A DNA stretch of 64,000 bases from Candidatus Poribacteria bacterium (lineage in GTDB: Bacteria; Poribacteria; WGA-4E; WGA-3G): NCBI GenBank assembly GCA_963665235.2, contig CAXXLX010000001.1, positions 3,968,001-4,032,000 of the forward strand, given 5' to 3'. The notes below the pieces were generated by a model that was not told where the DNA came from, searched no databases, and worked only from the letters and a program-made list of their open reading frames with translations. This document shows positions 1 to 64,000 of the stretch, piece by piece. The position numbers and the translations under genes are program-made. Within the stretch, counting starts at the first letter, position 1; every line of letters begins with the position of its first letter.

Positions 1-2
1 CC

Positions 3-1889
3 AGCGAGCAGCGCAGCGGTCGAGGTTTTCCCTAATTTGCGAACCATGAGCCAAATAGAAACCGTAACGACCGCTAGGGTAACAAGTACTCCGATAAGTA
101 GACTCCGGCTGTGTATATGAAATTCTAGAAACGGCGTGCCGATAGCGGGCAACCACCACGTCTGCAAACCTACAAGCATGAGCTGCGCGTACGCAAACGC
201 GAATAGGCATCCGAGAAGACTCCCTAGACTGGCGATGCTAATCCCCTCATAGAGAAAACGGCGGCGGATTTTGGCGAGTGGATAGCCAACCGCTTGTAGA
301 ATGCCTATTTCCCGGGAACGTTGTTCAACACCGATACGGAAAAGCATTGCGACTAACACGGCTACCGCGATAATAATGAACCCGCTCAGGCTGCCAAACA
401 GCATGCCGAAGTCTGTCGCGCCTTTTGACGCTTGAAGTCCATCGGCTCGAAGGGGCACAAACTGAAACCCCACCTGTTCCGGCTGAATTTTTTTGAGAAG
501 TTCGGTTTCGAACAGCGCGCGGGTCTTCTGGATATCGCTCCCTGGCGCGATGCCTATCCGAATAGCGGTGATGTCGCCAAAACGGTTTCGCCAGAGCCGT
601 CTACCGGTTTCCAGGGCGATAAATGCCTTCGGCGTTGCCGCATAGTCGTCCCAATATGTCTCGTCCTGCTCGCGAATCAGCGTATAATCAAGAGGGAAGG
701 GGGGATTCCAATCGAATATATCGGTTGTGTCGTGGATACCCGGAAATTCGGGGATAAGGTCTCTGTCCGCAGCGATGCCTTGGATAGGTGTCCTGTGTTT
801 CAGACGAAACTGTCGCGTTTCGGTGATATATTGCTCCTTTGCGTCAACACGGTAGTAGGTGATACCGATGTTATCTCCGATTTTTACGCCGAGCTCATCT
901 GCTGTCCACGTATTTAGGATAATTTCATCGGTCGCGAGGGTAACGCCAAATTCGTTTTTATCAATCGGCAGTGCCATAATTGTAGAATACGGTACCGTCT
1001 TGTCGTTAGCCGTTATAGTATTTGCAAGGTAGGTCAGAGTTGGCATGGCAGCGATACGGTTTTCAGCGGCAACCTCCCACGCCTGTTTTGCCAACTGCGG
1101 TTTGAGAAGATAGTTGCGGCTTTGCACATCGAAGTGATTTTCCTGCTCCAGAATTTTTAATCCGAGCGCTTCTAGCGTGAGTGTCAGCATGTCCGATGAG
1201 ATTGGGGTTGTATCCGGTGTGAAAAGGACATTGACTTTGCCAGCCTGTCCGATTGCCTTTTGCAAAATAGGGAGTTCGATGTACGCGTTCAGCGGAACGT
1301 TTTGATGTGGACGCAGGCTGAATCTGCCTGCATTCCGTGTCGGAATAATATCACTGACGATTAAACGGAGTTCTTGGATGACCTCAGATGCCTCACGTTG
1401 CCCTAGCAGGAATTCAGGGTGTATATCAACCGCCTGTGGAAAATTAACCACAATTTGTGCGCCAACCGCAACGTTCAGTTCATTTTGGAGTGCCTCGTTA
1501 ATGACAATAGCGTTGAAGGGCTGGTCCGGGGGTTTATTAAAATTGGGGGTGGGCTCCGTTTCCCAGAGGCTGAAGAAGCTATCAGCTACGCCATAGATGT
1601 TAACCTTTGTCGCGCGGGTTTGCGTTGTCGGTGCGACAGCTGTTCCACTAATCAGAATAGCTGGCACCAGGTTTTCTCCATTTAGCAGCTCCGGCTGAAA
1701 AAAGTGGTCCGCGATGAGTGCATGTTGAATTGTGCCGAGTCGCTCTAACGTCAGGTTACGGAGACTTCCGCGTAACGAATCGCCAACGAGCAGGGCACCA
1801 GCGAGCACGCCGGTTGCGACTGCTGTGCAAAGGGCAACAGTGAGATGAATTTGCCAAAAATGTTTGTAGGATGCCCAAAATCTGCGCAT
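3..1889 (-). CDS. ABC transporter permease, FtsX/MacB-like (3' end runs off the window)
   Basis: Manual translation from ATG 1889: MRRFWASYKHFWQIHLTVALCTAVATGVLAGALLVGDSLRGSLR...; later FGMLFGSLSGFIIIAVAVLVAMLFRIGVEQRSREIGILQAVG, a FtsX-type signature; lies directly downstream of a LolD-like ATPase. Confidence 0.85.
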   Translation of the reverse strand, partial: MRRFWASYKHFWQIHLTVALCTAVATGVLAGALLVGDSLRGSLRNLTLERLGTIQHALIADHFFQPELLNGENLVPAILISGTAVAPTTQTRATKVNIYGVADSFFSLWETEPTPNFNKPPDQPFNAIVINEALQNELNVAVGAQIVVNFPQAVDIHPEFLLGQREASEVIQELRLIVSDIIPTRNAGRFSLRPHQNVPLNAYIELPILQKAIGQAGKVNVLFTPDTTPISSDMLTLTLEALGLKILEQENHFDVQSRNYLLKPQLAKQAWEVAAENRIAAMPTLTYLANTITANDKTVPYSTIMALPIDKNEFGVTLATDEIILNTWTADELGVKIGDNIGITYYRVDAKEQYITETRQFRLKHRTPIQGIAADRDLIPEFPGIHDTTDIFDWNPPFPLDYTLIREQDETYWDDYAATPKAFIALETGRRLWRNRFGDITAIRIGIAPGSDIQKTRALFETELLKKIQPEQVGFQFVPLRADGLQASKGATDFGMLFGSLSGFIIIAVAVLVAMLFRIGVEQRSREIGILQAVGYPLAKIRRRFLYEGISIASLGSLLGCLFAFAYAQLMLVGLQTWWLPAIGTPFLEFHIHSRSLLIGVLVTLAVVTVSIWLMVRKLGKTSTAALLA

Positions 1890-1902
1890 AATTGTTGTGT
1901 AG

Positions 1903-2607
1903 CTACGCCTTTAAAATCCCATCGGCGAGTTTAAGATGATTCTGAAACCGCGCGGCAAGTTCAAGATTGTGGGTCACGACGATTAAGATATTCTGTTCCG
2001 TGCTGTGGAGGTCAAAGAGCAGATTAGTAATTGTGTCAGCGGTAACGGTATCTAGATTGCCGGTGGGTTCATCACAGAGCAGAATGCTGGGGTGATTGAT
2101 TAGCGCGCGTGCAATAGCAACCCGCTGTCGCTCGCCGCCGGAGAGTTCTGCAGGTCGATGCGACATGCGGTCGGTTAACCCAACCCGTTGGAGAAGTTCA
2201 CGTGCCCGTTGTGTCGGATTTGTAGGGAGGGGTGTCCGCGTCCCGGTCGGTGCAGGTTTTTTAAAGGCGAGTGTCGGAATTAGCACATTTTCCAGCACGG
2301 AATACTGTGGCAGTAGATAGTGCTCCTGAAACACAAATCCGAGCACGGCGTTCCTATACCGGGCAAGTTCCGGTTCCGATAGCACAAACGGGTCGGTATT
2401 GTTAATTTCAACGTGTCCGCGGGAGGGTGCCTCTAAGGTGCCGATGATATGGAGAAGTGTGCTTTTTCCCGAACCGGAGGGGCCGGTAATGGCTACGGAC
2501 GCGCCTGCGTTGAACGTGAACGAGACATTTTTCAACACCTGGATTGCACCGAAATCCTTGTAAACATTAGAGACTTTCAGTTGAAGAGCGTCACTATTTT
2601 TTTGCAT
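1903..2607 (-). CDS. ABC transporter ATP-binding protein (LolD/MacB-like)
   Basis: Walker A GPSGSGKS, signature LSGGERQRVAIARAL, Walker B LLCDEPTGNLD. Confidence 0.95.
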   Translation of the reverse strand: MQKNSDALQLKVSNVYKDFGAIQVLKNVSFTFNAGASVAITGPSGSGKSTLLHIIGTLEAPSRGHVEINNTDPFVLSEPELARYRNAVLGFVFQEHYLLPQYSVLENVLIPTLAFKKPAPTGTRTPLPTNPTQRARELLQRVGLTDRMSHRPAELSGGERQRVAIARALINHPSILLCDEPTGNLDTVTADTITNLLFDLHSTEQNILIVVTHNLELAARFQNHLKLADGILKA

Positions 2608-2622
2608 GAGCGCGAAATGAGT

Positions 2623-3036
2623 TTACTCGGCAGAGATTTGATTGGCAATAAAATCGGGGATAGGGATAGCGCGTATCTTTTCACAAGGGTTGACGATGCA
2701 ACAGACCGTTGTGATTTCGCCACGCGCTATCTCCTCTCCCTGATGTGTAAAATGAAACTGATAGGTAAGCGACTTCGTCCCTTTTTTAGAGACAGACAGG
2801 TGGATATCCACCTCATCTTCAAACCGTAGTGGGTGTAGATATTCACACGAAGCGGCAATGCGGGGCCATCCGATTTTGTCACCGTTCCATTCGGTGGCCA
2901 CGCTGGTGCCGAGGCTTCGTAAAAATTCATGCTCGGCTGTTTCCATAAAGACGAAAAATCGGCTAAAATGGACAATACCCGCCATATCGGTATCCACGAA
3001 CTCAATTTTTCGTTTAGTTCGGTATTCAGTGTGCAT
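2623..3036 (-). CDS. Acyl-CoA thioesterase (4HBT/YbgC hot-dog family)
   Basis: FVDTDMAGIVHFSRFFVFME motif. Confidence 0.9.
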   Translation of the reverse strand: MHTEYRTKRKIEFVDTDMAGIVHFSRFFVFMETAEHEFLRSLGTSVATEWNGDKIGWPRIAASCEYLHPLRFEDEVDIHLSVSKKGTKSLTYQFHFTHQGEEIARGEITTVCCIVNPCEKIRAIPIPDFIANQISAE

Positions 3037-3114
3037 GCCTGTTAGCCGCCTTTAGGAACAACCAAAATTCCGTATTAAGTTAATGAATACACGCGTTGTT
3101 TCCCGCGGGCAGTG

Positions 3115-4542
3115 CTACATTCTTGGATAGTCTGGGACATCCTCGTAGCGTTGCCATGTTTCGGAAAAGATTCGCCAGTAACCATCCGCGGGGTCAATCA
3201 TTAACATGAGTTTTTTCGTGCCGATGTCGTTGTAAGCGGGCCGAGTTCCGGATGCAGGTGTTCCTTTGAAGGTCTGTATGAATTCCGCATCTGCGACGGC
3301 AGTATCGCCGTTAATCTGCAAGTTGGAAATTGTTACATCAATTTTTCCGTAGACGTTATTCAGTTTCTGCATCTTTGCTCGGAGCTGCTTCTTTGTAAGA
3401 TTGACAGAGCTTTGCTTCTTTCCGTCGCGCACGTTGACCCGTGTCACTTGAGCACGGTCTGCGTATATGGACATATAGGTTTCGAGTTCCTTATCTTCCC
3501 AGGCGCGGCGCCATTTCTCCAAAATCTGTCTGACCTTGAGTTGTGTATCAATAGGGGCGTTGCCATCGAAGGTGCCAGCGGAAGATTCACCGGAGACTGT
3601 ATCAGCTCCGGGCTGTTCATCTTGTGGGACATTTTGCAGCTGCGATATAGACGTTCCGAGCTCGTCGTTAATCAGTTTCCAGTTGCGTCTGAAAAACCCT
3701 TTCTTTTCAATGGTAAGGGTGCGGGTGTGGCTATCAATGACCATTCCATCGCTAGACAACGTTACGTTGATATTATCAACGGTGTATCTATTTTTTGAGC
3801 GTGGTACTTTGCTATAGATAGCTTGTGTTAGGTCAACCTGTGCTTCCTGTGATACTTGAGCGAGGGCGAGTTGGAAATTACTTTTCTGTTTTTTCCGGGC
3901 GGATTTATCCCAGAGGTCGGTATACCTCTTCTCGTCTTGTGCTTCAAGTGCCTTTTTCCATTCTAGGACGAGCGGTGCGACTGGACTGTCCGGTTGTGAA
4001 ACATCAGCAGTTTGCGTTTCCGTTGGTGTTTCCGACTCGAAGGTGGTCCCCGGTGGTGCAAGCTCTTCGCTAACTACCTCATCTCTGAGTAGTTTCCACC
4101 GCTGCTGAATGAGTCCTTTCTTTTGAATGGTGAGGTTCCGGGACTGGAGTCTTGGTTCCCCGGGTATGTATACAAGGGTCGGGATTCCTTCAATTTGTAG
4201 CTGGTTAGGGTCCCGAAAGTTTTTGCGAATGTTGTCTTCAGCGTACCGGATATCGACTTCGATGCGGTATTTGTCTTGGAGGAGCTGCGCTGTTGGCGTG
4301 TATCCTGCATCTGCTTGTTTTCGTGCGCTGCCAATCCAAAGTGCCTTATATTTTTTGAGTTCGCCGGACTCAAGTGCGCTTTTCCATTTAGACAAAAACG
4401 CGACAGGTTTTTCACTAGAGCTCATAAGCATGAGGCCACAGATGATTAAGATGACGATTACCGCTGCGAGTCCGCCCCATTTTAGTGCAGGTGGCAAAGC
4501 GGTTAGAAAGTTTCGCTGTGGCATGTTTTGAGGATTGTTCAT
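3115..4542 (-). CDS. Membrane-anchored protein with three NTF2/SnoaL-like repeats
   Basis: N-terminal TM helix; three repeats starting KWKSALE / EWKKALE / KWRRAWE and ending WKL/WRI; SD AAGGAGG upstream. Confidence 0.75.
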   Translation of the reverse strand: MNNPQNMPQRNFLTALPPALKWGGLAAVIVILIICGLMLMSSSEKPVAFLSKWKSALESGELKKYKALWIGSARKQADAGYTPTAQLLQDKYRIEVDIRYAEDNIRKNFRDPNQLQIEGIPTLVYIPGEPRLQSRNLTIQKKGLIQQRWKLLRDEVVSEELAPPGTTFESETPTETQTADVSQPDSPVAPLVLEWKKALEAQDEKRYTDLWDKSARKKQKSNFQLALAQVSQEAQVDLTQAIYSKVPRSKNRYTVDNINVTLSSDGMVIDSHTRTLTIEKKGFFRRNWKLINDELGTSISQLQNVPQDEQPGADTVSGESSAGTFDGNAPIDTQLKVRQILEKWRRAWEDKELETYMSIYADRAQVTRVNVRDGKKQSSVNLTKKQLRAKMQKLNNVYGKIDVTISNLQINGDTAVADAEFIQTFKGTPASGTRPAYNDIGTKKLMLMIDPADGYWRIFSETWQRYEDVPDYPRM

Positions 4543-4554
4543 CAGCTTACCTCC

Positions 4555-5919
4555 TTAAAAATCTGGAACATTTTCGTAGATTTGCCAGATTTCGCGATAG
4601 ATTTTCCATTTTCCCTGAACTTGATGCGCCCAGATTTCGCGAATCCAAATGTTGTATAAATCGGTTTCGTCTTCGGTTTCAGCAGCAGCAGCGAGTCGGC
4701 TGAACCTGTATCGTCCGATAACACTTTCCTGTTCAACTTCGGAGTCAGCCCGTGTTTTCCGCCAGGGGTGCGCGTTCATTGTGCGTATGGCAGATTCGAG
4801 CTGGTTCCGGTCGAGCGTGCTACGATTCTCCTTACTCTCACGGGTCAAAATTTTTGTGGTAGTGACATTTGGGGCATAGTATGCGAGATGCGCGTTAAGA
4901 TTCTTGGCATTCCATGCCTTCTCCCATCCGCTAAGTGCTGCTTTGCCAGCAGTGATTTGTGCGGTGGAGAGGGATGTTCTGCCAGTGCGTTTTGGCTTAT
5001 AATTTTCTTGACTTTTTACGAATGCGCGGGCTTCTTCCGCTGATTTCTTGATAAATTCATCATGTTCCGCGGAGGTGCTGCGCTTGTTCGCCTGTGCAAG
5101 TTTAGCCGTATAGATTTTCGCCTGATCTTGCATCTGCTTTTCCTTATCACGTACCTGCTGTTTGAAAACTTCAGCTTCAGCGATAGCGACACGTTTCTGT
5201 CGGCTTTCCGCTTTTACCATGGATTCGGCAACTTCAAGTTTTTGGGCGAGCTGCTTTATTTCAACGCCGTAGGTGCGGAGCTCGGCTTCAGCCTTTTTGC
5301 TTTGGGCTTGAAGGGCTTCTACAGTGTTATTGAGTGCTGCCACCTTTTCGCCGTAAGCTTTTCGGGTATCGCTCAGTTCAAGCTTCTCCTTTTCAAGCGT
5401 ACGCATATTTTCTCGGAGAGCTCTTTCGCTATCTTGGAGGTTTTGAACCTGCTTTTCGAGGGCGGTATATACTGTTTGCTTCTCTTTAAGGCTTTCGCGG
5501 AGTTCGCTGACCCGTTCATCCTTTTCGAGAAGTTTTGCGTTGAGTTCAGCATTCAGGGCGTTGTGCTCAGCTTTTCGCTGTGCAATTTTTGCTTGCGTAA
5601 GGGCTTGGTAAGCAAACAGCATTGCGTCATTACCGTTTTTCTCTGCTAACGCGGCTTTTGCTTTTTCAAGCTCCGCTTCGGCTTGCTCAAATTCTTCAAA
5701 AGCAAGTGAGGGGGCGTTAGCGGTACGAGCCGAGGCTATTGCCGCCTCCGCCTCTATCATGACTGTGTCGACTGTTTGGGGTTCAACTTTACCGAGTTTT
5801 CCACTACACGCAGCAAGAAACATCGGCAGAAGCAATAAACCAGCAAGAACAACTTTGTGAGAAAGTTGATTGAACTTGACAAAGACTTTTCGGTGTATGG
5901 GGATGCAGACTTGTTTCAT
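4555..5919 (-). CDS. Putative lipoprotein: DUF4398-like helix, long coiled coil, C-terminal NTF2-like domain
   Basis: Lipobox-like LAACSG; AEAAIASARTANA segment; heptad-rich middle; C-terminal WEKAWNAKNL...WKIYREIW. Confidence 0.7.
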   Translation of the reverse strand: MKQVCIPIHRKVFVKFNQLSHKVVLAGLLLLPMFLAACSGKLGKVEPQTVDTVMIEAEAAIASARTANAPSLAFEEFEQAEAELEKAKAALAEKNGNDAMLFAYQALTQAKIAQRKAEHNALNAELNAKLLEKDERVSELRESLKEKQTVYTALEKQVQNLQDSERALRENMRTLEKEKLELSDTRKAYGEKVAALNNTVEALQAQSKKAEAELRTYGVEIKQLAQKLEVAESMVKAESRQKRVAIAEAEVFKQQVRDKEKQMQDQAKIYTAKLAQANKRSTSAEHDEFIKKSAEEARAFVKSQENYKPKRTGRTSLSTAQITAGKAALSGWEKAWNAKNLNAHLAYYAPNVTTTKILTRESKENRSTLDRNQLESAIRTMNAHPWRKTRADSEVEQESVIGRYRFSRLAAAAETEDETDLYNIWIREIWAHQVQGKWKIYREIWQIYENVPDF

Positions 5920-5944
5920 TTTTAGGCTCCTTTATTTTAATTTA

Positions 5945-6115
5945 GCGCGTTGGCGAATAGCAATTTGCCAATTAGCAGTTAGCAAGAGGTCAGATTACAG
6001 ATAGGTTTCTAATGCGCTTCACATACCTCTTTCTCTTGCTAACGATTTCCAAAAGCCATTACCGGATTTCACTTCGTTTAACCCGGTCTACAAGGACAGC
6101 TAAGTAGCAACTTGA
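5945..6115. repeat. Representative of a dispersed heptamer (TTAGCAA/TTGGCAA/ATAGCCA) intergenic repeat family
   Basis: Related blocks at ~6876-7082, 16212-16325, 27280-27380, 31600-31830, 33885-34010, 39070-39190, 47032-47165. Confidence 0.75.
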
Positions 6116-6215
6116 TTTACAATATATGTTCGTTGAATTGAAAGTTAGTTTTTAAACCCAATTTGTAGGGATGCTTAGAGCTCGCTTTGACATCCTGCGT
6201 CAGCGCGAGCATAGT

Positions 6216-6689
6216 CTAATTCGCTCCGGAGATAAGGAGCGGAAGTTCTCGGAAAAGGTAACGTTGATTTCTCATATATAGGGTGAGTGTATTGCGACTT
6301 TGGGACACGGCAAGCACGATGTGTCCTGTCTCTTTAGCAAACTTATCTGCCGTCCGGTGGCGTAAACCTGTCTCTTTAGAGAAAATAGATGGATTCACCC
6401 GTAACGTGACATTAGCTCGTGCAATCCGTTTCATATCAGCAGAAAGGATAATCGCACCATCCATTTTTGCCAATTCCGCCAATCGCATCGGCGTATATTG
6501 ACAATTTATCTGGAAGCCGCCCTCTGTCAAATCTAGGATATCCGGTGTATCCCCAACCACTATTAAGCCGCCCGTGTTACCTTGGATAATGTAATCAATC
6601 CCTTCTCTGAGAGAAGTGCCTGGTGATAGCAGTTGCAAAGTTGCAACGAGTTCCCGTTCCTTCTGATTTTCTGTAGGGATTCTTTGCAT
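6216..6689 (-). pseudogene. disA: Truncated DisA: diadenylate cyclase (DAC) domain only
   Basis: PGTSLREG, ELAKMDGAIILS and ETGLRHRTA motifs; ends at TAG where DisA has Q (ISGAN*TMLAL); linker and HhH domain absent; SD upstream of ATG 6689. Confidence 0.8.
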
Positions 6690-6711
6690 TATCCTCACCT
6701 CCCTTGTATAT

Positions 6712-6740
6712 AGTATACCATGTCTAACGTGCGGTGTCAA
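6712..6740 (-). promoter_or_regulatory. sigma70 promoter of the disA fragment
   Basis: TTGACA-17bp-TATACT on the minus strand. Confidence 0.7.
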
Positions 6741-6839
6741 GGTTAATTTTCATGAACGCCGTGTCGTTCAACCCGCTCCATGGTTTTCACAATTTTCCAA
6801 CACGTCTCGGACGTATCAGATGAAATTTCTAAAATTCGT

Positions 6840-6868
6840 TTGACTTTACACCCAAATAAGGGTATAAT
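6840..6868 (+). promoter_or_regulatory. Orphan sigma70 promoter facing the repeat region
   Basis: TTGACT-17bp-TATAAT; no credible + strand CDS in the following ~1.6 kb. Confidence 0.6.
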
Positions 6869-7394
6869 ATATAGAGCAATTAGCGATTGGCGATTGGCAA
6901 TTAGCAAGAAATATAAGAAAGAGAACACTTCCTCTTCTCTTTGTTTCTTCCTCTTGCTATTGGTTTCCAATAGTTTCCATAAGTTTCCAATGGCCAGCGA
7001 AGCCATAGGTTTCCAACAGCTATTGTCGGATTGGACTTCGTTCAACCCGACGGACAAGGACAGCTAAGTAGCAACTTGAGTTAATATAGTTAGCTGATTA
7101 ACCCGCCTGCCCTCTTATCAGGGGGGAGCCGGGGCGTTTTCATCGGTAATTTCAAATTTCGGTAAAAGTCTTCAGTTCAGTACTGTAACGCTTGAAAACC
7201 GATTAAAGAAACAATTAATTGAATTTTATCAAGTATACGTCTTGGCGGAGGGTGTGTAAAGTTTTTGTACTATGATAGAGGGAAGGGTGGAAGCGTGAAT
7301 TTCGGGTGTGTTGTCTGAATCGCGGATTTATCGGATTTCGCGGATTTTAAGATGCGTAGCAATAGAAGGTTTGTGATTATGAGCTAGGGTGTTG

Positions 7395-7640
7395 TGTTTT
7401 CTATAAATATACCGCCCCGCTGGGGCTAGATTGTCTGGCACTCGTGCTTCTATAAACATACCGCCCCGCTGGGGCTAGATTGTGTTGTGTTGTTGTGTTT
7501 TCTATAAATATACCGCCCCGCTGGGGCTAGATTGTCTGGCACTCGTGCTTCTATAAACATACCGCCCCGCTGGGGCTAGATTGTGTTGTGTTGTTGTGTT
7601 TTCTATAAATATACCGCCCCGCTGGGGCTAGATTGTCTGG
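7395..7640 (-). repeat. Array of 5 REP-like X units (CTAGCCCCAGCGGGGCGGTATNTTTATAGAA), alternating ~49/52 bp period
   Basis: ccgccccgctggggctag at ~7412, 7461, 7513, 7562, 7614 with two alternating linkers. Confidence 0.9.
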
Positions 7641-7672
7641 CGTTCACATTAAACATGTCGCCCCGATACCGC

Positions 7673-8337
7673 TAGTCCCGTAGGGACGATATATTTATAG
7701 AAGCAGATGTTTCAACAACCCATAGTCCCGTAGGGACGATATATTTATAGAAGCAGATGTTTCAACAACCCATAGTCCCGTAGGGACGATAGATTTATAG
7801 AAGGCACATAGTCCCGTGACGATTCTTTATAAAGCATACCCATAGTCCCGTAGGGACGATATATTTATAGAAGCAGATGTTTCTACAACCCATAGTCCCG
7901 TAGGGACGATATCTTTATAGAAGCAGATGTTTCCATAACCCCTTCCCGTAGGGACGATATCTTTATAGAAGCAGATGTTTCCATACCCCTAGTCCCGTAG
8001 GGACGATATATTTATAGAAGCAGATGTTTCAACAACCCATAGTCCCGTAGGGACGATATATTTATAGAAGCAGATGTTTCAACAACCCATAGTCCCGTAG
8101 GGACGATATATTTATAGAAGCAGATGTTTCAACAACCCATAGTCCCGTAGGGACGATATATTTATAGAAGCAGATCAACAACCCATTTAGGAATTTCGAC
8201 AACCCCATAGTCCCGTAGGGACGATATATTTATAGAAGCAGATGTTTCAACAACCCATAGTCCCGTAGGGACGATATATTTATAGAAGCAGATGTTTCAA
8301 CAACCCATAGTCCCGTAGGGACGATATATTTATAGAG
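7673..8337 (+). repeat. Array of ~14 REP-like Y units (TAGTCCCGTAGGGACGATATATTTATAGAAGCAGATGTTTCAACAACCCA), ~50 bp period
   Basis: Direct tandem repeats, a few degenerate; hairpin GTCCC-GTA-GGGAC. Confidence 0.9.
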
Positions 8338-8414
8338 ATTAGTGAAAACGGACATTTATTTTCAAACTCACGTTTAAGTACAAAAATTTTACACACCCTA
8401 TACGTCAGTTATAT

Positions 8415-8444
8415 TTGACTTAATAAGGTGAACTTTGGTATAAT
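8415..8444 (+). promoter_or_regulatory. sigma70-like promoter upstream of the Rpn remnant
   Basis: TTGACT-18bp-TATAAT. Confidence 0.5.
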
Positions 8445-8506
8445 AAATTGCAATACACCAGACCAAACTTATTTGCTATTTGTAAAGGTGACAACTATGA
8501 AAAATA

Positions 8507-8914
8507 CAGTGGCGGCGTGCCATCACCTATATCAGTTTGCTGATTTTACATCGGCGACCGCATGAAGAACACGATGACTTGAATACATTGGTTGAAGATC
8601 AGATACGAGATGAATCTCGTAAAAAGGAGGCAAGCGAAATGTCACAATCCATGGCGGAAAAGACCTTCCAACAAGGCGAAGCACGCGGTGAAAGACGCGG
8701 TGAGAAACGCGGTATAGAAATCGGTGAAAAACGCGGTGAGCTGCGTGCGAAACGCCAAGCTACGCTAACCTTACTCCAACTGCGTTTTGACAACGTTCCT
8801 GACACACTCATCCGAAAAATTAACGCAATGCGCAGCATGGCACGTCTCGACGCACTTTATGAAAAAGCCGCCCTTGCAACAACCCTCGAAGATATCGATT
8901 GGGAAAATCTCTAA
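8507..8914 (+). pseudogene. C-terminal remnant of an Rpn/YhgA-like (PD-(D/E)XK) protein; internal ORF 8639-8914
   Basis: QWRRAITYISLLILHRRP...MSQSMAEKTFQQGEARGERRGEKRG...LLQLRF; N-terminal nuclease missing; AAGGAGG 8 nt before ATG 8639. Confidence 0.65.
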
Positions 8915-9018
8915 GACAGAAGTTCAATAGCCGGGGGGAGAATGCGTTCTGTCCTAGAGAGGTTAAACACCGCAGATTTTTATTATTCACTAATACATAC
9001 TTAGAGAGGTCATTCAAC

Positions 9019-10074
9019 ATGGAAGAATGGAAACGTCTTGTTAGAGATACTGTCAATACGCCAGAAAAATTGGCAGCTGTGTTCGATGTAGATGTAGAAG
9101 AATTGCGCCGCATTCACAAAGAATTTCCGATACGGATTAATCCGTATTATCTCAGTCTAATAGAAAAACCTGGGGACCCCATCTGGAAACAGGTTGTCCC
9201 CGACACACGCGAATTGATAAGCACCGGTGTAGAAGACCCCCTTCACGAAGAAGACGATAGTGAAGTGCCAAATGTCACGCACCGATACCCGGACCGGGCC
9301 CTTTTTTATGTTAACTATATGTGCCCCATCTACTGCCGTTTCTGCACACGCAAACGGAAAGTCGGGGACCCGTACTCAATCGCTGATGACAATATTGAGA
9401 CAGGCATCGCCTATATTCAGGCACACCCCGAAATACGGGATGTCATTATATCGGGCGGAGACCCGCTCATGTTGACAGATAAAAAAATTGATGATGTCGT
9501 CGGAAAGTTGCGAGCGATAGAACATCTAGAAATTATCCGAATCGGGTCTCGGGTACCGGTGACGCTGCCGCAACGGATTACCCCTGAATTGTGTGCAATT
9601 TTGAAGCAGTATCATCCCTTTTACATTAACACACACTTTAATCATCCGCGGGAGATTACGCCTGAAACAGAAAAGGCATGCGGCATGTTAGCCGATGCTG
9701 GGATACCCCTCGGCAACCAGACAGTCCTGCTCAAAGGTGTGAACGATGACCCGAAAGTCATGGTAGAACTGATGAAAGGGTTGCTCCGAATCCGGGTTAA
9801 ACCTTACTATATCTATCAGGCAGACCTTGTCGTTGGGACTGACCATTTCCGGACAGCGGTGGAGACAGGTTTAGAAATTGTTGCGGCATTGCGTGGACAT
9901 ATCTCCGGGCTTGGCGTGCCGCATTATGTCGTCGATGCCCCAGGCGGCGGTGGCAAAATCGCGCTAATTCCAGATCCGGTTGTCACATTCGATGACGATG
10001 AAATTCAACTCCGCAACTACGAGGGAAATGTCTACAGCTACCCAAGCACGCCTTTCTACGATGAGGATTGGTAG
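9019..10074 (+). CDS. kamA: KamA-family radical SAM protein (lysine 2,3-aminomutase-like)
   Basis: THRYPDR, CPIYCRFCTRKR (CxxxCxxC), ISGGDPL, HFNHPRE, DAPGGGGKI. Confidence 0.9.
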   Translation: MEEWKRLVRDTVNTPEKLAAVFDVDVEELRRIHKEFPIRINPYYLSLIEKPGDPIWKQVVPDTRELISTGVEDPLHEEDDSEVPNVTHRYPDRALFYVNYMCPIYCRFCTRKRKVGDPYSIADDNIETGIAYIQAHPEIRDVIISGGDPLMLTDKKIDDVVGKLRAIEHLEIIRIGSRVPVTLPQRITPELCAILKQYHPFYINTHFNHPREITPETEKACGMLADAGIPLGNQTVLLKGVNDDPKVMVELMKGLLRIRVKPYYIYQADLVVGTDHFRTAVETGLEIVAALRGHISGLGVPHYVVDAPGGGGKIALIPDPVVTFDDDEIQLRNYEGNVYSYPSTPFYDEDW

Positions 10075-10090
10075 AGAAACCTTTTTTTCT

Positions 10091-10885
10091 CTACCATTTC
10101 TCTGTATCGTCCTGTTCCTGTTCCGCTTTTGCCATGTTCAGGAACGGTTTGAGCAAATCGATGGGAATTGGAAAGACAACGGTTGAGTTTTTCTCCGCGC
10201 TGACCTCTACCAAAGCTTGTAGGAATCGGAGTTGCACAGCGGTCGGGGTTTTACTGAGAATTCCGGCTGCATCGCTTAAAGCTTCTGCGGACTCAAATTC
10301 GCCTTCGGCATGTATGACCTTAGCACGGCGTTCCCGTTCTGCTTCTGCCTCTTTCGCCATGGCACGCTGCATTTCGATAGGCAGGTCAACATGTTTGATT
10401 TCCATCGCCTGTACCTCAACACCCCACGGTTCACAATGCTCCTTGACGATGTTCTTGAGGTCTTCATTTAGCTTCTCTCGTTCTGAGAGCAGGTCATCCA
10501 AGTCAGCACGGCCTAACGCACTGCGGAGCGTGGTCTGTGCAATTTGGGAGATTGCAAACCCGAACTCTTCCACCTCAATCACCGCCTTCTCCGGCTCAGT
10601 GACTCGGAACATTAGCACGGCGTTAACGCTTACAGAGACGTTGTCCTTGGTAATCACATCTTGTGGGGTAACATCGTTGACGGCGACGCGCAGACTTACA
10701 CGCTGCATCCGCTCTATCCAGAACGGTATCATCAGGACAAGCCCGGGGCCACGGGTACTCGTGAACCGCCCCAACCGAAAGATGACAGCGCGTTCATACT
10801 CTTTGAGAATCCGAACGCTTGTAGCAAACATAATGATAACACCAATTGCAATTGCAAAATGGTACGGTTCAATTTGTGGGAGCAT
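10091..10885 (-). CDS. SPFH/band 7 (slipin) protein
   Basis: [47 protein letters not shown]. Confidence 0.95.
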
Positions 10886-10900
10886 TTTCAGTATTCCTTT

Positions 10901-11920
10901 CTATGGGGTATATCCCGTGATGTCACGAATTTTTTGAAAAAAGGCGCGTTTTCGCGGCGTATTGATTTGCCACTGTACCGGAACGGATTGATACCCGTTA
11001 CAATAGTCGTTTTCCCCAGGGTCGAAATAACCCCAAGATGCATATTGACTGACAGCAGCGATGCAGTTGTTAAAGGGTTTATCAAAATCGAAATGGTCAT
11101 CTTCATTGAAAAGAATCGGCATCGGTCGGTATCCCGGTACTTCACGCGTCTGTTGCACCATCTCGACGATACGGTTTGGGTCGCTGACTCCGTTGCCGTG
11201 AACCAGCAGAAAATCGGAAGCACGAACGACATTTTCAAACGGCACCCTGCCACCCCCATAACTGGTTCCGACGAGAAATCTTCTGCCAGCATGTGTAGTC
11301 GCTTTCACCCGTTCAATGAGTTCATGAACCCTTTCCGGTTGTAAAATCTCATGGGAATACCTAACGTTGCATTCGTTGTTTACCTCAACGATAACGTTGG
11401 TATACCCCTGCTCAAAGAGCCAGCCGGTTGCATTGTCCGTTGCGCGTTTAACAGCCGTTTCATCTGTGAGTCGATGGTCTTGCCCGAAGTAGAAGTAGCC
11501 GAGGATAACTACCATGCCGAGTTCATCCGCAAAATCGATGGTCCGTTTGAGACGGGAGAGGTAATCTGCGTTGAGCGTTCCATCGCTTTCTATGCCGGAA
11601 TTGTGCCACGGTTGTGCTTTAGAATACCCTTCTGGACTTCCGCCTTGCAGATTAATAGTGAATGCCAGGACACCGTGTGCACGCCAGGTTGGCATTGCTG
11701 CTAAAAATTCGCGGGTGTTACGTTCCGCATCCCATTTGCCTGTGTCCGGATACGCCCATTGATGGATAGTTTCAGGGTTTCTATCATCGAAGATGCCCTG
11801 TACCATACGGGTGTTGAGCAATAAACCTTCAATCTTATTGTCTTCGTAAAAACGCCCCGGATAGGTGATCTCCCCGTTAATATAAAATGCATCGTCTACG
11901 ATGCTGACTGCCGTTTTCAT
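10901..11920 (-). CDS. Hypothetical TIM-barrel glycoside hydrolase-like protein
   Basis: ATG 11920 (MKTAVSIVDD) with GGAG SD; EVNNE motif resembles the clan GH-A acid/base motif; ILFNEDD. Confidence 0.6.
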   Translation of the reverse strand: MKTAVSIVDDAFYINGEITYPGRFYEDNKIEGLLLNTRMVQGIFDDRNPETIHQWAYPDTGKWDAERNTREFLAAMPTWRAHGVLAFTINLQGGSPEGYSKAQPWHNSGIESDGTLNADYLSRLKRTIDFADELGMVVILGYFYFGQDHRLTDETAVKRATDNATGWLFEQGYTNVIVEVNNECNVRYSHEILQPERVHELIERVKATTHAGRRFLVGTSYGGGRVPFENVVRASDFLLVHGNGVSDPNRIVEMVQQTREVPGYRPMPILFNEDDHFDFDKPFNNCIAAVSQYASWGYFDPGENDYCNGYQSVPVQWQINTPRKRAFFQKIRDITGYTP

Positions 11921-12002
11921 TAAAGCTCCCAAAAATATGTTACAGATTTTCAATATTTTAGCATATTTGAGAGAATATGGCAAGGGGGTGTAAAGTTTCG
12001 CC

Positions 12003-13162
12003 ATAAGTCGTTTTGGACTTGGGAATTTCCATTTTTTCAGATTTCTCACGTCATACTTTGGGTGAGCACCTTCCAAAAGATGTTTGTTTCTCGTGCGTTG
12101 TATTTGTAGCACGCCTCTGCGAGATACAAGGGGGTATACCTCGTTGAGTAATGATGGTGCTGTCCATACCACGCACGCTTGACCAAAGACCAAAAACCTT
12201 CAATCGTATTGGTATGAATCTCACCGGGTTCCCACGTTTCGCTCCGATTGAGCGTCTCCTGTTTCATTTCTGTTCCCTCTCTTATTATACCCGCTATATT
12301 GGTCGGTAATGAGTTCGGACTCTTCAGTTTTGACAAACTTCTTGATAAACTCAAGGATCGTCTGTCCGGTAACATCAGGCACAAGTTGTGCGACGACTTG
12401 CCCATCCCGCTGGACTGCGCCTAAGACCGCATCTTTTGCGGTGCCACGCCCACGCTTACGCGGTTCACCCGCCGCACGGTCGTAGTCTTTGCGGTGTTTG
12501 CCACCGATATAAGTCTCGTCTGCTTCTACAACGCCTTGTAAAAGCACGTTTTCCTTGGCCATCTCCGCACGTATCTTCATCATAGACCAAGTCGCCTTCT
12601 GGTTTAGCCCCAAATCGCGGGCGAGTTGATGACTCGATAGACTTTTCTTCGCATTTGCCATCAGTGAGATTGCTATAAACCACTTCTGTAGCGGGAGTTT
12701 TGTGCCTTGAAACATAGTGCCTTGTGTTACCTTGAACGTTGACCGGCAGTCGTGGCAATTCCAGCGGCCTATACGCCCAAGTGCTGTCTCTTTACGCTTT
12801 TTGACGCGTAGCCCCTCACAATGCGGACATTCAGGAGAACCCGCCCATCTCAGACGCTCCAAATACTCTATACAATCCGTTTGTGTTGGAAACGTCTCCA
12901 TCACTTTCACTAAATCCATCAGAAAATGCTCCTACTTTTAATCTTTAGGAGTTGCTTTTTTCTAATGAGTTCTGATACAATACTAGGTAAGCGTGAATCT
13001 GAAAAAAGCAACTCGCTTTTTAGGTTCAAATAGGGGGTAATTGCCCCCTATTTACTTTACCTGATATTATATCAATCTTGGGCACTTTGGACAAGTAAAA
13101 ACCTAATAAACACAAGCGTTTAAGGCGATTTAACAAATTTTCTCAAGTCCAAAACGACTTAT
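12003..13162 (-). mobile_element. IS1595-family insertion sequence
   Basis: Inverted repeats ATAAGTCGTTTTGGACTTG(G/A)G at 12003-12023 and 13142-13162 enclosing a transposase. Confidence 0.85.
12046..12919 (-). pseudogene. IS1595-family transposase, frameshifted near 12275
   Basis: Zn ribbon CPHC...CHDC, VEADETYIGG and ITDQYSGY in one frame; HTNTIEGFWSLVKR...YLAE in another. Confidence 0.9.
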
Positions 13163-13165
13163 TCC

Positions 13166-13207
13166 AAAAAAAAATAGGCAGGCAACACATTGGTTACCTG
13201 CCTGATT
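13166..13207 (-). terminator. Rho-independent terminator
   Basis: AGGCAGG...CCTGCCT stem followed by a T9 tract on the minus strand, just after the 13226 ORF. Confidence 0.7.
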
Positions 13208-13225
13208 TCGGTTTCAGATGTATTG

Positions 13226-13684
13226 TTACCACGGAATTTCGGCTTCTGACGTATTCTTACCACCAGTAATAAAGCCATACCCCTCTAAGTCATCTATAGT
13301 AGGAGGTGGCATTATTTGGTTAGCAGATGTAGATGAAATTCTACCATCATACCAAGGGCCCCTAAATTGACCTGTAAATGCCACCGGGAGAATTGCTTTT
13401 GCTTTAACCTCGTAGCTTCCTTCTACGCTTAGGGGAGCATTACTCCCAATGTAACCGCCAGCGACTAAATACCAACGTAAATTCTGATTCTGATTACGAT
13501 ATATTGCGGTTTGGGCCGAAGACCATAACTTACCATCTGCATCAGAAGCAACTCGGTAGGTGCCGATAAGTCCAGCCCCATCGATAACACCTTGTTTTTG
13601 AACCCGATTATTTTTAGCCATTACACTAACAATACATAGTATGGAAATGCTAATGATAATTGCCAATACTGGTTTTACTTTCAT
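13226..13684 (-). CDS. Secreted hypothetical protein
   Basis: Signal peptide MKVKPVLAIIISISILCIVSVMA; AT-rich; SD upstream. Confidence 0.65.
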   Translation of the reverse strand: MKVKPVLAIIISISILCIVSVMAKNNRVQKQGVIDGAGLIGTYRVASDADGKLWSSAQTAIYRNQNQNLRWYLVAGGYIGSNAPLSVEGSYEVKAKAILPVAFTGQFRGPWYDGRISSTSANQIMPPPTIDDLEGYGFITGGKNTSEAEIPW

Positions 13685-13722
13685 GAAATTATTCCCCTTG
13701 GCCCTAATGATAATTGAGGAAA

Positions 13723-14496
13723 TTATTCCCCTTTGAGGCCAAGAAATTCGTAAGGATCAATCCCCCCATCATTATGGGAAATGACTCGTATTTCCTTGGG
13801 AACTGTATTCTCAGTAATAAGATTTAAGAAAGGTTCATCCTTATTGTTGGAAGCGCGATCACGGATAACTTGTACTGTCCGTGGAGCACCTGAAATCCTC
13901 CCAGCATGACGTAATATGGAGCCATCGGGTTGCAGGGTTTCAATCCACTCAATATAAACGACCCCCGGAATACTTGGATAAATCATTCCAGTACTATCAT
14001 CCCTCGCTGCCCCAATTACATTTACACCTTGTGCTAAGAGTTTTATCATAACACGACTGATTAATTCATGGTTAGCAGACGAAGCCGGAAACGTATCAAC
14101 CGGCCACCCATCGGGCAATTCAGGATATGGCCCGAAACCGTAAGGAGAAACACTCACCATTTTAGCGTTTTCATTCTCCTCCGTTTGTTCTGTCGAGTTT
14201 ATAGGGATTTCACTGGTTTCAGTGTCTTCCTCCACGTAATCGTTCGTTTTGTTAATAGGTGTCTCTGCGATTGGCGTTATGCTTTCAGCAATGGCATTGG
14301 TGGTCGGTTCCGCCTCGGTATCAGTGTCCACTTTTGGGGGCACTGCCACTTGGCGGCGGAGTGCTGCATTTGCGGCTTCCTCTCTTTGGATTTTTGCTTG
14401 TTCATGTTCATACCAGACATAGCAGCCAAGTGCAAAAACAATCAGGAAACAAAACCCGCCTAGAATCCACCGGTTTGTGAAATATTCACGTAGCAT
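13723..14496 (-). CDS. Hypothetical membrane-anchored protein
   Basis: N-terminal TM helix, T/E-rich linker, VSPYGFGPYPELP motif; GGAGG SD. Confidence 0.75.
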   Translation of the reverse strand: MLREYFTNRWILGGFCFLIVFALGCYVWYEHEQAKIQREEAANAALRRQVAVPPKVDTDTEAEPTTNAIAESITPIAETPINKTNDYVEEDTETSEIPINSTEQTEENENAKMVSVSPYGFGPYPELPDGWPVDTFPASSANHELISRVMIKLLAQGVNVIGAARDDSTGMIYPSIPGVVYIEWIETLQPDGSILRHAGRISGAPRTVQVIRDRASNNKDEPFLNLITENTVPKEIRVISHNDGGIDPYEFLGLKGE

Positions 14497-14781
14497 TCCG
14501 TCGATACCTCCAAAATCTGTTATGACCTATCTGTGATACAAAGTTCTAGACACTATTTGTGTTGCAAGCAGTGCCTTCAGATATTATAACCTATGAAAAA
14601 TTAAAAGTTAAAGCTAATATGTAAAAATCGCCGCTTTCGAAAGTTTACGTCATTAATTACACACGATAAAAAAGCATTTGTCAAGTTAAAATTCGGAAAA
14701 AAACGTTTTTTTTTGAATTTTTAGGATTTTAAAAATTTAGCACTTTTTCTCAAATTTTAAAAAGTTTTTAGAAAAGGATTG

Positions 14782-15001
14782 TCTGAATGCACGTTGCATT
14801 TGGACGAGTACGCCGCAAATCCCGGATTATCGCGGAGGACACAGATTTCGCGAATTTTAATTTGAATCAACTGCTTCTCGGAAAGCTTTGATATGTGCAG
14901 GCGTTGTGCCACAACATCCGCCTATTAAGTAAGCCCCGGCTTCTATCAGAGCCGGAATATAATTTGCCATCTCAACCGGTGTTTGTGTATAGACAGTCTC
15001 A
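14782..15001. repeat. Direct duplicate of 15134-15337 (3' end of the methyltransferase gene plus downstream DNA)
   Basis: 14857-15001 is identical to 15193-15337; the upstream flank is similar with small indels. Confidence 0.95.
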
Positions 15002-15192
15002 GTTTCGTTAGTCTCTAACAAAGCTAATCTTTTTCAAAAACTTATCAGTGTTGAGCAGGTCTGTGAAAAACTAGGCATTCATTGGTATAAACCTAAGAAA
15101 CTCACACAAGGATCAAGCAGAATATTTTAGGCATCTGAATGCACGTTGCATTTGGCAAATCCCGGATTATCGCGGAGGACACAGATTTCGCT

Positions 15193-16206
15193 TTAATTTG
15201 AATCAACTGCTTCTCGGAAAGCTTTGATATGTGCAGGCGTTGTGCCACAACATCCGCCTATTAAGTAAGCCCCGGCTTCTATCAGAGCCGGAATATAATT
15301 TGCCATCTCAACCGGTGTTTGTGTATAGACAGTCTCATAGTTTTCATCAAGTTTAGGCATGCCCGCGTTCGGGTATGCCATCATCCGTTTACCGTCAGCC
15401 TCTCTTTCCGTTAGTGCGGTGTGGAGTTGTGCTGTCCCGGTAATAGCGTAGGGCATTCCGGTATGTTCAGTCCGTTTCGATTCAGCCCCACAGTTTAAAC
15501 CGATGATATCGACATAATCTAGGAGGGAGTCTCCATGTGAGAACTCGCCGCTTTCAAGGATTTCTAGGAGGTCTAAAGCGGAATGCCCCCAGTCGGTTTT
15601 ATATATGATATTGCCGGTGCGTCTATCTTTTGTCCATTTATATGTCATATTTACAGCAATAGGGAGCTGTGTTTCCCGTGCGATATCGACGGCGATTGCG
15701 GCTTCCTTCGCTGAGAACATAGTCTCAATGCAGAGAAAATCCACGTCCTCATCAGCGAGCGTGTGGATTACCAATTTATGCGCTTCCCTGACATCAGCAT
15801 TTGCGATGCCGAACGTGGTGTCGCCGCTATCCGCCTCAATTGCCCCCGGGGAGGGGCCCACAGAGCCAGCGATGTAGACCTTTCTGTCCACCTGTCCGCT
15901 TGCGGTTTTTGCATGCTGCACAGCAAGTCGTGTGAGCCGCTCCGCATCGGTTTTATCATGTCCTGCCATTTGTAGATGAAGTGGGGATACCACAAATGTA
16001 TTTGTTCCAATCGCTTCCGCGCCTGCTGCAATATAATCTGAATGGATGCTGACGACATCGGTGGGGTGCATTTCATTAGCAAATGCACTGTTGGCGAGTT
16101 CTATATCGCGTGCAAAGAGTTGTGACCCAAATCCGCCATCGTAAACAATCGGTTCGTCAGATTTTAACCGTTCTCGAAAAGTTATCACGTGCTGCTGTGT
16201 CCTCAA
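15193..16206 (-). CDS. Homocysteine S-methyltransferase family (stand-alone MetH Hcy-binding domain)
   Basis: YDGGFGSQL, GTNTF, AGSVGP, IETM, GLNC, YPNAG, IGGCCGTTPAHI Zn ligands. Confidence 0.92.
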   Translation of the reverse strand: MRTQQHVITFRERLKSDEPIVYDGGFGSQLFARDIELANSAFANEMHPTDVVSIHSDYIAAGAEAIGTNTFVVSPLHLQMAGHDKTDAERLTRLAVQHAKTASGQVDRKVYIAGSVGPSPGAIEADSGDTTFGIANADVREAHKLVIHTLADEDVDFLCIETMFSAKEAAIAVDIARETQLPIAVNMTYKWTKDRRTGNIIYKTDWGHSALDLLEILESGEFSHGDSLLDYVDIIGLNCGAESKRTEHTGMPYAITGTAQLHTALTEREADGKRMMAYPNAGMPKLDENYETVYTQTPVEMANYIPALIEAGAYLIGGCCGTTPAHIKAFREAVDSN

Positions 16207-16310
16207 TTTATTTGGCGATTAGCAATTGGCAAGATGTTGTGATTCTAAACAAGTTGCTGACGCGCGTCAGAGCCCTCTTCCTCTTGCTATTAGCCATTAG
16301 CCAACAGCCA

Positions 16311-18215
16311 TTAGCCAACAGCCATCGGTTTGAATTGACACCCCTCCACGAATATTTCGAAAAAATCGGGGGTGGTTTCAAGTTCAATGTGTTCAATGTT
16401 TTTGACAAATGCCTCAATATCTGCTCGCTTCTTTTTAGAAAGCAGGACAGCCTTCGCGCCGGCGACTGCTGCGTTTCCGATTTTGACAATACGCTCTTCG
16501 GGTACCGGTGCAAGAAAACCGATGTCAACGGCATCCTGGACGTTAACGTAGTTCGCGAAACCGCCCGCTAAAAAGAGTTTGGTTATAGCGTGTGGGGTGC
16601 AGCCGAAGTGTCGCAGCACAATATATTGTCCACAGTAGTTCGCCGCCTTTGCTTGTGCGAGATTGCTTGCGTCGTCACGTGAGAAGGTAATTCCGCGTTC
16701 AGGTAAAATCGGGAGTATCCGTTGTTTTTTATCTGCGAAAACCCCCTTCGGGTTCATCTGATTGTGTCGTCGCAGCTCAGCAAGCAGGGAGATAAGTCCC
16801 GACCCGCAGAATCCCTCTGCCTCTTTGTCGTCAATCGTTTCGTAATCAATTTCACCGTCGCGCCACTTGACCGCTTCAATAGCACCGGGGTAGGCAGGCA
16901 TACCGTATTCAATGCCCCCACCTTCAAAGGCTGGCCCGGCAGGGCAGGATGCAGCGACCATCCGCTCCGCATTGCCAACGACCACCTCCGTGTTTGTGCC
17001 GACATCCACCAACATAACCACTTCATCGTGTGATTGAATATCAATGGCGACTAGGTCCGCGGCGACATCCGCACCGACGTGGCTGGCAATCAACGGGAGG
17101 CTGTAAACCATCGCCTTCGGATTAGCACGGAGCCCTAAACGCCGCGTTTTTTCGGTCAGCGAAGTTGTTGAACGCTCCCCCTCGCGATATTCATGCTCAA
17201 TCATAGATTTATACGGTTTTTGGCCGATGCTTTGGACATCCTGTCTAAAGAGGATGTCACGCATTGTTGTATTCCCGGCGACAACGATTTCATAAATTTC
17301 CTGCCGGACGAAGCCGTGTCGGTCGCACATTGCCATGATTTCGCTGTTGAGTGCCGCAATAAGGGATTTACGTAGCTCCCCCTCAAATTCGCCATCATAG
17401 GAGATGCGGTGCATGATGTCGCTTCCGCCGAAACGTTGGGGGTTTTCAAAAGCACTGACCGAAACGGTCTCCCCGTTCTCCAAATCCACGAGGTTCGCTA
17501 CGACGGTTGTTGTGCCGATATCGAGGGCGAGTCCGTAGATGTGCCCGCGGAATCGGTCGATGGGTTCGTTATTGTAGTAGACGACTCCATCGCGGTGTTC
17601 GACCAGCGGTGCAAGGGAAGCGGTTGCATCATCTGTACTTGTGCCGACATGTGTTAAGATGCGGGGTGTGCGCCGTAGCGGTGCAAATTCAATATCTGCG
17701 TCTATATCAAGCACAACGGCTTGGCAGGCGAGGCGATAGTTGTTGTCTTGCAGGAACGTTTCCGCCGCGTTGGGTGGCCGGAGGCTGTCCATTCCCTTCT
17801 TGATTTCAACGATACATTCGTGGCACTGCCCGGTTCGGAAACAGGAGGTCGGTACTTGCACAGCTAGGTCGTCAGCATAGTCGAACACAGTTTTTCCGGG
17901 GGTGAGTTGATACACCTTGCTATCGCATGTGATGGTGCCGTTTGCTGTTTTCTGGTGTTGTGCTGTTTCGTCAGGAGCGTCTATCTCCCATGCACTGCGA
18001 TAATCTAATTTATCGTCTCCGACACAGAGTCGTCCTGTGCCTTCATCAATTTTCTGCTGGTTTCGGCATCCGAATTTTGCTGTGCAGTGGTCAAACCGGT
18101 TTTTATAAGGGCAGCGGTAAGTCGCCTGTTCGTCAGCATGTACGACCAATTCTTCGAAGATTTGTGTAATTTTATTGAGCCGCTTTTCATATTCCGTTTT
18201 GTCTATCTTTTTCAT
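16311..18215 (-). CDS. ASKHA-family corrinoid reductive activase (RACo/RamA-like) with 2Fe-2S domain
   Basis: CFRTGQCHEC...RLACQ ferredoxin; DIGTTT, GNTTM, HVGAD, DVGTNTE, AGPAFEG, AGGFAN, IGNAA. Confidence 0.9.
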   Translation of the reverse strand: MKKIDKTEYEKRLNKITQIFEELVVHADEQATYRCPYKNRFDHCTAKFGCRNQQKIDEGTGRLCVGDDKLDYRSAWEIDAPDETAQHQKTANGTITCDSKVYQLTPGKTVFDYADDLAVQVPTSCFRTGQCHECIVEIKKGMDSLRPPNAAETFLQDNNYRLACQAVVLDIDADIEFAPLRRTPRILTHVGTSTDDATASLAPLVEHRDGVVYYNNEPIDRFRGHIYGLALDIGTTTVVANLVDLENGETVSVSAFENPQRFGGSDIMHRISYDGEFEGELRKSLIAALNSEIMAMCDRHGFVRQEIYEIVVAGNTTMRDILFRQDVQSIGQKPYKSMIEHEYREGERSTTSLTEKTRRLGLRANPKAMVYSLPLIASHVGADVAADLVAIDIQSHDEVVMLVDVGTNTEVVVGNAERMVAASCPAGPAFEGGGIEYGMPAYPGAIEAVKWRDGEIDYETIDDKEAEGFCGSGLISLLAELRRHNQMNPKGVFADKKQRILPILPERGITFSRDDASNLAQAKAANYCGQYIVLRHFGCTPHAITKLFLAGGFANYVNVQDAVDIGFLAPVPEERIVKIGNAAVAGAKAVLLSKKKRADIEAFVKNIEHIELETTPDFFEIFVEGCQFKPMAVG

Positions 18216-18242
18216 GGATAACCACATTGTGTGTGTGAGGGT

Positions 18243-19001
18243 TTACCAGTCGTCGTCTGTTTTCTCGAGGAACTGTTTGGCGAGGGCAACACATGCGAGG
18301 GCATCTTTACCGTAACCATCAGCTCCCATATCATCGGCGAATGTCTGTGTGACAGGGGCACCCCCTACCATAATTTTTACCTCTTCGCGCATATCTTCGT
18401 CAATAAAAGCGTCAATTGTTTTCCCCATGTTCGGCATTGTAGTGGTTAGCAGAGCGGACATGCCGAGGATGGGTGCCTCGTATTCTTCCACCGCTTCAAT
18501 GAATTCATCTTCGGAGGTGTCAACGCCGAGGTCGTGAACGACGAAGCCTGCCCCGCGCAGCATCATAATGCATAGGTTTTTACCGATATCGTGCAAGTCG
18601 CCTTTGACGGTCCCCATAATAACAGTACCGACGGGTTCAATCCCGGAATCGGAGAGGATTGGTTCGATATGTGCCATGCCTGCCTTCATTGCGCGTGCAC
18701 ATGCAAGAACTTCCGGCACAAAGATAAAGTTCTCCCGAAATTTTATGCCAACGATACCCATTCCTGCGATGAGCCCATCATCCATAATTTCCAACGCTTC
18801 TATGCCTGCTGCAAGTGATTCCTCTGTGAGTTCATCGACGGTATGATGGTCTCCATCGATGAGAGCAGCAGCAATATCCTGCATTGCTGGCCGTGCTTGG
18901 GTAAACATTTCAATGAAAATTTCTATCTCATCGGGCCGTTCAAGGTATTCTTCAATTTCTTCTCTGATAAATTCGTTTGCTATGTTATCAATAGATGCCA
19001 C
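18243..19001 (-). CDS. Corrinoid (B12-binding) protein, MetH cap plus B12 domain
   Basis: FVPEVL cap, GTVKGDLHDIGKN, MSALLTTTM, VGGAPVT; AAGGAGG before GTG 19001. Confidence 0.92.
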   Translation of the reverse strand: MASIDNIANEFIREEIEEYLERPDEIEIFIEMFTQARPAMQDIAAALIDGDHHTVDELTEESLAAGIEALEIMDDGLIAGMGIVGIKFRENFIFVPEVLACARAMKAGMAHIEPILSDSGIEPVGTVIMGTVKGDLHDIGKNLCIMMLRGAGFVVHDLGVDTSEDEFIEAVEEYEAPILGMSALLTTTMPNMGKTIDAFIDEDMREEVKIMVGGAPVTQTFADDMGADGYGKDALACVALAKQFLEKTDDDW

Positions 19002-19087
19002 CGGTTTCGCATACCTCCTTCTGAATATAGAATACCACATCCGCGAAAAAATAGCAAAGATTTTTGAGAAGAAGCCGATTCTCTCGT

Positions 19088-20488
19088 TCAAAATTTTTTG
19101 AGAAAAATATCCCCGCTGTCCCGGTGATTGTTGCTCCACACAACGACTTTCTGCCCATTTCCGATGGATACGACACATGGCGGAAAATGTTCCCCCTTGC
19201 TTGCAGAAACAACTACACCGTTTTCTTCTAGCGATAACGTTCCCGATACATCGATTTGCTGTCCGTAGATTGCATTTGTGCTCTGTTCTGCGAAGTCATC
19301 TCGGTAATCTAACCATGTGACGAAAAATCGCTCTTTTTGGGTTTGGACAATAAAAGGTTTATCCTGATGCCCCCCGGCGACGCAAAGCGGTATGCCATCT
19401 TTTTCCCAGGCGGGTGTGCCGTTAGCACGGATGCGCTGGGCGTAGAGGTCGGAATAGATGTCGCGTTCGTCTCGCCAGACAGCGATGAATCCGCCAGTGC
19501 CATCGTTGACGATAGCTGCGTGTTTCTGAATGCCCGATGCGGTACATAACGGGACACCCTCTTCCTGCCACATCGGTGTGCCGTCGGGGTTTATCCGTTG
19601 TGTATAGAGTTGGTCGTTAATGAAGTCTTCATAAATTTGCCATACGACAATAAGTCCGCCTTTGCTATCAGCAACAGCGCGGGGTTCACCCTGCATGCCT
19701 ACGGCTGGCGAGACAAGCCGTGGTGCGTCCCACAACGGTTCTCCCGATAGACTAAGTCTATATACCATGATGTGCCATTCGGTATATCCGATAACGTCCC
19801 ACCAAACGATGTAGAATCCGCCTACGCCATCGGAAACGAGAATTGGGGTGCTCTGCAACGTTTCTGAAGGAAAGACAGGAACACCGTCCGGTTCCCACAT
19901 AGGTTTCCCTTCGGCATTGATTCGTTGCATATAGAGGTCTTGGAATTTACTGCTTCGGCGTTCATCCTCCCAAACAATGAGCGCGCCCCCTACGCCATCG
20001 CTTAGGATAGCCTGTACGGATTGGTGAGCGGGGTTCGTGCAGATAGGAATTCCATCCGCTTCCCAAAGGATTTCACCTTTGAGGTTTACGGCTTGGGCGT
20101 AGACATCCCAGTTAGTTATAGCGCGTCTGTCGTCCCAAACCACAATCGCGTGTGTCCCGTGCCGCATCATCCGCACCCGTCTTTGATTCCCAGCGGCTGT
20201 AGATATTGGCAACCCATCCGCTTCCCACTTAATTTCCCCGGTGTTATCAACGTGTTGTGCATAAACGTCCCAATCCTTCCCCGTGCGATAGTCTGACCAC
20301 ATCACGATAACGCCGCCTTCGCCATCAGCCACACACACTGGAAAGAGCTGTCCATCCGCAGCGGTAGAGACAGCGATTTCTGCGGCGGCGGTCGCGCCTT
20401 GCAGCAGTACGACTGTGCAGACAAGGACGAGAAGGAGTGATGTTTGCAACAACCGCCTTAGTCGGTAAAAAGTGTTTTGGGTGTCCAT
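19088..20488 (-). CDS. Secreted repeat protein (~7 'DGxGGxIVVWxDxR...DIYAQRI' modules, probable beta-propeller)
   Basis: Hydrophobic N-terminus; ~55-60 aa repeats; start codon uncertain. Confidence 0.75.
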   Translation of the reverse strand: MDTQNTFYRLRRLLQTSLLLVLVCTVVLLQGATAAAEIAVSTAADGQLFPVCVADGEGGVIVMWSDYRTGKDWDVYAQHVDNTGEIKWEADGLPISTAAGNQRRVRMMRHGTHAIVVWDDRRAITNWDVYAQAVNLKGEILWEADGIPICTNPAHQSVQAILSDGVGGALIVWEDERRSSKFQDLYMQRINAEGKPMWEPDGVPVFPSETLQSTPILVSDGVGGFYIVWWDVIGYTEWHIMVYRLSLSGEPLWDAPRLVSPAVGMQGEPRAVADSKGGLIVVWQIYEDFINDQLYTQRINPDGTPMWQEEGVPLCTASGIQKHAAIVNDGTGGFIAVWRDERDIYSDLYAQRIRANGTPAWEKDGIPLCVAGGHQDKPFIVQTQKERFFVTWLDYRDDFAEQSTNAIYGQQIDVSGTLSLEENGVVVSASKGEHFPPCVVSIGNGQKVVVWSNNHRDSGDIFLKKF

Positions 20489-20958
20489 AAATTGACTAAT
20501 TTTCCTTCTGTATATATCGGATGGAGCATTTCCCACTGTTGGATAGGGAGTTCAATATGGGCAAGTGCTGCTGTCGGCATCCGTTCGCGCTGTTTTGCCA
20601 TAAAACGCACCAGGTTTTCCATCGTGGGGTTATGCCCAACTACCATGACGCGCTGATAGGTGTCCGGCAATGCCCTCAATTTGTGAACATAGTCGGATGG
20701 GCTTGCGCCATAAAAGCTCTCTAGTTTTTCTATTTCTCCTGTGTAACCGCAAGCCTTTGCAACCTTGCTCGCGGTTTTTCTTGCACGCTTCGCTGCAGAG
20801 GTGAGAATAAGCTCCGGAATTAACCCCTGTTGCTTCAGATGTTTGCCCATGCGGGGTGCATCTCGTTTACCGCGTTTATTGAGGGGCCGGTCGTAGTCGA
20901 AAAGTTCGGGATGGTCCCAGCTAGATTTAGCGTGGCGCAAAACGAGAACCGTTTTCAT
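20458..20958 (-). CDS. sixA: Histidine phosphatase, SixA-like
   Basis: LRHAKSSW, DRPL, VVGHNP. Confidence 0.85.
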   Translation of the reverse strand: MKTVLVLRHAKSSWDHPELFDYDRPLNKRGKRDAPRMGKHLKQQGLIPELILTSAAKRARKTASKVAKACGYTGEIEKLESFYGASPSDYVHKLRALPDTYQRVMVVGHNPTMENLVRFMAKQRERMPTAALAHIELPIQQWEMLHPIYTEGKLVNLWTPKTLFTD

Positions 20959-20969
20959 TTAATTCCCTC

Positions 20970-21980
20970 CTAAAGTTGTGTCCAATCCATGATAACGCCT
21001 AAGTATTTATCCTTCTGGTCGGTCAAACCGTCGTAAGCCGTCTGTGCATCTTCGGGATTTATGACGTGCGTTAGCAATTCCTGAACCCTGAATTTGCCAT
21101 CCTTGATGAGGGAATAGACTATCTGTGAGTTCCGTTCGAGGGAATGTTTGGATTCACCGGTGTGCATTGTCGGATAGACCCATTCGTGCGCGCTTCGGAG
21201 TGTAATCGCGCCTAAACCTATGAGGTGGCTGTAGTTCAAAAGTGCAGTGGCATTCGTGATATACTCCCCGCGCGGCGACCCAAGCAGGATAACTTCCCCT
21301 TTGGTACGTGTCAACTGATACGCCATTTCAACGAGACGCGGGTTGCCGATGGCTTCAACGGTGACCTCCGCTTTCTGTCCGTTTGTTAGGGCTTTCACAC
21401 GTTCCAGGACATCCTCCTCATCAGGATTAATCAGATGTTGAATGCCGCACTGCCGTGCAATTTCTAACCGTTCGGGTACCCGTTCAACGCTAATGACCTT
21501 CATGCCTGCAAGGTTGAAAAGCTGCGATGCTGAGTTGCCGACTAATCCGAGACCGATGATGACGGCGGTATCCCCAAATTCTGCCGAGGATACACGCAAG
21601 GAGGTCATTGCGACCGTTGCCATCCGGACGAACGGTATCAGTTTCGCATCTATTTCCAACGGCGGTTTGAACGCAAGCATCACTGCGGCGGTTTTGATGA
21701 CAGAGGCGTGGGAACTATAGCAGAATGCGAAATCCCCTACAGCGCATTTGGTGACCTGCTCCCCCACTTTGAGCACTTCACCGATAGCTGTATAACCGGA
21801 ACCGTGCGGAAACCGAGCCCCGCTGTCCAAACCGGTATATCCTGCCCCTTCGGTACCGGGACTGATTAGACTGTAATGCGTTTTGAGTAAAATTTGGTTG
21901 GGTGCCAACGTTTCGTCAAGTTCAAAATCCTCAAGCACTGCTGAACGTTTGGCTGGCATGATAATCTGTTTTGCCTTCAT
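20970..21980 (-). CDS. MDR-family (zinc-type) alcohol dehydrogenase
   Basis: SLISPGTE, GLGLVG Rossmann motif. Confidence 0.85.
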   Translation of the reverse strand: MKAKQIIMPAKRSAVLEDFELDETLAPNQILLKTHYSLISPGTEGAGYTGLDSGARFPHGSGYTAIGEVLKVGEQVTKCAVGDFAFCYSSHASVIKTAAVMLAFKPPLEIDAKLIPFVRMATVAMTSLRVSSAEFGDTAVIIGLGLVGNSASQLFNLAGMKVISVERVPERLEIARQCGIQHLINPDEEDVLERVKALTNGQKAEVTVEAIGNPRLVEMAYQLTRTKGEVILLGSPRGEYITNATALLNYSHLIGLGAITLRSAHEWVYPTMHTGESKHSLERNSQIVYSLIKDGKFRVQELLTHVINPEDAQTAYDGLTDQKDKYLGVIMDWTQL

Positions 21981-22063
21981 TAGGGTTGCTCCTTTTTGTA
22001 ATGCTGCTTTTCATGATAGCACATTTCAAAAATTGAAGCAAGGGAAAATTGGATGTGTAAAGT

Positions 22064-22156
22064 TTCCAATCTTCCACCCTTCCACCCTTCCAATCTTCCA
22101 CCCTTCCACCCTTCCACCCTTCCAATCTTCCACCCTTCCACCCTTCCACCCTTCCA
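22064..22156. repeat. 8-bp tandem tract (TTCCACCC/TTCCAATC) x ~11.5
   Basis: Direct reading; shorter copies at ~7280, ~33600-33630, ~59602-59625 and ~60548-60580. Confidence 0.95.
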
Positions 22157-22173
22157 TTTTATTTCTTTTTTTC

Positions 22174-22202
22174 TTGACATTTTTTCCTAGGCATGTTATA
22201 AT
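22174..22202 (+). promoter_or_regulatory. Consensus sigma70 promoter of the restriction-modification operon
   Basis: TTGACA-17bp-TATAAT with extended -10 TG. Confidence 0.8.
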
Positions 22203-22302
22203 TTTCACGCTAACGCAGCATAAGGGTTGATGAAGAGTCTAATCAAACGTAAACTTTAAATTGGAGACCACTAGACAAACTCCATTTCCGAGGCAACTTT
22301 TG

Positions 22303-25011
22303 ATGAAACACCTGTTCGAAAAACTACGTGACGACACACTAAACTGGCGGAAAGCGGGATATCCCTGTCCAGATTATCCCCTCATCGGTGAGGTGCTGCG
22401 TTATCAGTTTGAAGGTGAAGCAAATGAACGTCTCCATCTCAAATATCTCCGCGAACCGCAATTCCAATCGCTGGAACTCTATTGGTTTTTGAGGCTGGTG
22501 CTGAAAACACCGCACATTGTCGACCTCTACAAATACTACTACGATACCGGCGATATCCGAGATTTCTGCGAGGCATTTGGCATCCCAATCTCTCCTGACG
22601 AACTGATATTTATTAAGGATGTTGACACGATTATTGATTCGGTAGAAAATAATTCGGAATTCGTCAAACGGAAACGGCTCGACCCGGTTCACGAGGCTGT
22701 AACGCTCCCGTACCCTAGCTACATCTTCGCACTTGCGATGGGCACCGGCAAAACTGTTCTCATCGGCATCATTATTGCCACCGAATTCGCCATGGCACTC
22801 CGATATCCCGAAGGCAACTTCATGAAAAACGCCCTCGTCTTCGCCCCCGGTACGACCATTATCGAGAGTCTACGTGAAATCAGTGAAATCCCTTTCGAGC
22901 AGGTGCTACCGCCGAGTTTACACCGCGATTTCCTTGCTAATCTCAAGCTAACCTATCCACAGAGCGGGTCAAAAGACATTCAGGTCCAGCGAGGCAGCGC
23001 GTACAATGTCATTGTGACGAACACGGAGAAAATTAGTCTCCGCGCTAACGTAAGGCGGCGGAAAAATCAAGCACAGATGGAGTTTGAGGAGAAGCGGGAG
23101 CAAGCAGAATTAGAGGCGAATCTGCGTCTCCAAAAGATTACGAGCCTGCCGAATTTGGGGGTCTTTTCAGACGAGGCACACCATACCTACGGAAATAGAA
23201 TGGACAGAGAACTCAAGCGGGTGCGGGAAACGGTCAACTATATCAATAAGGAAACTGAACTTGTTGCTGTTATCAATACCACCGGTACCCCGTATTACAA
23301 ACGGCAGATGCTCCGAGAAGTTGTCGCATGGTATAGCCTCGGTGAGGGGATTAAGGACAACATTCTCAAAAGTCTTAAAAACGGCATTGTGCAGTACCCT
23401 ATCGGAACGATTCCTGATGAAGACGTAATGTGTAACGTTATCAACGATTTTTTTGAGCACTACGGGGATGTATCACTGCCGGATGGTGCCAAAGCGAAAA
23501 TCGCCTTCTATTTTAAGACACAAGAACATTTGGATACCTCCCATCAGCACATTCAAAGCGCATTGGCAGAAATCGGAGAGAGCCCTACCCAAATACTAGT
23601 CAATACCCAGAAATCAAGCACACACGAAATCGATGAATTTAAACGACTTAACAATCCTGACAGCCAGAAACGTGTTATTCTGCTCATCGGTAAAGGGACA
23701 GAGGGATGGAATTGTCCAAGTCTATTCGCTTGCGCGCTTATCAAGGAGCAGACAACGAGTAGTAATTTCATCTTGCAAGCCTCAACGCGATGCTTGCGTC
23801 AAGTAGCAGGCAATACGCATCCCGCCAGAATCTTTCTGGACACAAAGAACAGCAACATTTTAGATAAGGAATTACAGGAAAACTTCGGGACGACACTCGG
23901 TGAACTCCGTACACAAGATACGGAAACGGTGGATGTTGTGATTCGCATCCGCAAGACAGAGCTGCCTAAACTTGGGATTTCTCGGTTAGTCCGCAGAGTC
24001 ATCTGGGCAGAAAAAACAATTACCAATCTTCAGTTAACCCTGCCTGTTGATGAGATAGAAACCTCCAGGGTTTTCCGTAGCATCCTGACCCCCGATTTCA
24101 CACGAAAAGGGACAACCTCTCCACTTACGGGTGTCGGAGAGATGGACGAAGTAGAAATTATTAATCGGACTACCGATTGCTATACCTTAGCAAAGCGGCT
24201 TGCCCGAAACTATCATCTCCCGTTTCTGGACACGATTAAAACCCTAAAACGCCTCTATCCAGAAGGCGAAGTTCCGAACAAACACCTCACGCCATTATAT
24301 CAACAGGTGGACGAACAGTTGAAAAACTATACGGAGATTGAAGAACAGGTGACAGAGGCGCTCGCGCTTATTCACGTCCACGATGACGAAGGCAACCCGC
24401 TTTTTGAAAAAGATGACGATGGGCACTACATTCACCAATTGCGGGTGCTCAAGCGGACTGCTGAACGTATGAGGGACCATCAGCTGTTCTTTGGTGAGGA
24501 GAACTTGGAAGACACGCGCGATATCAGTTTTCACTACGCCCCCTATAACTTCGACACCAGGCCCGAACGGGAGTTTTTTGAGCGGATTTTGGCGACACTC
24601 AATATGTCTGTGGACGACATAGAGATATTTCTATTTACCGGCGGCTTGACGGACCCTAAGAAAACGGATTTTCACTTTGAGTATAAGGGTGTTGATGGAA
24701 ACTATCACCGCTATTTCCCAGACTTTGTGATTGTCAAGAAAACAGGGGAATTCTACATCGTCGAAATAAAATCTGAGGGAGAACGCACAGACCCGACGGT
24801 TGAGGCCAAACGAAAAGCAGTAGAACATTTGAAGCAGTTGCAACCCGACGCTCGCTTTGACTATAACGTTATCTATAGCACGGATGCGCCCCTCCAAGAG
24901 AATGCTGATCTGAACGCTGTCGTCGCATGGATTCGCAAAGATGGGACCTTACAAACCAAAATCTATGAAAGTCCCTTACGAGAGGAAGATAATGAAAATA
25001 ACGCCAGTTAA
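22303..25011 (+). CDS. Type III restriction-like Res subunit (SF2 helicase plus C-terminal PD-(D/E)XK nuclease)
   Basis: AMGTGKT, SDEAHH, TGTP, GTEGWN, YFPDFVI...IVEIKS. Confidence 0.85.
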
Positions 25012-26722
25012 AGGGAGACCGATGCTGCATTGGGTCGGCAAACACCCGATTGACCACGTTGACTATTATCCCGCACAGTTGGTGGAAAGTTGTAACGTAG
25101 AAAATCCCGCACCTGAACCGACATATCAGGATTTTAAGTCCGGCCCAAACCTCCTTTTTCAGGGGGACAACAAAGAGATTCTCTCTACACTGTTAGTGAA
25201 GGGGTTCCGAGGTAAGGTAGACCTCATCTACATCGACCCGCCATTTGCCAGCGGTGCAGATTATGTACGGAAAGTCGCATTACGCGGTAAAAAAGAGAAA
25301 CTTGAGGCGGAAGGCCACTCTGTTATAGAACAGACACAATATACGGACATCTGGGCAAATGATACCTACCTCCAATTCATGTATGAACGACTTATTTTAA
25401 TGCGGGAACTGCTGTCAAATGAGGGTTCTATCTACCTCCACTGCGATCCAACTATGAGTCATTATTTGAAGTTAGTTATGGATGAGGTGTTCGGAGTGAG
25501 TCAGTTTAGAAATGAGTTAATTTGGGGGTACAAAGCGAGTAATAGTCCGATAAAAAACATGTTTCCGCGTAAACATGACGTGCTTTTGTTCTATTCTGGA
25601 ACTGACGCAGTTTTTAATCCACAGTACACCCCACTTTCAGAAGAAAGCCTTAAAAATGCTTATCGTTATACAGACAAAGATGGTAGGTTATACCGTAAAC
25701 ATTCAGATAGAGCCGATGGTTCCGAACGCCGAATATACTTGGATGAAGCTAAAGGTGTACCTGTCCTTTCGTGGTGGACAGACATAATAGGATTCGGTAC
25801 CGCAACACAATCTAAAGAACGTGTAGGCTTTCCAACCCAAAAACCTGAGGCTCTTGTAGAACGTATCCTCAAAGCCTCAAGCAACGAAGATTCTATCGTC
25901 CTCGACTGCTTTGCGGGAAGCGGGACCACTGCTGTTGTCGCCGAAAAACTCGGCAGACGTTGGATTGCTGCCGATATTAACAAAGGCGCAATTCAGACAA
26001 CAATAAAACGAATACAGACGAGCATTGACGAACCGCGTGGTGTTGCACACTACCGCGTCAATAACTACGATGCCAATACCGATTTGGAGTTCAGACCGAT
26101 TGTCATCAAAAAATACGGCGTGCAAACCGATAGAAAAGACCTTTTCTTTGATGGCACTCTCGACGGGACGCTTGTTAAAATCGTCGATTTATCGAAACCC
26201 TTCACCCGTCTGGATGTCCAACTCATTAGGGACGAACTTGACAGCCGACCGGATGAGGAGCGCGATATCACCGTCCTGTGCAACGGGAGTGAAGTGGGCA
26301 TTCAGGAAGAACTCCAAGCAGAAAACCGTCGGCATCTGATTAACAAAATCAGAGTGCATGATGTCCATGCGGAAGGGGTTGCTACCTTTGAACCTGCCCA
26401 AGCAGAGGTTGACTTCAAAAGAGAGGGGGACACCGTCAAGATTACCATCACCGAGTATATCAGCCCCACCATCTTGTATCGGTTGGACATAGAACGCACT
26501 ATGTTTGACGAGCATATTGAGGATTTTCGCGCACAAATCGATTGTGTCCTGATTGATACCGACTATACAAGCGAACATTTCACAATCGTTGAGAGCGATG
26601 TGCCAGAGAAAAAAACCGATTTCATTGCGGGAGAATACACAGTCTCGCTACCGCACCTGAATGCCCGCGTGGCCGTGAAGATTATTGACATGCTCGGGGA
26701 GGAAACCGTTGTTACGGGATAA
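24992..26722 (+). CDS. Type III-like Mod DNA adenine methyltransferase (beta class)
   Basis: YIDPPF precedes FPTQKPE and DCFAGSGTT; overlaps the end of res. Confidence 0.9.
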
Positions 26723-26848
26723 TGCTAATAGGACTTATAGGCATGAATGCTGCACAGAGAGTCCTGCAAAAGATTGACTTTTTGTCAAAAGTACCTTATA
26801 CTTAAAAACACTAATGTTAGGACAACTCACACAAAAAGGAGCAAGGAT

Positions 26849-27152
26849 ATGGCAGTTGTTAAGATTCTTGAACATGGACAGATAACCCTACCTAAGCAAA
26901 TCCGAGAGAGCTTAGGCCTCAGGAAGGGGGATGTCGTGGATGCACGGCTGGAGGGGTGATTGTGTCATGATCACGCCCAGGAAATCAGTGACATCCGAGG
27001 ACTGGGAGAAACTTTTGCAGGTCATGAATAGCGTCCACGAACAAAATAGAGGTATTAGCGAAGAAGAAATCTATCAAGATGTTGAACGCGCAGTTGCCGA
27101 ACTTCGACAGGCGGAATATGACAAACAGAAGAAAACTGCATGTTGTACTTGA
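26849..27152 (+). pseudogene. AbrB/MazE-type antitoxin with a frameshift in a G run
   Basis: MAVVKILEHGQITLPKQIRESLGLRKGD...LEG* continues DCVMITPRK...RAVAELR in another frame at gaggggtgat (~26951-26960). Confidence 0.75.
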
Positions 27153-27192
27153 CAGTGTTGTTGCCGTGAGTGCTTTTTTGACGGGTGTGTAA
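27118..27192 (+). pseudogene. N-terminal stub of a PIN-domain toxin, truncated at a family A TIR
   Basis: MTNRRKLHVVLDSVVAVSAFL (PIN beta1 motif), then GGGTGTGTAAAGTTTTTG at 27183. Confidence 0.65.
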
Positions 27193-27380
27193 AGTTTTTG
27201 CCCCCCCACTCAGCAAAAAAGTTTGCCAAATTTTGTCAAATTGTGTTACACTAATTGAACAGAGTAAAATCCGACAATGGCCGTTGACTATTGGAAACCG
27301 TTGATAAGAGAAAGAGGCCTCTGACGCACTTCAGATATGTGCTTAGAAGCACAACCCTCTTGCTAATTGCTAATCGCCAA

Positions 27381-28283
27381 TTAGGTATAAGCGCGGCTTA
27401 GCGGTCCCATAGCAGATACAGCTTCTTCGCCAAGCTGTGCAATGAGCCAACCGCGTAAGGGAACGTCCTTGTCGGTGGGAACATAGCGTCCATTGTTTTT
27501 CACAGCATCCCCGAGCAGTTGTCGTCGAATAGGGTCGCAACGTTCATAGAGGGGTTCAACGGTCATATCGTCCTTCGGTCGAATCCATCGGTATCCGTAT
27601 CCGTAAAAGAGGGCTTTCCGTGTCAGTTGAGAGGTGTTGGGACTGCGAGAGTGCCAGAGTCGTCTGTCGAAGAGCACAGCAGTGCCGGGGGGTACGCAGA
27701 CCGGCATTGCATCTTTGGGAATATTTTTGTCAGTTTTTTCGCGTGGGTCACGGCTAATTTCCGCTTCAGGAAGGAGCACGTCCGAGAGGTGGCTGCCGGG
27801 GCGAATGTAAAAGTTGCCGCGATCCGGTTCGGAGACATCTGTGAGGAAGTATGCCACCTTCAAAGAGAGGCGCGGGCGTGGATGTGTTTCCATCTCAATA
27901 TTGACACGGCCGCTGTCTTGATGCCATTCCAGCCATCCATCTCCATCTTCTGCTTCTGGCGGCGCGGGCGGTTTGATGTGCAAGTGTGCATGGTAGAGAT
28001 AGATATTCCATCCGAGGATTCCCCAGACTTTAGGCAGTGTAGTGGAAAGATCAACGAGGTTTAAGAACACATCGTCGGTGCCTAAGAAATTCGACCATCC
28101 CCAATGATTCCCAGGCGTTGCTCTACCCTTAGCGAGTGCGTTATTGTAAATTGCATCTACGGCGGCAGTTAAACGTTCCCGTTTTTCGTCGGATAAAGCG
28201 TTCGGGACATAAAGATACCCCTGCTTTTCGAAATGGTTTCGTTCTTCATCTGTTATGAGGTGTTCAAGAGCTTCAGTGTTCAT
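27381..28283 (-). CDS. Phytanoyl-CoA dioxygenase (PhyH) family
   Basis: FEKQGYL, WHQD, PGSH, LWH facial-triad motifs. Confidence 0.9.
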   Translation of the reverse strand: MNTEALEHLITDEERNHFEKQGYLYVPNALSDEKRERLTAAVDAIYNNALAKGRATPGNHWGWSNFLGTDDVFLNLVDLSTTLPKVWGILGWNIYLYHAHLHIKPPAPPEAEDGDGWLEWHQDSGRVNIEMETHPRPRLSLKVAYFLTDVSEPDRGNFYIRPGSHLSDVLLPEAEISRDPREKTDKNIPKDAMPVCVPPGTAVLFDRRLWHSRSPNTSQLTRKALFYGYGYRWIRPKDDMTVEPLYERCDPIRRQLLGDAVKNNGRYVPTDKDVPLRGWLIAQLGEEAVSAMGPLSRAYT

Positions 28284-28285
28284 CG

Positions 28286-29122
28286 CTATGTCCTCGGCTC
28301 GTTTTTTGTGGTGCGGTCCGGTGGACTAAACCCGATGCCGCGTTTAGAGGCTTCAATAAATTGGAGTAGATATTCGACTTCGGGGTCATGCGGTAATTCT
28401 TCCCGGACCTTTTTGACAGCATGCCGTAGGGGTATGCCAGAGCGGAACAGCATTCGGAAGGCTCTCTTAAGTGCTGCAAGTGTTTCAGGTGAAAGCTGTG
28501 AAAGCGGGTTGATTTGTGAGCGATGGATACCGATTCGGTTGAGACTTCGGACACGTGCGGGTTGCCCAGCCGAAAGTGCAAACGGAGGTATATCCTGAAC
28601 GATTTTAGAGCAGCCGCCCCCCATCGCCATTTTGCCAACCCGTACAAATTGATGAAGGGCAGCATAAGCACCGAGGCGGACATCGTCTTCAATGACGACG
28701 TGTCCTGCAAGCGAGGCAAAATTCGCCATAATTGTTCTGTTACCGACAACCGTGTCATGAGCGATGTTGACCCAATTCATGAATAGGTTATCATCACCGA
28801 TGATGGTTTCCCCATCCTGATAAGTTGAGCGGGAGATGGAGACATACTCGCGGAGGGTATTTCGGTTTCCAATTCGGACGTAACTCCGTTCTCCACCGTA
28901 TTTGAGGTCTTTTGAAGGGTTTCCGAGGGAAGCCCCGAAATAGATTTGGCAGTCTTCACCAATCGTTGTCCATTTTTCAATTTGCACGTGGGGGCCAATG
29001 ACGGTATTTGCCCCGATTTGGACGTAATCTCCCACCAGAGTATAGGGCCCAATCTGAACGCCTTCCGCTATTTCGGCTTTAGGTGAGATAATTGCTGTTG
29101 GATGAATATTTGTCGTCTTCAC
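28286..29122 (-). CDS. lpxA: UDP-N-acetylglucosamine acyltransferase
   Basis: IHPTAII, hexapeptide repeats, KDLKY, IAHD, LAGHV, HQFVRVG. Confidence 0.95.
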   Translation of the reverse strand: MKTTNIHPTAIISPKAEIAEGVQIGPYTLVGDYVQIGANTVIGPHVQIEKWTTIGEDCQIYFGASLGNPSKDLKYGGERSYVRIGNRNTLREYVSISRSTYQDGETIIGDDNLFMNWVNIAHDTVVGNRTIMANFASLAGHVVIEDDVRLGAYAALHQFVRVGKMAMGGGCSKIVQDIPPFALSAGQPARVRSLNRIGIHRSQINPLSQLSPETLAALKRAFRMLFRSGIPLRHAVKKVREELPHDPEVEYLLQFIEASKRGIGFSPPDRTTKNEPRT

Positions 29123-29186
29123 GAGTGTGCCTCTACTTTCTGAATGTATTCAGCGGGTTTAGAAGTGTTTTTCCGAGTTGTTGAAT

Positions 29187-30497
29187 TTATCCGGTTTCTG
29201 TCGGAGAAAGGGCAATAGACAATTCAGCTTCAGTTGTAAGTGCGCCATCTACGTAGACCTGTCCGCTGATTCGCGCCAAAGTACTACGCCGCTGAACGAT
29301 TTCAACTTCCAATCGGAGCTGGTCTCCTGGAATGACAGTTTTCCGAAAAGTCGCTTTGTTGATAGAACGAAAATAACCGAGTTGTTCCTTCTTTCCAATT
29401 TCCTGGAGCAACAACCATGCTCCGAGTTGTGCAAGTGCTTCGACCTGGAGCACCCCCGGCATTACAGGTTTTATGGGAAAATGTCCCTCAAACACAGGTT
29501 CATTATACGTCAAGTTTTTAATACCGACAGCCCGTTTACCATTTTCATATTCAATGACCCTATCAAGTAAGCACATCGGGTGCCGATGTGGGAGGATTTT
29601 GTAAATATCTTCAGCCTCAACTGTCTGCTCTACTTGGGATTCCAATGCGGGGGATAGCTGAAGATACCCCTTCTCTTTCAGGGCCCGGACGAATTGTGCG
29701 TGAAATTTATGCCCCGTACGCATAGCAACGACCTGCGCTTTTGGAAGATGCCCGGCGAGGTAAAGGTCACCGATGAGGTCAAGGATTTTATGTCGGACAA
29801 ATTCGTCTTTAAAGCGGGGAGGCGTGCTGGTTTGTCCATCCGCTTTGACGACTACAACGTTCTCGTAGCTCGCACCTTTTCCTATGCCCATCTTTTGTAG
29901 TGCCTCAATTTCGGCTTCAAAACAGAAGCTTCGGGCTGGTGCGATTTCGTTGAGATAGGTTTCTGGTGTTAATTCCCACGTCGAAATTTGCGGGGTGGTG
30001 TTGGGGTGGTCATAGACGAATGTAATTTCAAAATTTGTAGCAGGTAGGAAAATGAGCTGTTTGTTATCCTCACAAAGCGCAAAGGGTTGGGCAAGTTCGA
30101 TAAAGCGGCGCGGTGCGTCCTGCTGCACGATGCCCACGTTCTGGATTTCCGTGGCGTACGGCAGCGCGCTGCCATCAAGTCCGGGGGGCTCCTGTGCGTT
30201 GAGTTCAATTCTTGCATTGTCTATGCCGAGTCCCCCTAATGCGGATAGCAGATGTTCAACGCTGCTAATCGTTGTCCCGTTCTGCTGTAAGCTGGTGCAT
30301 CGCGGTAGTACCTCTATCCAATTCTCTGGACAGACTTTAACCGCCGAGGTATCGGGTTGGTCAGTCCGTTGAAAAACGATGCCGGAGTCTACCGGTGCAG
30401 GTTTGATAGTGAGTACCACCGGTTCTCCCAGCATCAATCCCTTCCCGGAAATTGTAATGTCGCTTTGAATTGTTTGCTGTGAATCAAGCTTTCCCAT
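29187..30497 (-). CDS. lpxC: Bifunctional LpxC/FabZ
   Basis: VEHLLSAL, IAPARSF and RHKILDLIGDL (LpxC); LPHRHP and FEGHFP...MPGVLQVEALAQ (FabZ). Confidence 0.95.
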   Translation of the reverse strand: MGKLDSQQTIQSDITISGKGLMLGEPVVLTIKPAPVDSGIVFQRTDQPDTSAVKVCPENWIEVLPRCTSLQQNGTTISSVEHLLSALGGLGIDNARIELNAQEPPGLDGSALPYATEIQNVGIVQQDAPRRFIELAQPFALCEDNKQLIFLPATNFEITFVYDHPNTTPQISTWELTPETYLNEIAPARSFCFEAEIEALQKMGIGKGASYENVVVVKADGQTSTPPRFKDEFVRHKILDLIGDLYLAGHLPKAQVVAMRTGHKFHAQFVRALKEKGYLQLSPALESQVEQTVEAEDIYKILPHRHPMCLLDRVIEYENGKRAVGIKNLTYNEPVFEGHFPIKPVMPGVLQVEALAQLGAWLLLQEIGKKEQLGYFRSINKATFRKTVIPGDQLRLEVEIVQRRSTLARISGQVYVDGALTTEAELSIALSPTETG

Positions 30498-30563
30498 ATT
30501 TTCCTTTCGTCTGCGTTAGCAGTGTGTACTTCTGTGCCTCTCCGCGCCGTACCTGCTGTTCCG

Positions 30564-31589
30564 TTAGCGGTTTCGCGAGGCCGTTCTTTCGCGTTTAATT
30601 CGACGAATCGTTCGAGTGTGTTCAGCAAGTGTTTTTGAGAAATGGTGTTGTCCATTGTCAATTGCCACGAAATAGAAATAATCAGTTTTTTCGGGTCGAA
30701 TCGCGCCTAAGATAGAGGCCATTCCTGGGTTAGCAATCGGCCCAGGGGGTAAACCTTTATGCTGGTATGTATTGTAAGGCGATTCGACTTTGAGGTCAGC
30801 CCGTGTCAAAAGACGTTTCGGGTTGCCTAAAGCATAGAGCACGGTCGGATCGGCTTGTAGCCGCCAGTTGCGTTTGAGCCGATTGTGAAAGACACTCCCA
30901 ATCCGCACACACTCCGCTTCAGTTCCCGCCTCCTTCTCAATAATAGAAGCGAGCGTTATAAGTTCATGCCGTGTCAGACCGAGGTCACAGGTTTCCTCAT
31001 CCAAGGTTTGGTCCCATCTCTTATCGAATTCAGCAAGCATCATCTCCACAACAGTAGCGGCTGTTGTGCCTTTAGCGAATTTATAGGTATCTGGAAAGAG
31101 GTAACCTTCGAGCGTATCTGCTTGAATGCGGTATCTTTCGAATAGGCTCGGCTCATTCATCGCCTTGCGAAAAGCTTCCGCTGTGCCGAACCCTGCAGCC
31201 TCCCAAAGTTCAGCAACATCAGTTGCTGTAACCCCCTCCGGTACCGTAAACGTCTGTAATTCAATCTGCCCGTTTTGCAGTTCTTGAAGAATATGCGTGA
31301 GCGGCATGTTCCGTCTGAGTTGATAGGTGCCAGCCCGTAGCTTATGACTGACTCCTTGATGCCGGGCAGCCAATTGGAACGCAAGCGGGCTGCGGATTAA
31401 TTTTTTTGTCGCGAGGTGTTTTGCGATTGTGTGCGAACTAGTCCCGGGGGCAATAGTAACAGAGACTATCTCCGCTGACGAATCCGGTGGTGATAGATAG
31501 AAAACCACCGTTAATGCTGCAAAACACCCGACAATTCCGAGCCCGCAGAGTATATAAACTATAGATTGTGCAAGTCGTTTCCAAATCAA
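30564..31589 (-). CDS. mltG: Endolytic transglycosylase MltG
   Basis: LEGYLFPDTY, LASIIEKE, LQADPT, SPYNTY, GLPPGPIANPG. Confidence 0.95.
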   Translation of the reverse strand: MIWKRLAQSIVYILCGLGIVGCFAALTVVFYLSPPDSSAEIVSVTIAPGTSSHTIAKHLATKKLIRSPLAFQLAARHQGVSHKLRAGTYQLRRNMPLTHILQELQNGQIELQTFTVPEGVTATDVAELWEAAGFGTAEAFRKAMNEPSLFERYRIQADTLEGYLFPDTYKFAKGTTAATVVEMMLAEFDKRWDQTLDEETCDLGLTRHELITLASIIEKEAGTEAECVRIGSVFHNRLKRNWRLQADPTVLYALGNPKRLLTRADLKVESPYNTYQHKGLPPGPIANPGMASILGAIRPEKTDYFYFVAIDNGQHHFSKTLAEHTRTIRRIKRERTASRNR

Positions 31590-31816
31590 TATTGCCCCCT
31601 TTGGCTATTGGCTTCGCTGGCTTATGGCTGTTGGCTATTGGCAAGAGGAAAAGGGTTTTGACGCGCTTCAAAAAACTGTGCACCTTCACAGCGTCCCTTG
31701 CTAATTGCTATTGGCCATTCGCTAATTGCTATTTTGGCTATTGGCAAGAGGGCTCTGATGCGCGTCAGAGACCTTTTTAGAATCACAACATCTTGCTAAT
31801 TGCTAATTGCCAATTG

Positions 31817-32230
31817 CTAATTGCCAATCGCCATATACTCTTCTAGGATAAGCACCGCAGCAACCTGATCGATAATGTCTTTCTGCTTTTTAGAGTCTTT
31901 GTTGACCTTACGCAAAATGTCTTCCGCCTCCGCCGTCGTGAACCGCTCATCCGCGAATTCAACAGGGATATCCAGCCGCTGTGAAAGCCGAGCACCGAAT
32001 TTCTGTACACGCTTCGCCTGTGCACCGAGCGTGCCATCAAGTGAGACAGGTAACCCAATAACAATCCGTTCTACCTTATGGATAGACACCAAATCCCCAA
32101 TCACCATTATATCGCGTTGCCGATTCGTCCGGGTCAAAGTGCAGAGTGGATGTGCGCCAACGCCGAGCACATCAGTAATCGCCACGCCAATCCGAACATC
32201 ACCGACATCCAATCCGAGTAAAACTGCCAT
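31817..32230 (-). CDS. ruvX: Holliday junction resolvase-like RuvX/YqgF
   Basis: LGLDVGDVRIGVA, VIGLP, DERFTT, IDQVAAVLIL. Confidence 0.95.
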   Translation of the reverse strand: MAVLLGLDVGDVRIGVAITDVLGVGAHPLCTLTRTNRQRDIMVIGDLVSIHKVERIVIGLPVSLDGTLGAQAKRVQKFGARLSQRLDIPVEFADERFTTAEAEDILRKVNKDSKKQKDIIDQVAAVLILEEYMAIGN

Positions 32231-32337
32231 ATTCTGTCGATGCTCCTTTTTATGAAAAACCTTTTCCCGCTTATCTGATTTCTATACACTGTTAAAATTT
32301 TACACAAAAAATCTGGCAATGTCAAGACAAATATTAT

Positions 32338-33664
32338 GGGGTGTGTAAAATTTTTGTACTTAAACGTGAGTTTGAAAATAAATGTCCGTTTTCTCTATAA
32401 ATATATCGTCCCTACGGGACTAGGGGTTGGGGAAACATCTGCTTCTATAAATATATCGTCCCTACGGGACTAGGCGTATCGGGGCGACATGTTTAATGTG
32501 AACGCCAGACAAGCTAGCCCCAGCGGGGGGGTTGGGGAAACATCTGCTTCTATAAATATAGCGTCCCTACGGGACTAGGCGTATCGGGGCGACAGGTTTA
32601 ATGTGAACGCCAGACAAGCTAGCCCCAGCGGGGCGGTATCTTTATAGAAAACACAAAAACACAACACAAGCTAGCCCCAGCGGGGGGGTTGGGGAAACAT
32701 CTGCTTCTATAAATATATCGTCCCTACGGGACTAGGCGTATCGGGGCGACAGGTTTAATGTGAACGCCAGACAAGCTAGCCCCAGCGGGGCGGTATCTTT
32801 ATAGAATACACAAAAACACAACACAAGCTAGCCCCAGCGGGGGGGTTGGGGAAACATCTGCTTCTATAAATATATCGTCCCTACGGGACTAGGCGTATCG
32901 GGGCGACAGGTTTAATGTGAACGCCAGACAAGCTAGCCCCAGCGGGGCGGTATCTTTATAGAAACATCTGCTTCTATAAATATAGCGTCCCTAAGGCGTA
33001 TCGGGGCGACAGGTTTAATGTGAACAGACAAGCTAGCCCCAGCGGGGCGGTATCTAGCCCCAGCTAGGGGGGGTTGGGGAAACATCTGCTTCTATAAATA
33101 TATCGTCCCTACGGGACTAGGCGTATCGGGGCGACAGGTTTAATGTGAACGCCAGACAAGCTAGCCCCAGCGGGGCGGTATCTTTATAGAATACACAAAA
33201 ACACAACACAAGCTAGCCCCAGCGGGGCGGTATCTTTATAGAAGCACAAGTGCCAGACAAGCTAGCCCCAGCGGGGCGGTATCTTTATAGAAAACACAAA
33301 AACACAACACAAGCTAGCCCCAGCGGGGCGGTATCTTTATAGAAGCACAAGTGCCAGACAAGCTAGCCCCAGCGGGGCGGTATCTTTATAGAAAACACAA
33401 AAACACAACACAAGCTAGCCCCAGCGGGGCGGTATCTTTATAGAAGCACAAGTGCCAGACAAGCTAGCCCCAGCGGGGCGGTATCTTTATAGAAAACACA
33501 ACACCCTAGCTCATAATCACAAACCTTCTATTGCTACGCATCTTAAAATCCGCGAAATCCGATAAATCCGCGATTCAGACAACACCCCCGAAATTCACGC
33601 TTCCAATCCCCTTCCAATCTTCCATCCTTCCCTCTATCATAGTACAAAAACTTTACACACCCCC
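32338..33664. mobile_element. Family A TIR element, copy 2 (inverted relative to copy 1)
   Basis: Same TIRs and subterminal sequences as 7250-8398; internal array of composite X+Y units (~153 bp) followed by alternating X units. Confidence 0.8.
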
Positions 33665-34027
33665 AATTGCTAATGACGTTGATAAATTATACAGATTTTG
33701 CTATAATTTATCCATAAAAAAGTAATTCTAATCAAAAATTTTAAAATCTGATTGATAACAACATCTCGGCAATTCCGGTGATTATGGAAAGATTGGCACT
33801 TTTTGGCGTTGAACTTGCTAACGCTGAGTACGATAGCGTCTAATTTTTTACTATCTTTTTTAGCAGATAGCGTCTCTATTAAGATAGCAATTGGCAATTA
33901 GCAATTAGCAAGAAAAAGAAAACAAAGAGAAAGAGGTTTTTGACGCGCGTTAGAAACCTGCTTAGAATCTGAAACTCTTGCCAATAGCCAACAGCCAATA
34001 GCCAACAGCCAAATTAATACGGAGGAA

Positions 34028-34696
34028 TTGAAAGTGAAAAGGATTAAACAAATTTCGGAGCAGATTCGCGAAAATATAGACCGGTTCTTTGTTGAGGCAG
34101 CAGATAATAGGTTTGCTATCGATAAAGTTATCACGGATATGAGGCAGCGGATTTCAGAAGCGAAAAACCTCGTGGCGGAAGCGGTAGCAGAGGAACGCCG
34201 CTTAGCGAAAGCTTATCATGAAGCGGTCGTCATTGCGAAGCGATGGGGTCAAAACGCGGAAGAGGCCTTACGGAATACCGATACGGAGCTAGCAAACGTT
34301 GCACGTCAACGGCAGCACCGGCAGGAAAATGCCGCAAACCGCTATAAAGACCAGTTAGTCGCACAGCAGGAGATAGTGATACGTTCTAAAACCGCACTCA
34401 AAGATTTTTACGAAAGGTGCCAACGGGTCAAAAACCGTGCCGAATTGCTGCATCAACGTCAGAAGCAGGCAGAAACACGGGTTGAACTCTATAAAGCATT
34501 GGCAGAATTTAATCAATATGATGAAGATGCTGTGCTTGAACGAGCAGAACAGAAATTAGCAGCGACAGAAGCCACAGCCGCGATTTGGGAGGAACGGAAT
34601 CGCCGGACCGAACCACAGACAGAGACAACTGACACCGATTTCAACCTAGACGAAGCCCTCGCTGAACTCAAAAGCGATGTACTCGGTAATAGATAA
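34028..34696 (+). CDS. PspA/IM30-like coiled-coil protein
   Basis: Helical ~220 aa, A...A.EAL....ELA pattern, C-terminal LDEALAELK; GGAGG SD before TTG. Confidence 0.75.
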   Translation: MKVKRIKQISEQIRENIDRFFVEAADNRFAIDKVITDMRQRISEAKNLVAEAVAEERRLAKAYHEAVVIAKRWGQNAEEALRNTDTELANVARQRQHRQENAANRYKDQLVAQQEIVIRSKTALKDFYERCQRVKNRAELLHQRQKQAETRVELYKALAEFNQYDEDAVLERAEQKLAATEATAAIWEERNRRTEPQTETTDTDFNLDEALAELKSDVLGNR

Positions 34697-34702
34697 CCGG
34701 AC

Positions 34703-35482
34703 ATGATTCAGACAACAAGCCTTACGAAATACTTCGGAAAACTTTGTGCAGTTGACACCTTGACCCTGCACGTTGACGCTGGTGAAATCTTCGGATTTCT
34801 CGGCCCGAACGGTGCCGGAAAAACGACAACCATTAATATGCTAACAGGGTTGCTTCAGCCGACATCTGGAACAGCAACGCTCGCGGGTTATGACATTCAA
34901 ACGCAAAGTTTAGAAGCGAAATCCATCCTTGGGTTGATGCCTGATACACCGCAACTCTATGAAGCATTGAGTGGGCGGCAGTTCGTTCGACTGATTGCCG
35001 ATTTGTATGAGGTGCCCCCGGAGCAGTCGGAGGCTGAGATGGGGGTCTTACTCGAACAATTAGAGCTCACGGATGCTGCCGATGATAGAATCAAAGGGTA
35101 TTCCTACGGTATGCAGAAGAAAATTCTCCTGATTTCTGTGTTGGTCCATCACCCACGCATCCTTTTTCTGGATGAACCGACAAGCGGTCTCGATCCGAGG
35201 AGTGCCCGCACCGTTAGGGAAATTTTGCGTGAACGATGTGAACAGGGTTGCACCGTGTTTATGACGACACATATCTTGGAAATTGCAGAGCGGCTGTGTA
35301 ATCGGGTCGGCATTATCAGCAAGGGCCAACTTCTCGCCCTTGGCACTTTAACCGAATTACAGCAGAAACGTCAGCAGACGCAGGATGTAAAAAATAAACT
35401 GCAAGCAACACAAGATACGGGAGGCGAACAGCAATTTACAACACTTGAGGATATTTTCCTTGAGCTTACCGAAACCGATTAA
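34703..35482 (+). CDS. ABC transporter ATP-binding protein
   Basis: GPNGAGKTT, YSYGMQKK, FLDEPTSGLDP. Confidence 0.95.
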   Translation: MIQTTSLTKYFGKLCAVDTLTLHVDAGEIFGFLGPNGAGKTTTINMLTGLLQPTSGTATLAGYDIQTQSLEAKSILGLMPDTPQLYEALSGRQFVRLIADLYEVPPEQSEAEMGVLLEQLELTDAADDRIKGYSYGMQKKILLISVLVHHPRILFLDEPTSGLDPRSARTVREILRERCEQGCTVFMTTHILEIAERLCNRVGIISKGQLLALGTLTELQQKRQQTQDVKNKLQATQDTGGEQQFTTLEDIFLELTETD

Positions 35483-35504
35483 CGTTGAAAATGCACAGGA
35501 GATA

Positions 35505-37151
35505 ATGCGGACATTTCTAACACCGACAAAAATTTTAATTAAGGCGGCTTTGCAAGGGTGGCGCAACACGCTTAAGGGACATTCGGAGACACGACGCCGG
35601 CATCTTCTAAAAGGGATTGGTTATCTCATCTTTATTGTAGCCTTATCAATGTTAGGTCACTCCATATTCAAACATTTACAATTGACAAATGCGGACCCCG
35701 CGCTTGTGTTCAATATCCTTAACGGATTCATGATTTTCGGGGTTATCATTGTCGTCAAAGATTTGATGGAGAGTTCCCTAAAAATTCTGTATGAGGCTCC
35801 GGACAGCGCACTGTTACGGACCTTGCCGATACAACCCGTTTCGATTTTCGGCTTTAAGTTTGTCCATCTGACTGTGAGCCGTTTTATGAGTATACTCTGT
35901 TTCCTAGGGCCGCCGTGGGTGATATTCGGTGTAGTCTATGACCTGCCGTGGCATTTTTACGCTGCGTTATTTCCGGCGTATCTATGCCTGCTAATCATTC
36001 TCGCAAGTCACGTGACCGTTGGTATGCTGATAATTGCGCGTTTTTTTTCATCAGGGGCACTGTTTTCCACCCTGAAGGTGGTGGGCATCGTGATAGGTGT
36101 TACCGTTGGTTTTCTCCTATCTCTTACGCTGCTTTTTCAATTTGATTCAATGCAGATAAAGCAATATTTTCTCGAGTGGGCCTCCACGAAAACGGTGCAT
36201 GGCGGAAATTCGCTCACAGCTACAGCGTGGTTTCCGCACCAATGGATAGGCAAATTGATGTTCAGTTGGTCCCCAGCAGCCGAGACAGGGGCACGTCTCC
36301 GGTGGGGTCTTCTACTTATCGGGGCAAGTTTTGGCTCCGTGTGTCTTGCGACGTTCATGGCACTGCTAATTTATTCGCGGGGTTGGGAGAACATCAAGCA
36401 GTTGCAGACTAAGCGGAAGCCAGCTCGCGCTCCAGGGTCAAAACTGCGTGCTATCGCTCCGACATTCGGGCGCGGAAAAATGTCAGCGATGATACTAAAA
36501 GACTTCATCGTCTTCATCAGACACAGCGGCCGTTTCATAGCGATTCTGATGCTAACACTCTTTTTGGCACTCCATATCGGTGTCTTACTTGCACAAGGTA
36601 ATGTAGGAAATGTCAACGATGCCAAAGTTATCGCTGTCCAGGTTGTACTTTACAGCATTCTTATCTCATTAGGGTTAAGTTGTAGTGGGTTTCGCGAGGA
36701 AGCAAAAACGTGGTGGATGCTAAAATCCGCGCCTGTCACATCCCAATTAGTGTTTAGCAGCAAATTCTTAGCGACGTTTCTCTCAGGTGTAATTTATGCG
36801 GAATTCTGGATGCTGATAATTGTAAACCTGCTCCAAATTCCCGCAGGTCTCTATACACAGCTGCTGCTAATGCCGATTGTAACACTGATAGCAGTGAGCG
36901 CATTGAACACGGCGGTCGGAACCCTGCCGTGGATGGCAAATCTGACAGATGAGCCAAAACCGCTGCTGCGCGGCTTAACCTTTCTAGGCACAATCATTGT
37001 AGACATAGGCCTAGTTATCATATCAATGATTGCTTTCGAGCGTCCAAGTATCATCTGGTTTGTTGGATTGTTAGTACTTCTATCAGGTGTGTTTGTTATA
37101 TCTTATAGGTGGGGAACAAACAATCTCCACAAATTATTAGCCGCTCGGTAG
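35505..37151 (+). CDS. Putative ABC exporter permease
   Basis: ~12 hydrophobic segments; follows the ATPase; AGGAG SD. Confidence 0.8.
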   Translation: MRTFLTPTKILIKAALQGWRNTLKGHSETRRRHLLKGIGYLIFIVALSMLGHSIFKHLQLTNADPALVFNILNGFMIFGVIIVVKDLMESSLKILYEAPDSALLRTLPIQPVSIFGFKFVHLTVSRFMSILCFLGPPWVIFGVVYDLPWHFYAALFPAYLCLLIILASHVTVGMLIIARFFSSGALFSTLKVVGIVIGVTVGFLLSLTLLFQFDSMQIKQYFLEWASTKTVHGGNSLTATAWFPHQWIGKLMFSWSPAAETGARLRWGLLLIGASFGSVCLATFMALLIYSRGWENIKQLQTKRKPARAPGSKLRAIAPTFGRGKMSAMILKDFIVFIRHSGRFIAILMLTLFLALHIGVLLAQGNVGNVNDAKVIAVQVVLYSILISLGLSCSGFREEAKTWWMLKSAPVTSQLVFSSKFLATFLSGVIYAEFWMLIIVNLLQIPAGLYTQLLLMPIVTLIAVSALNTAVGTLPWMANLTDEPKPLLRGLTFLGTIIVDIGLVIISMIAFERPSIIWFVGLLVLLSGVFVISYRWGTNNLHKLLAAR

Positions 37152-37257
37152 GAGCGTGCTGCGCACGCGACCCTTCCTCGGTAGGAACGTGCTTCGCACG
37201 CGACCTCTTCGGTAGGAACGTGCTTCGCACGCGATAGGAATGCACGCACCGCGTGCC
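37148..37257 (+). repeat. GTAG-type REP cluster (GTAGGAACGTGCTTCGCACGCGA x3 plus one variant)
   Basis: GTAG followed by the hairpin CGTGC-TTC-GCACG. Confidence 0.8.
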
Positions 37258-37266
37258 GTCACGATT

Positions 37267-37776
37267 ATGTTAATAGAATATCAAGGCATAATACCACATG
37301 TGCACCCATCCGTTTTTGTTGCCCCGGGAGCAATGCTCATCGGCGATGTAACAATAGGTAAAGAATCAACCGTCTGGTTTAACTGTGTGCTCCGGGGCGA
37401 TTTGGAACCGATTCAGATTGGGTGTCGCACAAACATTCAGGATGGAACAGTGATACACATGGACAAAGAGCTTCCGTGTGTTATCGGCGACGATGTCACA
37501 ATTGGACATGGGGCAATTTTGCACAGCTGCACCATCGGTAACGAGGCATTAATCGGGATGGGTGCAATTCTCCTAACAGGGTGCACAATCGGTGAACGCG
37601 CTATTATTGCAGCAGGAACACTTGTACGCGAAGGCCAAAAAATTCCGCCTGGTACAGTTGCAATGGGAGTGCCCGCAAAAGTGCGGAGAGAAACCACCGA
37701 AGCCGAGTTCGAACGCGTTCGGCAGGGCAAAGAAGATTATGTCCTACGCGGCAAAATAATGCAAAATAGCCTATAA
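37267..37776 (+). CDS. Gamma carbonic anhydrase family protein
   Basis: LRGD, NIQDGTVIH, TIGHGAILHSC. Confidence 0.92.
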   Translation: MLIEYQGIIPHVHPSVFVAPGAMLIGDVTIGKESTVWFNCVLRGDLEPIQIGCRTNIQDGTVIHMDKELPCVIGDDVTIGHGAILHSCTIGNEALIGMGAILLTGCTIGERAIIAAGTLVREGQKIPPGTVAMGVPAKVRRETTEAEFERVRQGKEDYVLRGKIMQNSL

Positions 37777-37778
37777 TA

Positions 37779-37930
37779 ACCTAAGTTGCCACATAGTAGC
37801 ATAATCTTCCAGATTGTGCATATTTGTGTGCAAATTGGAAGTGAACGGGACAAATATTAGCTCATTATCGGCATATTTTCATTAAAGACGGTGTTTCCAA
37901 GTCTAAAAACTTATAAGTAGCAACTTGGGT
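37779..37930. mobile_element. Family B MITE, copy 1 (152 bp)
   Basis: TIRs ACCTAAGTTGC / GCAACTTGGGT; 7-bp TSD TATAATA (37772-78, 37931-37); internal GTAG REP. Confidence 0.85.
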
Positions 37931-38028
37931 TATAATAGCATAAACCCAAGCAACGCGCCGGGCTGGATATATGGCGAGGGAGGTTTTTCATGAAACCTGC
38001 CCTATCAAACCGAAAGGAAATATTAAAA

Positions 38029-39069
38029 ATGGCGAAACATAAATGTTTAATGATTGGTGGAAGCGGTATGGCTGGCGGTTGGATACACAACTTCAGAAAC
38101 AATTTCAGCGACCGCGTCGAAATTGTGGGGTTAGCAGATGTGAAAACAGATGTCCTTAAAAACCAAGGCGAGGCGTTAGGACTCAGTTCTTCACAACTTT
38201 TCACCGATTTTAACGAAGCGTGTGCAACGGTCAAAGCAGATTTTTGTGGTGTCGCAACCCCGCCGCAATTCCATAGTCCCGCCGCAGTTGCAGCGATGGA
38301 AAACGGCATGCCCGTTATCTGCGAAAAACCGATTGCCGACACGTTAGACGCTGCCAAAGCGATGGTACGCACATCACAGAAAACCGGATTGCCGTGTGCT
38401 ATCATCCAAAACTATCGCTACGCCAATAATAAACAGGAACTAGTCCGTATCCGTGAGGAAGGCAAATTAGGACGACTCCAACATATTGTCGGCAGATACG
38501 CCTGCGATTATCGGCGTTATCTATCGTGGGGTGTGGATTGGCGGCACGATATGGATTTCAGTCTGCTTTTTGAGGCATCAGTACATCACCTAGACATGCT
38601 CCGATTCCTCTCCGGCGGGGATTGTGAAACCTTGGTAGGATTCGGATGGAACCCCGAATGGTCCAGTTTTAAGCATTATTCCAGCGGATACTATTTGATG
38701 CGGATGGACAACAGTGTCCACGCCTCTTACGAGGGAAACAGTTCCGCAGCAGGCATCATCAATTGTTGGAATGGCGAACACTACCGCGCCGAATTTGAGG
38801 AAGGCACCGTCGAAATCGCAGGTGGAAACCAGATGACCATCCATCGCGTCGGCGGTGAAAAAGAGGTGTATGAGGCGCCCGGTATCCCATATTATGCCCA
38901 TCAACATCTGTTCGATGAATTTTTAAATTGGCTTGATGGCGGCAAACCTTCGGATACACGGATTGAAGACAACATCAAAAGTTTTGTTCTCGTCATCGCT
39001 GCGATGGAAACGTCGGTTGATGGACAACCGAAGCATATCGCGGACTACCTGAGTGACCTGTCAATTTAG
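38029..39069 (+). CDS. Gfo/Idh/MocA oxidoreductase
   Basis: VATPPQFH, CEKPIA, SVHHLD. Confidence 0.9.
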   Translation: MAKHKCLMIGGSGMAGGWIHNFRNNFSDRVEIVGLADVKTDVLKNQGEALGLSSSQLFTDFNEACATVKADFCGVATPPQFHSPAAVAAMENGMPVICEKPIADTLDAAKAMVRTSQKTGLPCAIIQNYRYANNKQELVRIREEGKLGRLQHIVGRYACDYRRYLSWGVDWRHDMDFSLLFEASVHHLDMLRFLSGGDCETLVGFGWNPEWSSFKHYSSGYYLMRMDNSVHASYEGNSSAAGIINCWNGEHYRAEFEEGTVEIAGGNQMTIHRVGGEKEVYEAPGIPYYAHQHLFDEFLNWLDGGKPSDTRIEDNIKSFVLVIAAMETSVDGQPKHIADYLSDLSI

Positions 39070-39196
39070 TAATTAGCAATTAGCGAATGGCGATTAGCAA
39101 TTAGCAAGAGGTTTGTGATTCTAAGAACATATCTGCTGCGCGTCAGAGTCCTCTTTCTCTTGCTAATGGTTTCCAATAGTCAATAACCAACAACCA

Positions 39197-39511
39197 ATGC
39201 ACAACAAACCACCAGAAATACCGCGTGTCCTCGAGGACATTCCTGAAGCGGAGCAGCATGTCCTGCTTGAAAAATTAGCACAGTGGATTGTCCGGCGAAA
39301 TTTGACCGCCCCTGCTATTCTATTTTTAGAGACCGGCAAACCGCTCAATTTTTTAGGCTCCCAACTTTTAATAGCCTTCAGTCCTTTTGTGCAGGCATTT
39401 TTTCGTGGGGACCGGTATCATAAAATCGCGCTTATTCTTGAAAAAGATGAAAACGTCGAATTACTCATACAACTTATAGAAAAATCTGAGGGAGGTAAAG
39501 GAGAAACCTAA
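39197..39511 (+). CDS. Hypothetical protein
   Basis: 104-aa ORF translationally coupled (TAATG) to the E2 gene. Confidence 0.7.
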   Translation: MHNKPPEIPRVLEDIPEAEQHVLLEKLAQWIVRRNLTAPAILFLETGKPLNFLGSQLLIAFSPFVQAFFRGDRYHKIALILEKDENVELLIQLIEKSEGGKGET

Positions 39512-40875
39512 TGGCCGTAGAACTGAGAATGCTCCAAATGGATCAGACCATGACCAAGGGAAAAATTGGCAAATGGCTCGTTAAGGAGGGGGACACCGTG
39601 ACGCAAGGACAACCCCTGCTAGAGATTGAAACAGATAAAGTTGTCCATGAACAGGAATCCCCCGCTGACGGTGTTATTGCCCAATTGCTTCCTGAGGAGG
39701 GCAGCGATGTCCCTGTCAACGCCCTATTAGCCATTATCGCGGCACCGGGCGAGGAGGTGGAACGCGTTGAAGTAGCAGAGGAGCCACCGTCTGACGCGCC
39801 AGCGCAGCCTACTGCCACACCTGCCGCTGCAACGAAAACAACCGTTCAAGCTGCCACGACACCTATTAAAAGCACACTGCCGAGCGTAAAAGCATCCCCC
39901 GCTGCGCGTCAACTTGCGGACAAACTCAGTATCGACTTAACGCAGGTGAAAGCCTCTGGACCTGGCGGTCGTATCCTTGAAAGCGATGTCCATCGACACA
40001 TTGAGTTGAGAGCACCGGCTTCAGCGGAACCGGCGCGTCTCAAAGCATCCCCGCTTGCGCGCCGATTAGCCAAGGAATTCGGGCTAGACCTCACCTCACT
40101 TAACGGTTCAGGGCCCGACGGTAGGATTGTTCGGGATGATGTGTTGCAAGCTGCTGATGAAATACCCGCTCAAGTGTTCCGGACTGAAACGCCAGAAGTT
40201 ATTGAACTTAGCAGCATCCGAAAAATTATCGCCGAACGGATGACGATGAGCGTTCAAACCAACGCAAGTGTCACACTTCATACCGAGGTTGACGCGACAC
40301 CCCTTGCCGAATTACGCGAACTTTTCAACGAAAAATTACAGGGGCAAGCGGTGAATCTCAGCTACACGGACCTGTTAGTCAAGATTGTTGCCAATGCCTT
40401 ACGGGAGCATCCTCGTCTCAACGCGACCCTCACAGATGAGGGAATTCACCAGTTAGCAGATATTAACATCGGGGTTGCAGTCGCATTAGAAGATGGGCTT
40501 GTTGTGCCGGTTATCCACCACGCGGATAAGGCGGGGTTATCCGCAATTTCTGAACAGATAAAAACCTTAGCAGAGAAGGCACGCAACAATCAATTGGCCC
40601 CCGGCGCACTTCAAGGCGGCACCTTTACCTTGACAAATCTCGGTAATTTCGGCGTAGATGCGTTTACGCCTATTATCAACCCGCCTGAATGTGCTATCCT
40701 TGGAGTCGGTCGGCTTCTCAAGAAACCGGTCGTCCACAACGATGAGATAGCGATTCGGCGCATGTTGACACTCAGTTTGACGTTTGACCATCGTGTTGTA
40801 GATGGCGCGCCTGCTGCACAGTTCCTGCAAACGGTGTCTCAATTTATACAGAACCCGTATCTTCTGCTTGTTTAA
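39511..40875 (+). CDS. 2-oxoacid dehydrogenase E2 dihydrolipoamide acyltransferase
   Basis: Lipoyl ETDKV, two KASP.AR E3-binding domains, catalytic FDHRVVDGA. Confidence 0.95.
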   Translation: MAVELRMLQMDQTMTKGKIGKWLVKEGDTVTQGQPLLEIETDKVVHEQESPADGVIAQLLPEEGSDVPVNALLAIIAAPGEEVERVEVAEEPPSDAPAQPTATPAAATKTTVQAATTPIKSTLPSVKASPAARQLADKLSIDLTQVKASGPGGRILESDVHRHIELRAPASAEPARLKASPLARRLAKEFGLDLTSLNGSGPDGRIVRDDVLQAADEIPAQVFRTETPEVIELSSIRKIIAERMTMSVQTNASVTLHTEVDATPLAELRELFNEKLQGQAVNLSYTDLLVKIVANALREHPRLNATLTDEGIHQLADINIGVAVALEDGLVVPVIHHADKAGLSAISEQIKTLAEKARNNQLAPGALQGGTFTLTNLGNFGVDAFTPIINPPECAILGVGRLLKKPVVHNDEIAIRRMLTLSLTFDHRVVDGAPAAQFLQTVSQFIQNPYLLLV

Positions 40876-40905
40876 TCTGAATCGCAGATTGACTTCATTA
40901 TCCAT

Positions 40906-42786
40906 CTACGAGGTCCGATGGTAAAACCACCATTCAACCGTGAGGAGACAGAGGGCAAGTAAGGCAGTCCAACGCCAGACCTCCTGCCGAATAGGTTGTA
41001 TCAGTGCGGTTTCATTTCGCCGCGGCTGTGATTGGACCTCTGTTGCAGGCGGCAAAAGTGCAGATTCAGTTGCGTCAAGTAGATTAACAGTGAAACGTTC
41101 AAGCGGTGTCCCTCCAACAAAGACGGTGTAAACACCAATCTGGTCTGTCTCAGTAAAAACCGCGCCATCTGTTCCCACTAAGGTCTTATCCGGTTTTTGC
41201 ACCTGAATATCGGATTTCTCATCGGCGGGCACCTCAATACTTAAGTGTTCTCCGGTGCGAAATGCGTTCTGCGTTCTACCGCCTTGAAAAACAAGCCGTT
41301 TAATCCGGGCGGTCCCCGCTTCAAACCATTCCAAGCATCGGTAAATAAACAGGGGCCCTTCAGGAATAGTTTTGACCAAGTCACAGATTTTTGGGTTGAA
41401 CGCATCGAACTCAAAAACTAACATTTGCCTACCCGTTTCTATGCCTAGCCATATCAGCGAACCCTTCTCGGTTTCAACGAGTGAATGTCCCCAGCTCGGT
41501 AAATCCCGATGCACAGATTCCGCCACCTGTAACCCTATCAGCGATACGTCCTGCATAAGTGGATGCGTTCTGTTTTCTGCAATAATGGTGACAGGTGTTT
41601 GGGTAGTTTGAATTGGGGTTTCCTGCATGAATAGCAGTTCATCCCTCGGATTGATAAACATTAGGTTTTGCGTCTGCAAGGTGCCGAATGCGTCGCGTTT
41701 AGGGGTTGTCCCGATATCAAAAACGGTTATATCAGCGTCGCCTGTGCCGTGATATTCATCGGAGGATATCAGTTGAAGTTCCACACGGTCTCCGTAGGAC
41801 TGCAAGAGATGCTGTAATATAGGTTGTCTTCTGTCACTGACGAGCAAAATCTGTAAGGGTTTTACAGTCTGAAGGCGTGCCCAGGCCTGATTATCCAATT
41901 CAAAATCGTCGTCGATGTCAAGGTGTAGGCTGATAACCACCCCCTCTAATCCTTCCGCAGTAGTCATAAAGCGGACAGAATCTCTCTTTCTTGCGGGAAG
42001 TTTCAGCACTTTGTCATCGAAACCAACTTTACCTTCTGCTTCCAAACGAATATCAACCGTTTTTGCGGTATCTGTCCAATTCTGCACAGCGGCGAAAACG
42101 GTATACGTATTGGCCACTCTCTCCACACTGAATTGCACAATACCGACATTCTCCGCGGTGCCCCCTATCGGGATTTTGTTGATGGGAAGGTCGGGGGTGT
42201 CCGGTAAATTCTCAAACGTATCACTGATAAACAAAACGTCATCTTGGGGTGAATCTATGTACCGGACTGCTGCGTCAAGTGCTGGTCGGGGATTAGTAGC
42301 GATATGAGTTTGCCTAATATTTTCAATAGCGTGCTGTAGTTTTTCTTCATCCGTTGTGAAAGCCTGTTGGATATATGTGCCTTGTGATGCGTGCGTAGTC
42401 ATCACCATTGTGTTTCTGCTGCGTGCATGCTTTTTCGCTTCCGCCTTTGCCAATTCGAGGCGAGTTTTTCCGAGCGCGCTCGCCTGCATACTTGCCGAAT
42501 TGTCAACAACGATGACAGTTTTTCCGAGCGCGGTTCCGGTCCGATGTAACGCAGGGCGCGCCACACTGACAATGACAAGGAGTAAAAACACGGTTTGTAA
42601 AATTGGCAATAGGAGGTTTCGCAGACGTTGGAAGGGGATATTCGCTTTCTGCGCTTCAGCACTTGTGCGCCAGAGCAGTATGCTCGGGACAACGTAACGT
42701 TGTCGGCGCAGCTTCAGAAAGTGCAGCGCAATCACGATAGGAATAGTTCCGAGCAGATAAAACGCAACCGGGTTCAGGAAGGCCAT
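40906..42786 (-). CDS. BatA/vWA domain membrane protein
   Basis: MAFLNP...LHFLK BatA N-terminus, ARP, MIDAS DNSASM, FISD, C-terminal TM ...EWW. Confidence 0.85.
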   Translation of the reverse strand: MAFLNPVAFYLLGTIPIVIALHFLKLRRQRYVVPSILLWRTSAEAQKANIPFQRLRNLLLPILQTVFLLLVIVSVARPALHRTGTALGKTVIVVDNSASMQASALGKTRLELAKAEAKKHARSRNTMVMTTHASQGTYIQQAFTTDEEKLQHAIENIRQTHIATNPRPALDAAVRYIDSPQDDVLFISDTFENLPDTPDLPINKIPIGGTAENVGIVQFSVERVANTYTVFAAVQNWTDTAKTVDIRLEAEGKVGFDDKVLKLPARKRDSVRFMTTAEGLEGVVISLHLDIDDDFELDNQAWARLQTVKPLQILLVSDRRQPILQHLLQSYGDRVELQLISSDEYHGTGDADITVFDIGTTPKRDAFGTLQTQNLMFINPRDELLFMQETPIQTTQTPVTIIAENRTHPLMQDVSLIGLQVAESVHRDLPSWGHSLVETEKGSLIWLGIETGRQMLVFEFDAFNPKICDLVKTIPEGPLFIYRCLEWFEAGTARIKRLVFQGGRTQNAFRTGEHLSIEVPADEKSDIQVQKPDKTLVGTDGAVFTETDQIGVYTVFVGGTPLERFTVNLLDATESALLPPATEVQSQPRRNETALIQPIRQEVWRWTALLALCLLTVEWWFYHRTS

Positions 42787-42894
42787 TTCTCACAGTTCGC
42801 AATTGGGAGATTGCTCCTACGGGCGGATAGTTCTATATACCGCGATGGATAGGGTTTAGCTCTGCACCGCGGTATATAGAGACATTGTCCACCG

Positions 42895-43344
42895 TTAGGC
42901 GTTAGGATTTTGGGCCGGGGGTGTCGTCTGTGCTTCTGTAGCAGCGGCGGATTCTGGATTCATTTTTTCGTTGAGCTTATGAATGACCTCCTCCGCATCT
43001 AATCTGCCGACTTCACCATAGTTTTGCAGACGTTCACAAGCTACCCGAACCTTATCGTATTCAGCAAGTTCCAGATAGATGTTTGCTAAATTTTTGTGCA
43101 TCTCTCGGAAGACACCGGGCCAATTCCGTTCACCTTCCTTGTCTACAATACGGGTTGCATTTTCAATAGCCGTGTTGACAACGGTATCGAGCTCAGCTTT
43201 TTCTGCAGCGGAGGTAGATGGACTATCCTGTTGCTGTTTCTCATTGTAGGCGCGTAAGGCACCCAACGCCTTATCGCATTGATTGTAAGTCTTTTCAATG
43301 CTCAAGACACCTTCAAAGATTCTGGATAAGAACCCAAATTTCAT
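42895..43344 (-). CDS. Hypothetical helical (TPR-like) protein
   Basis: 149-aa ORF; LANIYLELAEYDK TPR-like helix. Confidence 0.65.
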   Translation of the reverse strand: MKFGFLSRIFEGVLSIEKTYNQCDKALGALRAYNEKQQQDSPSTSAAEKAELDTVVNTAIENATRIVDKEGERNWPGVFREMHKNLANIYLELAEYDKVRVACERLQNYGEVGRLDAEEVIHKLNEKMNPESAAATEAQTTPPAQNPNA

Positions 43345-43383
43345 AAAAGCAGGTCTCCATCAGGAACGGATTGCGGTCTATCC

Positions 43384-44163
43384 TTAAAAAGCACTTTTCA
43401 GTTGACCCCAGGTAACTGCCAGTTTGTTTTTCGCTTCCACAGCGAGTGCCGCGGCCACACCGATTTCCATAGAGGTTTTAACCTCCTCCTCGGTCAATGC
43501 TTTTGAATAGATGACGGCTTCATCAATAATCGCATCCTCAACCGGGTGGGTGTTTGGACCTTCACCTGCACCGACAAAGATTTCCGCTTTTTCGAATTTC
43601 TTAAACACAATGTTTTCGTCTCTTGAGCCGATTAATTCACCATCGACGTATATTTTCCCATCTTTTCCATTGGCGACTAAAACATAGTGGTACCATCTAT
43701 TCAATTCAAATGTGAAGTCAGGGAGACTTTTGTCTTTGTGGTGTCCCGCATCCCAAAACGGGTGAAAACTGGGGTCCACCATCAGGCGGAATTCGCAGCA
43801 TCCGACATCTGTCGTCTCAATTGAGATAATACCGTCCCAATTGGAATGCGCCTTTAGATGGAACCACGCTTCCATCGTAACTTCGCCGTTTTCACCGATT
43901 GGCACGACAAATTCGTTTGCGGGACTCAGTTTGACAACCCCACCAGTTAAATGGATTGCTTTGCCAAATTGACCGTCAACAAGTTTTCCAGCCCCGGCCA
44001 ATTCAGCATCGTTGCCGTTGCCGGAGTCATCTTTGACCGTCTGTCCATTAAGTTTATCGAAAGAGTAATAAACGAGGATATCAGCCTGTTCAATAGCATA
44101 CACGAGGCTGACAGCGAAAATGAACATCAAAGCGAGTGATAAAACAGTTAGATTTTTAATCAA
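43384..44163 (-). CDS. Secreted LamG/ConA-like domain protein
   Basis: YYSFD, DDSGNGND, GQFGKA, WYHYV, IYVDG, IDEAVIYSKAL; tail AVEAKNKLAVTWGQLK; AGGAGG before TTG. Confidence 0.85.
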   Translation of the reverse strand: MIKNLTVLSLALMFIFAVSLVYAIEQADILVYYSFDKLNGQTVKDDSGNGNDAELAGAGKLVDGQFGKAIHLTGGVVKLSPANEFVVPIGENGEVTMEAWFHLKAHSNWDGIISIETTDVGCCEFRLMVDPSFHPFWDAGHHKDKSLPDFTFELNRWYHYVLVANGKDGKIYVDGELIGSRDENIVFKKFEKAEIFVGAGEGPNTHPVEDAIIDEAVIYSKALTEEEVKTSMEIGVAAALAVEAKNKLAVTWGQLKSAF

Positions 44164-44303
44164 TTTACTGTTCCTCCTTAATTTTCTTAGTGACACAATT
44201 ATAACAAAAATATGGAACGGTGTCAAGGAATAAATTCGTGAAAGTTTTACAAAGTTTTACAACCCCGTTGCTAAAATCTGCGAAAAGTGCTATAATATCA
44301 ACC

Positions 44304-45119
44304 ATGACATTTTTTGAAGCAATTCTTCTCGGCATTTTACAAGGACTAACCGAATTTCTACCTATCAGCAGCTCGGGCCATCTCGTCTTGGCACAAAAGT
44401 TTCTGGGGCTGAAGGAGCCGCTCGTCTTTTTTGATGTGATGTTGCACCTCGGGACGCTAGCTGCGATTGTAGTTGTCTATTGGCGCACAATAGGACGGTT
44501 GATAGAAGGCGGATTTTCTGCTGTCGGGAGCTCCCAGTTCTATCGGCATCCGATGGCAACGCTCAACGCGTCTGCTGACCTGAAGTTTATTTGGTTCATC
44601 CTACTCGGCTCTATTCCGACAGGCATCATCGCTGTGTTGTTCAAGGATTCGCTTGAGTCTATCTTCGACAAAGTGCAGATTGTAAGCATCATGTTAATCG
44701 TTACAGGGATGATTCTTCAACTCCCTCGGTTGCGGCGGAGCAAAGAAGCGGATGCATCCCTGAAAGCATGGCATGCCCCGCTTATCGGCATAGCGCAAGG
44801 CGGTGCCATTACGCCCGGTATTTCGCGTTCCGGAACGACTATTTCGTTAGCACTCCTATTCGGAATTTCGGCAAAGACAGCAGCGGAATACTCCTTCCTG
44901 CTTTCAATTCCCGCGATACTTGGTGCCGTGGCACTCAAAATACGGGATATCGGAGACACTGCAATCCCTATTTATACAACCGCTGCGGGAATGCTTGCCG
45001 CGTTTATCGTTGGTTATATTGCGTTGCGATATCTGTTAGTGGTACTAAACCGTGGCAAATTCTCAATATTCTCCTACTACTGCATCGCTTTAGGGATAGT
45101 TGCCCTGATAATTTCTTAA
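44304..45119 (+). CDS. uppP: Undecaprenyl-diphosphate phosphatase
   Basis: QGLTEFLPISSSGHL, PGISRSG, EYSFLLSIP. Confidence 0.95.
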   Translation: MTFFEAILLGILQGLTEFLPISSSGHLVLAQKFLGLKEPLVFFDVMLHLGTLAAIVVVYWRTIGRLIEGGFSAVGSSQFYRHPMATLNASADLKFIWFILLGSIPTGIIAVLFKDSLESIFDKVQIVSIMLIVTGMILQLPRLRRSKEADASLKAWHAPLIGIAQGGAITPGISRSGTTISLALLFGISAKTAAEYSFLLSIPAILGAVALKIRDIGDTAIPIYTTAAGMLAAFIVGYIALRYLLVVLNRGKFSIFSYYCIALGIVALIIS

Positions 45120-45137
45120 GGCCCCTGCCGACAATTG

Positions 45138-46631
45138 TTACCAATACGTATACAGCAGCACCTCAGCGATAATGAGTTGGGCGGCCAGCAGCCCCGCAAC
45201 CCAATAAAAATCTGAACGGGGACGCGTCGTAAGGTATTTGGCAACAGGAATAACGAAAAACGGGACCATGAAAATCCAGATACGTTCCACCTCCATCGTA
45301 AACAGGGTCGAAAAGGTGAAAAACAGAAGCGTTATCAGAAAACCGATGACGAACGTGTCCAACTTTTCATGATGAAATATCCACCGAACACCGGCTTCTT
45401 TGTTTTCCACATCCTGCTTCCACTCACGGAGTGTTAGCATGAGTTGTCGGAGCCATACAGTTGTTATCGGAATGCCTACGCCAATTAGGAAAGCGAAGAG
45501 ATTTGCGAAACTCAAGTGGAAATACCGGTCAACGGTTTCGTATCCTGTGCCCATGCCCGCCTCATCTTTTTTTATCGCTGCCCAAAGTGCCTCAATTGGC
45601 TGGAAACCTGTTAGGATGAAAAGCAGTAGGTAAAATCCGATGAAACCTGCCCCGGCGAACAGTCCGACCTTCACGTACTGCACGAAACGCTTCCGCTCCA
45701 ATAGCGCAATGACGCACAAGAAAACACCGATGACCACCGTGGAATACGACATAAACATGCCGAGCGCAAGAGCAATTCCCGTTAATAAACTGTAGGGACG
45801 AAATGTGCGCCATCTGAGGTCCGGAGCGGTTTCGCGTGCCCTGGCTTCATAAAAGAGGTAGAGGCTAAGAATTGGAAAGACGCTAAAGGGGCCGTCCATT
45901 GACGTTGCGGTAAACATGACAAAGTTAGGCGTGATAAGGAAAAGCAGGAGGGCGTAAAGCGCGACCCTTTCACCGTACAGGCGTTCGCCAAGTTTATAGA
46001 GCGGTATGACGGTAACAGCGGTGAAAAGAATTGAGACTAACGATGCGGAGATAAGGTTGTAACCGAAAATTTTACTGGAAAACCATAAGAAAATCACGCC
46101 GCCCGGCGGATGCGTTCGCGTGTGGCCAGAAAGCGTATCAAATAGCTCTGGTGTACTGAAATCCCGTAAAAATGTACGGAGCCCATGCTTATCAACATGT
46201 GGAACATCGCCATAGTATTCCAGCGACGTTCGGGTGTAGGGCTCCAGTAGGGCTAATATACGCGTTGTCCCGTTTGCTGCCGCCTGTTCCCGATAGCCAT
46301 CAATTTGTGCAACGCTAATATGAATAGCGAGGAAACAGATAATCGCTATACCGAGCCACACCCGCCGGTTGATACCGTTTAGAAGAAGGCATTTGTGACA
46401 GAGATAGAGAAATCCGATACACACAAGCAGGGCGGGCAGAAGCCACAAACTCAGGTCAAGTTGCGGGATGGCGTAGAGCGGGACGAAGTGTCGACTATAG
46501 TTAACTGCGCCAAGGTCCAGTCCTGTTTCGCGCATAATATATACCATAAGTTTATGATATAAATAGAAAAACAGTGCAAGCGCGAAAATCTGCGTAACAA
46601 TGGACTGGACCGCTTTTTTAAAAATACGCAT
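45138..46631 (-). CDS. GT-C-like polytopic membrane glycosyltransferase
   Basis: THPPG motif, many TM helices, EVERIW. Confidence 0.65.
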   Translation of the reverse strand: MRIFKKAVQSIVTQIFALALFFYLYHKLMVYIMRETGLDLGAVNYSRHFVPLYAIPQLDLSLWLLPALLVCIGFLYLCHKCLLLNGINRRVWLGIAIICFLAIHISVAQIDGYREQAAANGTTRILALLEPYTRTSLEYYGDVPHVDKHGLRTFLRDFSTPELFDTLSGHTRTHPPGGVIFLWFSSKIFGYNLISASLVSILFTAVTVIPLYKLGERLYGERVALYALLLFLITPNFVMFTATSMDGPFSVFPILSLYLFYEARARETAPDLRWRTFRPYSLLTGIALALGMFMSYSTVVIGVFLCVIALLERKRFVQYVKVGLFAGAGFIGFYLLLFILTGFQPIEALWAAIKKDEAGMGTGYETVDRYFHLSFANLFAFLIGVGIPITTVWLRQLMLTLREWKQDVENKEAGVRWIFHHEKLDTFVIGFLITLLFFTFSTLFTMEVERIWIFMVPFFVIPVAKYLTTRPRSDFYWVAGLLAAQLIIAEVLLYTYW

Positions 46632-46709
46632 TTTTTCTGTAAGGGGTTATTATTCCACCTAGCCTTCAATCCGCTCTGCTTGCGCTGACCGTTACCCATA
46701 AATTCAGGA

Positions 46710-47030
46710 CTACTTCCCGTTTGTTACCAAAGTTCGCATGAACACAGCGAAACTCTCTGCCTGTGCAGCTGTTCGGAGCAGTGCTTTGAGACGTGGCAGG
46801 TCTTCTATACTTTCAAGCGACAGCTGTAACGTCTGATCTGTGCCAATGCGAAATCGAGTTTCAAGGACATCCAAGATGCTTTCAACAGCATTTTGTTGTC
46901 GCCCTTCTTGTCGCCCCTGTTCGATACCTTCCTGTAAGATATATCGGTAAGTTGATGATTCAAGCATAGAACCCTCCATTAAATGTTTGATTTCCGATGG
47001 GTCAGCGATTAACCCGCTCAAAATCCATTG
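46710..47030 (-). pseudogene. C-terminal remnant of an Rpn-like protein; internal ORF 46967-46710
   Basis: MLESSTYRYILQEGIEQGRQEGRQQ...LETRF; GGAGG before ATG 46967; 5' part replaced by heptamer repeats. Confidence 0.6.
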
Positions 47031-47195
47031 CCATATTAGCGATTGGCAATTAGCGGTTAGCAATTAGCAAGAGGAAGAGGACACTGACGCGCGTTAGAGT
47101 TCGGACTGTAATCAGAAAATCTTGCCAATAGCCAATGGTTTCCAATAGCCATTAGCCAGCGAAGCATAATAGGATGTTATCCTTTTACTACAATA

Positions 47196-47786
47196 ACCTA
47201 AGTTGCCACATAGTAGCATAATCTTCCAGATTGTGCCATATTTGTGTGCAAATTGGAAGTGAACGGGACAAATATTAGCTAATTATCAGCATATTTTCAT
47301 TAAAGACGGTGTTTCCAGGTCTAAAAACTTATAATACCATTTTTATTAATTATTCTATCATTACCGGTTGTTGGAAATGAAACGGAGAACGGAAGACACA
47401 AACTGGAAGTTTATGCTACGATAAAGAACACAAACTGGAAGTTTATGCTACGATAAAGAACACAAACTGGAAGTTTATGCTACGATAAAGAACACAAACT
47501 GGAAGTTTATGCTACGATAAAGAACACAAACTGGAAGTTTATGCTACGATAAAGAACACAAACTGGAAGTTTATGCTACGATAAAGAACACAAACTGGAA
47601 GTTTATGCACGATAAAGAACACAAACTGGAAGTTTATGCTACGATAAAGAACACAAACTGGAAGTTTATGCTACGATAAAGAACACAAACTGGAAGTTTA
47701 TGCTACGATAAAGAACACAAACTGGAAGTTTATGCTACAATAAAGAGATATTTTCAATTAGAAATGGTATAAGTAGCAACTTGGGT
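47196..47786. mobile_element. Family B MITE, copy 2, carrying a nested family C element
   Basis: Near-identical to 37779-37930 once 47335-47772 is removed; 7-bp TSD TACAATA. Confidence 0.85.
47335..47769. mobile_element. Family C MITE, copy 1, with ~11 x 32-bp REP tandem
   Basis: TIRs TACCATTT / AAATGGTA; TAA TSD; unit CACAAACTGGAAGTTTATGCTACGATAAAGAA. Confidence 0.85.
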
Positions 47787-47886
47787 TACAATATAGAGAT
47801 AATAAGGGACAACCAGCATTAATATTATACACTTAAATTGGAACCGATGCCAATCTTTTCAGCAGCCGAGTAAAGCTCCCCATCAT

Positions 47887-49002
47887 TCAAATCGTTTCGG
47901 AGGCTTGCAATTGCTGTGCTGCCTCTAATAACGCGTTCGCCAAAAACTCCGGATTAACCTCATCACTGCCGCGGAAGGTGCGCACCCGTTCCCCGTTCAC
48001 CTTTAGCACAGCGAGCTCTCTGCCGCCCAGATGTATACCGACCTTAGCGTTGCGTGTTTCACCGGGGCCGTTGACTTCACAGCCCATCACCGCAACTGGC
48101 ATATTGATACCGTGTTTTTCCAAAAGCTCCTCTGCAACAGCAACGATATCTTCATAACCCGCCGTAGGGTCACCGCGTCCGCAGAAGGGACAGGAGATAA
48201 CATCTAATATATCCTCTGCCATACCGAGTGCCCGCAGGAGTTCTTTGGCAGTTAACACCTCCTCAACCGGGTCGCCGGTAATGGAGATGCGGATAGTGTC
48301 CCCGATACCTTCCAACAACAACGTACCGATGCCGAGTGTAGATTTAACGTGTGCACGGCGCGGCGTGCCAGCCTCCGTTACGCCAAGGTGTAACGGATAA
48401 CGCACCTTCGCTGAAAGCAATCGGTTCGCTTCTATCATCCGTAGCGGGTCGCTGGATTTGACAGAGATGGCGATGTCCGTAAAATCGTGTGTTTCGCAGA
48501 TATTGACGTGCCGCATAGCACTCTCTACCAACGCGGCTGCTGTCGGTGATGGGTATTTTTCCAACAGGTCTTTTTCAAGCGAGCCCTCGTTAACACCGAT
48601 ACGAATGGGGATATTTGCTGCCTTGGCAGCGGATAACACCTGCGCAATCCGCTTTTCATTACCGATGTTGCCCGGGTTGATGCGAACTTTTGCAACCCCC
48701 GCATCTACCGCGGCAAGCGCGAATTGGTAGTTAAAATGGATATCAGACACAATCGGCACTGGGGAACGTTTGACTAAGGCACTGAGTGCCTTCGCGTCTC
48801 TCTCTTCTGGTACTGCGACGCGGACGATGTGCGCGCCTGCTTCCGCACACCTTTCAACCTGTGCCAACGTTGCATCGACATCGTGAGTTAGCGTTGTCGT
48901 CATCGTCTGAATAGGGATGGGATTGCCACCCCCAATCGGTACCGTTCCTACCTGAATTGTTCGGGTCGGTTTTCGGTTATCAATCTGAATTAGTTCTTTC
49001 AT
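47887..49002 (-). CDS. ispG: HMBPP synthase IspG
   Basis: IQTMTTT, SDIHF, RINPGNIG, LHLGVTEAG, GDTIRIS, CPFCGR, MGCEVNGPGE. Confidence 0.95.
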   Translation of the reverse strand: MKELIQIDNRKPTRTIQVGTVPIGGGNPIPIQTMTTTLTHDVDATLAQVERCAEAGAHIVRVAVPEERDAKALSALVKRSPVPIVSDIHFNYQFALAAVDAGVAKVRINPGNIGNEKRIAQVLSAAKAANIPIRIGVNEGSLEKDLLEKYPSPTAAALVESAMRHVNICETHDFTDIAISVKSSDPLRMIEANRLLSAKVRYPLHLGVTEAGTPRRAHVKSTLGIGTLLLEGIGDTIRISITGDPVEEVLTAKELLRALGMAEDILDVISCPFCGRGDPTAGYEDIVAVAEELLEKHGINMPVAVMGCEVNGPGETRNAKVGIHLGGRELAVLKVNGERVRTFRGSDEVNPEFLANALLEAAQQLQASETI

Positions 49003-49078
49003 AATTTTTGAATTTACTTTGCAGTTTGGTAAGGCGAATCTAAAGAAAAACGAACCTCGCCATATATAGACCGCTTTT

Positions 49079-50179
49079 TTATACAAGTGTTTTAAGTGCT
49101 TCAAGAAAACGTTCATTTTCCCGCTGTGTGCCAATAGTGACGCGAATCGCGTTTGGGTACCCGTAGCCTGCCATTTGGCGAACAATGACCCCTTTTCTCA
49201 GCATCGCCTCTGCCAGTTCGGCCCCGGAGGTGTTAACAAATACCATGATGAAATTTCCCTCGGTTTTGATATAACGCAGTCCGAGTTGATCAAAGGCGGC
49301 ATAGAGGAACATTTTTCCTTCCGCGTTCAGTTTTTGACTTCTTTCAACGTAATCGGCATCTTTCAGTGCGGCGCGTGCGGCTGCCTGTGCAACCGCGTTA
49401 CAATTAAAGGGTTGTCGAACAGGATTCATCGTGTCGATGACAGAAGCCGGTGCAATACCGTAGCCTATCCGCAAACCCGCAAGCCCATAGATCTTAGAGA
49501 ACGTTCGGGTGATAATGAAGTTACGCTCCTCCATAACATAGGCGAGCGTCTCTGGATAGTCGGGATGTGCAACGTATTCGTAATATGCTTCGTCGAAGAT
49601 AACGAGCACATCTTCTGGTACCTGTGCCATAAATTGCGCAGTTTCAGTTGCCGTAACGATTGTCCCTGTCGGGTTATTGGGATTCGCGATGAAAATTACC
49701 TTCGTTTTATCCGTAATCGCCGCGGCCATTGCTGACAGGTGATGTGCATCGTTCTGCATCGGAACGACAATGGAGGTTGCACCTGTCACCTTGGCGACGA
49801 GCCCGTAGACGACAAACGCGCCTTCAGCGTAAATCACTTCATCCCCGGGGCCGAGGTAGGTTTCACCGACCAATTGTAGCACCTCATTGGAACCGTTTGT
49901 TAGAATCAGCTGTTTTTCGGAAACGCCGAGGTGTTTTGCCAAATCTGCTTTGAGATAGTAGGCGTTGCCATCGGGATAAAGATGCACCTGTTTGGCACTA
50001 TCCGCAATCGCTTGCATCGCCAACGGTGAAGGCCCGAGTGGGTTTTCGTTCGAGGCCAACTTGATAATATCGGAGATGCCGAGTTCACGTTTGACCTCTT
50101 CTATCGGTTTGCCGCCCTGATAGGCTTTTATCGTTTCAATACCGGGTTTCGGTTTTAAGTTTTTCTGTGCTGTATTCAC
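49079..50179 (-). CDS. hisC: Histidinol-phosphate aminotransferase
   Basis: KLASNENP, NPNNPTG, DEAYYEY, RTFSKIYGLAGLRIGY. Confidence 0.95.
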   Translation of the reverse strand: MNTAQKNLKPKPGIETIKAYQGGKPIEEVKRELGISDIIKLASNENPLGPSPLAMQAIADSAKQVHLYPDGNAYYLKADLAKHLGVSEKQLILTNGSNEVLQLVGETYLGPGDEVIYAEGAFVVYGLVAKVTGATSIVVPMQNDAHHLSAMAAAITDKTKVIFIANPNNPTGTIVTATETAQFMAQVPEDVLVIFDEAYYEYVAHPDYPETLAYVMEERNFIITRTFSKIYGLAGLRIGYGIAPASVIDTMNPVRQPFNCNAVAQAAARAALKDADYVERSQKLNAEGKMFLYAAFDQLGLRYIKTEGNFIMVFVNTSGAELAEAMLRKGVIVRQMAGYGYPNAIRVTIGTQRENERFLEALKTLV

Positions 50180-50324
50180 GGGTGTCCTAATCTAAATCTG
50201 CGTTGACACTCCTTGGAAGTGCAACTTTTGGTTCTATTTCGCTACTTTCTGTCCGCTCCTTTATAGTATAACACGGTTTAGTGTTTTTTTGTAGCAAAAT
50301 TTAATTAGTCGTTCGATTGCAACA

Positions 50325-53300
50325 TCAATCCACATCAAGTTCCGGTGCTGGGCCATAGAGTGCATTCGTGACCAAGACAAGGTCAGCAAGGTCCACAATT
50401 CCATCGCCATTGATATCCGCGCTATTCTCTTTTCCTGTCTGTCCGAGCTGCGACGCAACGAACTCAAGGTCCGCAGCGTCCACTTGCCAATCCCTATTTG
50501 CATCTTCAGGAATACGGGGAGGTTCAACAATCCATGCATGACCAACGAGCGGACGTGAATCCGCACCGGTGTTGTCTGTAAGAGCGGCATCGGTTAACGT
50601 CAAGATTACATCCGCGCGTTTTATAATCTCAAAAGTGGCGGTAGCAATTGTACCATCGTTTATAATAGCATCGGGGGCTGCACTTCCCGCAAGTGTTACA
50701 GCATTTTCTGCAACGACCGGCGGTATAATTTTTACATCTGCTATCTCTATATTGTCCTCAACATCAGGGATATACCGGAGTGCTTCAGCATTGTACAGGA
50801 CTCTGAATTTATAGCCGGTGACGTTTTGTCCATCAGCCATGTTGACACTAAAGGTCAATTGTTTACCGGTAGGGGGTGCTTCCACGGAGAGAGGAGTGAT
50901 GTTTAGGCGCGGAATAGGTGCGGGTTTCATCTGCCACAAAAGCGCGGTACCGTCTTTACTTCTACTTATAAGTGTTGTGCCGTCCGCTGAATATGTGAGG
51001 GTTACCACAGCCCCTGTGTGTCCTTTCAGGGCACCTTGATGTTTTCCAGCTCCAACATCCCAAACGTGAATGATAAAGTCATTAACCGAACTACTTAACG
51101 TCGTGCCATCGGGTGAAAATGTAAGTGCAGCAGAATCTTCGGCATAATAGCCGCGGTCTTCTACTGAATGGAGCGTAGTTTTGTGTTTTCCGGTATCTAT
51201 ATCCCACAATTGAATGTCTCTGCTACCATCTGTACTTGCAAGGGTTTTTCCATCGGGTGAAAACGCAACAGAAAGGATAGGAAGCCGCCGTTTTTCTTCG
51301 GGGTTAATTAAATTTGCGAAAGTTGTGTGATGGTTGCCAGTTTTTGCGTCCCAAAGTCGGATTGCCTTTTCACCTTCAGACAGTATTTCAGCGGTAGCAA
51401 TAGTTGTCCCATCCGGCGAAAACGTTATAGCGTCTATGGACTCGGCATGTCCTTTAAGTGTCAATTTGCGTTGACCTGTGTCCATATTCCACAGATGGAT
51501 TAGATTGCTAGACCTTGTAGCGACTGCAAATGTCCGGCCATCTGGAGAAAATGCAGCGGCAACAGCCTGATGCGGGTCTTCTTTGAAAATGAATTTCTGT
51601 TTATAGGTATTGGTATCCCATAAGTAGACATGCTCCGAGGATTTCCCTACAAGAGTCGCGCTGTTTGGCGAGAAGGCAATCGCCCTGGCGACAAAACCGC
51701 CGTTCATATCTCGAATTATATCACTGAATTGTGGTGAAATTAAATGCCACAAGTGCCTGTGTTCATCATGATTGCCCAAAACCAACGTTTTTCCTTCATC
51801 CGATACGACTATAGGGTTAACAGGATGGCCATATCCGGTGACAGTAGTGCGAACTTTTGTCCTTTCTATGTCCCACAAGCGGATTATTCCTTCCCGCTCC
51901 GCACTTACAAGTGTCCTTTTATCTGGTGAAAGCACAGTAAACTGGACCCGTTCCGTATGCCCATCAAGGACTGCAAGTTTTTCGTTTGTCCGAAAATTCT
52001 GGAGGTGAAGTGTCCGGTGCCATTTTTTACTAACGGTGATCAGTTCGCCTTGAGCAGAAAAATCTATGGATGAGAAGATAAAAGAGTTATCCTTTTCCGA
52101 AAAAGTTTTTAGCAATTCTCCAGTCCGTATGTCCCACAACAAGATTGAGTTATTCGGGAGGTTACGTTGCGAACCTATTGCGGCGAGCTGGGTTCCATCA
52201 AGACTGAATACAACTTTGTGTTGAAAAGAATCAGCAAATTCCTCTTCATGCAGCAAAGTTTTTCGCTGTCCACTGTTGGCATCCCATAACTCAATTTTGT
52301 TTTTCCGGGTTATAGTGGCAAGTATTGTACCATCGGGTGAAAACGCCGCATCGGTAACAGTCTCGCTATTTCCCGGCTTGATGGTTGCAAAGAGCTGCCC
52401 AGTATGAACATTCCATAACTGCCTCCCGTTGAAAAGTGTTGTCCCACCCGGTGAAAACGCGAGGGTAGCACTGCCTGCCTTAAAAGTTTTTAGGTGTTGA
52501 TAGTTACGTGAATCCCATAAACGAATCGTTCCATCGTAACCACTACTTGCAAGTAGCTCCCCTTTAGCAGAAAAGGCGATGGCAGAAACAGGTTTTGTGT
52601 GTTCTGTAATTAGCGCGAGTTCCGCTCCAGTATCTGCATCATACATCCAAATCCCGATTGAGGTTGCCACTGCGAATTGTGTATTATCTGGTGAAAACTT
52701 AATATCATAGATTGTGCCTTTACCCAGACGTGCTTTTGCACCTTCAGGTAACGCAAATTGTGTGTAATCTGTAGGAAGGTTTTGTGTGTGAAAGGGATTA
52801 AGCACAGCGGCGTGTGTAGCATTAGGGCGTGCAAAGCTACCATCACTTTTTTCAATTTGCACTTTCGGGAGATGGACAGTTGAAGCCTCCGCCTTTATAA
52901 CCTCAAATGTAACACTTGCAAGCGTGCCATCGCCACTCTTAGATTCGCTGGGCGGACATGTCCCCACAAGATTGACACGATTTGGAGCACGCATCCACTG
53001 GGGCCCTAGCGAGGCATCAAACGTGGCACTCCTCGGAAGATAACCCCCATTCCCACTTGAAACATAGCGAAGTGTGGCAGCATCAAATTCCAACGTAAGG
53101 TCATAAACCCTAACGTTTTCACCCCCAGCTATATCAACATTGAGCGTTAATTGCTCGCCAATCTCAGGAGACTCTACGGAAGGCGGCGTAATATTAACGG
53201 CTGCTTTTGTCCCAACAAAATGTTTTATGTTCCATAAGAGAACGGTTCCATCTCTACTCCTGCTCGCTAAAGTTGTTTTAGGTCTGGAGAAAACCTCGTT

Positions 53301-55124
53301 CTCCGCTTGTTCGCTTCCAGACGGTTGCTCAGGTGATAGAAATACTAACGACTCAATAGGCCCCGTATGTCCAATAAGCGTCTCCTTGAGGTCTCCGGTC
53401 TGTACATTCCACAAACGGATTTTAGCGTCGTAACCGCCACTAGCGAGGACTGTGCCATCCGGTGAGAATGCTAACGAATGGAACGCATGTTTACTTTCAA
53501 AAGTGCGAAGAGTCGGTGAAATTTGTGTGCCTGTTTCTATATTCCACAACCGCACCTCGCGCCACCTGCTGCTAGCGAGGACTTCTCCATCTGGTGAGAA
53601 CACTAATAGGTCTCCCCCCTCCTGATTTGTAAGAACTGATTTGTGTTGTCCAGTAGCAGTATCCCACACCTCAATTGCTCCCGTACTGTCTCCGGTTACT
53701 AAGAGACTACTATCCGGTGAGAATACCATAGCAGTGAAAATTTCTTCAGGTTTTGTAAGGGTTGCTTTCCGTTTGCTTGTGCTTGTGTTCCATAGCTGAA
53801 TATTGTTAGACCCTGTTCTTAGAGCGAGGGTTTTGCCATCTGGGGAGAGCACTCTTGAATAAAAACCTTCTACGGGGTGGGTAAATGCTATTTCGCGTTT
53901 TTCAGTGTGTATATTACAAAGCAATAGGGCAAAGTTTTCCATACTGCTCTTTACACAAGTAACAGTCGTGCCATCCGGTGAAAATAGTAAGGGCTCGATG
54001 TATTCTGGATGCACTGTAAAGATAGGCTTGGGGTGTCCAGTACTAATATCCCACAGGAGCAGGTCCCCATGCACCCCAGTTACAATTTTTTTGCCATCGG
54101 GTGAGGGTAGCATAGAAGAGATTTTTTGTATATGTGTGAGGATACCTTTGTCCTGTCCTGTTTTCGCGTCCCACAATTGAATTTTACCATCGGTACTGAC
54201 ACTTGTCAGTGTTTTGCCATCCGGTGTGTATTCTATCTCGATAAATGTGCTAGGTTTTGTAATAGTCAGCTTATGCTGTCCTGTTTTCGCGTCCCACAAC
54301 CTAATCATGTCCCAACAAGCCGTAGCGAGTGTTGTGCCATCGGGTGAATATACCACTGAATGGACACTCTTTGTATGTCCAGTAAGGACAGCTTTCAGCA
54401 GGCCTGTTTTCATGTCCCACACCTGTACTGTCCGGTTCCACATCCCACCGAAGGCAAGTGTCGTTCCATCCGGTGAATACGCTACGGAGTTAAGATTTCC
54501 TTCCTGCCTTATAGAAATGATTTTACGTTGTTCCGTTTCTATATTCCACAACGTAAGTGCTAATGTCTGTGAGGGAAGTTCAGTTACGAGCGTCGTGCTA
54601 TCCGGAGAGAAGGTGTAGGCACGTGCTCCCGTGGGACGTTCTTTAAAGAAATTTTTCCGTTCAAAGGTCCGTGTATCCCATAACGTGTCGCTGGTAGCCA
54701 ATAATTTCCCATCTGGAGAAAATAGGGCAGAACGCCAAAATCCCATGAGGGTGGTTATGTGTTTGCGAGTCTGTACATCCCAGACCCGAACTTTTCCATC
54801 CCAACAGACAGCGGCGAGCATTTTCCCATCCGGAGAAAACGATACGGTAGGGTCATGAGGTGTATTGCCAGAAAAATCTTCAAAATCTTCATCGGTATGT
54901 CCTGTAAGTAGGGCAAGTTCTTCACCCGTGTGTGCGTCGGACAGCCATGTTCCAATCTCACTGCCAACTGCAAGCAACTTACCGTCTGGAGAATACGCAA
55001 TATCGTTTATCTCTCCTTTACCGATACGTGCTATGGCATTTTCAGGCAGTTCCCAAGCAACACCTTCTGAAAATGGGACGACAATCAACAAAAACAGAAC
55101 AATAAACTTACTCCTATATTTCAC
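50325..55124 (-). CDS. Secreted (WD40 propeller + cohesin) x2 + dockerin-like protein
   Basis: Signal peptide; many FSPDG...WD repeats; two cohesin-like modules (L.FD...LRYVS...DGTLA.VTFEV); C-terminal EDANRDWQVDAADL...DINGDGIVDLADL. Confidence 0.85.
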   Translation of the reverse strand: MKYRSKFIVLFLLIVVPFSEGVAWELPENAIARIGKGEINDIAYSPDGKLLAVGSEIGTWLSDAHTGEELALLTGHTDEDFEDFSGNTPHDPTVSFSPDGKMLAAVCWDGKVRVWDVQTRKHITTLMGFWRSALFSPDGKLLATSDTLWDTRTFERKNFFKERPTGARAYTFSPDSTTLVTELPSQTLALTLWNIETEQRKIISIRQEGNLNSVAYSPDGTTLAFGGMWNRTVQVWDMKTGLLKAVLTGHTKSVHSVVYSPDGTTLATACWDMIRLWDAKTGQHKLTITKPSTFIEIEYTPDGKTLTSVSTDGKIQLWDAKTGQDKGILTHIQKISSMLPSPDGKKIVTGVHGDLLLWDISTGHPKPIFTVHPEYIEPLLFSPDGTTVTCVKSSMENFALLLCNIHTEKREIAFTHPVEGFYSRVLSPDGKTLALRTGSNNIQLWNTSTSKRKATLTKPEEIFTAMVFSPDSSLLVTGDSTGAIEVWDTATGQHKSVLTNQEGGDLLVFSPDGEVLASSRWREVRLWNIETGTQISPTLRTFESKHAFHSLAFSPDGTVLASGGYDAKIRLWNVQTGDLKETLIGHTGPIESLVFLSPEQPSGSEQAENEVFSRPKTTLASRSRDGTVLLWNIKHFVGTKAAVNITPPSVESPEIGEQLTLNVDIAGGENVRVYDLTLEFDAATLRYVSSGNGGYLPRSATFDASLGPQWMRAPNRVNLVGTCPPSESKSGDGTLASVTFEVIKAEASTVHLPKVQIEKSDGSFARPNATHAAVLNPFHTQNLPTDYTQFALPEGAKARLGKGTIYDIKFSPDNTQFAVATSIGIWMYDADTGAELALITEHTKPVSAIAFSAKGELLASSGYDGTIRLWDSRNYQHLKTFKAGSATLAFSPGGTTLFNGRQLWNVHTGQLFATIKPGNSETVTDAAFSPDGTILATITRKNKIELWDANSGQRKTLLHEEEFADSFQHKVVFSLDGTQLAAIGSQRNLPNNSILLWDIRTGELLKTFSEKDNSFIFSSIDFSAQGELITVSKKWHRTLHLQNFRTNEKLAVLDGHTERVQFTVLSPDKRTLVSAEREGIIRLWDIERTKVRTTVTGYGHPVNPIVVSDEGKTLVLGNHDEHRHLWHLISPQFSDIIRDMNGGFVARAIAFSPNSATLVGKSSEHVYLWDTNTYKQKFIFKEDPHQAVAAAFSPDGRTFAVATRSSNLIHLWNMDTGQRKLTLKGHAESIDAITFSPDGTTIATAEILSEGEKAIRLWDAKTGNHHTTFANLINPEEKRRLPILSVAFSPDGKTLASTDGSRDIQLWDIDTGKHKTTLHSVEDRGYYAEDSAALTFSPDGTTLSSSVNDFIIHVWDVGAGKHQGALKGHTGAVVTLTYSADGTTLISRSKDGTALLWQMKPAPIPRLNITPLSVEAPPTGKQLTFSVNMADGQNVTGYKFRVLYNAEALRYIPDVEDNIEIADVKIIPPVVAENAVTLAGSAAPDAIINDGTIATATFEIIKRADVILTLTDAALTDNTGADSRPLVGHAWIVEPPRIPEDANRDWQVDAADLEFVASQLGQTGKENSADINGDGIVDLADLVLVTNALYGPAPELDVD

Positions 55125-57727
55125 TTTTCCGCCACCTCCCCGTTTTTAACGATAGGCCTGGAACGTTTTCCCGTTTTGTCAGAGAGAATCAGATGCGATA
55201 TGCTCACGGGTGAAAATGTATCAGCAACAACCTCAAATGTTACAAACGCAAGCGTGCCATCACCTTTCCCCATACCTATTAAGGCGGTAGCCGCAAGTGT
55301 CACCCGATTTTTCTGAATAATCGGTTTGATGAAAAACGCCTTGCCGGGCAGATAGTCTCCGTTGGCACTAGAGACATATCGGAGGGCAGCTTCATCGAAT
55401 TGGAACGTTAGTTGATACCCGGCAACGTTCGCAGCCCCCGTAATTTCAATCCCGAAGGTTAACTGGTCGCCAATTGCTGGAGATACCGGGGACGTGGGGG
55501 TAATTTTCGCGACTATGTTTGTGTCAAACGTCTCTATCGGTTTCCATAAAACGATTGTCCCATCGTAGCTGGCACTAGCAAATGTACCATCTTTCGGTGA
55601 AAACGCCATTGAAGTTACAGATGAGCTATGCCCATCAAGCCTTGTTTTACGTTGGCGAAGGTGCACATCCCATAATTCAATTCCTACGGAACTCCCGGCA
55701 AGAATTTCGCTGTCTGGAGAAAATGCAAGAAAACTAGCGTGTTCATAAGGAAGCGTAGAAAGATTTTTACCAGTGTTTGTGTCCCACAACTGAATCGTTT
55801 CGCCGCTGCTAACAAGCACTTTTCCATCTGGTGAGAATGTCAATGATAGATTATTATCGAGATGTCCTGAGAGGGTATTCTTGTGTTGTCCTGTTCGTGC
55901 ATCCCACAATTGAATCTCCCACTCTCCCCCAGTAGCGAGTATTTTCCCATCCGGCGAAAACGCTAAAGAGGTGGTGCTCCAAGGATGTCCCTCAAGCTCA
56001 AACCGCTGTTTTCCGGTGAAAACGTTCCACACCCGAATTTCTTTCTTACTTGCACTTGCAAATGTCTCCCCATCCCCTGCAAACACAACGTTATTGACAG
56101 CATTTGTGTGTCCTACGAGCAGTTTTAGTGCTCCGCCGGACCGTACATCCCATAAAATCGCTGTTTTATCCGCACTTCCACTAACAAGCATTGTGCTATC
56201 CGGAGAAAACGCTAACGCGTGAACTGTTGCCGTATGTCCATTAAGCGTCGCAAGTTGTTTGCCTGTGTGGGCCTCCGAAAGTTGTAATGTTCTGTCGCCA
56301 CTTGCACTTGCAAGTGTTGTTCCATCTGGCGATAGTGCAACGGCAGAAACTGCGGTTCTATGTCCATTAAGCGTCGCGCGATATTTACCGGTATCAGCAT
56401 CAAACACCCAAATTTTATCCGTTCCATCTCCACAGACCAGCGTCTCGCCATCTGCGGAAAACATGACAAAAGGATGTCCAGAACGATGTACCTGTATACC
56501 CGGGTATTCAATTTTTACCCTCAGCTTCCGGGTGTGCGCATCCGATAACCGGATGTCAGCGTGACTCTGACTTACGAAAGTCTCGCCATCCGGAGAGAAC
56601 GCCAACCGAGCGGACGGTAACAATGTCCTTCCAGCTACTTGGGGGGTGTCATCTTGGCGGGCTGCATGGAATTGCTGACTGTCTAGGTCCCACCATCGAA
56701 TTGTAGTGTTTTGCCAATCTTCAGTGGTAACAATTTTTGAACCATCAGGAGAAAACACAACTGAAAAAATGTTACCGAGTTGAGCATCCAGTGCTGTTTT
56801 CTGTTTTCCAGTGTGTGTATCCCATAACCGAATCGTGGAATTTCTTTCACCTTGACTAGTGACAAATGTTAAACCATCCGGTGAGAATGCTACCGTTCCA
56901 TAATTGTTATTTGCAATGGACGTTATCTGTTTACCGGTATGGGTATCCCACAAGCGGACAGTTGCGTCGCGCCCCCAACTTGCAAGCCGCTTACTATCCG
57001 GTGAGAAGACCACCGAAATGACAGAATGTGCATGTCCATTGAGAGTAGCCCTGGGTTCTCCGGTAGCAGCATCCCACAAACGGGCTGTGCCATCCGTACT
57101 TGCACTCGCTAATGTTGTGCCATCGGGTGAAAACGCTAAGCCTGTAATCCACCCGGTATGTCCTATAAGCACCAGCTTCTGTTTTTTATCGGCAACGTCC
57201 CAGAGTCGAATAACGCTGTCCATTTCAGCAGGTGCCTCGATTTCCCTGACCCGTTTAAATTCCTGTATCTTACTGCTTCTACCTGCGCCGCTAGCAAGCG
57301 TTGTTCCATCCGGTGAAAATGCCAAAGCTTTCGTATCCCCCGCATGGCCGGTCAGTGTTGCAAGGTGTTCAAAGGTCTGGGCATCCCACAACCGAACTGT
57401 CCGGTCGTAGCTCCCGCTAGCAAGCGTCGTGCCATCGGGTGAAAACGCAACCGAAGTAACAGCGTCCGTATGGCCGGTAAGTAGAGCAAGTTCAGCACCG
57501 GTATCTGCATCATGTATCCAAATTCCGATAATAGCACAAGCAACGGCGAGTCGAGTTCCATCCGGTGAAAAGGCAAAATCAACCGCGCGGCCTCTACCGA
57601 TACGCATTATCGCGCCTTCAGGCAGAGCACGTGGAGGCGGACTAGGACCACTCGCGACAGCCGTCGATGATAACAACGTGCTTGCAATCAGCAACAGAAA
57701 TATGATAGAGGATAGACGACTTTTCAC
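55121..57727 (-). CDS. Secreted WD40 repeat protein with C-terminal cohesin-like module
   Basis: Signal peptide; GHT...VAFSPDG..LAS repeats; FQFDEAALRYVSSANGDYL...GDGTLAFVTFEV; GAGG SD before GTG 57727. Confidence 0.85.
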   Translation of the reverse strand: MKSRLSSIIFLLLIASTLLSSTAVASGPSPPPRALPEGAIMRIGRGRAVDFAFSPDGTRLAVACAIIGIWIHDADTGAELALLTGHTDAVTSVAFSPDGTTLASGSYDRTVRLWDAQTFEHLATLTGHAGDTKALAFSPDGTTLASGAGRSSKIQEFKRVREIEAPAEMDSVIRLWDVADKKQKLVLIGHTGWITGLAFSPDGTTLASASTDGTARLWDAATGEPRATLNGHAHSVISVVFSPDSKRLASWGRDATVRLWDTHTGKQITSIANNNYGTVAFSPDGLTFVTSQGERNSTIRLWDTHTGKQKTALDAQLGNIFSVVFSPDGSKIVTTEDWQNTTIRWWDLDSQQFHAARQDDTPQVAGRTLLPSARLAFSPDGETFVSQSHADIRLSDAHTRKLRVKIEYPGIQVHRSGHPFVMFSADGETLVCGDGTDKIWVFDADTGKYRATLNGHRTAVSAVALSPDGTTLASASGDRTLQLSEAHTGKQLATLNGHTATVHALAFSPDSTMLVSGSADKTAILWDVRSGGALKLLVGHTNAVNNVVFAGDGETFASASKKEIRVWNVFTGKQRFELEGHPWSTTSLAFSPDGKILATGGEWEIQLWDARTGQHKNTLSGHLDNNLSLTFSPDGKVLVSSGETIQLWDTNTGKNLSTLPYEHASFLAFSPDSEILAGSSVGIELWDVHLRQRKTRLDGHSSSVTSMAFSPKDGTFASASYDGTIVLWKPIETFDTNIVAKITPTSPVSPAIGDQLTFGIEITGAANVAGYQLTFQFDEAALRYVSSANGDYLPGKAFFIKPIIQKNRVTLAATALIGMGKGDGTLAFVTFEVVADTFSPVSISHLILSDKTGKRSRPIVKNGEVAEK

Positions 57728-58540
57728 AATAGGTAACCTCCTTTTCAACCAATGCGTTTTCAAATGCCGTATAGAAAAGAATTTAGCACAAATTCGCGCC
57801 AGCTGTCAAGATTTTTTTGAAGAATTCCCCCGGGTGTGTAAAATTTTCGCACACTAGTTTGTAGTAGGGCGATTCATCGCCTGTCGTGCTAATTCCGCGT
57901 TTTCCGTGTTCTCCGCGTAATCCGCGATTTGCGGCGTATTCGCCCAAATGCGACGTGCATTCAGATTTTGGAAGATTAGCAAATGGAGAATAGCAATTAG
58001 GAGAGGGGAACCTATGGAAAATAGTGGAGGGGTAAAAGTGCCTGAAATCAAGACGATGGCAAACTAAACGCTGTACGATTATGAAACGTGTGGACTACAA
58101 ATGTCGGAAGTGTGGGAAATGCGCGACACAAGTGAATCACGAAACCTGCAAATGCCTCGGCAGAGAACGCCTCAGCAATCTGATCGCCACTTGTCCAGTT
58201 ACGGTTATATATCTCCCCATATAATTGTTTCAACTATCTGGGAGACTGCATCTACCGTATCATTAGGCATCTCACACAGAAACACCGCTCTTCTCTCTCG
58301 CCAATCTAGACTCTTTACCTGATCTGTCCGGATAACACCTTCTACTTCTAGATTTGTTGGGATTTCAACCTCAAACCCCCTCCTCTATTTGTACGGGTGA
58401 TTGGGCACATAACTGCCACGTTTTTCGCATTGTTAAAATCCCAAGAAGAGAGCACAAGGGCCGGTCGCCAATCCCGAATCTCTTTGCCTGCTTGCGGGCT
58501 GAAGTCAATATCTATTACATCCCCTCGCACTGGGATGTAA

Positions 58541-58776
58541 TACCATTTCTAATTGAAAATGTCTCTTTCTTGTAGCATAAACTTCCAGTTTGTGCGTTCT
58601 TGTAGCATAAACTTCCAGTTTGTGCGTTCTTGTAGCATAAACTTCCAGTTTGTGCGTTCTTGTAGCATAAACTTCCAGTTTGTGCGTTCTTGTAGCATAA
58701 ACTTCCAGTTTGTGTCTTCCGTTCTCCGTTTCATTTCTAACAACCGGTAATGATAGAATAATTAATAAAAATGGTA
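58541..58776. mobile_element. Family C MITE, copy 2 (inverted), with 5 x 30-bp REP tandem
   Basis: Same ends as 47335-47769; TAA on both sides; unit TGTAGCATAAACTTCCAGTTTGTGCGTTCT. Confidence 0.85.
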
Positions 58777-58779
58777 TAA

Positions 58780-59045
58780 TACCAAATTAACACAATTCGT
58801 CTTGTTCCACTCTGCCGCTCCAGCGGAGCGTATGTGAAGACGATGAATCAAATGAATTTGGTATTAGTCCCAGTATTCGGGCAAGCAGCCCGCTCTTTAA
58901 GGACGATATATTTATAGAAAACAACGCAACCCAGACAGACTAAACCCCAGTATTCGGGCAAACAGCCCGCTCCTTAAGGGTGATATGTTTATAGAATGTT
59001 GACTTATGGCCGTATGTGAAGACGATGAATCAAATAAATTTGGTA
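58780..59045. mobile_element. Family D MITE with a duplicated right end and X/Y-like REP variants
   Basis: TIRs TACCAAATT / AATTTGGTA (right end at 58863 and 59045); flanked by TAA/TAA. Confidence 0.75.
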
Positions 59046-59070
59046 TAAGTTGGGTCGTACGGAGTTACTG

Positions 59071-59367
59071 CTACCATACTTCATGCCCTACTGCCGGTCC
59101 GGTGTTTATTTCACCTGAGGCTGCATGCTTGGGTTCCTGTGCTAACAGGTCCGCGAGTTTCAGGCGCGGGAGATTGGCAGGACGTCCCGTTTTTTCAGGA
59201 CGATGTGGCTTGAGAGAGGTTTTAACAGTCTCACTATGTCCGGTTGTGCTGTGTTCCTGTGCTAACAGGTCCGCGAGTTTCAGGCGCGGGAGATTGGCAG
59301 GACGTCCCGTTTTTTCAGGACGATGTGGCCTGAGAACGGTATCGGCAGTTTCATTCCTGATTTTCAC
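59071..59367 (-). CDS. MazE-like antitoxin with an internal 120-bp duplication and no AbrB domain
   Basis: GGAGG then GTG; HRPEKTGRPANLPRLKLADLLAQE twice; tail GEINTGPAVGHEVW resembles MazE; stop overlaps the mazF ATG. Confidence 0.7.
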   Translation of the reverse strand: MKIRNETADTVLRPHRPEKTGRPANLPRLKLADLLAQEHSTTGHSETVKTSLKPHRPEKTGRPANLPRLKLADLLAQEPKHAASGEINTGPAVGHEVW

Positions 59368-59644
59368 GTTAGAATCCTCCTCGTGTTTCTCAATGACGTT
59401 ACCGATGAAGTGCATCACGGGAATCAGCGGATGATTTTTATCGGGGGTTGTCGTTAATATAGTTTGTCCCTTTAAGCTTCAGCTATTCTGTTTCAAGTGT
59501 GTCAGGGACCTACGAATATAAAAAATTAGTACGTCGGCAATTTTTTTATAAAAATGCTGAATTTTTACGGAATTCGGTTAATTTTTTTAGATTTTAGCAT
59601 TTTCCACCCTTCCACCCTTCCACCCAGATTTTTTTTGAATCTGC

Positions 59645-59673
59645 TTGACACAGTTCATCAAATATAGTACACT
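59645..59673 (+). promoter_or_regulatory. sigma70 promoter
   Basis: TTGACA-17bp-TACACT upstream of the PhyH gene. Confidence 0.6.
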
Positions 59674-59711
59674 GTATCCATGCTCACAGAATACAAAGCG
59701 AGGATAAGACC

Positions 59712-60488
59712 ATGATTGATTTACAACTGCAAGAATATCTTTTTGACGTACAAGGCTATCTCGTCATTGAAAATGTCCTGACTTCAGAAGAGCTAGCAGC
59801 CCTCAATCGACACATCGACGAGCAGGAGCTACCAACACCGGGAAAGGTTCAAAGATTTGGAAGCGCGCCGGACGGTTCCGGTTTCCTACAGTGGGGAAAG
59901 ACCTTTTGTGACCTGCTAGACCACCCGAAAATTATGCCGATACTTCAATTTCGGTTGGGGGACTGTTTTCGACTTGACCGAATTTACGGTATGTATATGC
60001 GCGAAGGAATGCCGAGAGGCGGACTGCACGCCGACTACGGGGCTTCGTCACCTATGTCAAAAGCGAAGCCGGGGGAGTATTACTCTTTTCGAGATAATGA
60101 AATTCACAACGGATTCGTGGTTGTGACATGGAATTTAGCTGACACCGGCCCCGGATTAGGCGGGTTTTGCTGTATTCCGGGCAGCCATAAAAGCAATTTT
60201 AGGTTACCAAGGCAGATAGGGGAGGCACCCGAAAAGGCGGAATGTGTCGTTATTCCGAACGCCCCTGCGGGTTCAGCGATTCTCTTTACCGAAGCATTGA
60301 CGCACGGTACCGCAGCGTGGCACGGAAAGCATGAACGGCGGTCCCTATTATATAAGTATTGTGTTTCCCAGATTGCGTGGACATCCCGCCGTGTCGCTAT
60401 GCCGGAGGATATAGAGCTAACAGCGCGGCAGGAGATTCTGTTCCGTCCACCTGCCGACCCACATCGTCATTTTCCATCGATGTTTTAA
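59712..60488 (+). CDS. Phytanoyl-CoA dioxygenase (PhyH) family
   Basis: FDVQGYL, LHAD, PGSHK, FTEALTHG. Confidence 0.9.
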   Translation: MIDLQLQEYLFDVQGYLVIENVLTSEELAALNRHIDEQELPTPGKVQRFGSAPDGSGFLQWGKTFCDLLDHPKIMPILQFRLGDCFRLDRIYGMYMREGMPRGGLHADYGASSPMSKAKPGEYYSFRDNEIHNGFVVVTWNLADTGPGLGGFCCIPGSHKSNFRLPRQIGEAPEKAECVVIPNAPAGSAILFTEALTHGTAAWHGKHERRSLLYKYCVSQIAWTSRRVAMPEDIELTARQEILFRPPADPHRHFPSMF

Positions 60489-60843
60489 CGAATTACTAAA
60501 CTTTGGACAATTTTAGGGGGGAACCCAACGTTCTTGTCAAACGGATAGGTGGAAGGGTGGAAGAATGGAAGGGTGGAAGGGAGAAGAGGGGGTTGACGCG
60601 CGGCAGAGATAGGCTTAGCATCACAACCTTCTTGCTAACTGCCAACGGCCAACGGTTTCCAACATTCTATAAACATGCCGCCCCGCTGGGGAAACCGCCC
60701 TTTGGAAACCCCATCGAAGGAAACCATTTTTCTCTTTTCTCCTCCTTGTGTGAGGGACTTAGAGAAAAATCAGAGATGCTTTGAAAGCGGGGATCCGGCT
60801 CACGGATATTGTCCAAACTATAGTAACGAATTAATGTGTGACG

Positions 60844-62115
60844 TTAAAGATTGCGGAGCGCATCCTGATAGACCGCTTGAAGGGGGACATCATTTTTTTC
60901 TGCAAGGGTTTTGCAATCTTCGTATTCAGGCACTGTCTTGATAAGGACTCCGTTTAAATACCCCCGTTTAGCGTGAACGGTGCCCCATTGCGTTTGTATC
61001 TTAATAAAATCACGATGCAGTTTCGCACGGTCAGCAGAATAAAACCTAACGCCAAATGTTGTGGTCTCGGTGAGGAGGAGTTTGATAAGGACATCCCGTA
61101 TACTGGGGGGACAGAGCACATTTATCTGTGTCGCAGGTCTGCCCTTCTTCATGAGAATAGGTACGAGAAAAACATCCAGGGCCCCGTGTTCAAGCAGTTT
61201 ATCCATGACATACCCTGTAATTTCGGGAGACATGTCGTCTACATTGGTTTCAATAATTTCGATGCGGTCGCTGAAACCGATAATGGAGTCCCGCCCAACG
61301 GGCGAGGTGCCGTTGGGTTGAGATGTTCAGGTGTGCGGTTGGTGTTTGGTCGTGTAGGGTGAGAATTTTTCACCGATACAGATTCGTAGAAGGTTGGGTT
61401 GTGCATCTAGGTCACGAGTGCCTGCACCGTACCCGATTCGTTCAAGTGTCATATCCGGCATAACGCCAAAGTCTTCTGCAACCGTTGTGATGAGTGCCGC
61501 GCCGGTAGGCGTGACCAATTCCTTCGGGATGTCGGTCTGGCGAATCGGCACGCCATTTAGGAGCGCAAGAGTGCCAGGGACAGGTACCGGCATCGTGCCG
61601 TGTGCACAGTGGACGAACCCTCGCCCGAGGGAAAGGGGTGAGGCGTAAACAGCGTCAATGCCGAGTTCTGATAAACCGATGACCGAGCCGACAATATCGA
61701 CAATAGAATCGATGCCACTAACTTCATGAAGGTGAACTTTGGTTTTATCGGTGTTATGTACCTTCGCCTCCGCTTCGGCGAGTCGGTCAAAAATGCGTTT
61801 TGCGGTGTCGCGAATAGTTTCATCTAGACTGCTTGCATCAAGGATGTCGAAGATATCCGCGAGGTGTCTACTGGGGCCATGCGTGTGTCCGTGATGGTGC
61901 CCTTCTTGTGCAGTGTCCGCTGTTTCGACAACTGCTTGTGTCCCAGTGATACCGTGTTTTGTGGTTTTTTGAAAGTTGAGGTCAAATTCGGTATCGAGGT
62001 GCAGTTTTGCCAATTCGGCTGTGATTGTTTCGGGGGCAACCCCAGCATCAACGATTGCCCCGAGGGTCATATCGCCGCTGATGCCGGAGAAACAGTCAAA
62101 ATATGCGATTTTCAC
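60844..62115 (-). CDS. larC: Nickel-pincer cofactor biosynthesis LarC, split by one in-frame TGA (61327-61329)
   Basis: FDCFSGISGDM, His-rich loop, HLHEVSGIDSIVD, CAHG..PVPVP, ELVTPTGAA, GYGAG; after the TGA, same frame: ETNVDDMSPE, MKKGRP, ETTTFGVR, PEYEDC. Confidence 0.85.
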
Positions 62116-62292
62116 TTGCAGGTGTCTCCACTGTGTTAGTTGTGGTTCATTCGCCAAACATTTATGATATACACATAATAACCACAAAAGTCCTTTCCTC
62201 CCCACTTTAGGAATGGGTTGTTGGTTTCCCAAATACTGGGGGGGTTCGAGGGGGTGTATTTAGAACGTTCAAAACCAAATCTAATTACCTAG

Positions 62293-62405
62293 CAGGACTT
62301 ACGCAAATTTAGCAGACCCCTCGTAGGGGCGGGGTTTTCCCGCCCGCTAATCTGCCGCTAAATCCCACTATCATAAGGATTTATCAATGCGCTGCGTAAG
62401 GCCTG
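62293..62405. mobile_element. Small MITE-like element with an internal GTAG REP
   Basis: Inverted ends CAGGACTTACGCA / TGCGTAAGGCCTG; internal GTAGGGGCGGGGTTTTCCCGCCC. Confidence 0.6.
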
Positions 62406-62419
62406 ACCTAGAAAACTAC

Positions 62420-64000
62420 TTAACCCCTTTGAAAGAGTTCTAGGAGGAGATTTCTCGATTCATGTCGCCTGAGTTTTTCGAGTGCGTCAGTTTCAATCTG
62501 CCGGACCCGTTCACGGCTAATCGCAAGTGTTGTCCCAATTTCAGCGAGCGTGTATTCGATACCATCAAGGACACCATAGCGAAGAACAATGACCTGGGTC
62601 TCGCGCGGGGTGAGCGTTTTATTGAGGATTTCTTCTAGAACCTCAATCTTGGAAAAGTTCAACAGCTCAGTTTCGGGACTAACCTGCGTAGTATCTGGAA
62701 TGAGGTCCCGAATGGTCATATCCGGGGATGTCTCCTTAACGGGGGCATCCAAAGAGACAGGTTCTTTGGTAGCTTGCAGGATTTCATCGACCCTTTTCTC
62801 AGTGAGTTCAATCTCCTGCGCGATTTCTGGAATTGTGGGTTCCCGGCCGAGTTTCGCTGTGAGTGAGATTTGCACCTGCTTGATTAGGCGCCGTGTTTCA
62901 CCGATGTAACAAGGCACGCGAATAATTTGCCCTTGCTGATCCAGTGCGCGTTTAATGGATTGCATAACCCACCATGTAGCGTAAGTGCTAAATCTGTAAC
63001 GGAGGGTATGGTCAAATTTCTCAACAGCTTTCATAAGACCGATGCTCCCTTCTTGCATCAAATCGAGAAAGGTTAGCGCGGTTTTGCTAAAGTGGTGCTG
63101 CTTAGCGATGCTGGCGACAAGTCGAAGGTTGGCCTCGACAACTTTCAATTTCGTTCCGTGTGCGCGGTCATCCGCTGCTCCGAATTTTTCGATTAGCGTC
63201 TTGAGGAGTTTGAGGTCCGTGTCAAGAGTTTCCAAAAGAGGGCGGAGCGTTCTTGGGGTCCACCGCGTTTTGGAGGTCTTTCCGATTTTATCTTGTCCCA
63301 TTTCCTCTAAAAGCGTAGGCGGCAGCTTCTCTATCAGCAGGACCATCTCATATTGTATGAGTGTAAAGTTTTCAAGCAAACGGGCCTCATCCGCCAGCGT
63401 TAAAGAGGAGGCTTTAAGCCAGGGCTTCTGCTTGATGTCCGTGGCCAACCGATTTTGCTTCAGCTCGGCAGCGATTACAGCTAATTTTTCAGGCTGTTTG
63501 CGTGTCTCTTCAATGCTGATCTGAATGGCATGCTTGGCATATTCTCGAAACCTACGGTCAAGGGTTGGCATCCAGCTCTCAATCGCTTTGATAATGCCCA
63601 AAAAGCCCGCCTGTATCAGTTCCGGACACAGATTCTCGGATGAGTCCGGACTTTCGACATGTTCTTTAAGAAGGTGTAGGGTGCCAGTGAAGAGCTCGGA
63701 TTTAATCGCTTCCAGCTCTTGCCACCTGGTCTCCAATTTTTGCGATAAATCTTCAACGAGCTGGATTTGTGTCTGAATTTGCTTTATAATAAGGCCGTGG
63801 TCTTTTTGTTCGGGCTCCAAATCTGGTTGAGGTTTGCGGCGACGTTTCGGGGAAAGATTCAGCGAGTTCACAACCCATGCTGGAAGTTGTCTAAAGTACT
63901 TCGTAAAAGTCTGAACACCTTCTTGGTAGTTTTCAAAAAGTGTCCTTTCCTCTTCAGGGGTCAGCAATGGGGTTTTCGATATGGTCTGTAGATACGTGAA
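62420..64000 (-). CDS. sigma70-family (RpoD/SigA-like) sigma factor, 5' end outside the window
   Basis: Region 1.2 [16 protein letters not shown]; region 2 [12 protein letters not shown]...[18 protein letters not shown]...RFSTYATWW; region 4 TLAEIG...[14 protein letters not shown]. Confidence 0.9.

Follow-up and report, generated by a model that had tools for sequence, protein, structure and literature searches.

The two copies of a non-coding element in the 64,000-nt window (the whole stretch of DNA analysed here, from a sponge-symbiont Poribacteria genome) belong to a family, family A, that is probably a shell moved by a DDE transposase and loaded with REP-like cargo cognate to a Y1 transposase, with the arrays of units in this cargo remodelled by block duplication and deletion. 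Family A would be a clear natural case of HUH-linked repeats carried by DDE MITEs. The kinds of element involved are already known, as ISKra4-ended elements and as minisatellite arrays within MITEs, and a variable array between inverted ends is present here. An earlier note on this DNA had proposed a two-tier system in which DDE-mobilised shells ferry hairpin arrays; that proposal is now supported by an autonomous insertion sequence (IS), by paired terminal inverted repeats (TIRs) and by a Y1 gene flanked by the units.

Anatomy of the two window copies

Copy 1 spans positions 7250–8398 (1149 bp) and copy 2 positions 32339–33662 (1324 bp). The genome holds 14 copies of family A with X/Y units; family members are 321–1801 bp in size (~0.4–1.8 kb). 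The features of the window copies are listed below by position and strand.

7234..7241 (no strand): 8-bp copy of the right flank of copy 1, TATACGTC; TTGGCGGA (7242–7249) separates it from the left end
7250..7270 (+): copy 1 left TIR, GGGTGTGTAAAGTTTTTGTAC; the ISKra4-group IS at C1:327050-328506 has this sequence at each of its ends
7271..7389 (+): copy 1 left subterminal module; element positions ~62–98 (AATCGCGGATTT... motif) are a dispersed Poribacteria repeat
7390..7641 (+): copy 1 X array, five direct units with two alternating linkers (101-nt super-period), from Tandem Repeats Finder and the unit map
7642..7672 (+): copy 1 X-to-Y junction, GGCGTTCACATTAAACATGTCGCCCCGATACCGC, single here and present about five times in copy 2
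7673..8336 (−): copy 1 Y array of inverted units, 12 of them intact and 2 degenerate, with blocks of 168 nt and 317 nt duplicated inside it
8337..8377 (−): copy 1 right subterminal module, formed by the left end of a second MITE family and set 3 nt away from the ISKra4 TIR
8378..8398 (−): copy 1 right TIR with A at position 12 (the family A marker), G>A relative to the complement of GGGTGTGTAAAGTTTTTGTAC
8415..8444 (+): sigma-70-type promoter TTGACT-18-TATAAT (11/12 matches), −35 box starting 16 nt past the end of copy 1
32297..32325 (−): promoter TTGACA-17-TAAAAT (11/12 matches) pointing away from copy 2, −35 box 13 nt from its end
32339..32359 (+): copy 2 A-variant TIR, the 'right' end of the family (copy 2 is inverted relative to copy 1)
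32360..33501 (−): copy 2 cargo, consisting of the second-MITE end module, 2.9 × 157-nt composite blocks and 3.5 × 101-nt alternating X
33502..33641 (−): copy 2 left subterminal module, with a ~21-nt insertion and 87% identity to the copy 1 module
33642..33662 (−): copy 2 G-variant TIR

Most of what the earlier note read from the letters holds. It had the two elements sharing TIRs and subterminal DNA, and copy 1 and reverse-complemented copy 2 are indeed 100% identical over positions 1–37 and 95.8% identical over positions 39–392, with 55 nt at 100% identity at the other end. Copy 2 is the element it described, but the bounds given for it (32338–33664) include one or two surplus G/C nucleotides per side. 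Neither copy encodes a protein, as it had stated: the internal ORFs of copy 1 are all ≤48 aa and the longest wholly internal ORF of copy 2 is 50 aa, while a 64-aa ORF (33531–33725) begins within copy 2 and extends 63 nt beyond the element end. The unit map likewise reproduces its reading of copy 1 as five X units followed by about 14 opposed Y units (5 X, then 12 intact and 2 degenerate Y), and of copy 2 as composite X+Y units followed by alternating X units (an interleaved X/Y block, then an X run).

Tandem Repeats Finder resolves this organization further. Positions 7390–7641 of copy 1 are described equally well as 5.0 × 49 nt or as 2.5 × 101 nt at 100%, the second description arising because two linkers alternate. 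The inverted 50-nt units span 7666 to 8336, with 50-nt periods at 94–98% and a longer period of 168 nt × 1.9 at 98%. In copy 2, a composite block made up of Y, junction, X and X is repeated at 32509–32964 (2.9 × 157 nt at 98%), and alternating X units fill 33151–33501 (3.5 × 101 nt at 99%). Both copies are non-coding, as expected of MITEs, and at 1149 and 1324 bp both exceed the strict MITE range of tens to a few hundred bp; the tandem arrays of its cargo make family A much longer than typical MITEs.

Tandem arrays are prone to assembly error, and the differences between copies might then be artefacts of collapsed or expanded repeats. We consider this very improbable. The genome is assembled in four contigs and the arrays are no longer than 1.8 kb, and each of the 14 copies has its own unique flanks together with a coherent internal higher-order structure. 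In the short Logan contigs of four public runs, no contig bridges the arrays and no empty-site joint was seen, which gives no verdict on mobility; flank-to-end junctions are nevertheless present in contigs of two studies, reaching 28–29 nt on the element side where the bridging rule calls for 31 nt. The array differences are read here as very probably real.

The probable DDE shell and its origin

The 21-mer GGGTGTGTAAAGTTTTTGTAC occurs 168 times in the genome at ≤1 mismatch, and its reversed control not at all. Together with 383 matches to the unit pattern, against 0 for the reversed control of that pattern, this indicates that the repeats are not a product of chance. The earlier note had suggested looking for an autonomous IS that shares these ends, and one is found at C1:327050-328506. 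It is 1457 bp long with perfect 21-bp TIRs and carries a 460-aa ORF that scores 217.2 bits on the ISKra4 model NF033572 (cut-off 205); a Pfam search with this ORF returned no match. This ISKra4-group (Mutator-like DDE) IS is observed at a single locus in the genome.

Paired TIRs occur genome-wide (272 ends, 70 simple pairs), and target duplications are also evident, with a perfect 9/9 partner near 18 of 129 '+' ends. Within family A, a perfect 9/9 duplication is present at six of the 14 X/Y copies, and at a seventh an 8-bp repeat abuts the element. At the two window copies no clean 9/9 duplication abuts the ends; TATACGTC at 7234..7241, 8 nt off the left end of copy 1, may be an offset target duplication. 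A flank-swap test for recombination between copies found no partner flank in the genome for either window copy, and the sole swapped flank pair (C1:4355397 and C2:849966) corresponds to one insertion in a duplicated region.

The distribution of the ends bears on the age of the family. Right ends of the A-variant number 17 at ≥97% identity in this genome, with no full-length match in 40 relatives; 16 of the 17 join the A-variant TIR to the end module of the second MITE family, with one truncated inside that module. Full-length matches to the left subterminal module are confined to this genome among 41 (n = 9, at 79–100%), and partial matches covering positions ~50–108 occur in 29 of the 40 relatives, which are all of the relatives with any match. 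The second MITE family, with TIR AACGTGAGyTTGA..., also carries X/Y units. Given the near-identical ends and the restriction of full-length ends to one of 41 genomes, family A is, as far as these alignments indicate, of single, recent and lineage-specific origin.

As for which enzyme acts on what, we infer that the transposase of the single ISKra4-group IS moves family A in trans. Insertion would generate a 9-bp target duplication and would place the element 13–17 bp upstream of sigma-70 −35 boxes. The family itself probably arose as a one-time chimera, in which an IS end, a direct-X module, the junction, inverted Y units, the second-MITE end and a G>A-variant IS end were joined in that order. 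Family A shares near-perfect inverted ends with its autonomous ISKra4-group partner (p-MULT 4; Guerillot 2014, PMC3942029), has 9-bp duplications at some of its copies and shows the promoter spacing of this group. It differs in lacking a transposase and in being a chimera with the end of another MITE family.

Hairpin units and the Y1 gene

The ~50-nt units have a conserved 31-nt core, CTTCTATAAAyATAyCG followed by a 5-bp stem with a 3-nt loop and CTA. The X core reads TTCTATAAAyATACCG-CCCC-GCT-GGGG-CTAG and the Y core TTCTATAAATATATCG-TCCC-TAC-GGGA-CTA. A relaxed pattern finds 645 units in the genome, with the variable stem position paired in 636, a count inflated by copying within one genome; the stems differ by lineage and covary between lineages. 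A single hairpin is weak, with DNA fold energies of −4.8 kcal/mol (z-score −0.6) and −3.9 kcal/mol (z-score −1.5) that are indistinguishable from shuffles. Linkers are uniform inside one array and different among arrays; by eye, without a computed alignment, many share a loose AAGAG...GGGGC-GGAAAC-like pattern. A CRISPR identity was rejected, since the 'spacers' are identical inside an array. GC skew was also used to look for a strand bias of units by replichore, but its noise allowed neither origin nor terminus to be placed.

The earlier note had held that its picture would fail if, among other things, arrays resided mostly outside TIR shells and the TIRs lacked other paired copies or empty-site alleles. 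Counted strictly, 381 of the 630 units sit outside ISKra4-TIR pairs. With the second MITE family included, however, 464 of the 630 are ≤400 nt from an end of one of the two families; 80 of 191 unit clusters have neither family's end inside 400 nt.

REP, BIME and REPIN sequences are reportedly linked to RAYT (TnpAREP) genes, a connection said to go back to Nunvar in 2010 and to Bertels and Rainey in 2011. The earlier note had suggested that a RAYT gene flanked by X/Y units might be found. A Y1 HUH gene with flanking units is indeed present, but it is IS200-like and not a canonical RAYT. At the intact gene (C1:1178425-1178895) an inverted unit abuts the ATG and direct units lie past the stop; a decayed paralogue has 22 units at one side and two inverted units at the other. 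X units proper, with the GCT loop, flank the gene only in relatives and not in this genome. The predicted protein (157 aa) has the motifs YIKNQEKHH, EWQ and NHIH, and its tyrosine aligns with that of the YIESQ motif of ISDra2 TnpA. It scores 31.7 bits on the RAYT model NF047646 (cut-off 80) and 80.4 on the IS200 model (cut-off 55). Its best match in the PDB is ISDra2 TnpA, an IS transposase, and E. coli TnpAREP was not matched in that search at E≤1.

An association between gene and units is observed across genomes. Of 41 genomes, 23 have the Y1 gene, at 1–3 copies each; all seven relatives with ≥5 units have it, and the 18 relatives without the gene have at most two units. Orthologous Y1 loci of relatives show the same flanking in 13 of 14 cases. 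In a public-genome survey restricted to the 80 top-ranking loci among 464 relatives, units stand on both flanks in the expected orientation at 19 of 30 Poribacteria loci and at 31 of 49 loci from other phyla, so that the expected arrangement is found at 50/79 loci and the opposite one at 0/79. One Flavobacterium genome contains only two units, both flanking the Y1 gene. Of 93 sites anchored only by CTATANA+6, 53 have a perfect 5-bp stem, compared with 0 of 93 for a slid control, and six stem types covary. Flank comparisons across genomes yielded four matching pairs at the Y1 gene, too few to argue for vertical descent. Our literature search, which covered main texts, returned no earlier report of a Y1 gene–unit link or of the Poribacteria repeats.

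These features suggest that a low-copy IS200-superfamily Y1 HUH transposase has X and Y as its cognate flanking repeats, and we suppose that the enzyme would recognise the TATAAA box together with the hairpin in single-stranded DNA. The units resemble REPs in being short, GC-rich and hairpin-forming with a 5′ extension that is conserved, in occurring in hundreds of copies and in having lineage-specific stems. As in REP/RAYT systems, the two flanks of a low-copy Y1 HUH gene carry them inverted relative to each other, and gene and repeats co-occur across genomes. The differences are that the gene is IS200-like and fails the RAYT model, that the units form long head-to-tail arrays where REPIN/BIME units are mainly inverted dimers, and that the stem has only 5 bp. 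Head-to-tail dimers are absent or rare in the REP families described by Di Nocera 2013 (PMC3733652). No clear unpaired GTAG or CGTC tag is seen at one end of the units; Y units read CGTC, with the GTC lying in the stem, and X units read CGCC.

In a comparison by motif, the Y1 gene resembles TnpAY1 subclass 1.2. The sequence YIKNQEKHH is close to the subclass consensus (YIKNQKEHH), and the WQ motif, the length of ~150 aa and the low copy number also agree with the description in Quentin 2018 (PMC6006769); close relatives of the gene occur in Bacteroidota. Departures from that description are NHIH in place of DH[IV]H and the hairpin units that flank most loci examined. In the passages of that paper on subclass 1.2, the subclass is presented without associated repeats (PMC6006769), and the range given there (Quentin 2018, PMC6006769) does not include Poribacteria. 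A broader reading, which we take seriously but put forward tentatively, is that subclass 1.2 has a cognate REP-like unit (TATAAA box, 5–7 nt, 5-bp hairpin) from Poribacteria to Flavobacterium and that, in this Poribacteria lineage, two unrelated MITE families of DDE type have acquired such units. This would tie a hairpin repeat family to a Y1 subclass believed to be repeat-less. If it is true, the unit proliferates as head-to-tail arrays and one of its two carrier families targets promoters; HUH-linked repeats would then spread largely on DDE transposons, planting hypervariable hairpin arrays upstream of genes. The gene-plus-unit pair is present in cultivable Flavobacterium, and so recognition, cleavage and array growth are directly testable.

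Array change and promoter proximity

The ends of family A are identical or near-identical across copies, while the array counts all differ. The earlier note had supposed that arrays are reshuffled independently in each copy, and the numbers of X and Y units do differ in all 14. As to how the arrays change, we infer that, once a copy has transposed, units are added, lost and reordered, mostly through duplication and deletion of tandem blocks between conserved cores, by slippage during replication or by unequal recombination. The super-periods of 101, 157 and 168 nt at 98–100%, as well as the amplified junction, point to slippage or unequal recombination and not to transposition. The junction GGCGTTCACATTAAACATGTCGCCCCGATACCGC has 25 matches genome-wide, of which copy 2 holds five full and one partial and three other copies hold 2–4.

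Alternatively, arrays could grow through the Y1 transposase, with a single-stranded unit excised and reinserted beside an existing one. If the unit boundary doubled as the target site, head-to-tail arrays with a fixed ~50-nt period would follow. Neighbouring units are direct in 401 of 419 pairs (18 are inverted), and the period is held at 49–53 nt even though linkers differ from array to array. The genome also has an intact Y1 gene with NHIH and an aligned tyrosine, and its Y1 genes are abutted by arrays. On the other hand, the uniformity of linkers within an array and their difference between arrays speak against this route, multi-unit blocks that hold the unique junction are duplicated, an outcome that single-unit insertion cannot yield, and the shared loose linker pattern means that the 50-nt period can be inherited. 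We therefore regard growth by Y1 transposition as rather unlikely and favor block duplication and deletion. Array change outpaces point mutation, and the arrays should thus be useful strain markers as well as an assembly hazard in sponge-symbiont genomes.

Both window copies lie 13–16 bp upstream of a sigma-70-type −35 box (16 for copy 1, 13 for copy 2). Genome-wide, TTGAC is found 9–18 nt outward of 63 of the 272 ends, most often at offset 16 (27 ends), compared with 1.5% of random sites. Since the carrier lands just upstream of promoters, array length could influence gene expression. It is also conceivable that the arrays are kept for a host function at promoters, the transposon being a mere delivery vehicle. 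The insertions 13–17 bp upstream of −35 boxes, a core much more conserved than the linker and a period near five helical turns would fit such a role, and BrickBuilt, a tandem-array element of Porphyromonas gingivalis, is described as having promoter activity (PMC4596501). Promoter proximity is, however, explained by the published target preference of the ISKra4 group, which inserts 13–17 bp from sigmaA promoters on either side (Guerillot 2014, PMC3942029). The number of units per array is unconstrained (1 to 31), and units occur in many non-promoter contexts and flanking a transposase. A host function is accordingly improbable, and we think no better of its specific forms, in which the arrays would bind proteins as a phased platform, block read-through as an insulator or terminator, or give rise to small hairpin RNAs; no Rfam family was matched at E≤1 over 6900–8700, and no terminator-like site was found at the ends of copies 1 and 2. 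The preferred reading remains that of a DDE-moved shell with Y1-cognate cargo.

Two published elements invite comparison. The Chunjie MITE of Geobacter was considered as a carrier of REP arrays, and this was not borne out: arrays do not figure in the descriptions given in two reviews, which report an element of 178–235 bp with 21-bp TIRs and 9-bp repeats. BrickBuilt (Klein 2015, PMC4596501) is closer, both it and family A being TIR-bounded, non-coding and intergenic, with a tandem-array core and variable length. BrickBuilt, as presented in that paper, consists of one 23-nt unit without spacers, and no link to a second transposase is reported in its account of the element; family A, in contrast, has two opposed arrays of 50-nt hairpin units that are probably cognate to a Y1 transposase.

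Family A elements, their units and their origin

The earlier note had described two TIR-bounded elements with differently built arrays of X and Y, REP-like hairpin units of ~50 nt that are inverted relative to each other. Tandem Repeats Finder and a comparison of the ends confirmed both elements, although the coordinates first assigned to copy 2 had taken in 1–2 extra G/C per side.

Family A elements in the window (C1:3968001-4032000; arrays from Tandem Repeats Finder)
7250-8398: copy 1, 1149 bp; starts with GGGTGTGTAAAGTTTTTGTAC, far end is the complement of GGGTGTGTAAAGTTTTTGTAC with one G>A change
7390-7641: X array of copy 1, five units of 49–51 nt
7666-8336: Y array of copy 1, inverted 50-nt units with super-periods of 168 nt and 317 nt
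32339-33662: copy 2, inverted relative to copy 1; composite blocks of 2.9 × 157 nt (98%) and X units of 3.5 × 101 nt (99%)

Because two linkers alternate, the X array of copy 1 also reads as 2.5 × 101 nt at 100% identity. The two copies are identical (100%) over positions 1–37, match at 95.8% over positions 39–392 and have 55 nt in common (100%) at the opposite end. Neither encodes a protein, as had been proposed: ORFs reach no more than 48 aa inside copy 1 and 50 aa wholly inside copy 2, where a 64-aa ORF (33531-33725) also starts but extends 63 nt beyond the element end. Part of the left subterminal module (window 7311-7347, element positions ~62–98) is AATCGCGGATTT-rich and matches dispersed short repeats in 29/40 related genomes, a far wider spread among relatives than that of family A.

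The Candidatus Poribacteria genome (5.31 Mb, 4 contigs, 48% G+C) contains 236 X cores and 394 Y cores at ≤3 mismatches, forming 191 clusters, and a relaxed pattern finds 645 units. The conserved core of ~31 nt consists of CTTCTATAAAyATAyCG, a 5-bp stem with its 3-nt loop, and CTA, followed by a poorly conserved linker of ~20 nt. Of the 645 units, 378 have T-A at the variable stem position, 258 have C-G and 9 are mispaired, and an inner pair covaries too (CCC/GGG in 560 units, CCA/TGG in 55), with the caveat that copying of units inflates these counts within one genome. Neighboring pairs are direct in 401 cases versus inverted in 18, with a period of 49–53 nt.

Fourteen TIR pairs enclose X units in direct orientation and then inverted Y units; as assembled, array make-up differs in all 14 copies. 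Thirteen are countable, with (X,Y) numbers of (8,23), (11,3), (5,10), (11,6), (3,1), (8,12), (9,10), (5,12), (11,2), (8,2), (1,2), (3,8) and (5,2); the fourteenth is copy 2, which has an interleaved form. Six copies are bounded by 9/9 duplications and a seventh by an abutting 8-bp repeat, and therefore the array-bearing elements transposed as units. Two short relatives, one X-only (321 bp) and one Y-only (477 bp), each have a 9/9 duplication. Seventeen right ends are at least 97% identical over 47–69 nt; 16 of them combine the TIR variant bearing the G>A change with the same ~40-nt module, and the seventeenth (47 nt) stops within the module. Because the right ends are this similar and 0/40 related genomes gave a left or right end at full length, family A has a single, recent origin, with arrays that probably change far more quickly than its non-repeated sequence.

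Because the copies at C1:4355397 and C2:849966 (contigs 1 and 2) have reverse-complementary flanks, they represent one insertion within a duplicated region; one has 11 X units and the other 5 X units plus an inserted IS. The region itself (C1:4354083-4358586 and C2:849966-855474) holds several nested elements and occurs twice, inverted, near contig ends, with differing family A arrays and an IS630-like insertion in one version. Either the duplication is genuine or the assembly is at fault.

An ISKra4-type shell and a second carrier

The 21-bp TIR has 272 matches in the genome at ≤3 mismatches (90 exact), which form 70 simple inward-facing pairs of 194–5655 bp. Perfect 9-bp direct repeats adjoin the ends of many pairs, and 18/129 '+' ends have an exact 9/9 partner nearby. 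The TIRs thus have other paired copies, whose absence would have counted against the reading in the earlier note, and the autonomous IS with the same ends that the note had asked for is also present: C1:327050-328506 (1457 bp, perfect ends) encloses a 460-aa ORF that scores 217.2 bits on the NCBIfam ISKra4 model (cut-off 205), with no match in a Pfam search. It is the only ISKra4-type transposase gene in the genome.

According to Guerillot et al. (2014, PMC3942029), elements of the ISKra4 group carry near-perfect inverted repeats and insert, on either side, at 13–17 bp from sigmaA promoters. Both window copies match that description: copy 1 ends 16 nt upstream of TTGACT-18-TATAAT, and copy 2 ends 13 nt upstream of TTGACA-17-TAAAAT on the other strand. 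TTGAC lies 9–18 nt outward of 63/272 ends, with a peak at offset 16 (n = 27; random sites, 1.5%). Neither window copy has a clean target duplication directly at its ends; TATACGTC flanks copy 1 on both sides, the left one displaced by 8 nt.

The right subterminal module of family A (window 8337-8377) corresponds to one end of a different MITE family (TIR ACGTGAGyTTGA). In this second family 195 ends are exact and 22 simple pairs span 150–1179 bp; of the 22, 8 have 8/8 target duplications and 19 carry Y-type units, up to 10 per element.

Examples of the second MITE family
C1:3123784-3124387
C1:1833714-1834358
(about 20 other pairs)

The suggestion that X/Y arrays might occur mostly outside TIR shells held only in part. 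Arrays outside shells do exist, but 111/191 unit clusters, holding 464/630 units, lie ≤400 nt from an end of either MITE family (control, 6%).

A Y1 transposase gene flanked by units

The genome has 18 matches to Pfam Y1_Tnp, and units occur within 400 nt at 4/15 Y1 loci.

Key Y1 gene
C1:1178425-1178895: IS200-superfamily HUH transposase, 157 aa

At this locus an inverted, loop-expanded unit abuts the ATG and direct units follow the stop codon. At a decayed paralogue the units number 22 on the ATG side and two on the stop side, in mutually inverted orientation. The earlier expectation of a RAYT gene flanked by X/Y units is borne out as to the flanked gene, but not as to its class: the protein scores 31.7 bits on the NCBIfam RAYT model (cut-off 80) and 80.4 bits on IS200/IS605 (cut-off 55). 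In a solved-structure search its nearest match is ISDra2 TnpA (E = 4e-9), with NHIH aligned to DHVH and the YIKNQ tyrosine to that of YIESQ, and E. coli TnpAREP gave no match. By motif only, it would fit TnpAY1 subclass 1.2, which it resembles in motifs (NHIH, EWQ, YIKNQEKHH), length and low copy number; Quentin et al. (2018, PMC6006769) list 'REP: no' for that subclass, place it mostly in cyanobacteria and Bacteroidetes and describe it as generally lacking terminal hairpins. A canonical RAYT gene is also encoded (C1:831718-832197, NF047646, 136 bits); neither X nor Y units lie within 2 kb of it.

Orthologues of the Y1 gene occur in 23/41 genomes (1–3 copies each, 62–73% identity), and 13/14 orthologous loci examined have the same inverted/direct flanking. 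Sites picked by CTATANA plus 6 nt alone form a perfect 5-bp stem in 53/93 cases (slid control, 0/93), using six stem sequences, every one with its exact complement. The unit pattern is found in 17/41 genomes, with richest counts of 383, 318 and 60 and reversed controls of zero. All seven relatives with at least 5 units have the Y1 gene, and the 18 relatives that lack it never exceed two units. The TIR is common only in this genome (168) and one relative (61); another relative has 318 units versus only 7 TIRs, and the shell and unit layers are therefore separable.

A one-genome-per-species scan returned 464 relatives of the Y1 protein. The best 80 comprise Candidatus Poribacteria MAGs and, at 60–68% identity, chiefly Flavobacterium, the rest being other Bacteroidota, single MAGs of Acidobacteria and Brocadiaceae, and a few MAGs with no label beyond uncultured. 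Units inverted upstream and direct downstream (≤200 nt) flank 19/30 Poribacteria and 31/49 other loci of these 80, one being skipped because its flank was too short, and the reverse arrangement occurs at 0/79. Of two Flavobacterium genomes checked for dispersed units, one has 44, including a 7-unit head-to-tail array, and the other just two, both flanking the Y1 gene.

Five X-like units (GAT loop, C1:33276-33501) lie 208 nt off the start side of a different IS200-type tnpA (C1:32721-33146), in which PVH replaces HVH in the HuH motif; further copies of this gene type have no units nearby.

Array change, precedents and other repeats

The sequences favor array change by block tandem duplication and deletion, because repeats with super-periods of 101, 157 and 168 nt match at 98–100% identity, the unique X-to-Y junction is multiplied in four copies (about five occurrences in copy 2, two to four in three others), and each array outside the shells uses a linker that is the same throughout but differs from those of other arrays. 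None of these three patterns can come from the Y1 enzyme adding units one at a time. The enzyme could still seed units or assist in changes made by block duplication and deletion.

The component parts are of known kinds: ISKra4 promoter-targeting, a minisatellite in a MITE, as BrickBuilt is described and as family A likewise appears, and REP–Y1 association, to which the X/Y units with their Y1 gene are akin. A literature search found no prior report of the combination, in which the head-to-tail organization of units and their carriage by two putatively DDE-type MITE families are new, as would be the presence of units with a Y1 subclass published as repeat-less.

Several further repeats occur. 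Y hairpins with a ~30-nt loop insert occur just 5′ of the Y1 gene ATG (L010:560-610, the stretch at the intact gene) and at numerous right ends in the second MITE family, in the form ...CGTCC[TTGAGGAGCGGGCTG..GCCCGAATACTG]GGACTA; the insert contains a small hairpin of its own and may represent either a nested element or a variant with an extended hairpin. Spacer-less tandem arrays built on CACAAACTGGAAGTTTATGCTAC lie at window 47396-47746 (11 × 32 nt, 99%) and, in opposite orientation, at 58567-58714 (4.9 × 30 nt, 100%), and the motif recurs beside the decayed Y1 gene (L011:430-470) and several unit clusters. Runs of 7-nt repeats (TTGCTAA / TTGCCAA / ATTAGCC) are intergenic and often adjoin mobile elements.

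Runs of 7-nt repeats in the window
16289-16325
31793-31833
33885-33911
33980-34012
39066-39107
47035-47070

Triple nesting occurs at L017:1380-1760, in a related Poribacteria genome, where a small element sits inside a Y-type hairpin loop and adjoins an ISKra4-type end; the small element has inverted ends of its own and a TA duplication.
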